A stretch of 64,000 bases of DNA from Candidatus Heimdallarchaeota archaeon. Lineage in GTDB: Archaea; Asgardarchaeota; Heimdallarchaeia; Heimdallarchaeales; Heimdallarchaeaceae. The stretch's first letter is position 1. Every line of letters begins with the position of its first letter. The notes beneath the pieces were generated by a model. It made no database searches, had not been told where the DNA came from, and saw nothing but the letters and a program-made list of their open reading frames with translations. Below are positions 1 to 64,000 of the stretch, piece by piece. The stretch covers positions 42,194-106,193 of the forward strand of contig JAEOSZ010000040.1 in the NCBI GenBank assembly GCA_016840095.1, read 5' to 3'. The position numbers and the translations under genes are program-made.

Positions 1-1
1 A

Positions 2-706
2 AAGAAAATCTACGAACAAGTAGGAATAAAAGGTGCTAGAAGAGTTCTAGAAGTTGGCTGTAGAAACGGAGTAATAAGTCAGGAATTACGAGATGCTACG
101 AAGGCTCAGATTACAGCAATAGATGCTGATCATATAAGTATTGCAGATGCTTCTCAAAGAATAAAAGGAATAGAATTTTTTAGAGAAGTAGGAGACAAAC
201 TGTCAATGCGAGATAATTCTTTTGATATAGTATTTTGTCATTATTTCTTTATCTGGAAACCCAAACCTTTTGGTGTTTTAATGGAATTAAAAAGAGTAGT
301 TAAAGAGGGAGGTTATGTAGTTGCTCTTGCTGAACCTGATTATCGTGGATGGATAGAAAATCCAGATTTAGGTCTAGGTAAAAATCACATGAAGGCTCTT
401 GAAGAACAAGGTGGAAATCCAGGTGTTGGAAGAAGGCTGCTTTCTATATTCTCATCGGGTGGATTAGAAACTGAAATACACATTAACACAAGAATATGGA
501 CACAAGATGAATTAGAAGGATGTATCGGGCATGAATGGCAAAATGTTTTCGAACAAGGCTTGATAACTGAAGATGAATACAAAGCTAAAGTTGAGGAAGA
601 GAATAAAATAATTGCAGAAAAACTACGAGTAGTAGCTCTACCAGTTTTCAGTGCTATAGGTAAGAAAGTAGTTCTTCCTGATGAAGTAATCGACCCATAT
701 GATTAA
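2..706 (+). CDS. Class I SAM-dependent methyltransferase (5'-truncated by window edge)
   Basis: Frame of ORF 206..706 is open back to position 2: KKIYEQVGIKGARRVLEVGCRNG...ITAIDAD (motifs I/II), then DNSFDIVFC and ELKRVVKEGGYVV (Methyltransf_11-type post-II/III motifs). Confidence 0.85.
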   Translation, partial: KKIYEQVGIKGARRVLEVGCRNGVISQELRDATKAQITAIDADHISIADASQRIKGIEFFREVGDKLSMRDNSFDIVFCHYFFIWKPKPFGVLMELKRVVKEGGYVVALAEPDYRGWIENPDLGLGKNHMKALEEQGGNPGVGRRLLSIFSSGGLETEIHINTRIWTQDELEGCIGHEWQNVFEQGLITEDEYKAKVEEENKIIAEKLRVVALPVFSAIGKKVVLPDEVIDPYD

Positions 707-1495
707 CTAATCTTTTTCAAAAATGACAACTAAGTCATTACTCTCTTTTTCTTTAAACTCGTTTTTTTCATAATCTCCATAAATGCTTAAATGAAGCCTA
801 TTTGATGTGAAATCAGAGAAATCACTATTAGAAGTAACAAAAAATTCAGTTCTTTTTTTATTCAGATCAAACTCTTCAGTTTCAAACCCTCTTTGAAGAA
901 TTTTATGAACATACATTGTTATTTTGTCATACTTATTTTTCCATTCCATCATTCTTACATGGAAGATTAAAGCTCCATCTGAATTTCTTTTTAGACTTGG
1001 ATTGTAGAACCATTGTTCATCATCCCTGTGTGAAAGATAATTAACAATCTGAAGAAGCACTATTCCATTATCATTTAGAAGATTGAGCATCTGATTGACT
1101 ATATTTCTCCTTTCATCTTTATCAAATATAGAAAGTGTATTTCCAATACAAAAAATAAAATCAAATTTTTCATTGGAGAAATTTTTTTCTAAGTCAAGGA
1201 TATCTCCTAAAACGAAATCTATTTTCTCATTACAGTTATTATTTCGAGCAAGCAATCTAGCTTGTTCAACATTCTGTTCTGATATGTCAATGCCTTTACC
1301 TGTAAATCCCCATTTCGCAAGCATGACCATATGATCTCCAGTTCCACAAGATACATCCAAAATTCTTGCATCTTTCTTTTGCAGTTTCGACAGAATTCCT
1401 TGAAAGAAAGGAGCTTCACGTTTTAATCTAGTATCCCAAGAAACAAGTTCTTTGTAGAGGATTTCATCTTTCCAATCAATATCCATTTCTAACAT
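707..1495 (-). CDS. Class I SAM-dependent methyltransferase
   Basis: RILDVSCGTG motif I, GIDIS, FDFIFCIGNTL; glycine/sarcosine N-methyltransferase-like layout. Confidence 0.85.
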   Translation of the reverse strand: MLEMDIDWKDEILYKELVSWDTRLKREAPFFQGILSKLQKKDARILDVSCGTGDHMVMLAKWGFTGKGIDISEQNVEQARLLARNNNCNEKIDFVLGDILDLEKNFSNEKFDFIFCIGNTLSIFDKDERRNIVNQMLNLLNDNGIVLLQIVNYLSHRDDEQWFYNPSLKRNSDGALIFHVRMMEWKNKYDKITMYVHKILQRGFETEEFDLNKKRTEFFVTSNSDFSDFTSNRLHLSIYGDYEKNEFKEKESNDLVVIFEKD

Positions 1496-1555
1496 GAATC
1501 AAATCTCAAAGTAATTATTAATCTTATTCATAAAGCAAAAATGGGATGAGATTAA

Positions 1556-2950
1556 CTAAACTAGATCATTTAGCTTCTTAGTTATTTCATCCTTATTCAA
1601 TCGGTCTGTTTGCTCAATAAAAGTTTCAACTTTTTCTGCATATTCAGAAGTTGTTTCATCATTATCTATGTTACAGATGAAAATCCTGCTATGCTGGGAT
1701 AACTCTGGTTTTTCAAATTCATGGAATAATTCTTCAGTTAGTTTTTCACCTGGACGAACGCCAATTATCTCAATTTTTATATCCTCTTTGTCGTAACCAT
1801 AAATTTGAAACAATCTATAAATAATATCAAGCATTTTGTAAGGTTTTCCCATATCCAGAACAAATAATTCTCCACCTTGACCTAAAATTGAAGCTTGAAC
1901 AACTAATTGAGCAGCTTCAGTGATAGTCATGAAGAACCTCTCCATCCTTTCATCTGTTAGGAGTACAGGACCGCCATTTTCGATCTGATTTTTGAAAATA
2001 GGAATAGCGCTCCCACTGCTTTCTAAAACATTGCCAAATCTCACTATCATGAATTTTGTAATAGTTGAAGTCTGAGCAAGAATATATTTCTCAATTATTC
2101 TCTTTGAAATCCCCATTACATTGATAGGATGAACTGCTTTATCTGTAGAAACGAAAACGAATTTCTTGATTTCTTCTTCTAGTGCTACTTTAATGAGATT
2201 GATTGAGCCCTGAATATTGTTTTTGACACATTCGTGAGGAAAAAGTTCCATCATACCAACATGTTTGAAAGCTGCGCAATGATAGATAATATCTGGTTTA
2301 TATTTTCGAATAATCTTGCTTAATCGTTTCTCATCTCTAATATTGGTTAGAACTGGAATAAAGTTAATATCCTTATAGTTTTGAATCATAGAATTCTTAA
2401 GTTCAAAAAGTGGTGTTTCAGCAACATCTAATCCGATGATTTTTTTTGGAAAACATCCAGCTAATTGATAACAGATTTCAGATCCGATTGAACCTGCAGC
2501 ACCTGTAATTAAAATTGTATAATTTCCAATTTCTTTCATTGAATCTTCAGTTAGAACATTTTCAATAGGTGCTCGTATTAGATCATGCACACTAATTTCT
2601 CTTGGTGCTGAAATTGTATTTATTCTTAGGTTCTGGAATATTGGAGGAACAATCATGAAACTAGAATTTGTCTGATAAATGATGTCAACTATACGTGTTA
2701 TGGTTTTTCCAGGAGCGGAAGGTATAGCAATAATTGATAAGTCTATATTGAACATTTTAATTATTTCTGGTATTTGCTCTGTATTTCCTAGAATATCCAG
2801 ATTTTCTATTTTTTCTCCCATCTTTTTTGGATCATCATCTATAAAACCAACAACTCGGTAATTCTTGTATCTGGGTTGGGTAAGTTCTGCTAAAAGCAAT
2901 ACACCAGCTTTTCCTGCACCAATAATTAAAACATTAGAAGATTGGCTCAT
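1556..2950 (-). CDS. CapD/PglF-family nucleotide-sugar (UDP-GlcNAc) 4,6-dehydratase, no N-terminal membrane domain
   Basis: IIGAGKAG...VGFIDDD CoA-binding-like domain; ITGAAGSIGSE, HCAAFKHV, STDKAVHPINVMGISKR (MxxxK variant), VRFGNVL, RPGEKLTEEL. Confidence 0.9.
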   Translation of the reverse strand: MSQSSNVLIIGAGKAGVLLLAELTQPRYKNYRVVGFIDDDPKKMGEKIENLDILGNTEQIPEIIKMFNIDLSIIAIPSAPGKTITRIVDIIYQTNSSFMIVPPIFQNLRINTISAPREISVHDLIRAPIENVLTEDSMKEIGNYTILITGAAGSIGSEICYQLAGCFPKKIIGLDVAETPLFELKNSMIQNYKDINFIPVLTNIRDEKRLSKIIRKYKPDIIYHCAAFKHVGMMELFPHECVKNNIQGSINLIKVALEEEIKKFVFVSTDKAVHPINVMGISKRIIEKYILAQTSTITKFMIVRFGNVLESSGSAIPIFKNQIENGGPVLLTDERMERFFMTITEAAQLVVQASILGQGGELFVLDMGKPYKMLDIIYRLFQIYGYDKEDIKIEIIGVRPGEKLTEELFHEFEKPELSQHSRIFICNIDNDETTSEYAEKVETFIEQTDRLNKDEITKKLNDLV

Positions 2951-3001
2951 TGTAATTGAGTTTGTATTTGATGTTTTTTAAAGTTTTGAAAGCAATTGAT
3001 G

Positions 3002-3889
3002 TTAGTCAAAAATCGATTTAATGGAATCCTCAATAGTATACTTGGGTTGATAACTGCAACATTTAGCCAGTTTTGTGTTATCTATCCAACTTTTTGTTGG
3101 AGCTCTTTCAGAATCGGTGTATGTGATTATTGAACGTTTTTCAAAGATTTGTTCATATTTATTTATTAGATCAATGTTTGAAATCGGTTGATTAGCAGAA
3201 ATATTGAAAACTTCTCCTTCTATTCCAGTCATTTCTTGTAGTAAAATCAAAGCTGAACAAGTGTCCCTCACATCAATATAATCTCTTACATCTTCAGGAT
3301 GGGATATTTCAATTTTAAGTGTCTTTTCATGTTCATAGAATTTATCGTTCAAGTAGCCTGACAGTAGTTGGTTGGAAACACCTTTTCCGATGAATGAAGC
3401 AGGTCTTGTACAGATTACATCGATACCATATTTTTCGTGGAAGTTAAGAGCTAGATTCTCTTGTTCCTGTTTAGTTTTCCCATAGATGCTCATTGGGTTA
3501 ATTCGATCTTCTTCCCTAAGTGGTTTGTCTATTTCCTCAAAGGTTCCATATTGAGCAGAAGAACCTAAGATTAATAATCTACTCTCTATTTCAGCATCTC
3601 TAAATCCTTCTATGAATCTTTGAAAAGATTCAACATTGGTTGCGTACATTTCTTCTTTTGTTCCCCGGAATAAACCTATTAGATGAAAAACTAAATCTGG
3701 TTCTATCGATTTGATTTTCTCTTTCCAGCTGATTTCAGAGTTAAAGTTCAACGTCTCAAAATTATAATCAATTCCTTCAATTGCATTGAGATCAAAACCG
3801 TTTATTTCCCAATCAGGTCTCATGGATTTAATGTGACTTACTAAATTCTGTCCTAGAAATCCAGTTGAACCAGAGATTAATACTCTCAT
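3002..3889 (-). CDS. NAD-dependent epimerase/dehydratase (extended SDR)
   Basis: Probable start ATG 3889 (MRVLISGSTGFLG), which avoids the overlap with the upstream gene; GSSAQYG, YGKTK, RDYIDVRD. Confidence 0.85.
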   Translation of the reverse strand: MRVLISGSTGFLGQNLVSHIKSMRPDWEINGFDLNAIEGIDYNFETLNFNSEISWKEKIKSIEPDLVFHLIGLFRGTKEEMYATNVESFQRFIEGFRDAEIESRLLILGSSAQYGTFEEIDKPLREEDRINPMSIYGKTKQEQENLALNFHEKYGIDVICTRPASFIGKGVSNQLLSGYLNDKFYEHEKTLKIEISHPEDVRDYIDVRDTCSALILLQEMTGIEGEVFNISANQPISNIDLINKYEQIFEKRSIITYTDSERAPTKSWIDNTKLAKCCSYQPKYTIEDSIKSIFD

Positions 3890-3938
3890 CAGAAGAGGAT
3901 TAATTACTTGCTTTAATAAATTTATCCAAAATGGAAGG

Positions 3939-4868
3939 TTATTTCTTCTTTGGATTATAAAGACTGAGACAAATCTCATCAAATTTCTTGAGAAATTTAT
4001 CATAGTGAAATTGCTTGTTGAATAGTTCTATTCCCTTTTTGTTCACTACATTATCATTTTGAATTTTGATTAATTCATATACTACATCTTCATTTGTTTC
4101 ACAAAGAATTACTCCAGGTAGAGGATAATTATGAATTACATACCTTCCTTTGGAATAAGCTTCAACAATTATTTTTGGAAAACCATCATGTTCTGTCATT
4201 CTTACAATTACGCTTATTTTTGGCCATAATTCGTTCAAGTCTACATAGCCAAGAAAATGGAGATTGACTTTATCATACTTCTTCTTATACTTCTCTGGTT
4301 TGAAATGTCCAACAAAATAGAAATCTATATAATCGAGATTTTCGGAGATTTCAACAACTCTTTTAACGCCATAGAGTTTTTCTCGTCCTTCAATAAAATA
4401 GACTAAAGCTCCTACTCGTTTTGGCATTTGTATTTCCTCAGGTTCTATATCTGAACCATGAAAAAGTTCTATGCTTTCAATTCCTTTGTCCGTTAATTCA
4501 TCCTTTATCCTACTAGAAACTGCGATGTGCAAGTCTATAAATTTTGAAAAAATCTTTGTTTGTAATTTTCTTTTTAAACCTTGATTTGCTAGAACAGAGT
4601 CAGAACCAACCCAATGACATATCGTTTTTTTCCTCTTTAGTTTCCCAATAACAAACCAAGGCCAAGCTGATTGAAAGTATGCTCCTAAAATGATGTCAAC
4701 ATTTTTGATTAATTTTCCTTTAGGTAAATGTGTAGTTGGTAAAAGAATTGTATTATATCCTCTCTTTGAAAGTGCTTGATTTAGTGATTCTGTATGTGCT
4801 CCAACTAGAGCTATTTTTACATCTTTAACTGAACTAGGAATAGTCACTAATTTCAACTCTTTTTGCAA
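3939..4868 (-). CDS. GT-B glycosyltransferase (GT4-like)
   Basis: HWVGSD, NLHFLGYV, HDGFPKIIVEAYSKG (D/E-x7-E motif); lies in the sugar-nucleotide gene run. Confidence 0.7.
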   Translation of the reverse strand: MQKELKLVTIPSSVKDVKIALVGAHTESLNQALSKRGYNTILLPTTHLPKGKLIKNVDIILGAYFQSAWPWFVIGKLKRKKTICHWVGSDSVLANQGLKRKLQTKIFSKFIDLHIAVSSRIKDELTDKGIESIELFHGSDIEPEEIQMPKRVGALVYFIEGREKLYGVKRVVEISENLDYIDFYFVGHFKPEKYKKKYDKVNLHFLGYVDLNELWPKISVIVRMTEHDGFPKIIVEAYSKGRYVIHNYPLPGVILCETNEDVVYELIKIQNDNVVNKKGIELFNKQFHYDKFLKKFDEICLSLYNPKKK

Positions 4869-4939
4869 TCAGAGCTATCATAAACTAGCTTATTAAATTT
4901 ATTGATAAACAGTGTTCATTATAGTAATTGAATCTAGTT

Positions 4940-5464
4940 CTATAGAGAATAACTCTTGAGTTTATTCATCTCCGAATTCATCAGATTCTTCGCTTCTGAT
5001 AGTCCCTTATTCATTTTAAGTGCATTTTTATAGCAATTAATTGCTTCCTCTCCGGTGTGAATCTTTCCTAAATTCAACCAATCAACACTTGATTGAGGTT
5101 TCTTATCATCAAGTACATATTTCAAACAATCACATGGTTCCCCAAATTCAACAAATACCATTTCTTGATCAATGAATTGTGTTGAACCAGGAGGTAAAAC
5201 TGATGTAAAAAACTCATCTTTATACTGAGGATGTTGATGTTTTTTGGATACCAACCATATCCATCTTGGAGGATCCATGTATGTAAGTAAGACATGTGTC
5301 TTATGCTCAATTTTTGTCTTACATTTAGGACAATAAGAAAAGTTAATTTTCCCTTCAATAACATCATTAATGACTCTCGGATTTTCAGATAAATTGATAG
5401 CTTCCCCGATTCTCTTCTTTACTTTAGCACCACACTTATGACACCCAATCTCTTTTAACGGCAA
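4940..5464 (-). CDS. CpXC-type zinc-binding protein with C-terminal TPR-like repeat
   Basis: CHKCG...CPKC then LLTYMD (CpXC-like); C-terminal WLNLGK...EAINCYKNALKMN is TPR-like. Confidence 0.65.
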   Translation of the reverse strand: MPLKEIGCHKCGAKVKKRIGEAINLSENPRVINDVIEGKINFSYCPKCKTKIEHKTHVLLTYMDPPRWIWLVSKKHQHPQYKDEFFTSVLPPGSTQFIDQEMVFVEFGEPCDCLKYVLDDKKPQSSVDWLNLGKIHTGEEAINCYKNALKMNKGLSEAKNLMNSEMNKLKSYSL

Positions 5465-5546
5465 TTTGAACCCCTACTTCTATTTTATTATCAATAATTA
5501 CATAAGTTAACATCATTTATATAATTTATTATTCACTTCTACTAGA

Positions 5547-6038
5547 ATGGAAAACAAAAAACAAGGTAGACGACTACTACAAGCCTCTATAGTGGTTTCC
5601 TTGATAGGTTTCTTAGATGCACTTTATCTTTTCTATATGGAAATTACTGGAAAATTCCAATGTTTGATCAATAAGGGTGTTTTTCAATGTGAAACGGTGA
5701 ATTCAAGTCCTTATGCTAAGTTTCTTGGTGTCCATGTAAGTCTGTGGGGAATGATCTTCTATATCTTGGTTATTGTTTTGCTATTTTTGTCACTGATTTC
5801 TAAGAACGAATACTTCCTTAGTTTCTTTCTTCCAATTGCCTCTCTCTTCGGTTTGGGATTTTCTATTTATCTCACAATAGTAGAAATTTTCATAATTAAA
5901 CTCGTTTGTGAATTTTGTCTACTCTCAGCAATTTGCTCAATAGTATTGATTGTTTTAATTATGCTTGCTAAATATATGAAACACTCTACAATTTTTGCTA
6001 AATTAGATTTCTGGAACATTTTGAAAAAGAATCAGTAA
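5547..6038 (+). CDS. Vitamin K epoxide reductase (VKOR) family membrane protein
   Basis: C-x8-C loop, CETVNSSPYA, several TM helices, active-site CEFC. Confidence 0.9.
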   Translation: MENKKQGRRLLQASIVVSLIGFLDALYLFYMEITGKFQCLINKGVFQCETVNSSPYAKFLGVHVSLWGMIFYILVIVLLFLSLISKNEYFLSFFLPIASLFGLGFSIYLTIVEIFIIKLVCEFCLLSAICSIVLIVLIMLAKYMKHSTIFAKLDFWNILKKNQ

Positions 6039-6101
6039 AAATAAGTAATTAGACATGTATATAAATGACTGAACATTAAATATTTAAATCAGGAGTGTCA
6101 C

Positions 6102-8342
6102 TTGATGAGAACTAAATATAAAATCAGTTTTTTTATCGTCATAACACTTGTTTTTCTGACTCAGAATTTCAATTCAGAAATAGAAGCTTTGGATGAAGAA
6201 AACTTTATCTTTGAAAAAGAATTTGAAGAAAGAATTTCAATGTTAGTTAATTCTCCTCCAATCAATATATTTTCAGATACAGACTTTGTTTCATTAGGTT
6301 TACCCGGAAATGGAAGTCAAGAAAATCCGTATAGAATAGAAAATTTACTTATTCAAGATTCATTTGGTTATGGAATTTATGTCAGTGGTGTATCTTCATA
6401 CTTTGTTGTTCAAAACTGTGTAATTCGCAACTCTCTGTATGAAGGAATGATTATCAACAATATCCATTTTGGTAATGGAAATATCAGCAATAATCTTATT
6501 GAAGACTGTGGAAATGTTGGAATGTTAGTGATAAATACAGATGGAATTTTAGTTGAAGATAACATTTGTATCAACAATGAAATTGGAATTGAGATGCGTT
6601 ACTCAGACAATGGATATATTTTCAATAATACATGTGAAGAAAATAGAGAAAGTGGAATGTATTTGAGAAATGAGCTACAAACTTGTACATATGAGAATAA
6701 CACCCTAATTAACAATAACATTTATGGAATGGATTTTCTCCAGGCAAATGGCTCTTTTGTTTATAATAACTCATTCATCAACAATGGTCTTCATATCTCT
6801 GAACTTGTATTTGAGAATTATCTAAATTATGTAATTCTTGATAACACTTTAAATAATCAAAAAATCGGGTATTTCACAAATGATGATTCTGTTTCGCTTA
6901 CTGATACAGAATACGGTCAGATATTTTTATTCAATTGCTCAAATTTTCTGATTGAAAATCAAATATTCGAGAAATCATTATTCGGTATTTACTCATATGA
7001 AAGTAATAATTGTACTTTCAGAAATAACACATTTGATAACAACTTAGCTCATGGAATTGATTTATATTACTCGAATGAAATTATAATTGACGCAAACACA
7101 TTTTATAACAATTCTAATGGACTGAATTTCATTGACACTTATGATATGATAATTTGTAATAACAGATTCTACAGTGATGGTTTGGTAATTGAGAGTGCAG
7201 ATGTGGAGATGCTAGCTACTTTTGAGGTTACAAATAATACTGTGAATGATAAACCCTTAGGATTTTTCATTAATGAGCATAATCTAGATTTATCTAGTTC
7301 AGTTCAGTATGGAGAACTACTGATTCTAAACTCTACAAATATTCATGTTTCTAACCAAAATATATCTGATACACAAGCTGGTTTCATTATCGCTTTCTCC
7401 AATTCATGTTCTCTTCAAGAATCAATATTTTCAAACATCATTACAGCTATTCTTGTTTATGGATGCAACGATATAACAATTTCAAATAATGTGATCGAAG
7501 AAAATTCCGATGGAATTATAGCACTATATGTTGACCACTTGGATATAAAGAACAATGTTATTTCAAATAACCTAGATGATGCTCTTGAAATACAGTATTG
7601 CACCCAAATCCTTGTTGATAATAATACTTGTGAATATAATGCTCAGTGGGCTTTTATTTTCTTGTACAACTCTTTCTTGAATATAACCAATTCAATCATT
7701 CAGTATAACACATTTGGGAATATCTTTGTGAGATTTACAGATAATTTACTGGTTTACAACACTACAAGTACTAATTCAGAATGGGGTATTTATCTTGCAG
7801 ATATTACAGATAGTGAGATTCGTGAATCAAAGATTAGAGATCATAACGTTGATGGGATTTATATGATAAATAGTTTGAATGTATATTTCTATGCAAACAA
7901 TATCAGTGGTAGTTTCTTTGGAATAAAGGTAAAAATAACTGATTACTGTACTTTTACTCACAATACTATTCGAGATAATCACCAACGAGGAATCTCATTT
8001 GACGCTCAATGCGATCATAATCTTATTTATCAGAACTATTTCATTAATAATCAGCTAGATGATACAACAGGTAGATTGTCTTACGGATATGATGACGGCT
8101 ATAATAACACCTGGTACAATATAGCTACACAAACAGGAAATTGGTGGTCAAATATAGAAAGTTATGCTTACAGAATTGGCGGTTATGGATATTCAGTAGA
8201 TATTTATCCATTGAATCCAAAAGATCCCCCAACACCAACGAATACTCCAACTACAACAACTAATTTGACCTTTATTATTCCAACTATTTTTGGGTTTAGT
8301 ATGATGGTCATTTTTAGATTAAGAAAACGATTGAGAATCTAA
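6102..8342 (+). CDS. Secreted, membrane-anchored right-handed beta-helix (NosD/pectin-lyase-like) surface protein
   Basis: Signal peptide, PINIFSDTDF...GNGSQENPYRIENL cap, many N-x-GI PbH1 repeats, GNWWS...DIYPL closure, P/T linker, TM, basic tail. Confidence 0.85.
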   Translation: MMRTKYKISFFIVITLVFLTQNFNSEIEALDEENFIFEKEFEERISMLVNSPPINIFSDTDFVSLGLPGNGSQENPYRIENLLIQDSFGYGIYVSGVSSYFVVQNCVIRNSLYEGMIINNIHFGNGNISNNLIEDCGNVGMLVINTDGILVEDNICINNEIGIEMRYSDNGYIFNNTCEENRESGMYLRNELQTCTYENNTLINNNIYGMDFLQANGSFVYNNSFINNGLHISELVFENYLNYVILDNTLNNQKIGYFTNDDSVSLTDTEYGQIFLFNCSNFLIENQIFEKSLFGIYSYESNNCTFRNNTFDNNLAHGIDLYYSNEIIIDANTFYNNSNGLNFIDTYDMIICNNRFYSDGLVIESADVEMLATFEVTNNTVNDKPLGFFINEHNLDLSSSVQYGELLILNSTNIHVSNQNISDTQAGFIIAFSNSCSLQESIFSNIITAILVYGCNDITISNNVIEENSDGIIALYVDHLDIKNNVISNNLDDALEIQYCTQILVDNNTCEYNAQWAFIFLYNSFLNITNSIIQYNTFGNIFVRFTDNLLVYNTTSTNSEWGIYLADITDSEIRESKIRDHNVDGIYMINSLNVYFYANNISGSFFGIKVKITDYCTFTHNTIRDNHQRGISFDAQCDHNLIYQNYFINNQLDDTTGRLSYGYDDGYNNTWYNIATQTGNWWSNIESYAYRIGGYGYSVDIYPLNPKDPPTPTNTPTTTTNLTFIIPTIFGFSMMVIFRLRKRLRI

Positions 8343-8408
8343 TAAAATTCTCTTTAATCCTCTTTTTTCTTAAACACATTTAAAAATATAAGATTTAATT
8401 TTACTTGA

Positions 8409-9800
8409 ATGACAGTCAATGATTCTGATTTTTCTGATTTAATTCGTAAAAACAGACTTGCTGGTTCAGCAAGTGAACTATCTCCAGAAAGAGCTGCAAC
8501 ACTTGGAGCAATCTTGGGAAGTTATCTTGGTGGAGAAGAAGCAGTTGTTGTCTCAGCAAGAGATTTCAGAAAAGATACAAGGATGATTAGCAGAGCTTTT
8601 AATGCAGGATTAATCAGTGTAGGAACTACTGTGTTTGAGCTTCATGCTTGTTCATTACCTGTCGTACAATTTGCAATAAGACGTTTCAGTGCTCATGCAG
8701 GAATCCATCTTGCAGCAGCTCATAGAACATCAAATAAGATAAATGTAAGGATTTTTGATCAAACAGGAGTTGAAATTCCTTTCCATGACATTTTTTCAAA
8801 AAATAAGGTATCACAAATAAAAATCAGGAGATCTGAACCTCAGAAAATAGCTGATATTCTTTCAGTGAAACAAGCAAATGATCTTTATCGAGCAGCTATA
8901 GGTTCAGCTTTAGGAACAGAGATTCTCAAACAGCAGAATTATTCAGTAGTTGTTGACTGTGCTTTTGGACCAGTAGCAGAAGTTTTCCCAAATATACTTG
9001 CTGAGCAAGGGTGCAATGTTCTCACATTGAATTCGTTTAAACCTGAAGGAATACCTGAATCGTTACCCAGCCCTAATTCTCTGTCAATATTGTCTCGAAC
9101 AACTGTAGCTGCTAATGCTGATTTAGGTATAGCATTTGATCCAAGTGGTTCAAGGGCAATTTACTTGGAAGAACATGGAAGAATAATTGATCCTTGTATA
9201 ATAATCAAAATACTTTTGGAAAATAAAATGATAGGTAGACAGAAAGGAAAAGTTGTCCTATCTCATACTCTCTGGCCTCTAGAAGATTGGTTAAGTAAAA
9301 ACAATATTGAAGTAGTTTATTCTGGTGAATCTCCGGGAGAGCTCTCCAAAACTCTACAATTTAATAGAGCGATGTTTGGAGGTAATGAGCAAGGTAATTA
9401 TATCCATCCAACAATTTCGAATGAATCTGAACCCTTTGTTTCTACTTTGTTACTTCTTTCTTCCTTTGCCAGGGATGAGAAACATAAGTACTTCTCAACA
9501 TTCGCAGAAGCTCATGATATTTGTAATAAAGAGATATTTGAGGAAAAATCGTATTCTCTTGTAGCTAACCCAGAATTGTTCTTAAAAAAGATTTATGAAA
9601 TGGATGAGCAAAATAAAATTATAAACACTTTGAACGGTGTGAAAATCATTCACGAAGATAGACAATGGAGTCATATCTTTAGCACAATAATTCCAAGTAG
9701 AATAACAATTCGAGTTTGTGCTGAGAACAGTGATGATAGAGAAAGAATAGTGAATGAAACTTATCAAATGGTCGAAACACTAGATGGTGAGCTGTCTTGA
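8409..9800 (+). CDS. Alpha-D-phosphohexomutase (PMM/PGM) family protein with degenerate catalytic motifs
   Basis: ARDFR, VVVDCAFG, ADLGIAFD, GGNEQG fold markers; the catalytic TASHNP reads LAAAHRT and the metal loop DGDADR reads DPSGSR. Confidence 0.8.
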   Translation: MTVNDSDFSDLIRKNRLAGSASELSPERAATLGAILGSYLGGEEAVVVSARDFRKDTRMISRAFNAGLISVGTTVFELHACSLPVVQFAIRRFSAHAGIHLAAAHRTSNKINVRIFDQTGVEIPFHDIFSKNKVSQIKIRRSEPQKIADILSVKQANDLYRAAIGSALGTEILKQQNYSVVVDCAFGPVAEVFPNILAEQGCNVLTLNSFKPEGIPESLPSPNSLSILSRTTVAANADLGIAFDPSGSRAIYLEEHGRIIDPCIIIKILLENKMIGRQKGKVVLSHTLWPLEDWLSKNNIEVVYSGESPGELSKTLQFNRAMFGGNEQGNYIHPTISNESEPFVSTLLLLSSFARDEKHKYFSTFAEAHDICNKEIFEEKSYSLVANPELFLKKIYEMDEQNKIINTLNGVKIIHEDRQWSHIFSTIIPSRITIRVCAENSDDRERIVNETYQMVETLDGELS

Positions 9801-9949
9801 AGAGAACTGTGGATGAAAAAAAGGATGAAGCTGATAAATTCAATGTCTGTTTGAAATGTGCTAGACCTATAGCAAAAAAAGAAAAATTTTGTATGAGCTG
9901 TGGAATTGTGCTCAATATCCGTCAGCATTATCCACATAATCTTTTGTGA
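9797..9949 (+). CDS. 50-aa zinc-ribbon microprotein (not in ORF track)
   Basis: MKRTVDEKKDEADKFNVCLKCARPIAKKEKFCMSCGIVLNIRQHYPHNLL*; TTG start overlaps the upstream TGA (TTGA), GGTGA RBS at 9786-9790, CxxC-x10-CxxCG. Confidence 0.7.
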   Translation: MKRTVDEKKDEADKFNVCLKCARPIAKKEKFCMSCGIVLNIRQHYPHNLL

Positions 9950-10010
9950 GCTACTAAAAATTAGTCGAGATTCAAAAAAATTAAAGAATGAGTAATATTA
10001 GCATCTCTTA

Positions 10011-19484: not shown

Positions 19485-20939
19485 GTGAAGAGAGGACAAA
19501 TAGCTTTAATCATAACTTTTGTAGTTATTATTGGTGGAGGTGTAGGAGTATATTTTCTCATTGAGTCCTTAGGGACCAAGACAACGATTGCACCAGATTA
19601 TCAGCTTCAGAGTCTTAATGGTACAGATTTTACTATCTCTTCTCTCCAACCAAAAACAATTTTGTTGGATTTCATGAGCATTCCTTGCATTCCTTGCAAG
19701 GAGATGAATCAGAGAATGATTGATTTACAAGCTGACACTGATCTTCAAGGAAAATTCACTGTTATTTCAATTGAAACATATACAAATACCTCTCTTATTG
19801 ACCTTCAAAATCATGCAACTACTGAAAACATGACTTGGGCAGTTGCTATTGCTCCTGAAGGTATGCAAGCTGAGTACGGTGTTACTTTAATCCCAACTTT
19901 TGTAATAATTAATGATGAAGGAAAAATAACCTATTTTCAAGAAGGATTAATAGCTTATGATACTCTTAAACAAGAACTACTGGATACTATTGAAGGTAGA
20001 AGTCAAGGTATAGAAATAACAAGCTATCAAGGCTTCATCATAGGTTTTGCAATTATAACAGCTTTTTCATCCTTTTTCTCTCCATGTTCTTTTCCATTGC
20101 TTCCAGGATATGTAGCACATATCATGGGTATGGATATTAAGAAGAAAAAAGAAACAGAAGAAGAAATTGAGAAAAAACGTAATAAAGGTCGTATATTGGT
20201 CTATCCTCTGTTGGGTTTAAGCAGTGGAATAGGTATTCTTGTTAGTTATCTAATTCTTGGAGTGGTTGTCAGCTCAGTTGGAAATACAGTTCTTCCTTAT
20301 GTTACATATTTTATGCCAATAATCGGTGGAATTTTTATAGTTCTAGGAATTCTGATGTTTACTCCATTGCAGTTTTCATTTTCTAGATTATTAGGATGGA
20401 TTAGAAAAAGACAAATTTCTGCTGAAGACAAAAAAGAAGGTTCAAACTTCACAAACTTCTCAAGTACTTTTCTTTATGGACTAGGGTATGGAATTGCTTC
20501 CTTAGGTTGTAATGCTCCAATTTTTCTAGCTTTCAGTTTACAAGTTTCTTCCCAAGAGAAAGCAATTCAAATGGTATTTGCTTATGTAGCTTTTTCAGTA
20601 ACAATCATAGCTTTAATGGTAGGAGCTACAATCCTTATTAGCACCTCTAAAGATGCTTTTCTCCAAAAACTCAAAGCAAGCACAGAAACAATAAAGAAAA
20701 TAAGTGGAGTGGTAATCGTAGCTGTTGGTATTTACCTCATCTTAGAATTCACTGTAGGGTCTTTATTTGGTATCGGAGTAGCATTAATGTTTGTAGGTTT
20801 AGCAGCATTTACAGATCTCATATTCAGAGTGATTAAAAGAAAGTTTGAGCTATATTTAGGATTAGTAGAATTCATTTTAGGAGGGACTCTATTAGGGTTA
20901 GGAATAACCTTATTATTAAGACATATACTAGGTGGATAG
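19485..20939 (+). CDS. TlpA-like thioredoxin fused to CcdA/DsbD membrane domain
   Basis: APDYQL, CIPC, IPTF; FFSPCSFPLLPGY and ASLGCNAP in a multi-TM C-terminal half. Confidence 0.85.
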   Translation: MKRGQIALIITFVVIIGGGVGVYFLIESLGTKTTIAPDYQLQSLNGTDFTISSLQPKTILLDFMSIPCIPCKEMNQRMIDLQADTDLQGKFTVISIETYTNTSLIDLQNHATTENMTWAVAIAPEGMQAEYGVTLIPTFVIINDEGKITYFQEGLIAYDTLKQELLDTIEGRSQGIEITSYQGFIIGFAIITAFSSFFSPCSFPLLPGYVAHIMGMDIKKKKETEEEIEKKRNKGRILVYPLLGLSSGIGILVSYLILGVVVSSVGNTVLPYVTYFMPIIGGIFIVLGILMFTPLQFSFSRLLGWIRKRQISAEDKKEGSNFTNFSSTFLYGLGYGIASLGCNAPIFLAFSLQVSSQEKAIQMVFAYVAFSVTIIALMVGATILISTSKDAFLQKLKASTETIKKISGVVIVAVGIYLILEFTVGSLFGIGVALMFVGLAAFTDLIFRVIKRKFELYLGLVEFILGGTLLGLGITLLLRHILGG

Positions 20940-20943
20940 AATA

Positions 20944-21489
20944 ATGAAAATTAAGTATAAATCTTTGGTATTATTGGTTATTGGCTTACTAGCTTTAGCA
21001 ACTATTACTAATGTAGAAGTAAGTGCATCAATTGATTACGGAATTAGTGAAATCACACATTCTCCTGAAACTTTGCAGAAAGGTCAAAACATGACTGTTG
21101 AAGTAATTTTTGACAATACTACAGATGTAGATATTGTAAGACTTTTGATTTGTACTCTTAGTCCTAGTTTTGTTTGTGAACCTCAACCAATAGTCATGGA
21201 TAATATTTCTGCTATAACCTATTCTGCTGATTTTCTTATTGAATATGATGAAGGCACTGAAGTGGGATACCATATCCAAATAATCTATCTAAATGCTACA
21301 TCAATATTGATCCCAGATACATCAGATTTCCTTGGTAAGGAGATAGTTGAACCAATAACAGATGAATTCTTTTTTAGTGCTGGAGTAGTTGGTGGAATAA
21401 ATAAAACTGGTTGTTGTGGAATATTTAGTACTGTTCTAGCAGTAGTAGCTTCAACAATTATACTCAAAAAGAAAAAGAAACACAACTAG
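20944..21489 (+). CDS. Secreted membrane-anchored protein with Cys-Cys-Gly before the C-terminal TM
   Basis: Signal peptide, C-x7-C pair, KTGCCGIF + TM + KKKKK tail; ATG 20944 (GTG 20932 possible). Confidence 0.6.
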   Translation: MKIKYKSLVLLVIGLLALATITNVEVSASIDYGISEITHSPETLQKGQNMTVEVIFDNTTDVDIVRLLICTLSPSFVCEPQPIVMDNISAITYSADFLIEYDEGTEVGYHIQIIYLNATSILIPDTSDFLGKEIVEPITDEFFFSAGVVGGINKTGCCGIFSTVLAVVASTIILKKKKKHN

Positions 21490-21521
21490 ATATTTAATGA
21501 TCATTTGAGAATTGATGATAT

Positions 21522-22481
21522 ATGAGCAATCCTGAAGAAATTTTTTCTCACACCTCTGAACAAAAGGAAATTATTCAGAATTTCTTGAAACAAGGTAGAA
21601 GAGATGTTCCAACATATTTAGAAGGAGGAGCTGAAGCTAAATATGTGGAAATTGATGATGGAGAACTAAGATATTTCCATCATAAACCTGATAACATTCA
21701 AACAAAAAGACCTGTTGTTTTCATTCCTGGTTATGTGGCTGCACCAATTAGTTGGGTAGACTTTTCACTTCCACTACATGGTATTGGAGAATACTACTAT
21801 CTGGAAACAAGAGAAAAGAAGTCAAGTAAAATTCAAAACAAACGAAAAGCTTCTATGACTGTTGATCAAACTGCAAAGGATATTGGAGTTGCACTTGAAA
21901 ATTTGGGAATGAAAAACAAGGATTTTGTATTGTTGGGATCAAGCTATGGATCAACAAATATCTTAGCAGGATTGAGTAAGAAGTATTTTACAGCGCCAAC
22001 TATTGTGGTTCATGATCCAATGGTTACATGGGTCAATAAAAATAGAGCTATGGAAATCTTAATGCAAGTTGTACCTAAATTCATTCTAGTTCCAATTAAA
22101 ATGCCATTAGCATATATTGCAACAATGGGGATGGAAAACAAAGCCAATAGGAAAAGGATGCTGGACTTCATGAGAGGTGTAGAACCATGGAAGTTCAAAA
22201 GATGTACTCTTCAGAACAATAAACTAGATATGTTTAATGATCTCAAAGAAATAGAGGAAGAAGTGTTTTTCTCAACAGGTCCCTTGGATAGATATCATTT
22301 TCGATCAGAATTTTATGGATATGCTAAAGAAATAGCTAAGGGAAGATTCATTTTCATGAATACACCAGACGAAGATAGACAATTGATTACAGGTATAATA
22401 GGCAGAGAATTCATGAAAGTCACCCAAAATGAAGGTATTCCTGAATCACTAAAGCAATTTGAAATAAGGATTGATAGGTAG
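21522..22481 (+). CDS. Alpha/beta hydrolase (paralog 1)
   Basis: VVFIPGY oxyanion region, LGSSYG nucleophile elbow, DRYH. Confidence 0.7.
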   Translation: MSNPEEIFSHTSEQKEIIQNFLKQGRRDVPTYLEGGAEAKYVEIDDGELRYFHHKPDNIQTKRPVVFIPGYVAAPISWVDFSLPLHGIGEYYYLETREKKSSKIQNKRKASMTVDQTAKDIGVALENLGMKNKDFVLLGSSYGSTNILAGLSKKYFTAPTIVVHDPMVTWVNKNRAMEILMQVVPKFILVPIKMPLAYIATMGMENKANRKRMLDFMRGVEPWKFKRCTLQNNKLDMFNDLKEIEEEVFFSTGPLDRYHFRSEFYGYAKEIAKGRFIFMNTPDEDRQLITGIIGREFMKVTQNEGIPESLKQFEIRIDR

Positions 22482-22530
22482 TATTAAGTTTCGAAAAGCA
22501 CATAAATAAAGAGTTTCGAGGCAAAGTAGT

Positions 22531-23496
22531 ATGAATAATAAACAGTCCTTATTTCAGCATACTAAAGAAGAAAAATCAATAATTGCTAAATTTCTGAAAG
22601 AAGGAAGAAGAGCTGTACCAACTTTTCTAGATGAAGGTGCTGCTGAGATCAAATACGTCCCAATTGATGAAGGAGAACTCAGAGTTTTTCACCACAAACC
22701 AAAAAAAAGTGAAACTAAAAGACCTGTAATTTTCGTTCCAGGCTATGTTGCAGCTCCAATTACATGGGTGGATTTTCATATACCTCATCAAGGTTTTGGG
22801 GAATACTATTATCTAGAGACTAGAGAAAAAAGATCAAGCAAAATTAAAAAAACTAAAAGAACATCCATGTCTGCAAACCAAACAGCTAAGGACTTAGGTC
22901 AGGTTATTGAAAACTTAGGATTAAACGAAAAGGATTTTGTTTTGTATGCTTCTAGTTATGGAGCAACTGTTGTTCTAGAAGGTTTAATTCAAGGTTATTT
23001 TACAGCACCTACAATTATAGTACATGATCCAGTAATAAAGTGGGTGTGGGGGGAAAGATCGCTAAATAATTTTGCACTTAAATTTGTTCCTAAGTTTATC
23101 CTTTCTGCATTAAGAATGCCTCTTGCATATATTTTCACATGGGGTATGAAAAACAAAACAAACAAAGAAAGAATGCTTGAGTTTGCTAGGGGAATAGTAC
23201 CTTGGAAATTCAAAAGAGTCACATTAGAAAATAACAAACTGAACATGTTTAATGATCTAAAGAAGATAAAAGAGGAAGTCTTTATCACAACTGGTCCTTT
23301 AGATAGATATCACCCTAGAATTGCTTACTACAATTATGCTAAGGAAATACCTAGAGGAAGGTTGATTTTCATGAATACTCCTGATTCTGAACGACAATTA
23401 ATTGCAGGTATAATTGGTACTGAATTTGTAAAGGTTTCAAGTGAAGAAGGTATTCCAAAGACAATTGAACAGTTTGAAATTGATTTAGAAAGATAA
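22531..23496 (+). CDS. Alpha/beta hydrolase (paralog 2, tandem duplicate)
   Basis: Colinear with 21522..22481 (EYYYLETREK, FTAPTI, PWKFKR, TGPLDRYH); elbow YASSYG. Confidence 0.7.
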   Translation: MNNKQSLFQHTKEEKSIIAKFLKEGRRAVPTFLDEGAAEIKYVPIDEGELRVFHHKPKKSETKRPVIFVPGYVAAPITWVDFHIPHQGFGEYYYLETREKRSSKIKKTKRTSMSANQTAKDLGQVIENLGLNEKDFVLYASSYGATVVLEGLIQGYFTAPTIIVHDPVIKWVWGERSLNNFALKFVPKFILSALRMPLAYIFTWGMKNKTNKERMLEFARGIVPWKFKRVTLENNKLNMFNDLKKIKEEVFITTGPLDRYHPRIAYYNYAKEIPRGRLIFMNTPDSERQLIAGIIGTEFVKVSSEEGIPKTIEQFEIDLER

Positions 23497-23583
23497 TTTG
23501 ATATTCTATATATACTGTATAAGCAAATGATTATAAGTGTGGTTTTTTTCAAGAGGATAAGAGAACATATTAGAGGTAATTAA

Positions 23584-23946
23584 TTGACTACTACAGAAAC
23601 TAAGTCTTTTCCTTTTAAGAAAGTTTTACCAATATTAGGCTTTTTTCTAGGCCCTATTTTGATTTCCATTGGAATATTCATTCAAGGAACTCTATGGAAA
23701 GTATTGTTAATTGTACTTGGGTCAATCTTGCTTCTAAGTCTGTATTTTCTAAGAAAACCTATTTCTAAAACTTCCCAAAAAACATGTTCTGTTTGTAGTG
23801 GGTCAGGATCCATAAAACAAACAGCTTTTCCAAATCATTCTGTAAATAATTGTCAAAGCTACAAAACAATAACAAAAACCTGTGGAATGTGCAATGGAAC
23901 AGGTGTAGAACCACTTGAAGAATTGGAAGAAGTAGAAGGTAAGTAA
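23584..23946 (+). CDS. Two-TM membrane protein with DnaJ-type CxxCxGxG zinc finger
   Basis: Two hydrophobic helices followed by CSVCSGSG and CGMCNGTG. Confidence 0.65.
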   Translation: MTTTETKSFPFKKVLPILGFFLGPILISIGIFIQGTLWKVLLIVLGSILLLSLYFLRKPISKTSQKTCSVCSGSGSIKQTAFPNHSVNNCQSYKTITKTCGMCNGTGVEPLEELEEVEGK

Positions 23947-24023
23947 ATTTGATTAGTTTTTAATCTTATTTTCAATATATTTATCAGTTGCAATCTGTAT
24001 ATATTGAATAAGGCAGTGAAATC

Positions 24024-24332
24024 TTGAAAACTAAAGATAAGAAGAAAATTGAAGGTGATTGCTATTTTTGTAAACAAGAGCTTAAGACTGTTGATAAAAC
24101 TGAGAAGATTCGTTTAGGTTGTTGTGATGTTGTTTCACATAAGAAAGAATTATACCAATGGTTCCTGAAAAATCAACACTGTCCAAATTGTCTAAGTGTG
24201 CACAAACAACTAAGAACTAAATTGCTAAACTGGGGAATGAATTTAGAAAGTCCCCAAAGAAAGCATCAGAAAACTAGCACATTTGAAAAAAAAAGAAAAC
24301 CAATTAGGTATGAAAAGAAATTGAGGAAGTAA
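24024..24332 (+). CDS. RING-finger-like protein (variant)
   Basis: CYFC-x16-CC-x4-H-x2-E-x3-W-x6-CPNC, basic tail. Confidence 0.55.
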   Translation: MKTKDKKKIEGDCYFCKQELKTVDKTEKIRLGCCDVVSHKKELYQWFLKNQHCPNCLSVHKQLRTKLLNWGMNLESPQRKHQKTSTFEKKRKPIRYEKKLRK

Positions 24333-24385
24333 AATATTTTTGTAATTCACAAAAATTGAAAAGGGTTTGTCCAGTTTTCTGATAT

Positions 24386-25198
24386 ATGCTTCATCGAAGA
24401 GTCTTGCTACTAATGATTGTGCTAATCATACCTCTATCTGTGATGCCATTAACTGGAATTTCATCAGAAGCAAATACAAGTCCAGAGATTATTACAGAAA
24501 CAACTTTTGTACAACAAGCACCAGAAATTTCTGTACAAGATGTAGATTCAGGCTTAATTTACTCTCTTAGTGATTTCCTAGGAAAAATAGTTATTCTAGA
24601 TCTCTTCGCAACTTGGTGTCCGCCTTGTCAGTTATCTCTTCCTTACCTAAGAGAAGTATATTCATCTTATTCTCTTAGTGATTTACAAATTATATCAGTT
24701 GATATAGATACAGCTGAATCACAAGCTGTTGTATCTCAATTCAGACAAGATGAAGGGATGAGCTGGATTGTCAGTTTAGATCCTGGTAATACCATTCTTG
24801 GAATCTATGGAACTGGTTCAATTCCTACATTTTACATAATAGATCAGGAAGGAACAGTTCAATGGAGTGATACAGGATTTACCAATGAAATAACCAAACC
24901 AGCAATGGAAGATACAATAAAAGGGCTACTAGAAGAAAATCCAACTAATGGAAATCCTGGTCCATCTCCAACATCTAAAGTGTTTTTTATTATTTTAGAG
25001 ATTGTAGCTGGTTTAGCAGTTGCAATTGCAGCTGTGTTTGGAGTGTACAAACTTCGACAACGAGTTGGAATTAAAAATTGCCCAACTTGTGGTAGTTTAG
25101 CCAGCTCTAAATGTGCAAAATGTGGAATTCTTACCTGTGCTAATTGTTCTGGAAGAGGATGTAAAAATTGTGGTAGTAGACAATTCATAAGGTTGTAA
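24386..25198 (+). CDS. Exported TlpA-like thioredoxin with TM and cytoplasmic Cys8 zinc-finger tail
   Basis: Signal peptide, FATWCPPC, SIPTF, TM, then CPTC/CAKC/CANC/CKNC. Confidence 0.8.
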   Translation: MLHRRVLLLMIVLIIPLSVMPLTGISSEANTSPEIITETTFVQQAPEISVQDVDSGLIYSLSDFLGKIVILDLFATWCPPCQLSLPYLREVYSSYSLSDLQIISVDIDTAESQAVVSQFRQDEGMSWIVSLDPGNTILGIYGTGSIPTFYIIDQEGTVQWSDTGFTNEITKPAMEDTIKGLLEENPTNGNPGPSPTSKVFFIILEIVAGLAVAIAAVFGVYKLRQRVGIKNCPTCGSLASSKCAKCGILTCANCSGRGCKNCGSRQFIRL

Positions 25199-25230
25199 TC
25201 TTCAAAAAATAAAAAAAGAATTAAAGGAAG

Positions 25231-26340
25231 TTAAGGAATTAACCATTTTCCTGCTTTGTATATCTCTTTTCCATCTAGATAAATAATTGAATCATCGCTC
25301 TTCATGTCTTTGAGAATATCCCAATGAACATTAGCAACATTCTTGGATCCAATTTCAGCAAAACCTGCACCTAAAGCAAGGTGTACTGTTCCACCCATCT
25401 TTTCATCAAAGAGCATGTTTTTAGTAAATTTTTGAATCCCATAATTGGTTCCAATTGCAACTTCCCCTAATATGTCAGCATTTTCAATTTCGAGTACTTT
25501 TTCAAGAATTTCTTGTCCTTTCTCAGCGGTGTACTCTGCAACCTTTCCGTCCTTGAATTTGAGCCAGATGTTTTCAACTTCCTTACCCATAAAGATTCCA
25601 GGATAAGTGAAACGAATAGTTCCATTAACAGAATCTTCAACGGGAGAAGTGAATACTTCACCATCAGGAAGATTCTTATCTCCACAAGCATTAATCCATC
25701 CTCTACCTTCAATACTCATAACAAGATCAGTATCTTCTCCAACTATTCTAAGTTCTTTTCCAGTTCTAAGAATCTCGACTATTGCTTCTTGTTCTTCTTT
25801 TACAGATTGCCAATAAGCAACTGGATCATCTGTATCTAGAGCTAAAGCTTTGTAAACAAATTCTTTGTATTCCATAGTTCCCATATTACCTTCTTGTGCA
25901 AATGCAGGAGAAGGATAAGGACAGATGGTCCACACAAGATCTCCAGAACCAGATCTTTCGAAGTAAATCTTTCTTAATTCTTTGTTAGCTTCATTTACTT
26001 GCATTTGCTTTGCTGGATCAACATTAACAAGAGCTTTTCTATTAGTGGAGCTAAATACATTGACCATTTTATCGACTTTCTTTATCATCTCCAAGGAGAA
26101 AGGATTGACATAATTTAATTGATGTTCTTGAGCATGTTTGAAGTACAGTTCAGCTGTTCCAGGAATACCTAGTCTGACATGAACTACATGTCCACCAGCT
26201 TTGATAGTTTCAATATGTATCTCTCTTACCAGATCTGCGGAGTCTATCCCTCCATCAATTGTAACTGTGTCGCCTTTCTGAACATTAATTGAATAGTTCA
26301 CAACAAGTTTAGCTAATTTTTCATTATAATCATCTAACAT
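25231..26340 (-). CDS. M29 aminopeptidase (AmpS/AmpT-type)
   Basis: NLPDGEVFT, LGEVAIG, LFDEKMGGTVHLALG, VHWDI. Confidence 0.92.
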   Translation of the reverse strand: MLDDYNEKLAKLVVNYSINVQKGDTVTIDGGIDSADLVREIHIETIKAGGHVVHVRLGIPGTAELYFKHAQEHQLNYVNPFSLEMIKKVDKMVNVFSSTNRKALVNVDPAKQMQVNEANKELRKIYFERSGSGDLVWTICPYPSPAFAQEGNMGTMEYKEFVYKALALDTDDPVAYWQSVKEEQEAIVEILRTGKELRIVGEDTDLVMSIEGRGWINACGDKNLPDGEVFTSPVEDSVNGTIRFTYPGIFMGKEVENIWLKFKDGKVAEYTAEKGQEILEKVLEIENADILGEVAIGTNYGIQKFTKNMLFDEKMGGTVHLALGAGFAEIGSKNVANVHWDILKDMKSDDSIIYLDGKEIYKAGKWLIP

Positions 26341-26434
26341 TCTAAAATCACTACCAAAATCTTCCTTTCAGATAATTATAAGTTTTACACTGTTTAGATG
26401 AGTCGATAAGTTATCAAAAGTAGAATTTGAGTGG

Positions 26435-27622
26435 TTATCTGAATAACCACATTTTGGTCCATTTATACTCCTTGATAATAGAGTATAAGATTTGAAGATT
26501 CAACAATTCACCATTAATTCCATTTGCCATTATAACTGCCCCTTGACCAGTAACTGGATTTGCAATCATCAGACAAGTAGCTCCTGGCAAATTTGTACCA
26601 GGATGAGTTATTAGTAGCTTATCTTCTTCTTCAATCAAAAAGATTCCCAATCCTTGACTTGTAAAACCAAAGTATTTCGCTGGATCTAGTTTTAGTTGTG
26701 AAGAGAGCATCTCTTTTGTCATTCCATGTGATAATAGTTTATTTGATCTACCATGAAATGAGTTCATAAGTTCAACTAAGAATAAGCATAGTTCAGTTGG
26801 TGTAGTAAGAATTCCTCCTTGACCTAAAGCTGTTGGATGTAAGCCAGATTCTCTGGCTATACCTTGATCATCATGAGGGACAATAGATTTACTTTTTAAT
26901 TCTCCAGAAGGAAATTCGAACGTACTATTTATCATATTAAGAGGATTAAAAATTACGTCTTTGATGATCTTAGGGAAAGAACTATCTTCCAAATCTTCTA
27001 GGAGTTTTTGTATTATGATGTATCCGAAATTTGAATAGTTGTGCTCTTTACCAGGTAAGGAATTAACTTCGACAGCATCATTGATAGCAGGTGATACACC
27101 ATTCAAAACTTGTTCAATTGTAGGAATTTTGCTATCTTCAACGCCGAACATAGAATCAGGACGATTTATACCTGAAGTATGTGTTAACAAATGTCTAAGA
27201 GTTATTCTATTTTTTTGAGTAAAATCATTAGTTGGAATCTTCCAGGTTTTGAGATATTGGTTAACATCACTATCTAGAGAAATAAGTTCCCTATCTATTA
27301 AGTTAAGAATCGCAACAGAAGTGAAAGTTTTAGAAGTTGAACAACCTTCAAATAGAGTATCTAAGGTTACTTTCTCATTTGTTCTAACGTCTTTAATACC
27401 ATAACAGGCAGACCACTCAATTTCGAAGTTGTTGATAACTGATATACTTATACCAGGTACCTTTAACTCCTGCATTCTCTCTTCTAATTCACTAGTATTT
27501 TCCCAAACAGGTAAAGGCATTCCTGTTTGCATATCCAATAAAGGAATTTCATTAACAATAGTTTCAAAATGTTTCTTAGCAGATTGTTTGTCTTTATTAT
27601 AAATTTCTAATTCATTTTTCAT
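26435..27622 (-). CDS. Serine hydrolase, beta-lactamase/AmpC family
   Basis: VPGISI, STSK (SxxK), LRHLLTHTSG, YSN, HPG. Confidence 0.88.
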   Translation of the reverse strand: MKNELEIYNKDKQSAKKHFETIVNEIPLLDMQTGMPLPVWENTSELEERMQELKVPGISISVINNFEIEWSACYGIKDVRTNEKVTLDTLFEGCSTSKTFTSVAILNLIDRELISLDSDVNQYLKTWKIPTNDFTQKNRITLRHLLTHTSGINRPDSMFGVEDSKIPTIEQVLNGVSPAINDAVEVNSLPGKEHNYSNFGYIIIQKLLEDLEDSSFPKIIKDVIFNPLNMINSTFEFPSGELKSKSIVPHDDQGIARESGLHPTALGQGGILTTPTELCLFLVELMNSFHGRSNKLLSHGMTKEMLSSQLKLDPAKYFGFTSQGLGIFLIEEEDKLLITHPGTNLPGATCLMIANPVTGQGAVIMANGINGELLNLQILYSIIKEYKWTKMWLFR

Positions 27623-27761
27623 TTTAGCACTTCTTGTTAAGTTTTATAATGAGTAGTATCAAGCCAGCTTATGAAGTGTTCTGATAAAAAGAATTATAAA
27701 AAACTATGTAAATACTCAGCAGAATATTTAATGTAAAAAAGTAAAAATAGAAAAGAGTATG

Positions 27762-30053
27762 TTACTCTTTCTTTAGCAATTTTTGCATAACTTTGCTATT
27801 TCTTGCAAACTTGACAACAATCCAAATACAGATACCTAGTGCTGCAGCTCCAACAAGAATAACAACAACTAGCCAAACCCATTCATTAGCAATTCCTTCA
27901 AGCTTGAATAAGGTATCACTAAGAACACCTTCTCCAGAATTTATCTTAGATAGTAAGCCCATGAATATAGAAGCAGTTAGAGACATAACAACTAGAAGTG
28001 TGTTAATGCTTGGTCCTGCAGTATCCTTGAATGGATCACCAACAGTATCACCAGTGATAGCAGCATGATGAGTATCAGTACCTTTACCACCAAGATTACC
28101 ATCTTCGATCCATTTTTTTGCATTATCCCAACTTCCACCAGCATTTGACATGAATATAGCGAAGACAAATCCTGATAGAATTGCTCCTGCTAGAAATGCT
28201 CCTAGTGCTGCTACTCCAAAGAATATACCTACTATTAGAGGTATAACTATTGAAATTACGCTTGGTAAAACTAGTTCTCTTAGAGCACCTTTTGTAGCAA
28301 TTTCAATTGTTCTATTGAAATCAGCTGGTACTTTACCTTCTAATATACCTGGTTCCTCTTCAAATTGTCTTCTGATTTCTAGAACCATTTTGGCTGCATT
28401 TCTTTGAACTGACAAGATCAGCAATGCTGAGAATAGAGCAGGTACTACTACACCTACGAAAGCACCAATCAAAACTTTAACATTAAGAAGATCAATTACT
28501 GCGATTCCTGCTTCTTGAACAAAAGAGAACAGAAGTGCTAATACAGCTAGGTTAGCTGCTCCAATTGCAAATCCTTTGGTAATTGCTTTTGCAGTGTTTC
28601 CAGCTGAATCTAAAGCATCAGCCTTTCTGATAATGTCTTCACCCAGTCCTCCTTGTTCAGCAATTGCTCTAGAATTATCAACAATAGGTCCATATGCATC
28701 ATTTGATACAATTGTTCCAACAATTGCTAGCATACCTACTGCAGCCATAGCTACACCAAACACTCCGTCAAGAATGAAAGATACTGACATTGCTACAATA
28801 ATTCCTACTGCAGGTAGAACAACGCTTTGTAAACCATAAGCAAATCCTGAGAGAATTACAACTGCATGTCCTTCTTCAGCTGAATGAGCGATTTCTCTGG
28901 TTGGTTTCTTATCTTCTCTAGTGTAATAATCACTAGTCCATCCAATTACCACTCCACTCAATAAACCGAGAACAACTGCAATATAGTCTTTCCAATATTT
29001 CCAAGTTGCAACTTTGATTTCAGAACCAGTTAAACTCTCTGGGATCTGTGAAACCATTATTGCTACAATTACTGCTGCTAGTCCAGCAAATATTGCTGTT
29101 GAAATGTATGTTCCCATATTTAATGATTTACCTGGATTGTCTCCACCAAAGTATTTGATTAAGAAGATACCAATTAGTGAAGCAATTAAACCTGCTGCTG
29201 AGAGAAGGATTGGTAAGATAACAAAATCTGGACGAACACCAGCTGCTGCAAGAACAGTGGTTCCTAAGATCATAGCCGCTACAATAGAAGCTACATAAGA
29301 ATCCAGTAAATCGCTACCCATACCTGCAATATCACCAACATTGTCACCAACATTGTCAGCGATAGTTGCTGGGTTACGAACGTCATCTTCAGGTAAGTCG
29401 TATTCTGCTTTACCTACTAGATCTGCACCTACATCTGCTGTTTTGGTATAAATACCTCCTCCACATTTCATGAACAAGGCTATTCCAGAAGCTCCAAAGC
29501 TGAACCCTAGTACAATTTGAGTTGCAAATTGCAATGCTTCTGCATCTGGATTGTTACCTGCAAATATCCAGTAGATTCCACCTACACCAATCAATGCAAC
29601 ACCAACAACGGCGAGTCCCATTACTGATCCTCCAAAGAAGGCTATATCGAATCCTTCCTTGATGCCTTTTGTTACTCCTTGTGCTGCTCTTGTATTGGTC
29701 TTTACTCCAACAATTAATCCTAACCATCCTGCAAACATTGATGCTAATGACCCAACTAGGTAAGCTACTGCTTGTTGCCAATTGAGTGTTCCAGCTAAAA
29801 CTGGTACTTCATGTCCAGTCATTGCGGAAGGTAAGAATAAGAGTATAACTAAGAACAGAACTAAAATGAATATTCCTAAAACCAAATATTGGACCTTTAG
29901 AAAGCTTTTAGCTCCTGTTTCAATATAACCGGAAACCTCTATCATTTTTTCGTTTCCACGGTCTTTTCTCATTACAATTACTGTGAAATAGATCGCTGCT
30001 AAAATTGATATGACTCCGGTTATTAAAGCTATAAGTAATAATATATTAGCCAT
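27762..30053 (-). CDS. hppA: Membrane-bound H+-translocating pyrophosphatase, probably K+-independent
   Basis: GGGIYTKTADVGADLVGK, EDDVRNPATIADNVGDNVGD, DAYGPIVDN, GNTAKA (Lys at the K+-dependence position), GDTVGDPFKDTAGP. Confidence 0.93.
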   Translation of the reverse strand: MANILLLIALITGVISILAAIYFTVIVMRKDRGNEKMIEVSGYIETGAKSFLKVQYLVLGIFILVLFLVILLFLPSAMTGHEVPVLAGTLNWQQAVAYLVGSLASMFAGWLGLIVGVKTNTRAAQGVTKGIKEGFDIAFFGGSVMGLAVVGVALIGVGGIYWIFAGNNPDAEALQFATQIVLGFSFGASGIALFMKCGGGIYTKTADVGADLVGKAEYDLPEDDVRNPATIADNVGDNVGDIAGMGSDLLDSYVASIVAAMILGTTVLAAAGVRPDFVILPILLSAAGLIASLIGIFLIKYFGGDNPGKSLNMGTYISTAIFAGLAAVIVAIMVSQIPESLTGSEIKVATWKYWKDYIAVVLGLLSGVVIGWTSDYYTREDKKPTREIAHSAEEGHAVVILSGFAYGLQSVVLPAVGIIVAMSVSFILDGVFGVAMAAVGMLAIVGTIVSNDAYGPIVDNSRAIAEQGGLGEDIIRKADALDSAGNTAKAITKGFAIGAANLAVLALLFSFVQEAGIAVIDLLNVKVLIGAFVGVVVPALFSALLILSVQRNAAKMVLEIRRQFEEEPGILEGKVPADFNRTIEIATKGALRELVLPSVISIVIPLIVGIFFGVAALGAFLAGAILSGFVFAIFMSNAGGSWDNAKKWIEDGNLGGKGTDTHHAAITGDTVGDPFKDTAGPSINTLLVVMSLTASIFMGLLSKINSGEGVLSDTLFKLEGIANEWVWLVVVILVGAAALGICIWIVVKFARNSKVMQKLLKKE

Positions 30054-30148
30054 TATTTTTCACTCTTTTAATTTTAGCTAGTTTTTGAAAAAATACGTAT
30101 TATTTAAAACTTACGAACTGGATTTAGTAAGAAAAAAGTGAGAAAGTG

Positions 30149-31465
30149 CTATTTCTCATCATTATAAGTTGGAATATAAACCTTAGAATTTTCTCCATTT
30201 ATTTGACCTCTTTTTAGTTTACCTATCTTCCAATCTCGTCTAAACAGAAAGAAAGCCAATACTGTAGAAGCTGCAGCCAAAACTAGCAGAAATACAAACG
30301 ACCATTTGAATGTGGAATTATCTAGAATCCATCCAAAGAACCATGGAAATACACCTGCTAATGCACTTGGGATAGCAAAGAGAAATCCTAAAGCTAAAGA
30401 CCTAGATTTTTGTGGAACATTTTCAGAGACATATTTCGTGGTTGCTGCTGCAGAAAAATAGAGAAAAGCTATAAATATGAAGAATAGAGCAATAGCTCCT
30501 TTTCCAGAAACAACATCACCCAGGACTACTAGTAATAATAGCATAACTGTAGATCCAGCTGCGGAAATTATCATTGTCAGACTAGTAGCTACTTTGTCAC
30601 TGAGCAATCCTCCAGCAATTGACGTAAAACCTCCAATTACTAGAATGACTGTGGTTATCCATCCTGCTTCGAAAATGTTGAATCCATAATTATCTACAAA
30701 GATGATAGATAGAAACTGATTTGTGATTCTGAAGATTCCAGATCTGAAAACAGAGAAGAATAGACAGATCATTATTATAATTGTTAGAACAACAAGGAGC
30801 TCTTTTTTCACCCAATTGGTGAATTTCTTTTCTCGTTTGAGATTCTTGTTTTGTGCCATTTCTTCAATTTCTTCAGGAGTTCGTTTGTATGAGATCATGA
30901 AATGAAATAGAACAAACATCAAAAGAGCTAGTATGATTGCTACAATTCCAAATACAATGAAAGCTTTTTCCCACCCTATCCACTCATCGAAAGTAACTAT
31001 TACTACAGGAGTAATTGATGTACCAATCATTCCTAAAGCTGTGTTCATCCCCATGGCAATACCTTTCTTGTTTTCAAATAAATCAGCTATAGAAGCATAA
31101 GCAACTGGATGATAAAAGGATGCCCCAAATCCAGTTAGTATTGCTGCAAAGATTAATCCTCTTAAACTCTGTGAGTAAGAAACAATGAACATACTCGCCC
31201 CCATTAGTAACACTCCTAGAGGAACAAATGTGTTTTTACTTCTTAACCACCTATCACCAATTATTCCCACAAGAATGCTGAAAACAGCAAAAACAACTAT
31301 TTGTGCTGTACCAACTAAACCAACTTGTGCGTTAGTTAAAGCTATATCCTCTCGAATGATAAATAATGAAGCTCCGAGAACATAGGCATAGAAGTGATTT
31401 AAGAAGTGACCAAAAATCAAAGCTGACAAAGCAACTATAGGAGATTTACTACTAACTTCTGGCAT
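30149..31465 (-). CDS. MFS transporter (Fsr-like)
   Basis: GHFLNH, GIIGDRW and GLLSDK motif-A loops, GASFYHP, about 12 TM helices; ATG 31465 (TTG 31477 possible). Confidence 0.85.
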   Translation of the reverse strand: MPEVSSKSPIVALSALIFGHFLNHFYAYVLGASLFIIREDIALTNAQVGLVGTAQIVVFAVFSILVGIIGDRWLRSKNTFVPLGVLLMGASMFIVSYSQSLRGLIFAAILTGFGASFYHPVAYASIADLFENKKGIAMGMNTALGMIGTSITPVVIVTFDEWIGWEKAFIVFGIVAIILALLMFVLFHFMISYKRTPEEIEEMAQNKNLKREKKFTNWVKKELLVVLTIIIMICLFFSVFRSGIFRITNQFLSIIFVDNYGFNIFEAGWITTVILVIGGFTSIAGGLLSDKVATSLTMIISAAGSTVMLLLLVVLGDVVSGKGAIALFFIFIAFLYFSAAATTKYVSENVPQKSRSLALGFLFAIPSALAGVFPWFFGWILDNSTFKWSFVFLLVLAAASTVLAFFLFRRDWKIGKLKRGQINGENSKVYIPTYNDEK

Positions 31466-31547
31466 TGAAAAAATCAATAATTGACTACGTTAAAAAGTTT
31501 CTTGTAAAGACTGATACGATTGGAGATGTGAAATCTACCAATTCGAC

Positions 31548-31664
31548 TTAAGGTTTCTGAAGAGCCATTCTAGCTTCAACTCGACGAATTTCTTTCTCTG
31601 TGATTTCCTTAGCTGAAAGTTCTTTAGTCTTTTTTTTCGAAGACTTACTTTTTTTAGACTTCAT
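31548..31664 (-). CDS. 38-aa basic microprotein (not in ORF track)
   Basis: MKSKKSKSSKKKTKELSAKEITEKEIRRVEARMALQKP*; TATA-like GTATATAAG about 24 nt upstream of the ATG (leaderless geometry). Confidence 0.5.
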   Translation of the reverse strand: MKSKKSKSSKKKTKELSAKEITEKEIRRVEARMALQKP

Positions 31665-31755
31665 TGCTTATACATAGATAGTTCTGACTTATATACATTT
31701 CATTTCAAATCAAGTAATAAGTAAGTTTATAGGTGATTTATGCAGATAATTAGAT

Positions 31756-32310
31756 GTGAATAAAAAAGCTGAATATGTCTTCAAGATTACTTTGATTGGA
31801 AATGGAGCAGTAGGAAAAACCAGCATCAGGAATAGCTACATGGGGTATGGTTTTTCACATTCTCATCAGATGACTTTGGGAGCAGACTTCAGCGTAATTG
31901 AGAAAGAACTATACCCAGATGAGATCTGGCGATTTCAAATCTGGGATTTAGCAGGACAGCCAATTTTCAAAGAGGTTAGAGGAAGATTTTACAATGGAAG
32001 TATGGGAGCTTTAGTTGTTTTTGATATTACTAACAAGAAAACTTTGAAAGATTGTACAATTTGGATTAGAGAACTCTTCAAATATTGCGGTCAGGCTGTT
32101 GTTCCTATTGTCTTACTTGCAAATAAAACCGATTTAAGAACCAGAAAAAGTGTAAGTATGAAAGAAGCGCAAAAGTTCGTTGATATTCTAAATAAGGGAA
32201 CTAGAAACTTTGGAGTGGAGAATATAGTCCTTGAAACAAGTGCAAAAACGGGTCTTAATATTGATGAAGCTTTCAAAAAATTAGGTACTGCAATACGCAC
32301 AAGATTTTAA
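31756..32310 (+). CDS. Rab-like small GTPase
   Basis: FKITLIGNGAVGKT, TLGADF, WDLAGQ, FY-x-G-x2-GALVVFDIT, NKTD, ETSAK; no C-terminal Cys. Confidence 0.9.
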   Translation: MNKKAEYVFKITLIGNGAVGKTSIRNSYMGYGFSHSHQMTLGADFSVIEKELYPDEIWRFQIWDLAGQPIFKEVRGRFYNGSMGALVVFDITNKKTLKDCTIWIRELFKYCGQAVVPIVLLANKTDLRTRKSVSMKEAQKFVDILNKGTRNFGVENIVLETSAKTGLNIDEAFKKLGTAIRTRF

Positions 32311-32374
32311 AACTGTAATATGATAATACTTTTGAAAAGAAAAAATTATGTTATAATTGTTAGTGGTTAATATC

Positions 32375-32932
32375 ATGAAATTCAAAGTGCTGATTGTTGG
32401 GGATTATGGAGTAGGAAAAACATCTCTTTTTCGTCAGATTGAGAAATCTATTCCTGGTGCAGAACAAAAACCTTCGATAAGATTAGAATTGATAGAATTT
32501 ACAAGAATGATCGAAGGTCAAGAAATCATCGTCAATCTGTATGATATCCCCGGTAGAGAACTATCGAATGAGCATAGATCCAAGCACTACCTTAACACTA
32601 ACGGAGCATTAGTTGTTTATGATATTACTAGCCCTCATAGTTTTAGACATACTCCTTTTTGGATTGAAGAATTAATGAATTACTCTGGTTTTGGGCATAT
32701 CCCTGTAATAATTGTTGGGAACAAAGCTGATATGAGAGAAGTTAGTCAAAGAACTTTGAATCCTATCGATGCAAAAGAATATGCATTCCGATTAAACAGA
32801 ACTGCTAAGAGAAGTAACATAGAGAATCATTTTGTAGAAGTATCTGCAAAGAGCGCTAAAGGTTTATCACAAATGATAGATAAGTTGATTGTTTCTATGA
32901 TCAATCATAAAAAATTCATCGATAACAAATAA
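32375..32932 (+). CDS. Rab-like small GTPase, divergent switch regions
   Basis: FKVLIVGDYGVGKT, PSI, YDIPGR, VYDIT, NKAD, VSAK; probable start ATG 32375. Confidence 0.85.
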   Translation: MKFKVLIVGDYGVGKTSLFRQIEKSIPGAEQKPSIRLELIEFTRMIEGQEIIVNLYDIPGRELSNEHRSKHYLNTNGALVVYDITSPHSFRHTPFWIEELMNYSGFGHIPVIIVGNKADMREVSQRTLNPIDAKEYAFRLNRTAKRSNIENHFVEVSAKSAKGLSQMIDKLIVSMINHKKFIDNK

Positions 32933-32981
32933 CAACTTTTTTTGAGAAAACTATAAAGCCACATTTGTTCATTTCTAATTT

Positions 32982-34127
32982 ATGAGTTCAGATTATATTG
33001 CTAAGGTTAGAGAAGAATCACCCACAATACAGAAGAAAACCTTCCTAAACCATGCTGCACGTTGTCCTCTTCATGGTAGGGTTGCTGAAGCTATAGACAA
33101 ATACAAAGAATGTTGGGGTAAATTCGATTTTGAGGAGACAAACCAGAAAAAGCAAGATGCTATTGTCAAATTTAGCCAACTAATCAATGCATCTGAAGAT
33201 GAAATTCTCTTTACTCCTGATGTTACTGCAGGTTCTAGACTAGCAGCAAATCTTATCGAATATGACAAGAATAGTAATATTGTTTGCTACTGGAATGACT
33301 ATGTTGCTCAAGTTTATCAGGCACTCTTCCTAAGAAAAACAAAAGGGATAGATTACAGACCAGTTCCTGATAGAAAGAATAAAGTTCTTCCTGAAGAATT
33401 TGCTGAAAAGATTGATGAAAATACTAAACTAGTTCTACTTTCTCATGTTCAATGGTTATCTGGATTCAAAGCAGATGTTGAAGAAATAGCCAAAATTGCT
33501 CATGAAAACGGGGCTCTTATTGTTGTAGATTCCATTCAATCATCTGGAGCAATGGTTAATGATGTGAAAAAGTGGGATATTGACTTTTTAACTTGTGGGA
33601 CAGCTAAATGGCTACTTGGACCGAACCAAGCTGGCTGGTTTTATATGAAAAAAGAATTAATACATGAGTTTAATCCACCTTTTGCTGGTTATCACGGAAT
33701 AGAAATAGGTAATTGGGATGAACCTTATTGGAATGTGAATGAGATGGTTTATGTTGATTCCATTGCCAAATATATGGATACTAATCCAAGTGATTTTCTA
33801 TATTCTATTGCAGATAGTGGAATGAGTATAATTCTTGATTATGGCATAAAAAAAGCAGAAAAACAGATACTTAAAATAACTGAATACCTAATAGAGGAAC
33901 TACAAAAGATTGGCTGTAATGACTTTTTAACACCTTTAGACGCTGAAAATAGATCAGGAGTAATAAATGTAAAAATACCAAATAATGTAGAAATCTCTAA
34001 AAAATTGAGAGAGAATAATATCATTTTATCCAGTAGGTATGGTGGTTTAAGAATTAGCCCTCATTTCTATAGTATAGAAGAAGATGTTGATAATCTAATT
34101 TCAGGACTTAAGAAACTTTTAGAATAG
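32982..34127 (+). CDS. Class V PLP-dependent aminotransferase (cysteine desulfurase-like)
   Basis: FLNHAA, SHVQWLSG, VDSIQ, TAKWLLGP (PLP Lys), LRISPHFY. Confidence 0.85.
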   Translation: MSSDYIAKVREESPTIQKKTFLNHAARCPLHGRVAEAIDKYKECWGKFDFEETNQKKQDAIVKFSQLINASEDEILFTPDVTAGSRLAANLIEYDKNSNIVCYWNDYVAQVYQALFLRKTKGIDYRPVPDRKNKVLPEEFAEKIDENTKLVLLSHVQWLSGFKADVEEIAKIAHENGALIVVDSIQSSGAMVNDVKKWDIDFLTCGTAKWLLGPNQAGWFYMKKELIHEFNPPFAGYHGIEIGNWDEPYWNVNEMVYVDSIAKYMDTNPSDFLYSIADSGMSIILDYGIKKAEKQILKITEYLIEELQKIGCNDFLTPLDAENRSGVINVKIPNNVEISKKLRENNIILSSRYGGLRISPHFYSIEEDVDNLISGLKKLLE

Positions 34128-34244
34128 TCCTATTTTTTCTTGTTTTTTTCATGTCGCTCAAACAAAACTTTTAAACCCACTAGTAAATTCAAATTGTAAA
34201 GTTACATAAAGTTACATTTAGATTCATTCTAAAAAGGTGTAGAC

Positions 34245-37244
34245 ATGTCGAAAAAGAAGAAGAAAAAAACAGAAACACCAGAAGAAGAAATCATATTAAC
34301 ACCTTGGCACAGTTATGACTCAAAGAAAATCTTTGACGAACTGGGCAGTGAAGAAAAAGGACTTTGGGAACATGATGTTGTAAGTCGGTTAGAAAAGTAT
34401 GGTCATAATAAGCTGACTATAACTGAAAAGTTTAAAGTTCTGAAAATGATTGCAGAGCAATTTACAGATTTTCTAGTTCTGCTCTTGATTGCTGCAGGTA
34501 TTATTAGTATTGGTTTCGGTCTTAACCACTATATTCATGCGATTAATGACCCAGATATTCTAAAACCAACTCTTCTAGAACACGGAGAGGAAATCATTGA
34601 TGCAATAGCGATATTTGCGATTGTAATAATTAATGCTGTTATCGGTTTTGTTCAAGATTATCGGTCGAATCAAGCATTGGAAAAACTAAAAGAGTATTTT
34701 GAACAAGATGTTGTTGTTATTAGAGAAGGAAAAGAACAGATTGTTCATAGCAGCGATCTTGTCCCTGGAGATATTGTTAACCTAGAAGTTGGGGATAAGA
34801 TACCTGCAGATTGTAGATTATTAAAAGCAAATAATTTCAAGATTGATGAAGCTCCTCTGACAGGAGAGAGCAATCCTATTACAAAGAATCTCGAAATAGT
34901 CGAAGAAGATTCAAGACTCCATGAACGAAAGAATATGATCTATTCCGGAACTACTTGTGTTTATGGAAGAGGACAAGCAATTGTTGTTGAAACTGGAATG
35001 AGAACTGAGATGGGTAAGATTGCTGAACTCACTCAAGTTAAAGAGGAACTAACTCCTCTTCAACAAGCACTTGATAAATTAGGAAAAGTACTTGGAATCA
35101 TTATTCTAGTTATCTGTGCAGTTGTTATGATTGTAAATGCTTCTTTAGGAGAACCACTTCTAGAAAGTTTTGAAGTAGCTATATCACTAGCAATTTCAGC
35201 GGTTCCTGAAGGATTACCAGCTGCCATTGTAATCACATTAGCAATTGGTGTCTCTAAGATGGCTAAGAAAAACACAATCGTTTCCCGCTTACCAGCTGTT
35301 GAAACACTAGGTTCAGTAGATTACATCTGTAGTGATAAGACTGGAACTCTAACAAGAAACGAGATGACAGTTAAGGAAGTCTGGACGATGCAAGGTAAAA
35401 CAGAAATTGGCGGTTCAGGATATTTACTCGATGGAGATTTCACACAAGATGGAAATGTAATAGATCCAAAGAGTGATAATATCTTAAACCAGCTAATCGA
35501 AACTGTTTATCATTGTAATAATTCAGGTGTTCTTAGAAATGAAGGAAAGATAGATATCAAAGGAGATCCAACAGAAGCAGCTCTTGTAGTTATAGGAGAA
35601 AAAGCAGGATATACTCCTGATATGATAAAGGAAAGAGATCACGAAATTTTCTTCGATTCTGACAGAAAAAGAATGACAACCATTCATGTTGATAATGGAA
35701 AATTATTTGCTTACATGAAAGGAAGTCCCCCCGTAGTACTGACAAGATGCAATTCAGCTATGAGTAACGGTAAAGTCGAGAAAATGACTAAGAAACTGGA
35801 ACAAGAGATTATGGATGCAAACCTGGAGATGTCTACAAGAGCACTAAGAGTACTAGCAGTAGCATACAGGGAAGTTCCTAAAGGTTACGATAAAGAAAAT
35901 GTAGACGAAATAGAGGATGACATGGTTTTCATTGGATTAACAGGAATGATAGATCCAGCAAGACCAGAAGTAAAAGATGCAATAGAAGAATGTAGAATGG
36001 CTGGAATTACAACAGTTATGATAACTGGAGATCAGCAACCAACAGCAATGGCAGTAGCTAAAGAAATTGGTATAATTACTTCTGAGGATGATTTAGTAGT
36101 GAACGGAGATGAATTCTCTCTAATGCCAGATGATGAGCTAAAAGAGATAATAGAGAAAATCAAAGTTTACAGTAGAATGAGTCCAAAAGACAAATACAGA
36201 GTAGTAGAAACATTACAAGAACTAGACCATAGAGTAGCATGCACCGGTGATGGTGTCAACGATGCTCCAGCAATCAAAAAGAGTGACATTGGAGTTGCCA
36301 TGGGGATTACAGGAACAGATGTTACAAAAGAAGTAGCTGATATGGTTATTACAGATGATGCTTTCAATACAATAGTTTCAGCTGTAGAAGAAGGAAGAAA
36401 CATTTTCGAAAACATGAAAAAGTTCATTCGTTATCTCCTTAGTTGTAATTTTGATGAAATCTTCGCAGTTCTAATAGTATTTTCCATATGGCAAGAAATT
36501 CCATTCTTACCATTACAAATTTTATTCCTTAATCTCTTAACAGATGCTTTACCTGCATTAGCACTATCATTTGATCCTTATGATCCTGAATTGATGAAAA
36601 GACCTCCAAGAGGTAAACAATCATCATTTGTAAAAGACATGTATGTCTTTGCATCTATTGCAGGAATTGTTGCATTGGCATGTTCATTAGGAATATTCCT
36701 CTGGGCATTCCTACATTATGCACCAAATGTATATGGATCTGAACATGATATTGGTGCTATTGGCAAAACATTCTATGATTGGGCAGTATTAGATGCAAAT
36801 AACCTAGCTCAAACAGGAGAATTTACCATGTTTTCAACGGAATATTGGACATTTCTGCATGATCAAGTTAGACATTATGTAGTCTCTTACTCGCAAATGC
36901 TTGCTTTTATAGCTACCTTATCATTCGAACTATGGTTTGTCTTTATTGCAAGAAATGATAATCAAACTTCTCTAATAAAATCCAGGCCCTTTAAGAATAA
37001 ATACTTGATAGGTGCAGTCTTACTATCTTGGTTCTTATTAGTTGGAGCAGTTTATCTACCATCTACACAAGCAATATTTACAGGATTTAAATTACATACT
37101 TATAAGATAACGTTAACTGATTGGGGAGCAATAATGGCTTTCACACTAGGATTCTGTTTGTTTGCGGAACTTATGAGATACGTGTTTAGAACAAGAGCAT
37201 TCAAGAGTTTAGTTTCTAGATTTGGAGCAGCTGATTTAGCATAG
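34245..37244 (+). CDS. P2A-type cation (Ca2+-like) transporting ATPase
   Basis: LTGES, VPEGLP, SDKTGTLT, MKG, DPAR, MITGD, TGDGVNDAPA, NLLTD. Confidence 0.93.
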   Translation: MSKKKKKKTETPEEEIILTPWHSYDSKKIFDELGSEEKGLWEHDVVSRLEKYGHNKLTITEKFKVLKMIAEQFTDFLVLLLIAAGIISIGFGLNHYIHAINDPDILKPTLLEHGEEIIDAIAIFAIVIINAVIGFVQDYRSNQALEKLKEYFEQDVVVIREGKEQIVHSSDLVPGDIVNLEVGDKIPADCRLLKANNFKIDEAPLTGESNPITKNLEIVEEDSRLHERKNMIYSGTTCVYGRGQAIVVETGMRTEMGKIAELTQVKEELTPLQQALDKLGKVLGIIILVICAVVMIVNASLGEPLLESFEVAISLAISAVPEGLPAAIVITLAIGVSKMAKKNTIVSRLPAVETLGSVDYICSDKTGTLTRNEMTVKEVWTMQGKTEIGGSGYLLDGDFTQDGNVIDPKSDNILNQLIETVYHCNNSGVLRNEGKIDIKGDPTEAALVVIGEKAGYTPDMIKERDHEIFFDSDRKRMTTIHVDNGKLFAYMKGSPPVVLTRCNSAMSNGKVEKMTKKLEQEIMDANLEMSTRALRVLAVAYREVPKGYDKENVDEIEDDMVFIGLTGMIDPARPEVKDAIEECRMAGITTVMITGDQQPTAMAVAKEIGIITSEDDLVVNGDEFSLMPDDELKEIIEKIKVYSRMSPKDKYRVVETLQELDHRVACTGDGVNDAPAIKKSDIGVAMGITGTDVTKEVADMVITDDAFNTIVSAVEEGRNIFENMKKFIRYLLSCNFDEIFAVLIVFSIWQEIPFLPLQILFLNLLTDALPALALSFDPYDPELMKRPPRGKQSSFVKDMYVFASIAGIVALACSLGIFLWAFLHYAPNVYGSEHDIGAIGKTFYDWAVLDANNLAQTGEFTMFSTEYWTFLHDQVRHYVVSYSQMLAFIATLSFELWFVFIARNDNQTSLIKSRPFKNKYLIGAVLLSWFLLVGAVYLPSTQAIFTGFKLHTYKITLTDWGAIMAFTLGFCLFAELMRYVFRTRAFKSLVSRFGAADLA

Positions 37245-37346
37245 CTCTCTTCTTTCTTTTCTTTTTATTTTTCAAATTTTTTTTTACTTGTTTACAAAAT
37301 CTTTTTATTGAAAAAATATTGACTTTAAACATTCAGAATAGTTCGG

Positions 37347-37970
37347 TTGGATAAAATGAATTATGATTTGAAAGACTTTCCAGTGATTATTCTAGCAGCT
37401 GGAGATTCAACCCGAACTGGTATTCCTAAAGGACTTTTAGATTATAATGGAACACCTTTTCTTTCACATCAATTACTTTTGTTACTAGATATAGGTTTTA
37501 AAAATCTGATTGTTGTTTTAGGTAAGGATGCAGAACAGTACAAAGCTGAAATAAGACAATTAAATCACTTAACTGTCTGTATAAATACACAACCAGAGAG
37601 AGGACCTTTTTCATCTATACAATGTGGTCTACAGGAAATAGATGCTGGAGAACAAAATGGTCCTTTCATTTTACCTGCAGATGTTCCTTGTCCTGAAAAA
37701 GAAGTATGGGTCAAGTTGATAGAAGGTTTGAACTCTTCTGAAACATTAGTAACGATTCCTGAATTTAATGAAAGACGAGGACATCCTGTACTTATTTCTG
37801 CGGAATTCAAAAACTACTTGTTGGAATGTGAATCAGATTCTCGTTTAGACTTTGAAATAAATAAACAAAAAGAATTGCAGAAGGCAAAGATTATATCTGT
37901 AAACGATAAGAAAATTACACTCAATATTAATACTCTTGAAGATTGGGAAGCTTTTAAGGTGATGAAATGA
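37347..37970 (+). CDS. MocA-like molybdenum cofactor nucleotidyltransferase
   Basis: ILAAGDSTRTG-PK, FSSIQCG, PADVP, RGHPV, NINT; overlaps the XDH-like gene by ATGA. Confidence 0.8.
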   Translation: MDKMNYDLKDFPVIILAAGDSTRTGIPKGLLDYNGTPFLSHQLLLLLDIGFKNLIVVLGKDAEQYKAEIRQLNHLTVCINTQPERGPFSSIQCGLQEIDAGEQNGPFILPADVPCPEKEVWVKLIEGLNSSETLVTIPEFNERRGHPVLISAEFKNYLLECESDSRLDFEINKQKELQKAKIISVNDKKITLNINTLEDWEAFKVMK

Positions 37971-40606
37971 ATGTAACTTTTACTCTTAATGGAAAAGAAA
38001 CAACAGTCGAATATGAAGAGGGAATGAGTGTTTTAGATGTTCTACGAGAAGTATGTCTGATTAAGAGCTGTAAAGATGGATGCTCAGGTCAAGGTTTCTG
38101 TGGAGCATGTACAGTTCTCATTAATGGAAAAGCCATGATGTCTTGTAGACAAAAACCCGAATCAATTGAGGGTAAGGAAATTGTCACTATTGAAGGACTT
38201 AGGAAAGAAGAGCAAGAGATAATTTCTAAATCTATGGTTAAAGAAGGTGCAATCCAGTGTGGTTTTTGTACTCCTGGAATTGTAATGAGGATCAAAAGTT
38301 TTCTTGACCAAAACCCAATTTCAACAAGAGAAGAGAAAGCAAGAGCAATCACAAGCAATTTGTGTAGATGTACTGGTTATCAGAGAATAGTAGATGCAAT
38401 TGAGACAGCAGAAAAACACTGGCAGAGTAAAGATACTAATATCTCAGGTCCACCAAGAAGAAATGAGTTCTTTGGTGAACAACATGGATTTTCTAGAGAA
38501 TTCGAACCCAAAAAAGATGGTGTAGGATCAAGTGCTCCCAGATACCGTGGAATAGATATGGCACTAGGTGAGAAGCCATACATAGCAGATATGGAAAAGG
38601 AAAATATGCTTCATGGAGCTTTACTTTTGAGTAAATATCCACGTGCCAAAGTTCTAAAGATTGATACTTCTGAAGCTGAAAATGGTTGTGGTGTTGTAAG
38701 AATATTCACTGCACCAGATGTTCCAGGTAAAAGAATAATTGGTCATATAATACCCGATTGGCCAGTGTTTGTTGCAGAAGGAGAAATAACTAGATATGTT
38801 GGTGATGTTCTTGCTATGGTTGTTGCTGATTCGATGCTACACGCAAGAGCCGCTCTAGAGAAGATAAATATAGAATATGAAATCTTGGAACTAGTTGATG
38901 ATCCTATCAAAGCATTAGCAGAAGATGCTATAAAAATCCATGAAAAAGGAAATCTTTTAGGTCATACTTTCTTTGGAAGAGGAGATGTAGATGACGCTCT
39001 TAGTAAATCAAAATATGTGATTAAACATCAATTCAAGACTCAAAGAATTGAACATGCTTTCATGGAGGTAGAAAGCTCTCTTGCAGTTCCAACTGAAAAT
39101 GGAATTCATGTTTATAGTCAAGGACAAGGAGTGCATGAAGATCAAAGACAGATTGCAGAAGTACTTGGTCTTGAAACTGGAAATGTTATTGTGGAATTAG
39201 TAACTAATGGAGGAGCTTTTGGTGGTAAGGAGGATCTCAGCTGTCAAGCACAAACAGCTATTGCTTCGTTCTTGTTGAAAAAACCAGTTAAAACAGTATT
39301 AACTAGAGAGCAGTCACTTTTGATGCATGTTAAACGTCATCCTATGACCATGAACTATGAAGTTGGAGCAGATGAAAATGGTAAGCTAACAGCTGTAAGA
39401 ATGAAACTCATTGCAGATACTGGTGCATATGCTTCTGTTGGAGCTAAAGTTGTAGAACGTGCAGCTGGACATTGCTGTGGTCCATACTATGTTCCCAATG
39501 TAGATGTTGACGCAAAAGCTGTCTATACCAACAATCCTGTTTGTGGAGCGATGAGAGGTTTTGGAGTCAATCAAACTTCTTTTGCCATGGAAACTTGTTT
39601 GAATTTAATTTCTCAAAAAATGAGAGAAGATGGTTTAGAAATAGATGATTTTGATATAAGGGAAAGGAATATTCTCAAGGATGGTCAAAGATTCGCAACA
39701 GGACAAAAAATGACACCAACTGTAGTTGGAATGCAAAAATGCTTAGATGTTGTAAAAGATGCATACAAATCATCTACAGTTCCTACTGGGATAGCATGTG
39801 GTATAAAGAACACTGGTATTGGAAATGGACTTGAAGATACAGGAAGAGTTTTGATAAAGGTTTTAGAAGATGAAACAATTGAGATCTTAACTGGTTTTAC
39901 AGAAATGGGTCAGGGGCTTTTTACTATTTTATCACAAGTTGTTTCTGAATTAACAGATATTCCTTTGTCTAAAATGAGCATAAAATCTATTAGTTATCCA
40001 AAAACTAAATGTGGGATGACAACTGCTTCAAGAGCAACAGCTCTAGATTCTATGGCTGCAAAGAAGGCTGCTGAAAAGCTTGTAAAAGCTCTTGAATCTA
40101 AAACTCTCAAAGAGTTAAAAGGACAAGAATTTCATGGAGAGTATATAACCAATTTTACAGTTAAACCTGGAACACCAATCGATAATCCAGTTACACATCT
40201 AACTTTCAGTTATGCTGTTCAAGTTGCTTTTCTTGACGAAAAAGGAAACCTGAAGAAAATGATTGCTGCACATGATGTTGGAAAAGTAATGAATCCTATG
40301 GCTTGTGCTGGTCAGATTGAAGGCGGAATCCATATGGGTTTAGGTCATACTCTTTCTGAAAGTTTTCCATCAACCAAAGGAGTTCCAAATTCTTTGAAAA
40401 TGAGAGATTTGCAGATAGTAAAAGCAAGAGACACTCCAGAAGTAGAAGTTATACTTGTTGAGGTTCCAGAAGATATTGGAGGATTTGGATCTAAAGGAGT
40501 AGGAGAGATTGGTCTAGTTCCTACAGCTGGAGCAGTTGCAGGTGCCTTGTATAAATTTGATAATAAACCCCGTTTCTCTCTACCATTATTGAGAAAAGAA
40601 AAATAA
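37967..40606 (+). CDS. Xanthine dehydrogenase-family molybdoenzyme, fused 2x[2Fe-2S] and Mo domains (Se-dependent XDH-like)
   Basis: KDGCSGQGFCGACTV, QCGFCTPG, NLCRCTGY, GGAFGGKE, GAMRGFG, GQIEGG, SKGVGE; no FAD domain. Confidence 0.88.
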   Translation: MNVTFTLNGKETTVEYEEGMSVLDVLREVCLIKSCKDGCSGQGFCGACTVLINGKAMMSCRQKPESIEGKEIVTIEGLRKEEQEIISKSMVKEGAIQCGFCTPGIVMRIKSFLDQNPISTREEKARAITSNLCRCTGYQRIVDAIETAEKHWQSKDTNISGPPRRNEFFGEQHGFSREFEPKKDGVGSSAPRYRGIDMALGEKPYIADMEKENMLHGALLLSKYPRAKVLKIDTSEAENGCGVVRIFTAPDVPGKRIIGHIIPDWPVFVAEGEITRYVGDVLAMVVADSMLHARAALEKINIEYEILELVDDPIKALAEDAIKIHEKGNLLGHTFFGRGDVDDALSKSKYVIKHQFKTQRIEHAFMEVESSLAVPTENGIHVYSQGQGVHEDQRQIAEVLGLETGNVIVELVTNGGAFGGKEDLSCQAQTAIASFLLKKPVKTVLTREQSLLMHVKRHPMTMNYEVGADENGKLTAVRMKLIADTGAYASVGAKVVERAAGHCCGPYYVPNVDVDAKAVYTNNPVCGAMRGFGVNQTSFAMETCLNLISQKMREDGLEIDDFDIRERNILKDGQRFATGQKMTPTVVGMQKCLDVVKDAYKSSTVPTGIACGIKNTGIGNGLEDTGRVLIKVLEDETIEILTGFTEMGQGLFTILSQVVSELTDIPLSKMSIKSISYPKTKCGMTTASRATALDSMAAKKAAEKLVKALESKTLKELKGQEFHGEYITNFTVKPGTPIDNPVTHLTFSYAVQVAFLDEKGNLKKMIAAHDVGKVMNPMACAGQIEGGIHMGLGHTLSESFPSTKGVPNSLKMRDLQIVKARDTPEVEVILVEVPEDIGGFGSKGVGEIGLVPTAGAVAGALYKFDNKPRFSLPLLRKEK

Positions 40607-40638
40607 AAGAATTGAAGAACTAATCTTCAATAATATTT

Positions 40639-41595
40639 CTATGGAACAATTCTAGTTCCTGTTTCACCTTTCAAAGCACGACCTATGTTTTCAGGATTGG
40701 TGATTAAAGCTTCTTTGCCACCCTGTTCTAAAAATCCAACAATAGCTTTAATTTTTGGTTCCATAGATCCTTTTGCGAAGTGAGTTCCTTCATCAAGATA
40801 TTTCTTTGCTTCTGCAACTGTCATTTGGTCTATATCAACTTGATTTGGTTTACCAAAATTCAAAGCAACTTTTTCAACAGCAGTTGAAATCAATAGCATA
40901 TCAGCATCAATCTTATTAGCTAGGAATGCTGATGCAAAATCCTTGTCAATAACAGCTGCAGTTCCAATGATTCCATCATCTGTTTGAATAACAGGAATAC
41001 CACCACCACCTACAGTAATTGTGATTACACCTGCAGCAATCAAAGCTTTAACAGCTTCCAATTCCATTATCTCTACTGGTAATGGGGAAGGTACTACTCT
41101 ACGCCAACCACGACCTGAATCTTCAACAACATTCCACCCTAATGATTCCTTTCTTTGTTCTGCTTCATCTGCTTCCATGAAAGTTCCTATAGGTTTAGTA
41201 GGTTTTAGAAAAGCAGGATCAGTAGGATCTACTCTGACTTGAGTAACCACTGTAGTTACTGGTTTGACTATTCCTCTTATTTTGAGCTCGTTCTGGATAT
41301 TTTGCTGCAATGCATATCCTATAGCACCTTGACTATCAGCTCCACAAACATCAAGAGGTAATTCATGCATACCTTCAACCTTATGAGCAATTTCACTTCG
41401 GCGTAGAATGAATCCAACTTGAGGTCCATTACCATGACCTATAGCAATATCCCATCCTGCTTCAATCATATCTACCATGTGATATGCAGTTTCTTTGGCA
41501 GCTTTGTATTGGTCTTGTACAGTTTGATGTTGCTTATCTTTTATTAGTGAATTACCACCTATAGCAACAACTGCTACTTTCTTTCCTTCAGACAT
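40639..41595 (-). CDS. arcC: Carbamate kinase
   Basis: AIGGNSL, HGNGPQVG, PTKPIG, GWRRVVPSP, GGGGIPV, AVIDKD, GSMEPK. Confidence 0.93.
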   Translation of the reverse strand: MSEGKKVAVVAIGGNSLIKDKQHQTVQDQYKAAKETAYHMVDMIEAGWDIAIGHGNGPQVGFILRRSEIAHKVEGMHELPLDVCGADSQGAIGYALQQNIQNELKIRGIVKPVTTVVTQVRVDPTDPAFLKPTKPIGTFMEADEAEQRKESLGWNVVEDSGRGWRRVVPSPLPVEIMELEAVKALIAAGVITITVGGGGIPVIQTDDGIIGTAAVIDKDFASAFLANKIDADMLLISTAVEKVALNFGKPNQVDIDQMTVAEAKKYLDEGTHFAKGSMEPKIKAIVGFLEQGGKEALITNPENIGRALKGETGTRIVP

Positions 41596-41709
41596 CGGTA
41601 TCACATTCCTTCAATTATGTAGTTTAAATATTTCGTTTTAGGACTAACTGAGTTAGGGGTTACTAGAAATTCTTATAATTTCAAAATTAAACCTTACTAG
41701 TTGAATAGA

Positions 41710-42561
41710 ATGTTACATGAATTAGAAGAAAATGAGTTCTACCAAGTTAAAAAACTATTTTCCAGTTTAGCTGAACATCAATTAATGTTGGTTTCAGTGT
41801 TAGAAGGAAACCAATATGGTAGGATATTTGTTGATGATAAAGAAAATCCTGGTTCTGGTTTTGTTCATCTAGGAAAAGTTTTTTTCTTTTTTGCGGGATC
41901 TTCAAAAAACAATGAATTCAATTGTGATTTGAAAGAAATTCTCGGAAATGATATATTTCCAAATTATAAGGAAGACTACAAATATATCTTTATGTTCTAT
42001 GAACAAGAATGGAGGGATGCAATCAAAGATATATTTGACGGAAAAGTATCGACTGGAGAGGAAGTATACCACACTTTAAGTAGAAATGAAAGGAAAGAAT
42101 GGAATTCTACTTTATCACAAGATTTCAGCATTAAAAGAGTGAATAGAGAATTTATTGAAAACAAATCTAATGAAATTCCAGAAGAAATCAGAATTGAATG
42201 GTGGCTTTCAGATAATAAGAACTCGTTAGATGAATTTTATAATAGAAGATTTGCATTTGCAGTAGTTTATCAAGAGAAACTTGTTGTTGGTTTCTGTTAT
42301 TGCAGTTATATCTCAAATAACTTGAGTAGGTGTGATCTTGGGATAACAACAAAATCAGATTTTCAAAGAAAAGGATTAGGGAAGAATCTTTTATTTCATA
42401 CATTAGAACACTGTTGGGAATTAGGAGTCAACACAGTTGAATGGCATACTACAGAAGATAATATTGCAAGTATTAAGTTGGCAGAATCTGCTGGTTTCAA
42501 ATTTAATAGAAAATTACCCATGTGTTTTGGAAACTGGGAGTTAAGTAGACCTAATTCATAA
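41710..42561 (+). CDS. GNAT family N-acetyltransferase
   Basis: FQRKGLG acetyl-CoA motif, NIASIKLAESAGF; N-terminal GRIFVDD-x-ENP. Confidence 0.85.
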   Translation: MLHELEENEFYQVKKLFSSLAEHQLMLVSVLEGNQYGRIFVDDKENPGSGFVHLGKVFFFFAGSSKNNEFNCDLKEILGNDIFPNYKEDYKYIFMFYEQEWRDAIKDIFDGKVSTGEEVYHTLSRNERKEWNSTLSQDFSIKRVNREFIENKSNEIPEEIRIEWWLSDNKNSLDEFYNRRFAFAVVYQEKLVVGFCYCSYISNNLSRCDLGITTKSDFQRKGLGKNLLFHTLEHCWELGVNTVEWHTTEDNIASIKLAESAGFKFNRKLPMCFGNWELSRPNS

Positions 42562-42585
42562 AAGTAAGATTGTGTGATTACTCAT

Positions 42586-42765
42586 TTAATTTAAATGACT
42601 ATTAAAACATCTTCTACATTTGTAACAAAAAGTATCATCTGAGTTTAATTTAATTCCACATACAGGACATTTTTTTTCGTTCATCCTTCTTGTTCTATTG
42701 AAAGTGTCAGTCTTGTAGTTAAGGTTCTGTTCTTTTCTAATCTTTGAAAGATATTTTCTTGCCAA
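42586..42765 (-). CDS. 59-aa zinc-ribbon microprotein (not in ORF track)
   Basis: MARKYLSKIRKEQNLNYKTDTFNRTRRMNEKKCPVCGIKLNSDDTFCYKCRRCFNSHLN*; TTG start with AGAGGAG RBS upstream; CxxCG-x8-FCxxC. Confidence 0.7.
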   Translation of the reverse strand: MARKYLSKIRKEQNLNYKTDTFNRTRRMNEKKCPVCGIKLNSDDTFCYKCRRCFNSHLN

Positions 42766-42912
42766 GTAGTTCTCCTCTTTTCAAATTAAAAAATTTGATT
42801 CAACTATTTCCATTTCAATTATAGAAAAAATACTAATAAATCACTAGATTTTACAAAAATTCTTTTGAAAAATTAAATCTAGAAAAAGAGTTATTGGAGA
42901 AATTTAATTCTC

Positions 42913-43893
42913 CTATTTCATTGTTAGAGCCATAACTGCTTTTTGAGCATGCATCCTGTTTTCAGCTTGATCAAAAACAACTGATTGAGGACCATCCATA
43001 ACTTCACTTGTGACTTCAACATCACGATCAGCAGGTAATGGGTGCATGTAAATAGCATCTTTGTGAGCTAATGCCATCTTCTTTGAATCAGTTATCCAAT
43101 CCTTGTACTTGTCTTGGATTTTCTTACCTTCTTCTGGATCATTAGTTGTTAGTAAAGGTCCCCAAGATTTTGCATAAACTATTTCTGCATCTTTAAAACC
43201 CTCTTCCATGCTGTCGACTACTTCGAACTTACTACCAAACTTATCAGCTTGTTCTTGAGCTTGTTTCATGATTTCAGGCATCAATTTGAATTCAGGAGGA
43301 TGTGCTAAAGTAACATCTAATCCAAATCTAGGCATCTGTAGAATTAATGATTGTGGAACAGAAATTGGTTTCAAGTATGATGAAGCATAAGCCCATGAAA
43401 CCACCATCTTTTTGCCTTTCAAATCACGACCCTTTTTCTCAATGATTGTCATGATATCAGCTAAGCACTGATGAGGATGATAAACATCACACTGCATATT
43501 CAATACTGGTGAGCGAGATGCAGATGCTACATGATTGATGTACTTGTTACCTATACCCCAATCACAGTGTCTAATTGCAATTCCATCAAAATATCTGCCA
43601 AGGATTTCTCCTAGTTCTTTTTCAGTGTCTCCATGAGAAACTTGAGTAGTACGACTCTCCATAAACGCAGCGTGACCTCCTAGCTGTGCCATACCAGCTT
43701 CAAATGAGGCTCGAGTACGTGTGCTGGAGAAGAAGAAAAGCATACAAAGGGTCTTATCTAGAAGAAGAGCATGTCTTTCACCTAGAGCTCTTCTTTTCTT
43801 AAGATCCCAAGCAACATCTAAGATGGTTTCGACTTCTTCTTTGGTGAAATCTAAGTCACCGATTAAATCTCGACCACGTAAATCAGATTGCAT
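42913..43893 (-). CDS. YgeW-like (knotted) carbamoyltransferase
   Basis: SSTRTRASF, HPHQCLAD, SWAYASSYLKPISVPQ (YgeW-type loop), YAKSWG, HPLP, QAENR; probable start ATG 43893 after GGGTGA. Confidence 0.8.
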   Translation of the reverse strand: MQSDLRGRDLIGDLDFTKEEVETILDVAWDLKKRRALGERHALLLDKTLCMLFFFSSTRTRASFEAGMAQLGGHAAFMESRTTQVSHGDTEKELGEILGRYFDGIAIRHCDWGIGNKYINHVASASRSPVLNMQCDVYHPHQCLADIMTIIEKKGRDLKGKKMVVSWAYASSYLKPISVPQSLILQMPRFGLDVTLAHPPEFKLMPEIMKQAQEQADKFGSKFEVVDSMEEGFKDAEIVYAKSWGPLLTTNDPEEGKKIQDKYKDWITDSKKMALAHKDAIYMHPLPADRDVEVTSEVMDGPQSVVFDQAENRMHAQKAVMALTMK

Positions 43894-43900
43894 TAAGTCT

Positions 43901-44857
43901 TCACCCTTCTTCTGCACCTAAAACTAGTGCTATTAGAGCCATTCTCATTACAACGCCGTAAAATCCTTCTTGCCAATAACGAGCCCAACGTGTTTGATCC
44001 ACATCAGGTGGTATATCATCCATACGTGGTAGAGAGTGAAGTAATATAGCATCAGATTTTGCTTTGGTTTCAAGTAGTTCTTTAGTGATTTGGAATTCTG
44101 GTGGAGTTAAAGCAACATCACCATCTCTTTCATCACGAGATTTGGTGTAATCAGGTTGGACAACAGGTTCAACTAGAATGACATCAGCATCTGCAATAAC
44201 CTCTCGAACATCATCAGCTTCAGTGAAGTTCAAACCATTACGTCTGAAATCTTCCTTATATTCTTCTGGCATTGCCATATCTTTTGGTGCGACAAAAGTG
44301 ATTGGACAATCAAACTGAGTAAGTGCATGACCTAGAGAATGCATTGTTCTCATTCTCATATCTCCGACAGCTACCCATTTTAATCCGTCAATCTTTCCTT
44401 TTTCTTTAAGAACTGTATAGAGATCAGTGAGGATCTGAGTAGGATGTTCTCCCCAGCCGTCGCCTCCATTAATTATTGGAATACTTACCCATTTAGATGC
44501 TTCTTGTGGTGCACCTTTTTGGAAGTGTCGCATAACAATAACATCTCCATAATTCTCAAGCATTTTGAAAGTATCCTTGATTGTTTCTTGGTAAAAATCA
44601 CCTGCACGTGTCATTTTAGCATCGGAGAATCCAGTTACTTTACCACCTAATCTTAGCATAGCTGATTCATGAGCTAAACGAGTTCTTGTTGATGGTTGAT
44701 AAAATGCAGTAACCATTATCTTATCTTTCAACAAATCAACATTTTTTCTATTGCGAGCTATAGGTTCTAATTTTCTAGCAACCTCAAATATACGCTCATA
44801 TTCATGACGTTCAAAGTCTCTTAAAGAGATAATATCTCGTCCTTTAAAACTTCTCAT
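43901..44857 (-). CDS. Aspartate-carbamoyltransferase-like protein with altered acceptor site
   Basis: PSTRTR, VMRH, INGGDG-x2-EHPTQ, VGDMRMRTMHSL, HSLPR; lacks the PyrB KGE and RxQ aspartate-binding motifs. Confidence 0.75.
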   Translation of the reverse strand: MRSFKGRDIISLRDFERHEYERIFEVARKLEPIARNRKNVDLLKDKIMVTAFYQPSTRTRLAHESAMLRLGGKVTGFSDAKMTRAGDFYQETIKDTFKMLENYGDVIVMRHFQKGAPQEASKWVSIPIINGGDGWGEHPTQILTDLYTVLKEKGKIDGLKWVAVGDMRMRTMHSLGHALTQFDCPITFVAPKDMAMPEEYKEDFRRNGLNFTEADDVREVIADADVILVEPVVQPDYTKSRDERDGDVALTPPEFQITKELLETKAKSDAILLHSLPRMDDIPPDVDQTRWARYWQEGFYGVVMRMALIALVLGAEEG

Positions 44858-45034
44858 AATTAATTCACCTTAATATTCCAGACTAGTTTCATCTAACATA
44901 GTCTTGTTGCTCTGCCAATACTAGTTTTTGTTTATAAACCTTCTTTTTAGCAACTGAAGATGAGTTTTTGAAGTCTCTCTGTGAGTTTTCAAGAAGAGAT
45001 AACTTTTATTTATGGAGTAGAATATGGTCAAGTA

Positions 45035-46363
45035 ATGAAAGACAATTTCAAGTATGATTTAGGTTTGGTAAACGGCAAAGTGTACATAAATGGTAGTTTC
45101 GTTGCTGTGGATATCTATATCAAGGATCAAGTCATTTCAGAAATTGTCCCTCAAGGAACAGAACTTCCTTGTGAGAATATAGTCAGTTGTATAAGCAAAT
45201 TAATTATGCCTGGATTTATTGATCCACACGTTCATATCAATCTTGACTTGGGAGAATTTAGATCAGCTGATGATTATGAAAGTGCTTCCAAAGCTGCAGC
45301 ATTTGGTGGAATAACCACTTTTATAGATTTTTTAGACCCTATAATAAATGTTGATGAGTTTGAAAATAGATTTGCTCAAAAAATGAAGGAAGCTAAAGAT
45401 TCCTATATCGATTACTCTTTTCACACAACAGTTGGTAATTTTGACGATGATGTAGATAAATTAGTAGCTATTTCTAGAGCCAATGGTATTCCATCAATTA
45501 AGATGTTTACAACTTATTCAGAGAGTAACCGAAAAATATCAAAAGAAAAACTTCAGGAATTCATGAAAAACTCAAGTAAAACAAGTACATTGATTCTTGT
45601 ACATGCTGAAAACGATTACATGATATTGAATGCAGAAGTTGATGATACTTTAGAGCAATATGAAAGATCCAGACCAGCAGAGGCAGAAATACTTGAAATT
45701 GAGAAATTAGTAAGAATTGTGAAGGATATACCAGGAAAGCTCTATATCGTTCATGTAACATGCGGTTCTTCAATAAACCTCATCAAAGAAGAGTGCAAAG
45801 AACTAATCGGAAAGAACATATTCATAGAAAGTTGTCCTCAATATTTCCATTTAACTAAGGATTTATTTGAACAAGATAATGGTAATCTATTTCTCCTTGC
45901 ACCACCTTTGCGATCAGCTGATGAACAACAAAAACTCAAAGAAAACATTTCCTCAATCCAAACAATAGGAACTGATCACTGTCCTTTTACTAAAGAAGAA
46001 AAAATGAGGTACAAAGTTGCAAGTAAAATACCTAAAGGACTAGGAAGTTTGGAGTACAGTTTTTCTCTTATGTATCACCTGTTTGGAGAAGAAATTATCG
46101 ATAAGTTTACAATAAATCCCGCAAAGATTCATAACCTCTATCCAAAGAAAGGTGTAATTCAAAAGGATTCAGATGCTGATTTTGTTATTTTTAGTCCAGA
46201 TAAAACACTGATGATTGATTCAGGCCATTCCAGAACAGATTATAGTCCCTATGAAGATATGCTAATTAATGGTTTAATTGAATCCACAGTTCGAAGAGGA
46301 GAATTTATAGTAAAAAACAGGAAACTAGTAGCAAAAACCAATGGACAATTTATCGAACGTTGA
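45035..46363 (+). CDS. Dihydropyrimidinase/hydantoinase-family amidohydrolase
   Basis: PGFIDPHVH, AAAFGGITT, SIKMF (carbamylated Lys), VHAE, YIVHV, GTDHCPF; probable start ATG 45035 (ORF track 44981). Confidence 0.88.
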   Translation: MKDNFKYDLGLVNGKVYINGSFVAVDIYIKDQVISEIVPQGTELPCENIVSCISKLIMPGFIDPHVHINLDLGEFRSADDYESASKAAAFGGITTFIDFLDPIINVDEFENRFAQKMKEAKDSYIDYSFHTTVGNFDDDVDKLVAISRANGIPSIKMFTTYSESNRKISKEKLQEFMKNSSKTSTLILVHAENDYMILNAEVDDTLEQYERSRPAEAEILEIEKLVRIVKDIPGKLYIVHVTCGSSINLIKEECKELIGKNIFIESCPQYFHLTKDLFEQDNGNLFLLAPPLRSADEQQKLKENISSIQTIGTDHCPFTKEEKMRYKVASKIPKGLGSLEYSFSLMYHLFGEEIIDKFTINPAKIHNLYPKKGVIQKDSDADFVIFSPDKTLMIDSGHSRTDYSPYEDMLINGLIESTVRRGEFIVKNRKLVAKTNGQFIER

Positions 46364-46370
46364 AGATATG

Positions 46371-46438
46371 TTATTTGGGTTTTATTGCAATTCTAAATTC
46401 TGAACTGAACTCTTTTGCTGTTTATGTATTGTGTTAAT
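46371..46438 (-). pseudogene. Older relic copy of Zn-ADH 3' end (1-bp deletion)
   Basis: INTIHKQ-(frameshift)-KEFSSEFRIAIKPK* vs ADH tail INEIHSQLKEFKADFRTVIVP*; 12/21 identical. Confidence 0.75.
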
Positions 46439-46472
46439 AGTTTCGGTTGATATTAGGAGATAAGAAGAAAAA

Positions 46473-47351
46473 CTAATCTCTTACCAGTTCTAAGAAGTCT
46501 ATTACAGTAGGCATAACGGCTGTAACATCGGAATAGAATAAACCATGTCCAACTTCTTCAATTTTCTTGTGTACTACAATTTCAATTTTTTCTTTTGCCA
46601 TTTTAACACATTTATCAGTCATCATTCCACCAAGTTTAGAATCTGCTTGAAGTAATAAAGTTGGGCATTTAATCTTTTGGAGAAACTCAGTACTATCGTA
46701 TATCTTCCATTGTATTCTAAAAGCTTCAATATTACTAGCTCCTGCTTGTGTTTTATGATCTAGTTTAGTAAGGTTTTGAGCTAAGAATAATAACCATGGA
46801 ATGCTCCCTGGTGCATCACCCCAAGCAATTGTTTGATCACTATTTGGGATAGGTATTTGATGTTTGAGTAATTTGCTGAGAAGTGAATCACTTGATTTAT
46901 CTTCCTTCGCCCATTCTGACCAAACCTTGAAGGTACCTGAATTAATTGCAGCTTGTACTTGTTGTTCCATAGATGCAAAATCAATAGTTATATCTCCAAT
47001 GATGATTCCCTTTACTAAATTAGGCATATCAGCTGCTAATAAGAATGCAACAGCAGCACCCATTGAATGACCAAAAATAACTAAGTCTTCTTTAACAATA
47101 TTTTCAACAAATGATTTTGTATCTTCTAAATACATATTGAGTGAATAAGTATCTGTGCGTCCAGAACTCCCATGTCCTCTGAAATCTATTGCATAGACGT
47201 GCCATCTCTGCGTTAGAAAAGGCATAATTGATAGATAACTTTGCCATCTCCAAGAGTTTCCATGAAGAAGCAGAAGAGGTGGACCAGATTTGGGACCTTC
47301 TGCATAATTGAGTTCTACATCTCCTGTGTGATACTTCTTTTCAACTAACAT
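46473..47351 (-). CDS. Alpha/beta hydrolase
   Basis: PLLLLHG, DFRGHGSS, GHSMG, CPTLLLQ, GH. Confidence 0.88.
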   Translation of the reverse strand: MLVEKKYHTGDVELNYAEGPKSGPPLLLLHGNSWRWQSYLSIMPFLTQRWHVYAIDFRGHGSSGRTDTYSLNMYLEDTKSFVENIVKEDLVIFGHSMGAAVAFLLAADMPNLVKGIIIGDITIDFASMEQQVQAAINSGTFKVWSEWAKEDKSSDSLLSKLLKHQIPIPNSDQTIAWGDAPGSIPWLLFLAQNLTKLDHKTQAGASNIEAFRIQWKIYDSTEFLQKIKCPTLLLQADSKLGGMMTDKCVKMAKEKIEIVVHKKIEEVGHGLFYSDVTAVMPTVIDFLELVRD

Positions 47352-47445
47352 AATATTACACTAACTTAGTACAAAATATAAACTTTTACTATACTCAAAT
47401 AATTACCTTTTACTTCATTTTAATGATCAGGGACATGAAATTGAG

Positions 47446-47505
47446 TTAGGGGATTATCACAGTTCTAAAATCTGCTATAAATTTTTTCTGCTGATTATGA
47501 ATATC
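47446..47505 (-). pseudogene. Relic copy of Zn-ADH 3' end
   Basis: DIHNQQKKFIADFRTVIIP* vs EIHSQLKEFKADFRTVIVP* (49216-49275); 13/19 aa, 45/60 nt, no gaps, 6 synonymous third-position changes. Confidence 0.88.
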
Positions 47506-49156
47506 ATCTCTTTCTTTTCTTATAGTGTTTGTTAAGAATAGTTACTACTAATAGTGTAGGAAATAGTAAGAAGAAGCTTAAACTGATATTATTCAATCCT
47601 TCGTTCAGAGGATAAGGATCTGTTGAATTAGATCTACCTTCAATCAAGTATGGTTTTCTCTTATTCCAATTTGACCAATGATTCCCTTGTTTAGTGTTAG
47701 GATCCCACCAGGTGTTATTGTTTCCATCATCCTTGGCTTGAGAAACTCCATCTAGGTTGTTGTCCTTGAAATAATTATGATGAATCAGATTATTATCACA
47801 AAAGGAAGTCAATTGAATACCGTGTTTCTCATTTTCTCGTAGCATAGTGTAGGTAAAAATACAATCATCAGAACCTTCGACATATATTCCAATAGTGTTA
47901 TTATTGCACTTGTTACCAATTAGAATGTTATTATCAGAACCAAGTAGATGAATCCCATAATACTTAATGTTATCACATCTATTATCTGACAGATAGTTTT
48001 CGGTTGATTCTATCAACCAAATCCCATAGTGTGTAGTGTTGCTAAAAACATTTTCAGAAATGAAAATATTGCTAGAATAATATACTCTAACTCCAGCTTC
48101 ATTGTTTTCACAAATATTGTCATGTAATGTAACTTCTTTACATCTTACAATGAAGAAAGCTCTGTCAGTATTTGCTATTATTTGGTTACTTATAGAAACT
48201 TCTGTACAGTTAACTAAAGTAAACTGTCCATAAATTGGTTCAAGAAAGGAATGTTTGTTCAAATTAACAAAAAATCCAAACAGTTTATCATTTACCAAAT
48301 TATCTTCTACTGTATAGGTTAAATATTCTGTAGTATTCCAGTCTTCTATAGCTAACCCATCATTGGTGAAGTTATTGCCTTTTATGATTGAACCTGTACA
48401 CATATCCATTCTATTCATGAATTCATTATCTCTTACAGTATTATTGATTAGTGAAGCAGTTACAGACATGAAAAGATAGAGTCCCCAACGATTATTGTTG
48501 GATATAGTATTGTTTTCCAGTGATAAAAGAGAACAATCCCTTGTATTAACTCCAATATAATTATTTGAATCAAATGTGTTATTTCTTAATGATACCTTGG
48601 AAGAATATTCAATATTGATTCCATCATAAAAATTGTTGGAACATGTATTGTTAACAATAGACACAAATGGAGAAGAATGTATATGGATACCATCTCTGCT
48701 ATTAATACATGTATTGTCTTGAATTACAGCTGCAGGTGCATCAAATATTCTAATTCCAAGGAAGTAATTACCAATACAGGTATTATTGATTATCTTAGTA
48801 TTTGCAATTCCTACTTCTTCAATATTTATTGCAGTTTGATCAGCATTAATATAGCAGTTCCTAATAACAAAAAACATATCAGTAAACTCAATATCGATTC
48901 CATATTCTTGGCTAGTTGATATATAATAGTTCTCTATAATGAATGGATTATTTGAGCTTCCATTTCCAGGAAAACCATAATCAGTGAATGTGCTGTCATT
49001 ATGTATAATAATTGATTCGAAGGGTGTGTAAGATGAAAAATCTTCTTGCATTTTTGTATTAGCATGATTGTATTGAATGTCATTTTGAGAAGAGAAAAGT
49101 GCTATCAATAGAATTAAGAAAAAAACAAAGAAGTTAGGTTTAGTGCTCTTCCTCAT
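47504..49156 (-). CDS. Secreted beta-helix (NosD-like) surface protein
   Basis: Signal peptide, GFPGNGSSNNPFIIENY cap, PbH1 repeats, GNHWS...DPYPL, TM, basic tail. Confidence 0.85.
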   Translation of the reverse strand: MRKSTKPNFFVFFLILLIALFSSQNDIQYNHANTKMQEDFSSYTPFESIIIHNDSTFTDYGFPGNGSSNNPFIIENYYISTSQEYGIDIEFTDMFFVIRNCYINADQTAINIEEVGIANTKIINNTCIGNYFLGIRIFDAPAAVIQDNTCINSRDGIHIHSSPFVSIVNNTCSNNFYDGINIEYSSKVSLRNNTFDSNNYIGVNTRDCSLLSLENNTISNNNRWGLYLFMSVTASLINNTVRDNEFMNRMDMCTGSIIKGNNFTNDGLAIEDWNTTEYLTYTVEDNLVNDKLFGFFVNLNKHSFLEPIYGQFTLVNCTEVSISNQIIANTDRAFFIVRCKEVTLHDNICENNEAGVRVYYSSNIFISENVFSNTTHYGIWLIESTENYLSDNRCDNIKYYGIHLLGSDNNILIGNKCNNNTIGIYVEGSDDCIFTYTMLRENEKHGIQLTSFCDNNLIHHNYFKDNNLDGVSQAKDDGNNNTWWDPNTKQGNHWSNWNKRKPYLIEGRSNSTDPYPLNEGLNNISLSFFLLFPTLLVVTILNKHYKKRKR

Positions 49157-49215
49157 AATGTTCAGCCAGTGTAAAAACTATCACTTAAACAATTATAAGA
49201 TTTTGGTGCTGAGGT

Positions 49216-50262
49216 TTACGGAACAATAACTGTTCTAAAATCAGCTTTGAATTCTTTTAACTGACTATGAATCTCATTTATGTTTTTAGCTTTTAATGGA
49301 ACAGTTTTTGTTACTACTTTATTTAAGTCCAATTTTCCTTGATCTGCAAGATCTAAGATTACAGGAATTTCAGATAGTAAATGGTCAGATACTCCAATTA
49401 TCTCTTTTTCTCTACCAATTACTTGATATGAATCAATACCAAACTTATCAATAGTTATTCCAGCTATTCCTAGTCTTCCAAATCTAGCTAGTGATCTTAC
49501 TCCTTGATTCATTGTAATTGGCAGTCCAATAAGCTCAAGTGCAACATCTACTCCATCATTGGAAGTAAGTTCCATTATTTTTGCAGCAGGTTCATCATCT
49601 TTTGCATTAATTGGAATTGCACCCATTTCCATCGCAGTTTCAAGTTTCTTAGAATCAATATCTACAGCATAAATGTCTCTAGCTCCAAGAGCTTTTGCCA
49701 ATTGTAGAGCAGAAATACCTAAACCTCCTAGTCCAAAGATAGCAATATTCTCTCCTTCTTTGAAACGAGTCTTTCTAAGTGCATGAAGAGATGTTGAAGA
49801 TGAACACATCATTACGGCTGCATGTTCATATGAAATTGATTGTGGAAGTTGAAATAATCCTCTAGGAGGTACCTTAATGTATTCAGCATATCCCCCATCA
49901 ATGTTCTTGCCAATCATTTTTCCTTCTACACAAAATTGTTCAGTTCCTTGAATACAATATCTACATTTTCCACAAGTAACCATATAGTTAAGACATACTC
50001 TATCTCCTACTTTGAAATCAGAAACATTGTTTCCTATTTCTTCTATCTCACCTGCTACTTCATGTCCTAAAGTTATTGGAAGATAATCAACTGAAGAGAT
50101 TCCATCTCTGTAATGAACATCAGAATGACAGATTCCAGCAGCTTTAATTTTGACTATAACTTCTCCCGATTTAGGTTCAGGTTTAGGTACTTCCATGTTT
50201 TCTAAATTTTCTCCTATCTTGACCAATTGAACTGCTCTCATAAATCCTAAATTTCTACTCAT
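49216..50262 (-). CDS. Zn-dependent (MDR) alcohol dehydrogenase
   Basis: GICHSD, LGHEVAG, CGKCRYC-x7-C structural Zn site, GLGGLG. Confidence 0.92.
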   Translation of the reverse strand: MSRNLGFMRAVQLVKIGENLENMEVPKPEPKSGEVIVKIKAAGICHSDVHYRDGISSVDYLPITLGHEVAGEIEEIGNNVSDFKVGDRVCLNYMVTCGKCRYCIQGTEQFCVEGKMIGKNIDGGYAEYIKVPPRGLFQLPQSISYEHAAVMMCSSSTSLHALRKTRFKEGENIAIFGLGGLGISALQLAKALGARDIYAVDIDSKKLETAMEMGAIPINAKDDEPAAKIMELTSNDGVDVALELIGLPITMNQGVRSLARFGRLGIAGITIDKFGIDSYQVIGREKEIIGVSDHLLSEIPVILDLADQGKLDLNKVVTKTVPLKAKNINEIHSQLKEFKADFRTVIVP

Positions 50263-50368
50263 CTTAAAACTCTTTTCGAGATTAGGGAAAAAGTGGCTTG
50301 TTAAGGGCTACAAAACTGTTTTATACCTATTTTTACACTAGAACAATATAAATCTGGGTGTAGTAGAA

Positions 50369-53300
50369 TTGAAAAGAATAAAATTTTATGTAAAATTGTG
50401 TGTACCATTTTTAGTTTTTTTGATCACAATACCAACATCTGTTAACGCACTTTATAATGATTTTAGACTAATGAATCTTAATGCACTTCCAGATTCAGAT
50501 GACTGGATACAAACAAATGGTCCATATGGAGGAATAATCCATACTATAGAAGTAGATCCGGTACAACCAAATGTTCTCTTTGCTGGTGGTGCAGGAGGTA
50601 TTTTCAAATCTATTGATTCAGGTGTTTCTTGGAGTAATCAACCAAGATTTCTTGAAGGGAATAAGAGAGTTGAAAAAATAATAATCTCTCCAGACAATTC
50701 CAACATCTTGTTTGCAATTGCTGAAAGTCCAATTGCTGGTATGAGTGGAGAGGTTTTTAGAAGTTTGGATGGAGGTCTTAATTGGACAAAGATTGATCAA
50801 AGCAAGTCCTTCAAATCTTTAGCTCTACATGATAACAATCCTACAGATATTATCAGCTGTACACAGGCAAGAGAGGTTTTGTTTTCTGATAGCAGAGGGA
50901 GTAGTTGGGGAGATATTACTGGAGATTTACCAATTTCAGAATTTGGGTTCACAGACGTAGCTATTAGTTACGAAAATACCTATTGGGTTGGAACTAAGAA
51001 TGAAACATATGGAAATGGTAATTTGTATTTAACAACAGATGGAGGGATTTCTTGGAATAGTATAGATATAGGTCAACCACCCGATACTTCTGTTAGGAGT
51101 ATTCTTGTTCATCCAGAAGACAATGAAACTATCTATGTCTCTCTTGAGAAAGCTTATGATAAGATTCAAAATCCAGCGGAATCATATCTGTTCAAAACTG
51201 AAAATGGAGGTCAAAGTTGGGCAAAATTATTCCCTCCTTACAATGGAAGAATTCTTGGAATTGATCCAGGTTCCAGTTATGATACAATCTATCTTGGCTA
51301 TGGAAATTTAGTATACAAAACAAAGAATGATGGAATAAATTGGACAAGGATAGATCCAATGTTAACACCTGGTATTAATACAGGTGACATTAGAGATATT
51401 GCAATAGATCCAACTGATGGAAACATAATTTATCTGCCTATTTCGAGTCATGGATATTTCAAAAGCACAAATGAAGGAAGCTCATGGACACGCATAACTC
51501 AAGGATTACTTAATACAGGAATTGTACTTATGGCTGTTCCCAATGTTGCAGGGAGTGATACTGTGTATGTAACAGGCTGGGATGGTGAAGGTACATTTAG
51601 AACTGATGATGGAGGAGAAACATGGATTCGTCTAGATGGAGGTGGGATTGATCACTCGTTCCCAGATGAAATAAAAGTTAACCCCCTAGATCCTTCAGTA
51701 GTTTGGGAGATAAGTGATTTGGGAGGGTTATTCTTATCAACAAATTATGGCACAAATTGGACGCAACAATTTAATGCTCATAAATATGATGGCTTTCGAT
51801 TCGGATCAGTTCAAGCTCTATCCCCTGCTCCATCAAATTCGAGTATTATCTATGCAGTTAAAAGTGGCTATGGAATTTTCAAAAGTACAGATGCTGGTAA
51901 AGACTGGGATTTCTTAAGACATTCAGAAGTAGACTATTCATACACTTTAGCTGTACATCCCACAGATCCTAACACGGTTTATAGTGGATATAATTCTAAA
52001 CCATTTCAAGATTGGGCAATGATTAGAAAAACAGTCAATGGAGGTGATTCTTGGACTACTGTGCTAAATGTTACATCATCTAAGGGTATCACTTCGATTG
52101 TAATTGATGATGATAATCCAGATATTATATATGCAGCAAGTATTAGTGAACTAGGTGGAGAAATTTACAAAAGCATTAATGCTGGTTCAAGTTGGATAAA
52201 ACTAAATGATAATTTCACTATGTTTACAGTTATGGGACAACCTCAGCTAGTTGTTGACCCCAGTAATCCTTTTATTGCATATACTGGGTCCTGGCTAGCA
52301 GGAACTTGGAAAACATATGATGGGGGAGAAAATTGGGAGTTACTTCATGATGCACCTATGTCTGCAACAGCTCTAAGCTTGGATTCTCAAGACAGTAGTA
52401 TTATTTATCTTGCAGACCGTTCTACTCCAACATTATGGAGATCTACAGATGGTGGAACTGTATGGAATGAAATAGCTGATTTCTCAAGTGAAGGGGCTTT
52501 CTTAGTGAATACAGTTATCGCTAATGATTCAACAATCTATTGTTCAACCTTTGGTCCTAGTGAACTAACGGGGAAACTATTCAAATCAACAAACAATGGA
52601 GTAAGTTGGACTGATATAACAGGTATATTACCTAGAAGTGTTTTAGATATTGCAGTTGATCCTAACAACCAAGATAATGTTTATGTTACAACTCATCTTT
52701 TCGGAGCATATAGATCGTTTAACGGGGGAACTGATTGGGAACTGATTCATGATTTTCCAGATATAGGCACATTTGATATTGAAATTGATCCGGTTGATCC
52801 ATCTATTTTGTACTCTTGTGGGTTAGGTAATTTGACAATACCTACTTGGGTAACACCAGGAGGACACGATATAACAGGAGATCCAGGGGTGTATAAATCT
52901 ACAAATTCTGGTCAAAATTGGACTCAAGTTTTATCAACAGAACATAAAGTGCGAGGAATTAGAATACATCCAGCTAATCATGATGTTCTCTATGCAGCTG
53001 TCCATGATGAAGGATTATATATGAGTAATAATGGAGGATCAAGTTGGAGTCCATATAACACGAATCTTGACAGTACAGTTCTAACTTCTCTAGCAGTTCA
53101 TGAAGAGATAATATATGTTGGAACCCAAGGATATGGTGTATATTCTGGAGATATCATCTTAGCAGATTATTCAGTTACATGGCAAGCAGTTAGAAGTAAC
53201 AAACCTATTCCACCAGTGTATAGTATAGATCTACTAATTGATCCTGAAGATTCCAATAGAATCTATGTAAGCTCAAATCCTGGAGGGCTATATCGCACTG

Positions 53301-54589
53301 ATGATGGAGGAGTTACCTTCTATGATAAGAATTTTCAAACACCAACTGTTATTGTGGATGATCCATACCGACAAGGGTACTATCCTTTTGCCATAAATCC
53401 TAACAATACAGAAGAAATATGGTTAGGGACATGGGGTAGAGGGATGTTTAAATCCTATGATGGAATGGATTTCAATACTCATTCTTTTGGAGCTGGATTT
53501 ACAATGCTAGACAAGCACATCTACAAAATTGTTATTGATCCATATGTGCCTAAAACGGTTTATGCAGCTACAGAGGAAGGTGTTTATAGATCATCAGATG
53601 ATGGAGCTACTTGGAGTAATTTTAGTGTTGGGTTGGATAATTTTCAAGTAAGAACTATAGCTATTACAGCAGATGGAACATTGATCTGTGGTACATTGGG
53701 GTATGAACTTTATTCATACAATACTTCTGCAAGTAAATGGGAACAGATGGAAAATTTCAATGGCTTTGGTTTGACTTGGCCAATTTGGAATGATAGACCA
53801 CTGTATCAGTATACTACTTTATTGTTTCATCCAACAGACCCAGATATAGTTTATCTAGGTGCTTTCCCGGTGGGTATGTTTAGAAGTACGGATGGTGGAG
53901 AAAGTTGGAAGGAAATAAATGTAGGGTGGACTAATGATGGTGTGTTTTCATTGGTTTTTCATCCTGATAATCCTGATATTATCTATGCAGGTACGTATAA
54001 TGGTGTTAGCCGTTCTACAGATGGTGGGGATCATTGGGAGATGTGGGACGAAGGTTGGCCAGATGAGCAATGGACTTTCGCAATAGACTTTGATCCACTT
54101 GATTCAAATATCATGTATGCTTGTTCAAAAAATGGTGAAAATGAAGGAACAGGACGTACAGGTTTCAAAGGAACTGTTATGAAAAGTATAAATGGAGGAG
54201 CTACTTGGTTCTCTATTACAAATGGATTGAATTTATCTCAAGAATTCTATCAAATTACTGTAGATAAAAATAGTCCTAATATTCTGTACTTATGCACACA
54301 AAACGAAGGAGTTTTCATAAGTTATGATACTGGAAATTCTTGGGAAATGTGGAATGACGGTTTATCAACTATATATGCTGGAACAAACGGAAATAATGTT
54401 GCTCAACCAATGATACAAACAGTAGATGGTAGATTCATATATTTTGGTACGGCTGATTCAGGAGTATTTCGTAGAAAAGCTGAAGGATACATAATAATAC
54501 CTGAAATTAGTTTACAAATACCTTTAGTAGTTTTACTCGTTTTACCAATCTCTTTAGTTGTGATAAGAATAAAAATGAGAACTAGATGA
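50369..54589 (+). CDS. Large secreted BNR/Asp-box repeat (VPS10/Ycf48-like beta-propeller) membrane-anchored protein
   Basis: Many (K/R)S-x-(D/N)GG-x-(S/T)W Asp-boxes with DP-x-N-x2-(I/V)Y strands; IPEI + TM + basic tail. Confidence 0.85.
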   Translation: MKRIKFYVKLCVPFLVFLITIPTSVNALYNDFRLMNLNALPDSDDWIQTNGPYGGIIHTIEVDPVQPNVLFAGGAGGIFKSIDSGVSWSNQPRFLEGNKRVEKIIISPDNSNILFAIAESPIAGMSGEVFRSLDGGLNWTKIDQSKSFKSLALHDNNPTDIISCTQAREVLFSDSRGSSWGDITGDLPISEFGFTDVAISYENTYWVGTKNETYGNGNLYLTTDGGISWNSIDIGQPPDTSVRSILVHPEDNETIYVSLEKAYDKIQNPAESYLFKTENGGQSWAKLFPPYNGRILGIDPGSSYDTIYLGYGNLVYKTKNDGINWTRIDPMLTPGINTGDIRDIAIDPTDGNIIYLPISSHGYFKSTNEGSSWTRITQGLLNTGIVLMAVPNVAGSDTVYVTGWDGEGTFRTDDGGETWIRLDGGGIDHSFPDEIKVNPLDPSVVWEISDLGGLFLSTNYGTNWTQQFNAHKYDGFRFGSVQALSPAPSNSSIIYAVKSGYGIFKSTDAGKDWDFLRHSEVDYSYTLAVHPTDPNTVYSGYNSKPFQDWAMIRKTVNGGDSWTTVLNVTSSKGITSIVIDDDNPDIIYAASISELGGEIYKSINAGSSWIKLNDNFTMFTVMGQPQLVVDPSNPFIAYTGSWLAGTWKTYDGGENWELLHDAPMSATALSLDSQDSSIIYLADRSTPTLWRSTDGGTVWNEIADFSSEGAFLVNTVIANDSTIYCSTFGPSELTGKLFKSTNNGVSWTDITGILPRSVLDIAVDPNNQDNVYVTTHLFGAYRSFNGGTDWELIHDFPDIGTFDIEIDPVDPSILYSCGLGNLTIPTWVTPGGHDITGDPGVYKSTNSGQNWTQVLSTEHKVRGIRIHPANHDVLYAAVHDEGLYMSNNGGSSWSPYNTNLDSTVLTSLAVHEEIIYVGTQGYGVYSGDIILADYSVTWQAVRSNKPIPPVYSIDLLIDPEDSNRIYVSSNPGGLYRTDDGGVTFYDKNFQTPTVIVDDPYRQGYYPFAINPNNTEEIWLGTWGRGMFKSYDGMDFNTHSFGAGFTMLDKHIYKIVIDPYVPKTVYAATEEGVYRSSDDGATWSNFSVGLDNFQVRTIAITADGTLICGTLGYELYSYNTSASKWEQMENFNGFGLTWPIWNDRPLYQYTTLLFHPTDPDIVYLGAFPVGMFRSTDGGESWKEINVGWTNDGVFSLVFHPDNPDIIYAGTYNGVSRSTDGGDHWEMWDEGWPDEQWTFAIDFDPLDSNIMYACSKNGENEGTGRTGFKGTVMKSINGGATWFSITNGLNLSQEFYQITVDKNSPNILYLCTQNEGVFISYDTGNSWEMWNDGLSTIYAGTNGNNVAQPMIQTVDGRFIYFGTADSGVFRRKAEGYIIIPEISLQIPLVVLLVLPISLVVIRIKMRTR

Positions 54590-54689
54590 GCATGTTTCAT
54601 CTTGTCTCTTTTATTACTTCAAAGAATTAGTGAGAAAAACATATAAGCAACATCTTGTGATTATCCTCTAACAATTTATAGTGATTGAA

Positions 54690-56501
54690 ATGAAATATAA
54701 AGCACAGAAAAGAACCATTTTGACATTTATTACTTTAGGCATAATTTTTAGTCTCGGACTTAACATCAATTCTGGTTTCAATATAAAAGCTATTTCTAAC
54801 CTTGAAAGTAGAAATGAGAACAAATTGAACTATACACCAAGTGGACCTATATTGATAACTCATGATGATAATTTTACAGATTTGGGTTTTTCAGGAACAG
54901 GTGTGAATGGTGATCCTTACAAAATCGAGGAACTGAGTATAGAAACTTCCAACTCTTATGGTATTCAAATAACAGGTGTTACAGCTTACTTTACAATTGA
55001 GGATTGTTATATTGATGCACTTCAATATAGTATCTATATTGTTGGACCTGTAGCTGGTCAGGTTCAAATTGAGAACAATACTTTGATCAATACAAATCAT
55101 GGACTCTACATAGAAAATCTAGATGATCTTGAAGTAAATAATAATACTTTCGAAAATTGTGGTCAATATTCAACCAGGATATATTTTAGCGATGATGCGA
55201 AAATAATAAACAATACATTTATTGGCAGTGAACAAGCCTATTTTGCAAATGCTCAATCTGCTACAATTGCTAACAATACTTTTATTGATACAGGATTAAA
55301 CATCTACACAAATACAGCATGGTATTTGAATCATATAGTCACTAATAATATAGTCAATGGAAAACCCCTCCTATTTCTTGCTAATCCTCAAAATATTGTG
55401 ATATCAGATAATATCTATGGACAAATAATAATTGGAGACGGTGATAATGTTACTATTAGAGATCAAGTTATTGGAAACACAGCAGTTTCAATTATTGCTG
55501 ATGTAGTAAATGACCTGAAATTGATTAACAATACCTGTCTCAATAATCGCTTTTATGGTATAGATATAAGCGGAATTAATGTATTAGTCGAAGATTGTGA
55601 TATAGGGTTTGTTAGCTCTTATGGAGCTATTGAAGCAAGTGTCTGTTTGAATATAGTAGTACAAAATTGTTATCTACACGACAGTAATTTTGGTTTAATA
55701 GCTGTAAATACAGCAAACATAACCACTTTCAATAACACTGTAGAAAATAATGTAAATTATGGTATAAGATATCAGAGCAATAATGAAGGATATGTGTTAA
55801 ACAATACAATAATCAATTCTGGAAATGGATTGAGATTTCATTCATTTGACCACTGTGAAATTGCTTACAATATCTTCGAAAATAGCCCATCAGGCGATTA
55901 TGGAATAAATTTTGATACAGGATGTAACAATAATACAATTCACAATAATTTCTTCTTGAACAATAATCCTGGAGGTATATCAGAAGTATTTGATGATGGT
56001 TTCAATAACACTTGGTATGATGTTAATACTTTAACTGGAAACTATTATTCAGATTATTCCGGTTCAGGAGATTATGTTATTGAAGGTAGTGCTGGATCAG
56101 TAGATCCATATGTAATAATTGATTCCATTGATCCCTCAATTGTTGTAAAATCAGCTGATTTAGAATATTATGAAGGTTCAACAGGCAATAGTATTTACTG
56201 GCAAGCATCAGATCAATATCCTAGATACTACCAATTGCTTATCGAAAATTCAGTTGTTAGAGCTGCAAGTTGGAGAAGCTATGATACAATTACCATTGAT
56301 GTAGATGGATTAGCAATAGGTGAGTACAATTACACAATTGTATTCTACGATATTGTTGGTAACTCTATTGCTAGTACAATAATAGTTACTGTAATTGCAG
56401 TGATCCCAGAATTTCAAAATCTGAGTATTTTACTTGTGTTACTGAGCATAATTTCATTTATCTCAATTAGTAGTGTTATCAAAAAGAGAAATAAAATGTA
56501 A
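54690..56501 (+). CDS. Secreted beta-helix (NosD-like) protein with Ig-like stalk and PEF-CTERM-like tail
   Basis: Signal peptide, GTGVNGDPYKIE cap, PbH1 repeats, GNYYSDY, GEYNYTI Ig-like domain, IPEF + TM + KKRNK; ATG 54690 (GTG 54681 possible). Confidence 0.85.
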   Translation: MKYKAQKRTILTFITLGIIFSLGLNINSGFNIKAISNLESRNENKLNYTPSGPILITHDDNFTDLGFSGTGVNGDPYKIEELSIETSNSYGIQITGVTAYFTIEDCYIDALQYSIYIVGPVAGQVQIENNTLINTNHGLYIENLDDLEVNNNTFENCGQYSTRIYFSDDAKIINNTFIGSEQAYFANAQSATIANNTFIDTGLNIYTNTAWYLNHIVTNNIVNGKPLLFLANPQNIVISDNIYGQIIIGDGDNVTIRDQVIGNTAVSIIADVVNDLKLINNTCLNNRFYGIDISGINVLVEDCDIGFVSSYGAIEASVCLNIVVQNCYLHDSNFGLIAVNTANITTFNNTVENNVNYGIRYQSNNEGYVLNNTIINSGNGLRFHSFDHCEIAYNIFENSPSGDYGINFDTGCNNNTIHNNFFLNNNPGGISEVFDDGFNNTWYDVNTLTGNYYSDYSGSGDYVIEGSAGSVDPYVIIDSIDPSIVVKSADLEYYEGSTGNSIYWQASDQYPRYYQLLIENSVVRAASWRSYDTITIDVDGLAIGEYNYTIVFYDIVGNSIASTIIVTVIAVIPEFQNLSILLVLLSIISFISISSVIKKRNKM

Positions 56502-56619
56502 AGATTATTTCTCTCATTTCTTCTTTTCTACTTTTTTTTTCTATTGAAAGACTAGTTTTATATTTAACCCAATTATGAGAACATTATCTAAAGAATTTGA
56601 ACCAGGTTGTTTAGTTTAG

Positions 56620-57951
56620 ATGGATTCAACAACAATTAACTCTATTGAACATCCAATTGCATTAACTCAAGATGAAAGAAGTAAAATTCGTTCATATAGA
56701 ATGGATAATGCTGCTGTTCTCTTTAGCTTTGTTTGTAGTGCTCGTATTCCATGTCTATTTCGATTGACAGCTACTTTAGTAGAACCGATTAATGTTAACC
56801 TTCTTCAAAAAGCTCTAAATAGAATAATTGAAAGATTCCCCTATTATAGAGTAAATCAGAGACCAGGTTTCTTTTGGTTTTATTGGGAGACTAACTTAGG
56901 TAATCCAAAAGTAATTGCTGATTCGAAATATCCTAACCAAGAATTACCTGTAAGAAAGAAAGGAATTTTTCCTTTTAGAGTAAGAGCTTTTCAAAACAGA
57001 GTAGCTGTTGAGTTCTATCATGCATTAACTGATGGAACAGGTGGATTAACTTTCCTCAAAGCATTAGTAGCAGAGTATTTAACACTTAAAGGGATACAAA
57101 CAGATGACTGGGGGGATATTTTTCGTTTTGGGCAACAACCTCATGATGAAGAGTATGAAGATGCTTACAAACGATTCTATATTCCAATGTATCCTAGTAT
57201 GAAACTTGCTGATGTAGCTTTCAAACTTCCATATAAACTTGAGAAAAAAGGAATATTCCATATAATTACAGGTATAATGGATGTAAAAGAAGTACTAGCT
57301 AAATCCAAAGAGTTGAATGTTACTCTATCTGAATTTCTAATTTCAATTTATCTTGATTCATTACAAGAGATATTTCATGAACTTCCAGAAAAACAGCAAA
57401 AGCAACAAGCTCATCCAATAAGATTACAAGTTCCAGTGAATCTAAGAAGGTTTTATCCCTCAAAGACCATGAGAAATTTTAGTTTATTTGTAACTCCAGG
57501 GATTGATCCTCGTCTTGGACATTTTTCCTTTGAAGAAATTTTAAAAACGGTTTATCACTACATGAGAGTAGAAGTTAATGATCGATATATAAGTCAGAAT
57601 ATCAAGAGAAATGTGAGAGGAGAACTACATCCTTTGATGAGAGTTACTCCGTTATTCATCAAAAGAATAGGTGGAAAAGCAGTTTACTTGCGTATGGGAG
57701 AAAGACTCTATTCAGGTTCCTTCACAAATCTAGGTAGAGTTGTAGTGCCTGAAGCATTTGGTAAGGAGATAGAAAGTATTCAATTTATTCCAACATCAAG
57801 TGCATCAAACAAATCGACTTGTGCTGTTGCGAGCTTTAAAGATAAATTATACATGAACTTCGGAAGAGTGATAAAAGAAACTATTCTTCAGAAAAAATTC
57901 TTTAGAAAACTTAAAAAACAAGGAATTTCGGTAAAAATTGAAACCAACTAG
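56620..57951 (+). CDS. Alcohol acetyltransferase-like (CoA-dependent acyltransferase fold) protein
   Basis: MDNAA, GFFWFY, YHALTDGTG (HxxxDG), VPVNLRRFYPSKTMRNFS, FTNLG. Confidence 0.8.
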   Translation: MDSTTINSIEHPIALTQDERSKIRSYRMDNAAVLFSFVCSARIPCLFRLTATLVEPINVNLLQKALNRIIERFPYYRVNQRPGFFWFYWETNLGNPKVIADSKYPNQELPVRKKGIFPFRVRAFQNRVAVEFYHALTDGTGGLTFLKALVAEYLTLKGIQTDDWGDIFRFGQQPHDEEYEDAYKRFYIPMYPSMKLADVAFKLPYKLEKKGIFHIITGIMDVKEVLAKSKELNVTLSEFLISIYLDSLQEIFHELPEKQQKQQAHPIRLQVPVNLRRFYPSKTMRNFSLFVTPGIDPRLGHFSFEEILKTVYHYMRVEVNDRYISQNIKRNVRGELHPLMRVTPLFIKRIGGKAVYLRMGERLYSGSFTNLGRVVVPEAFGKEIESIQFIPTSSASNKSTCAVASFKDKLYMNFGRVIKETILQKKFFRKLKKQGISVKIETN

Positions 57952-57962
57952 AAGTGAAAAAT

Positions 57963-58703
57963 ATGCCTTACTGTAGTCGATGTGGAGTGGAGGTAGATTT
58001 TGGAATAGAAGAATGTCCATTATGTTTTATGAAAATTCAAAAGGATCCTGATAAACCAGCTAAAGAACCTGTAAAGAAGAAGTATCCTGATGAGCCTGTT
58101 GAGCAACCTACAAGAAGAATTCTTACTCCAAAAGAGAAGAGAATCAGAGCTTGGGAGATAGTTAGCGTATCACTTATGATTCCACTCTTGATAGTCACAT
58201 TTACTGATCTGATTATAACAGAAACAATAAGCTGGGCACGATTTCCGATGACTACTCTAGTTCTAGTTTGGTTGTTGTGTACTTTTCCTCTCATATTTGC
58301 AAAAAGACCTGTGATTGTAACTATTGGAATAACAGTCTCCTTAATTGGGTTTCTTGCACTAGTAGATTATTTTGATAACTGGAATATAGATTGGTTTCAT
58401 GTTCTTGCATTACCAGTTATTGCACTAGTTCTATTCCTATCTTTAGGTGTAGTAATTGCATCGTTTAAGGTTAAACAAAAAGGGATGAATATTGCAGCAT
58501 TTATTCTCTTTGCAGTGGGTGCACTTAATCTTGTACTAGAAGTAGTTATATCAAATAAAATTCAACCCAAAGCAACAGTTTCTTGGTCTCTGTTTGTCTT
58601 GGTACCAACCTATATCGTTGGTGGATTCTTGATGTATATGCATTACAGATTCACTAAGGATACAGATTTTAAAACAAAGATAAAAGCAAAATTGCAAATG
58701 TAG
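57963..58703 (+). CDS. Zinc-ribbon + multi-TM membrane protein (DUF6320-like)
   Basis: MPYCSRCGVEV-x6-CPLC then about 6 TM helices; follows the acetyltransferase gene, as in bacterial pairs. Confidence 0.7.
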   Translation: MPYCSRCGVEVDFGIEECPLCFMKIQKDPDKPAKEPVKKKYPDEPVEQPTRRILTPKEKRIRAWEIVSVSLMIPLLIVTFTDLIITETISWARFPMTTLVLVWLLCTFPLIFAKRPVIVTIGITVSLIGFLALVDYFDNWNIDWFHVLALPVIALVLFLSLGVVIASFKVKQKGMNIAAFILFAVGALNLVLEVVISNKIQPKATVSWSLFVLVPTYIVGGFLMYMHYRFTKDTDFKTKIKAKLQM

Positions 58704-58731
58704 AATAAAAGTAGAACTAGAAAGAACAAGT

Positions 58732-58773
58732 TCATTTTCGTCTATTTCTTATTGTTCTCATCACTTGTAAGAA
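58732..58773 (-). pseudogene. Relic 3' end of a propeller-repeat surface protein gene
   Basis: FLQVMRTIRNRRK* vs FLTVIIVIRKKRSK* (59475-59519); both are adjoined by the same GAACTAGAAAGAAC(A/T)AGT motif. Confidence 0.65.
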
Positions 58774-58873
58774 TATCACTATATCAAACCTCAAAAGAAA
58801 AGATTCATCGATTCATCGCAGATTTTTCGTATTTGGTAAAAAGATTTTTAAAAATCCTTGAGAAATAATCTAG

Positions 58874-58904
58874 TTTGCAATGTATGTCTAATCATCATTG
58901 CAAA
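58874..58904. promoter_or_regulatory. Inverted repeat upstream of 58920 gene (candidate operator or hairpin)
   Basis: TTTGCAATG-N13-CATTGCAAA, downstream of a TTTTTAAA TATA-like box at 58845-58852. Confidence 0.45.
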
Positions 58905-58919
58905 TAGTATTAGTAAGGA

Positions 58920-59351
58920 ATGATAAAAATGAAATTATCAGAAATAGAACCAAAAATATTCTTCTGGATTACTGCAGTTGCTGCTAGTGGTTTTGGTTTG
59001 GCCTTTATCTTCGGTCCTGATTTTATGTATGAATTACTCGGTTATTCTTCAGATGCAGATGGGTATTTAATGGTACGATTCTTTGGAATTATGGTTTTAG
59101 GTGTAGGAATACTCACTTTTTGGGCAAGAAATTCAGAATTATCTCAAACAAGAGAAGCAATAATGCTTATGCTTACAATTGGTTATACTTTGATGACTAT
59201 AACTCATCTACTTGTAATGTTTATACGTGGCCCTCCTTTACTCACAAATGTATGGCTTTGGATAGTAGTTGTACTACATATAAGTCTAACACCAGTATAT
59301 GGCTTCTTTATAATCAGAGATTGGAAGAAAGTTAGAGCACTAAAAAAATAG
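58920..59351 (+). CDS. Small 4-TM membrane protein
   Basis: Four hydrophobic helices, FGLAFIFGP...VRFFG, basic C-terminus. Confidence 0.75.
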   Translation: MIKMKLSEIEPKIFFWITAVAASGFGLAFIFGPDFMYELLGYSSDADGYLMVRFFGIMVLGVGILTFWARNSELSQTREAIMLMLTIGYTLMTITHLLVMFIRGPPLLTNVWLWIVVVLHISLTPVYGFFIIRDWKKVRALKK

Positions 59352-59415
59352 GGTAGAAGGTTCACTTTTGTGCATTCTATCATTTTCTTTTTCTAAGAGT
59401 ATTTAACATAGTTCA

Positions 59416-59448
59416 AAACTGAAAATTGAAGAAGAACTACAGATGTAA
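59416..59448 (+). pseudogene. Relic 3' end of the DUF6320-like gene
   Basis: KLKIEEELQM* vs gene tail KTKIKAKLQM* (58671-58703), in matching position before the duplicated intergenic motif. Confidence 0.65.
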
Positions 59449-59474
59449 AAAAAGCAGAACTAGAAAGAACTAGT

Positions 59475-64000: not shown

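Follow-up and report, generated by a model that had tools for sequence, protein, structure and literature searches.

Displaced alcohol dehydrogenase 3' ends behind two cargo genes in a Heimdall-group archaeon: a candidate integrase-free displacement array

Behind an alcohol dehydrogenase (ADH) gene in the window, by which we mean the whole 64,000-nucleotide stretch of Heimdallarchaeota DNA that was analyzed, stand two unrelated genes, each followed by a copy of the ADH 3' end. How did accessory genes come to be stacked behind a metabolic gene whose end recurs after each of them? A preliminary description of this DNA likened the locus to an integron, with repeated insertion at one site and the newest cassette next to the gene. 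We lean slightly toward a different history, a two-step array of displaced 3' ends built by the host's own homology-anchored recombination and not by a cassette integrase. The features under discussion are as follows:

44981..46363, plus strand: convergent amidohydrolase gene (hydantoinase/dihydropyrimidinase-like; Pfam Amidohydro_1), the conserved right flank of the hotspot
46371..46448 (about), minus strand: relic 2, a decayed ADH tail with a 1-nt deletion, a stop changed to AAA and broken invariant residues
46473..47351, minus strand: cargo 2, alpha/beta-fold hydrolase of 292 aa with a GHSMG nucleophile elbow (Pfam Abhydrolase_1/6 and Hydrolase_4)
47352..47445, minus strand: 94-nt spacer upstream of cargo 2, with a TATA-like box (AAAGTTTATATTTTG) as read from the sequence
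47446..47517, minus strand: relic 1, a displaced copy of the ADH tail (60-72 nt), recognized by similarity to the live tail, with frame and stop intact (DIHNQQKKFIADFRTVIIP and stop)
47504..49156, minus strand: cargo 1, NosD/right-handed beta-helix surface protein of 550 aa (Pfam NosD and Beta_helix)
49157..49215, minus strand: 59-nt spacer in front of the beta-helix gene; contains a TATA-like box (CTTATAATTGTTTAAGT)
49216..49287, minus strand: live ADH tail, the last ~23 codons and stop, the copy homologous to the relics
49216..50262, minus strand: zinc-type ADH gene (MDR family; Pfam ADH_N and ADH_zinc_N), the anchor gene whose 3' end is repeated

The coordinates bear out the minus-strand layout described earlier: ADH, the 59-nt spacer, the beta-helix gene, relic 1, the 94-nt spacer, the hydrolase gene and relic 2, followed by 7 nt, the distance previously claimed, and the stop (46363) of the convergent hydantoinase-like gene. 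Each cassette in the window consists of one gene, preceded in its spacer by a TATA-like box of its own, and the two spacers show no significant similarity to each other. The 5' end of relic 1 overlaps the last codons and the stop of the beta-helix gene, and the ATGA shared by that stop codon and the start of relic 1 is present as claimed. The beta-helix protein carries an N-terminal signal/TM segment and a C-terminal TM anchor with a basic tail, and its nearest homolog (60%) is encoded directly behind ADH in genome G014. The best database match of the hydrolase is 55% identical.

That the repeats are copies of the ADH tail is clearest for relic 1, whose core (47446-47505) agrees with the live tail at 45 of 60 nt without a gap, against a best chance match of 36/60 across 6.9 million genome positions, so that the earlier report of a real tail copy free of indels holds. 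Relic 1 and the live tail were also recovered independently by a repeat search (72 nt, 74% identity). When the 3.44-Mb genome was scanned with a profile of 15 orthologous ADH tails, the window's own tail being left out, the three highest matches were the live tail (47.3 bits), relic 1 (37.4 bits, E 7e-9) and relic 2 (19.3 bits, E 0.003), and the next reached 10.3 bits. Relic 2 is identical to ortholog tails at 43-52 of about 72 nt. In Smith-Waterman comparisons with 63,610 genome segments it gave a p of about 0.015 against the ADH tail and about 2e-4 against relic 1, and nhmmer with the orthologous tail profile over the surveyed intervals gave 19.4 bits (E 2e-5). The preliminary description would have been refuted by a relic 2 that scored no better than random AT-rich intergenic DNA; as the third-best match in the genome, relic 2 is real.

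The two relics differ in how they have diverged. Orthologs of this ADH, 70-80% identical, occur in 17 of the 24 genomes of the genus, and residues L335, A340, F342, R343, T344, I346 and P348 are invariant among 13 orthologs. Relic 1 is changed at one of the seven residues that never vary among orthologs, while relic 2 is changed at three or four of nine and has in addition a frameshift and a lost stop; judged by these lesions, relic 2 is truly decayed. Relic 1 is probably a foreign or older allele, its divergence from the live tail largely allelic rather than due to decay, because its 75% identity falls inside the range of working orthologous tails (pairwise median 43/60) and its differences lie mostly at third codon positions (4/3/9 by codon position). 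Of the graded decay proposed earlier, the gradient at invariant residues is retained, and the overall divergence of relic 1 is largely of another kind.

The distribution of differences over codon positions also bears on a simpler history, in which the ADH end was duplicated in place as two identical copies, either because a long target site was doubled at insertion or because replication switched template, and neutral decay of the non-coding copy followed. Between live tails and relics elsewhere the counts are 1/5/10 for the relic in genome G004, 0/1/7 at a GH57 locus, 4/4/9 at C158 and 0/3/0 at C163; pooled with ADH relic 1, 35 of 60 differences (58%) fall at third positions, where a neutral copy set against a constrained one should give about 41%. 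ADH relic 1 and the G004 relic alone give 19/32, a modest excess. At the GH57 locus third positions account for 7/8 differences and 15 residues are unchanged, and we know of no transposition mechanism that produces 50-90 nt duplications of variable length. Duplication in place would suit repeats that always end at the stop codon and a damage gradient that does exist, but against the codon-position data we find it scarcely credible.

The geometry is not confined to ADH. About six to seven loci in this genome show it behind unrelated genes, with one to three cargo genes each, and a control on the opposite strand found no locus in this genome with the tail-cargo-relic geometry. In each of six relics aligned in detail, the copy begins 50-92 nt ahead of a stop codon and extends to it. 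This uniformity would allow a much broader reading, which we regard as a long shot: in Asgard archaea the gene ends at tail-to-tail junctions may serve generally as landing sites where genes are captured without an integrase, with a dedicated trigger. A candidate trigger would be a nuclease-induced break, aimed at the last 50-90 nt and repaired from a foreign template. If this reading were true, such arrays would be chronological records of gene flow.

Comparison with relatives reveals the ADH-hydantoinase interval as a hotspot, with 0 to 9 genes between two conserved genes among the 15 complete intervals of the genus. The amidohydrolase gene opposite ADH is conserved in 15 genomes, and in the three empty-site relatives its stop and that of ADH are 1 nt, 11 nt or about 90 nt apart. 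Interval modules are patchily distributed, carry no mobility genes and often lie in the opposite orientation. Twelve of the 15 intervals carry cargo and relics occur in only two, that of the present genome (G000, two relics) and that of G004 (one), so the earlier expectation that cargo number tracks tail number across relatives is contradicted; no further tail relics were present in eight metagenome loci (L044-L051) whose ADH is 65-78% identical to that of the window. Since most cargo changes at the ADH site left no relic, displacement is a minority outcome there. In G004 the relic, 89 nt long and 88% identical, sits directly behind a PadR-ABC-FtsX module that adjoins ADH in two other genomes too, and we read it as an independent third event at the same gene.

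Could an integrase have built the array? Integration into a gene's 3' end with restoration of the gene, followed by tandem accretion, is classic behavior of integrative elements, and the array is polarized; a tyrosine or serine recombinase, since lost or acting in trans, might then have inserted integron-like cassettes or elements now decayed. No integrase was found at the locus, in any of 16 related intervals or on the window's contig. The whole assembly holds one weak match to PF00589 (27.5 bits), on contig C106; no recombinase is among the Pfam assignments of the hydantoinase gene, ADH and the two genes between them, nor among the genes between 42.9 and 54.6 kb, where the open reading frames outside those four were judged from their translations only. 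Site-specific integration is further opposed by cassettes that are single genes with their own promoters, by tails that differ as alleles do and by the other loci, which use unrelated tails and have no common junction motif: the junction flanks of six events yielded none. The repeats share neither a boundary nor a hairpin. Relic lengths differ (about 62-72 nt for relic 1, 70-78 nt for relic 2, 89 nt in G004), neither relic 1 (z 0.18) nor relic 2 (z 0.35) folds better than shuffled sequence, and a modest hairpin (z -2.5) occurs in the live tail alone and is absent from the relics. We therefore consider site-specific integration very unlikely. What remains of the integron comparison is repeated insertion at the ADH 3' end and a plausible polarity; an integron-like mechanism, lacking an integrase, a fixed boundary, a hairpin and one relic per cargo, is not upheld.

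The same polarity and final geometry could be reached without an illegitimate join if a circle made of one ADH tail and its cargo, excised at another locus through recombination of two tails, integrated by a single crossover in the resident tail, in the manner of Campbell. Tails of 60-90 nt are long enough for rare homologous crossovers, but crossovers within about 60 nt at 75% identity are expected to be very inefficient, the 5' boundaries of the relics vary between events, and the first tail-cargo-tail unit would still require another origin. We judge this route unlikely, and return to displacement by one-sided recombination.

In which order, then, would the cassettes have arrived? The newest is probably the one next to ADH, because relic 2 abuts the hydantoinase stop and the live tail and spacer are contiguous with the beta-helix gene; the earlier suggestion to this effect is plausible, the 7 nt behind relic 2 resembling the 1-11 nt that separate live tails from the hydantoinase stop in the empty-site genomes L034 and L024. 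The 59-nt spacer aligns with the ADH-to-beta-helix spacers of L023, L031 and L035, and it is the best genome-wide match, though a weak one (10.4 bits), to a profile built from those three. Live tail, promoter-bearing spacer and beta-helix gene make up a unit that three relatives also have. The ADH gene is mosaic across the genus, which indicates frequent recombination there, and its live 3' end may itself be foreign, an allele that arrived with the adjacent cargo: the third-position excess and the shared unit support this, and the switch of nearest neighbor toward the 3' end is weak (15 versus 8 informative sites over the last ~140 alignment columns, in the two final bins).

Geometry alone does not tell on which side the anchor lay, and the order could be reversed. 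The beta-helix gene would then be the older resident, in the position it has in L023 and L031, and a block running from a truncated ADH tail through the hydrolase gene and relic 2 to the hydantoinase 3' end would have come later from a one-cassette donor; such a block would have used its right side for pairing, with the illegitimate join at the beta-helix stop. Four lineages do have the beta-helix gene behind ADH, and three of these belong to the window's hydantoinase clade. The hydantoinase gene, however, is closest to that of the sister genome L029 right through its 3' end, whereas ADH is the mosaic gene, and the heavier decay of relic 2 fits relic 2 as the oldest tail, though it is compatible with the reversed order too. 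This order seems to us quite improbable.

On the favored reading, ADH and the hydantoinase-like gene would originally have been convergent neighbors, their stops a few bases apart, and relic 2 would be what remains of the original resident ADH tail. A first import, from a related Heimdall-group lineage, would have brought an ADH end, a promoter spacer and the hydrolase gene; on the left it would have paired homologously with the resident ADH, and on the right joined without homology inside that gene, about 70-78 nt before its stop. ADH would thereby have stayed intact with an imported tail, the present relic 1, while the old tail was displaced downstream. A second event of the same type would have brought an ADH end, a spacer and the beta-helix gene, a unit known behind ADH in several relatives, with its right join falling within the tail that was live at the time, about 62-72 nt short of the stop and at or close to the ATGA, a possible 4-nt microhomology at the relic 1 junction. 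That join would have supplied the beta-helix gene with its stop codon. We infer from the sequences that joining was homologous on one side and illegitimate on the other, and likewise the donors, which of the two events came first, and the joint import of the hydrolase with an ADH tail. No donor was found: the hydrolase had no close homolog among 24 genomes of the genus (none at E <= 1e-20) or among 400 Asgard genomes (none at E <= 1e-60). To our knowledge, no experiment has demonstrated one-sided illegitimate recombination in an archaeon. Short diverged stubs of about 50-90 nt would not recombine with the live gene, and longer ones would lead to deletion of the cargo. The observed range of 50-92 nt requires the added assumption that longer stubs are unstable and that shorter ones escape detection.

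Read in this way, the locus is a datable, ordered record of the gain of single accessory genes in a Heimdall-group archaeon without mobile-element enzymes. Asgard archaea are the closest known relatives of eukaryotes, and if one-sided homologous recombination were regular among them, it would bear on how they exchange and stack genes.

Among known systems, integrons (attI, attC, IntI) resemble the window in their polarized stack, with the newest cassette probably at a fixed end and a repeat between cassettes. They differ in that the window has neither IntI nor attC-like folding, its repeat is a coding tail with variable boundaries whose number does not follow cassette number across relatives, and its cargo carries TATA-like boxes and thus promoters of its own, whereas integron cassettes are mostly promoterless, in one orientation, and served by a common promoter. 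In tandem accretion at the 3' ends of tRNA, tmRNA or protein genes (Dehalococcoides ssrA islands, cis-mobilizable elements), partial 3'-end copies separate accessory blocks as they do here; those repeats are integrase-made att sites with fixed cores, however, and the window has no integrase, no fixed core and copies that look like alleles. The minimal mobile elements of Neisseria, in which conserved genes flank variable cassettes that are swapped by homologous recombination, resemble the ADH-hydantoinase gap with its 0 to 9 genes, patchy modules and lack of mobility genes. Their exchange leaves no duplicated gene ends, whereas the relics of the window would mark rarer joins inside ADH.

The proposed joining has a counterpart in homology-facilitated illegitimate recombination, in which foreign DNA enters through one homologous anchor and one non-homologous join, as described for transformable bacteria (de Vries & Wackernagel 2002; Prudhomme et al. 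2002; Meier & Wackernagel 2003, as cited in PMC5361080) and for E. coli conjugation (PMC3240628). That process has been demonstrated by experiment in bacteria only, and for the window it is deduced from sequence. Also among the closest systems are the effector-immunity loci of the Vibrio cholerae type VI secretion system (T6SS), integrase-free arrays of sequential displacement for which the same model has been proposed (Kirchberger et al. 2017, PMC5361080), and the C-terminal displacement of rhs/CDI loci (Jackson et al. 2009, PMC2935791). There, as in the window, the 5' part of a gene is conserved, a new 3' end is imported with downstream genes and older ends are displaced in order; no integrase takes part, and the proposed mechanism anchors one side by homology and joins the other illegitimately. 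The window has two marks of such an array: its same-strand 3'-end copies lie downstream, each starting inside coding sequence and running to the stop position, and the oldest, relic 2, keeps its original downstream context 7 nt from the hydantoinase stop. In the toxin loci, however, what is displaced comprises a variable toxin domain and the matching immunity gene, a pair under selection, whereas in this Asgard host the conserved ~20-residue end of a metabolic enzyme would serve as a mere anchor and the cargo is unrelated to it. As we interpret it, the mechanism is close to the one reported from toxin loci of bacteria, and this one locus instructs more than it surprises.

Both displaced copies of the 3' end of ADH, the zinc-type alcohol dehydrogenase gene, were confirmed by a profile built from the nucleotide sequences of ADH tails of orthologs, the window's own tail being excluded. 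The locus lies in a genome of 33% G+C and is laid out, in minus-strand order, as follows.

Features of the ADH-hydantoinase interval (window positions)
50262..49216, minus strand: ADH, zinc-type alcohol dehydrogenase
59 nt: spacer from ADH to the beta-helix gene, with a TATA-like box
49156..47504, minus strand: NosD/right-handed beta-helix protein gene, with signal and membrane anchor
47517/47505..47446, minus strand: relic 1
94 nt: spacer from relic 1 to the hydrolase gene
47351..46473, minus strand: alpha/beta hydrolase gene
About 46448..46371, minus strand: relic 2, then 7 nt to the hydantoinase-like stop
44981..46363, plus strand: convergent amidohydrolase (hydantoinase-like) gene

Just upstream of ADH, on the opposite strand, a gene (50369-54589, plus strand) encodes a 1406-aa protein with numerous BNR/sortilin-like repeats and an anchor at its C-terminus; metagenome locus L044 has a 67% ortholog in the equivalent place. 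It is followed by a second NosD-like beta-helix gene (54816-56000, plus strand). The live ADH tail together with its stop (49206-49290, minus strand) can form a modest hairpin (GAACA-gttat-TGTTC as part of a longer stem; -8.5 kcal/mol, z -2.5). The relics do not have it, and it could be either a termination signal or a chance fold.

Over the final 60 nt of ADH, relic 1 is identical at 45 positions without gaps, against an ungapped maximum of 36/60 elsewhere on both strands of the 3.44-Mb assembly, and in a separate repeat search ADH tail and relic 1 headed the list of direct repeats (72 nt, 74% identity). Against a background of 63,610 genome segments, local alignment of relic 2 gave p of about 0.015 with the ADH tail and about 2e-4 with relic 1; in the surveyed intervals the ortholog profile scored it at 19.4 bits (E 2e-5). 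Genome-wide, the profile lacking the window's tail ranked the live tail first (47.3 bits), relic 1 second (37.4) and relic 2 third (19.3, E 0.003), and the fourth match reached 10.3 bits. Because relic 2 is the third-best match in the genome, the objection that it scores no better than random DNA fails. Scans for tail copies were exhaustive, both ungapped and by Smith-Waterman. An assembly artefact was ruled out, the copies being merely 64-75% identical and lying on a 106-kb contig, as was an origin from tandem ADH paralogs, since the profile found no further tail copy in the genome and only one ADH is present at the site in relatives.

Of 24 other species genomes in the genus, 17 have an ADH ortholog (70-80% identity), and in 15 genomes, this one included, a single contig carries ADH and the hydantoinase gene in tail-to-tail arrangement. 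Three of the 15 have an empty gap, with 1 nt, 11 nt and about 90 nt between the two stops; in the others it holds 1 to 9 genes, among them a CPT-like kinase, a PadR-ABC-FtsX module, an acetyltransferase-like gene with DUF6320, a nitroreductase, LRR, Ig-like and PAS-GAF proteins, and divergent NosD beta-helix proteins; no integrase or transposase was found among the cargo of the surveyed intervals. One ortholog, L033 (G016:C24:15847-16881), matches over its full length apart from a single in-frame TAA, which could mark a pseudogene or result from a sequencing error.

The preliminary description had proposed an integron-like array with one tail per cassette. That rule was not borne out: cargo is widespread, and the tail profile found extra ADH tails in the surveyed intervals of only this genome (two) and G004, another species (one), with no further relics at eight metagenome loci (L044-L051, 65-78% identity to the window's ADH), so that cargo count does not track tail count. 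Erasure of relics could hide some past tails. The G004 relic is a third, independent ADH-tail relic (89 nt, 88% identity; locus L021, G004:C107:108000-120500, positions 3366-3457 of the ADH-oriented interval) and reads IDSLEAEAINEMHHLLKEFKADFRIVIKL*. It lies directly behind the PadR-ABC-FtsX module, which the genomes G002 and G011 also carry beside ADH; homology between the G004 and G002 modules runs through the FtsX promoter and ends about 68 nt before the relic.

Within the genome under study, 2,933 gene tails were scanned against their own downstream DNA (8 kb ungapped, 6 kb by local alignment). About 6-7 relic-type loci, or roughly 2 per Mb, emerged behind unrelated genes, each with a live tail, 1-3 cargo genes and then a 25-92 nt tail copy ending at a stop codon; the opposite-strand control gave no locus of comparable score.

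Relic-type loci behind other genes of the genome
Window 10011-11735, GH57-family gene: M23 gene as cargo; relic 12737-12796
C158:10524-11249: relic 13033-13124, with two in-frame stops
C158:11304-12245: relic 14153-14187; the two C158 cases are nested
C163:159233-161032, minus strand: relic 157554-157606
C82:8984-9436, minus strand: relic 7773-7854
C122:32443-32769, minus strand: 25-nt match at 27129-27153

These loci bear on whether the tails differ through decay. Between species of the genus, working ADH tails agree at 37-60 of 60 nt (median 43), and relic 1, with frame and stop intact, shares 45 with the live tail and 39-48 with orthologs.

Differences between relic and live tail at codon positions 1/2/3
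ADH relic 1: 4/3/9
G004 relic: 1/5/10
GH57 (window): 0/1/7
C158: 4/4/9
C163: 0/3/0

Pooled over the five loci, 35 of 60 differences fall at third positions; the share is 63% among working orthologs, and about 41% is our estimate of what one neutral and one constrained copy would give. This excess suggests that most of the tail divergence dates from a time when both copies were coding and that the copies are alleles of different lineages, in which case raw identity would be unusable as a clock. The GH57 pair, which differs at 8 of 48 nt (7 at third codon positions) and encodes 15 identical residues, appears to be the clearest sign in the genome of working alleles from different lineages. Damage was scored at residues invariant among 13 orthologs: 1 of 7 is broken in relic 1 (L335Q), and 3-4 of 9 are broken in relic 2, which also has a 1-nt deletion and a lost stop. 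The graded decay first described for the three tails thus survives as a gradient of damage at invariant residues, smaller than the identities suggest.

The flanks bear on the order of events. Relic 2, at 7 nt from the hydantoinase stop, occupies the position of the live ADH tail in empty-site genomes and probably marks the original ADH-hydantoinase junction. The spacer behind the live tail aligns with the ADH-to-beta-helix spacers of three related loci (L023, L031 and L035) and is the best, though weak, genome match of a profile built from them; the closest beta-helix homolog (60%, in G014) also lies behind an ADH. These observations suggest that live tail, spacer and beta-helix gene form one unit common to relatives, and the proposal that the newest unit adjoins ADH is consistent with both this unit and the place of relic 2. 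Homology between the two spacers was dropped: a 16/19 match was suggestive, but the relatives' spacer profile missed the second spacer. Dead hydantoinase tails beside the ADH tails, as duplication of the whole junction would leave, were not found by tail profile or direct alignment (p 0.45-0.56), at a power kept low by the poor conservation of hydantoinase tails.

The best fit to the sequences is sequential 3'-end displacement by host recombination. DNA imported from a related lineage would pair at one end with the body of ADH. Its far end would be joined non-homologously within the resident tail of ADH, and the displaced tail would persist as a downstream stub. The junction of relic 1 falls within the final codons of the beta-helix gene, whose TGA comes from ADH-derived sequence at an ATGA common to ADH; beta-helix orthologs stop at similar positions, with basic tails that differ in length. 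In an alignment of ADH orthologs from loci L021-L035, the sequence closest to the window's ADH shifts from L021/L023/L024-like (120-540) to L029-like, that is, like the sister genome (600-900), and back to L021-like (last 60-120 nt), so that ADH appears to be a mosaic across the genus. The hydantoinase gene is nearest L029 through its 3' end, and the two patterns together mildly favor an anchor on the ADH side over the reverse scenario. For the hydrolase gene, no close donor match was found in the genus, 400 Asgard genomes or the protein database (best 55%). To account for the narrow spread of relic lengths, the model needs an added assumption on stub stability and detection.

Dedicated machinery of the integron kind is not supported. 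The single PF00589 (tyrosine recombinase) match in 3.44 Mb is weak (27.5 bits) and on another contig (C106:7940-8095); one such match is few even at 89% genome completeness. Folding was not found in relics 1 and 2, the distance from relic start to stop varies (about 62-72, 70-78 and 89 nt), and the flanks of six events have no common motif. Aloposons, tRNA-targeting elements with giant genes (PMC8813620), are unrelated.

The same displacement model has been proposed for Vibrio T6SS effector-immunity arrays (PMC5361080) and rhs loci (PMC2935791), likewise without an integrase and with scar-free replacement thought to be commoner there too (PMC5361080; PMC2935791). The ADH locus, which would be a clear two-step case of displacement in an Asgard archaeon, resembles those arrays in its displaced 3' ends without an integrase, and its likeness to integrons is one of geometry alone.
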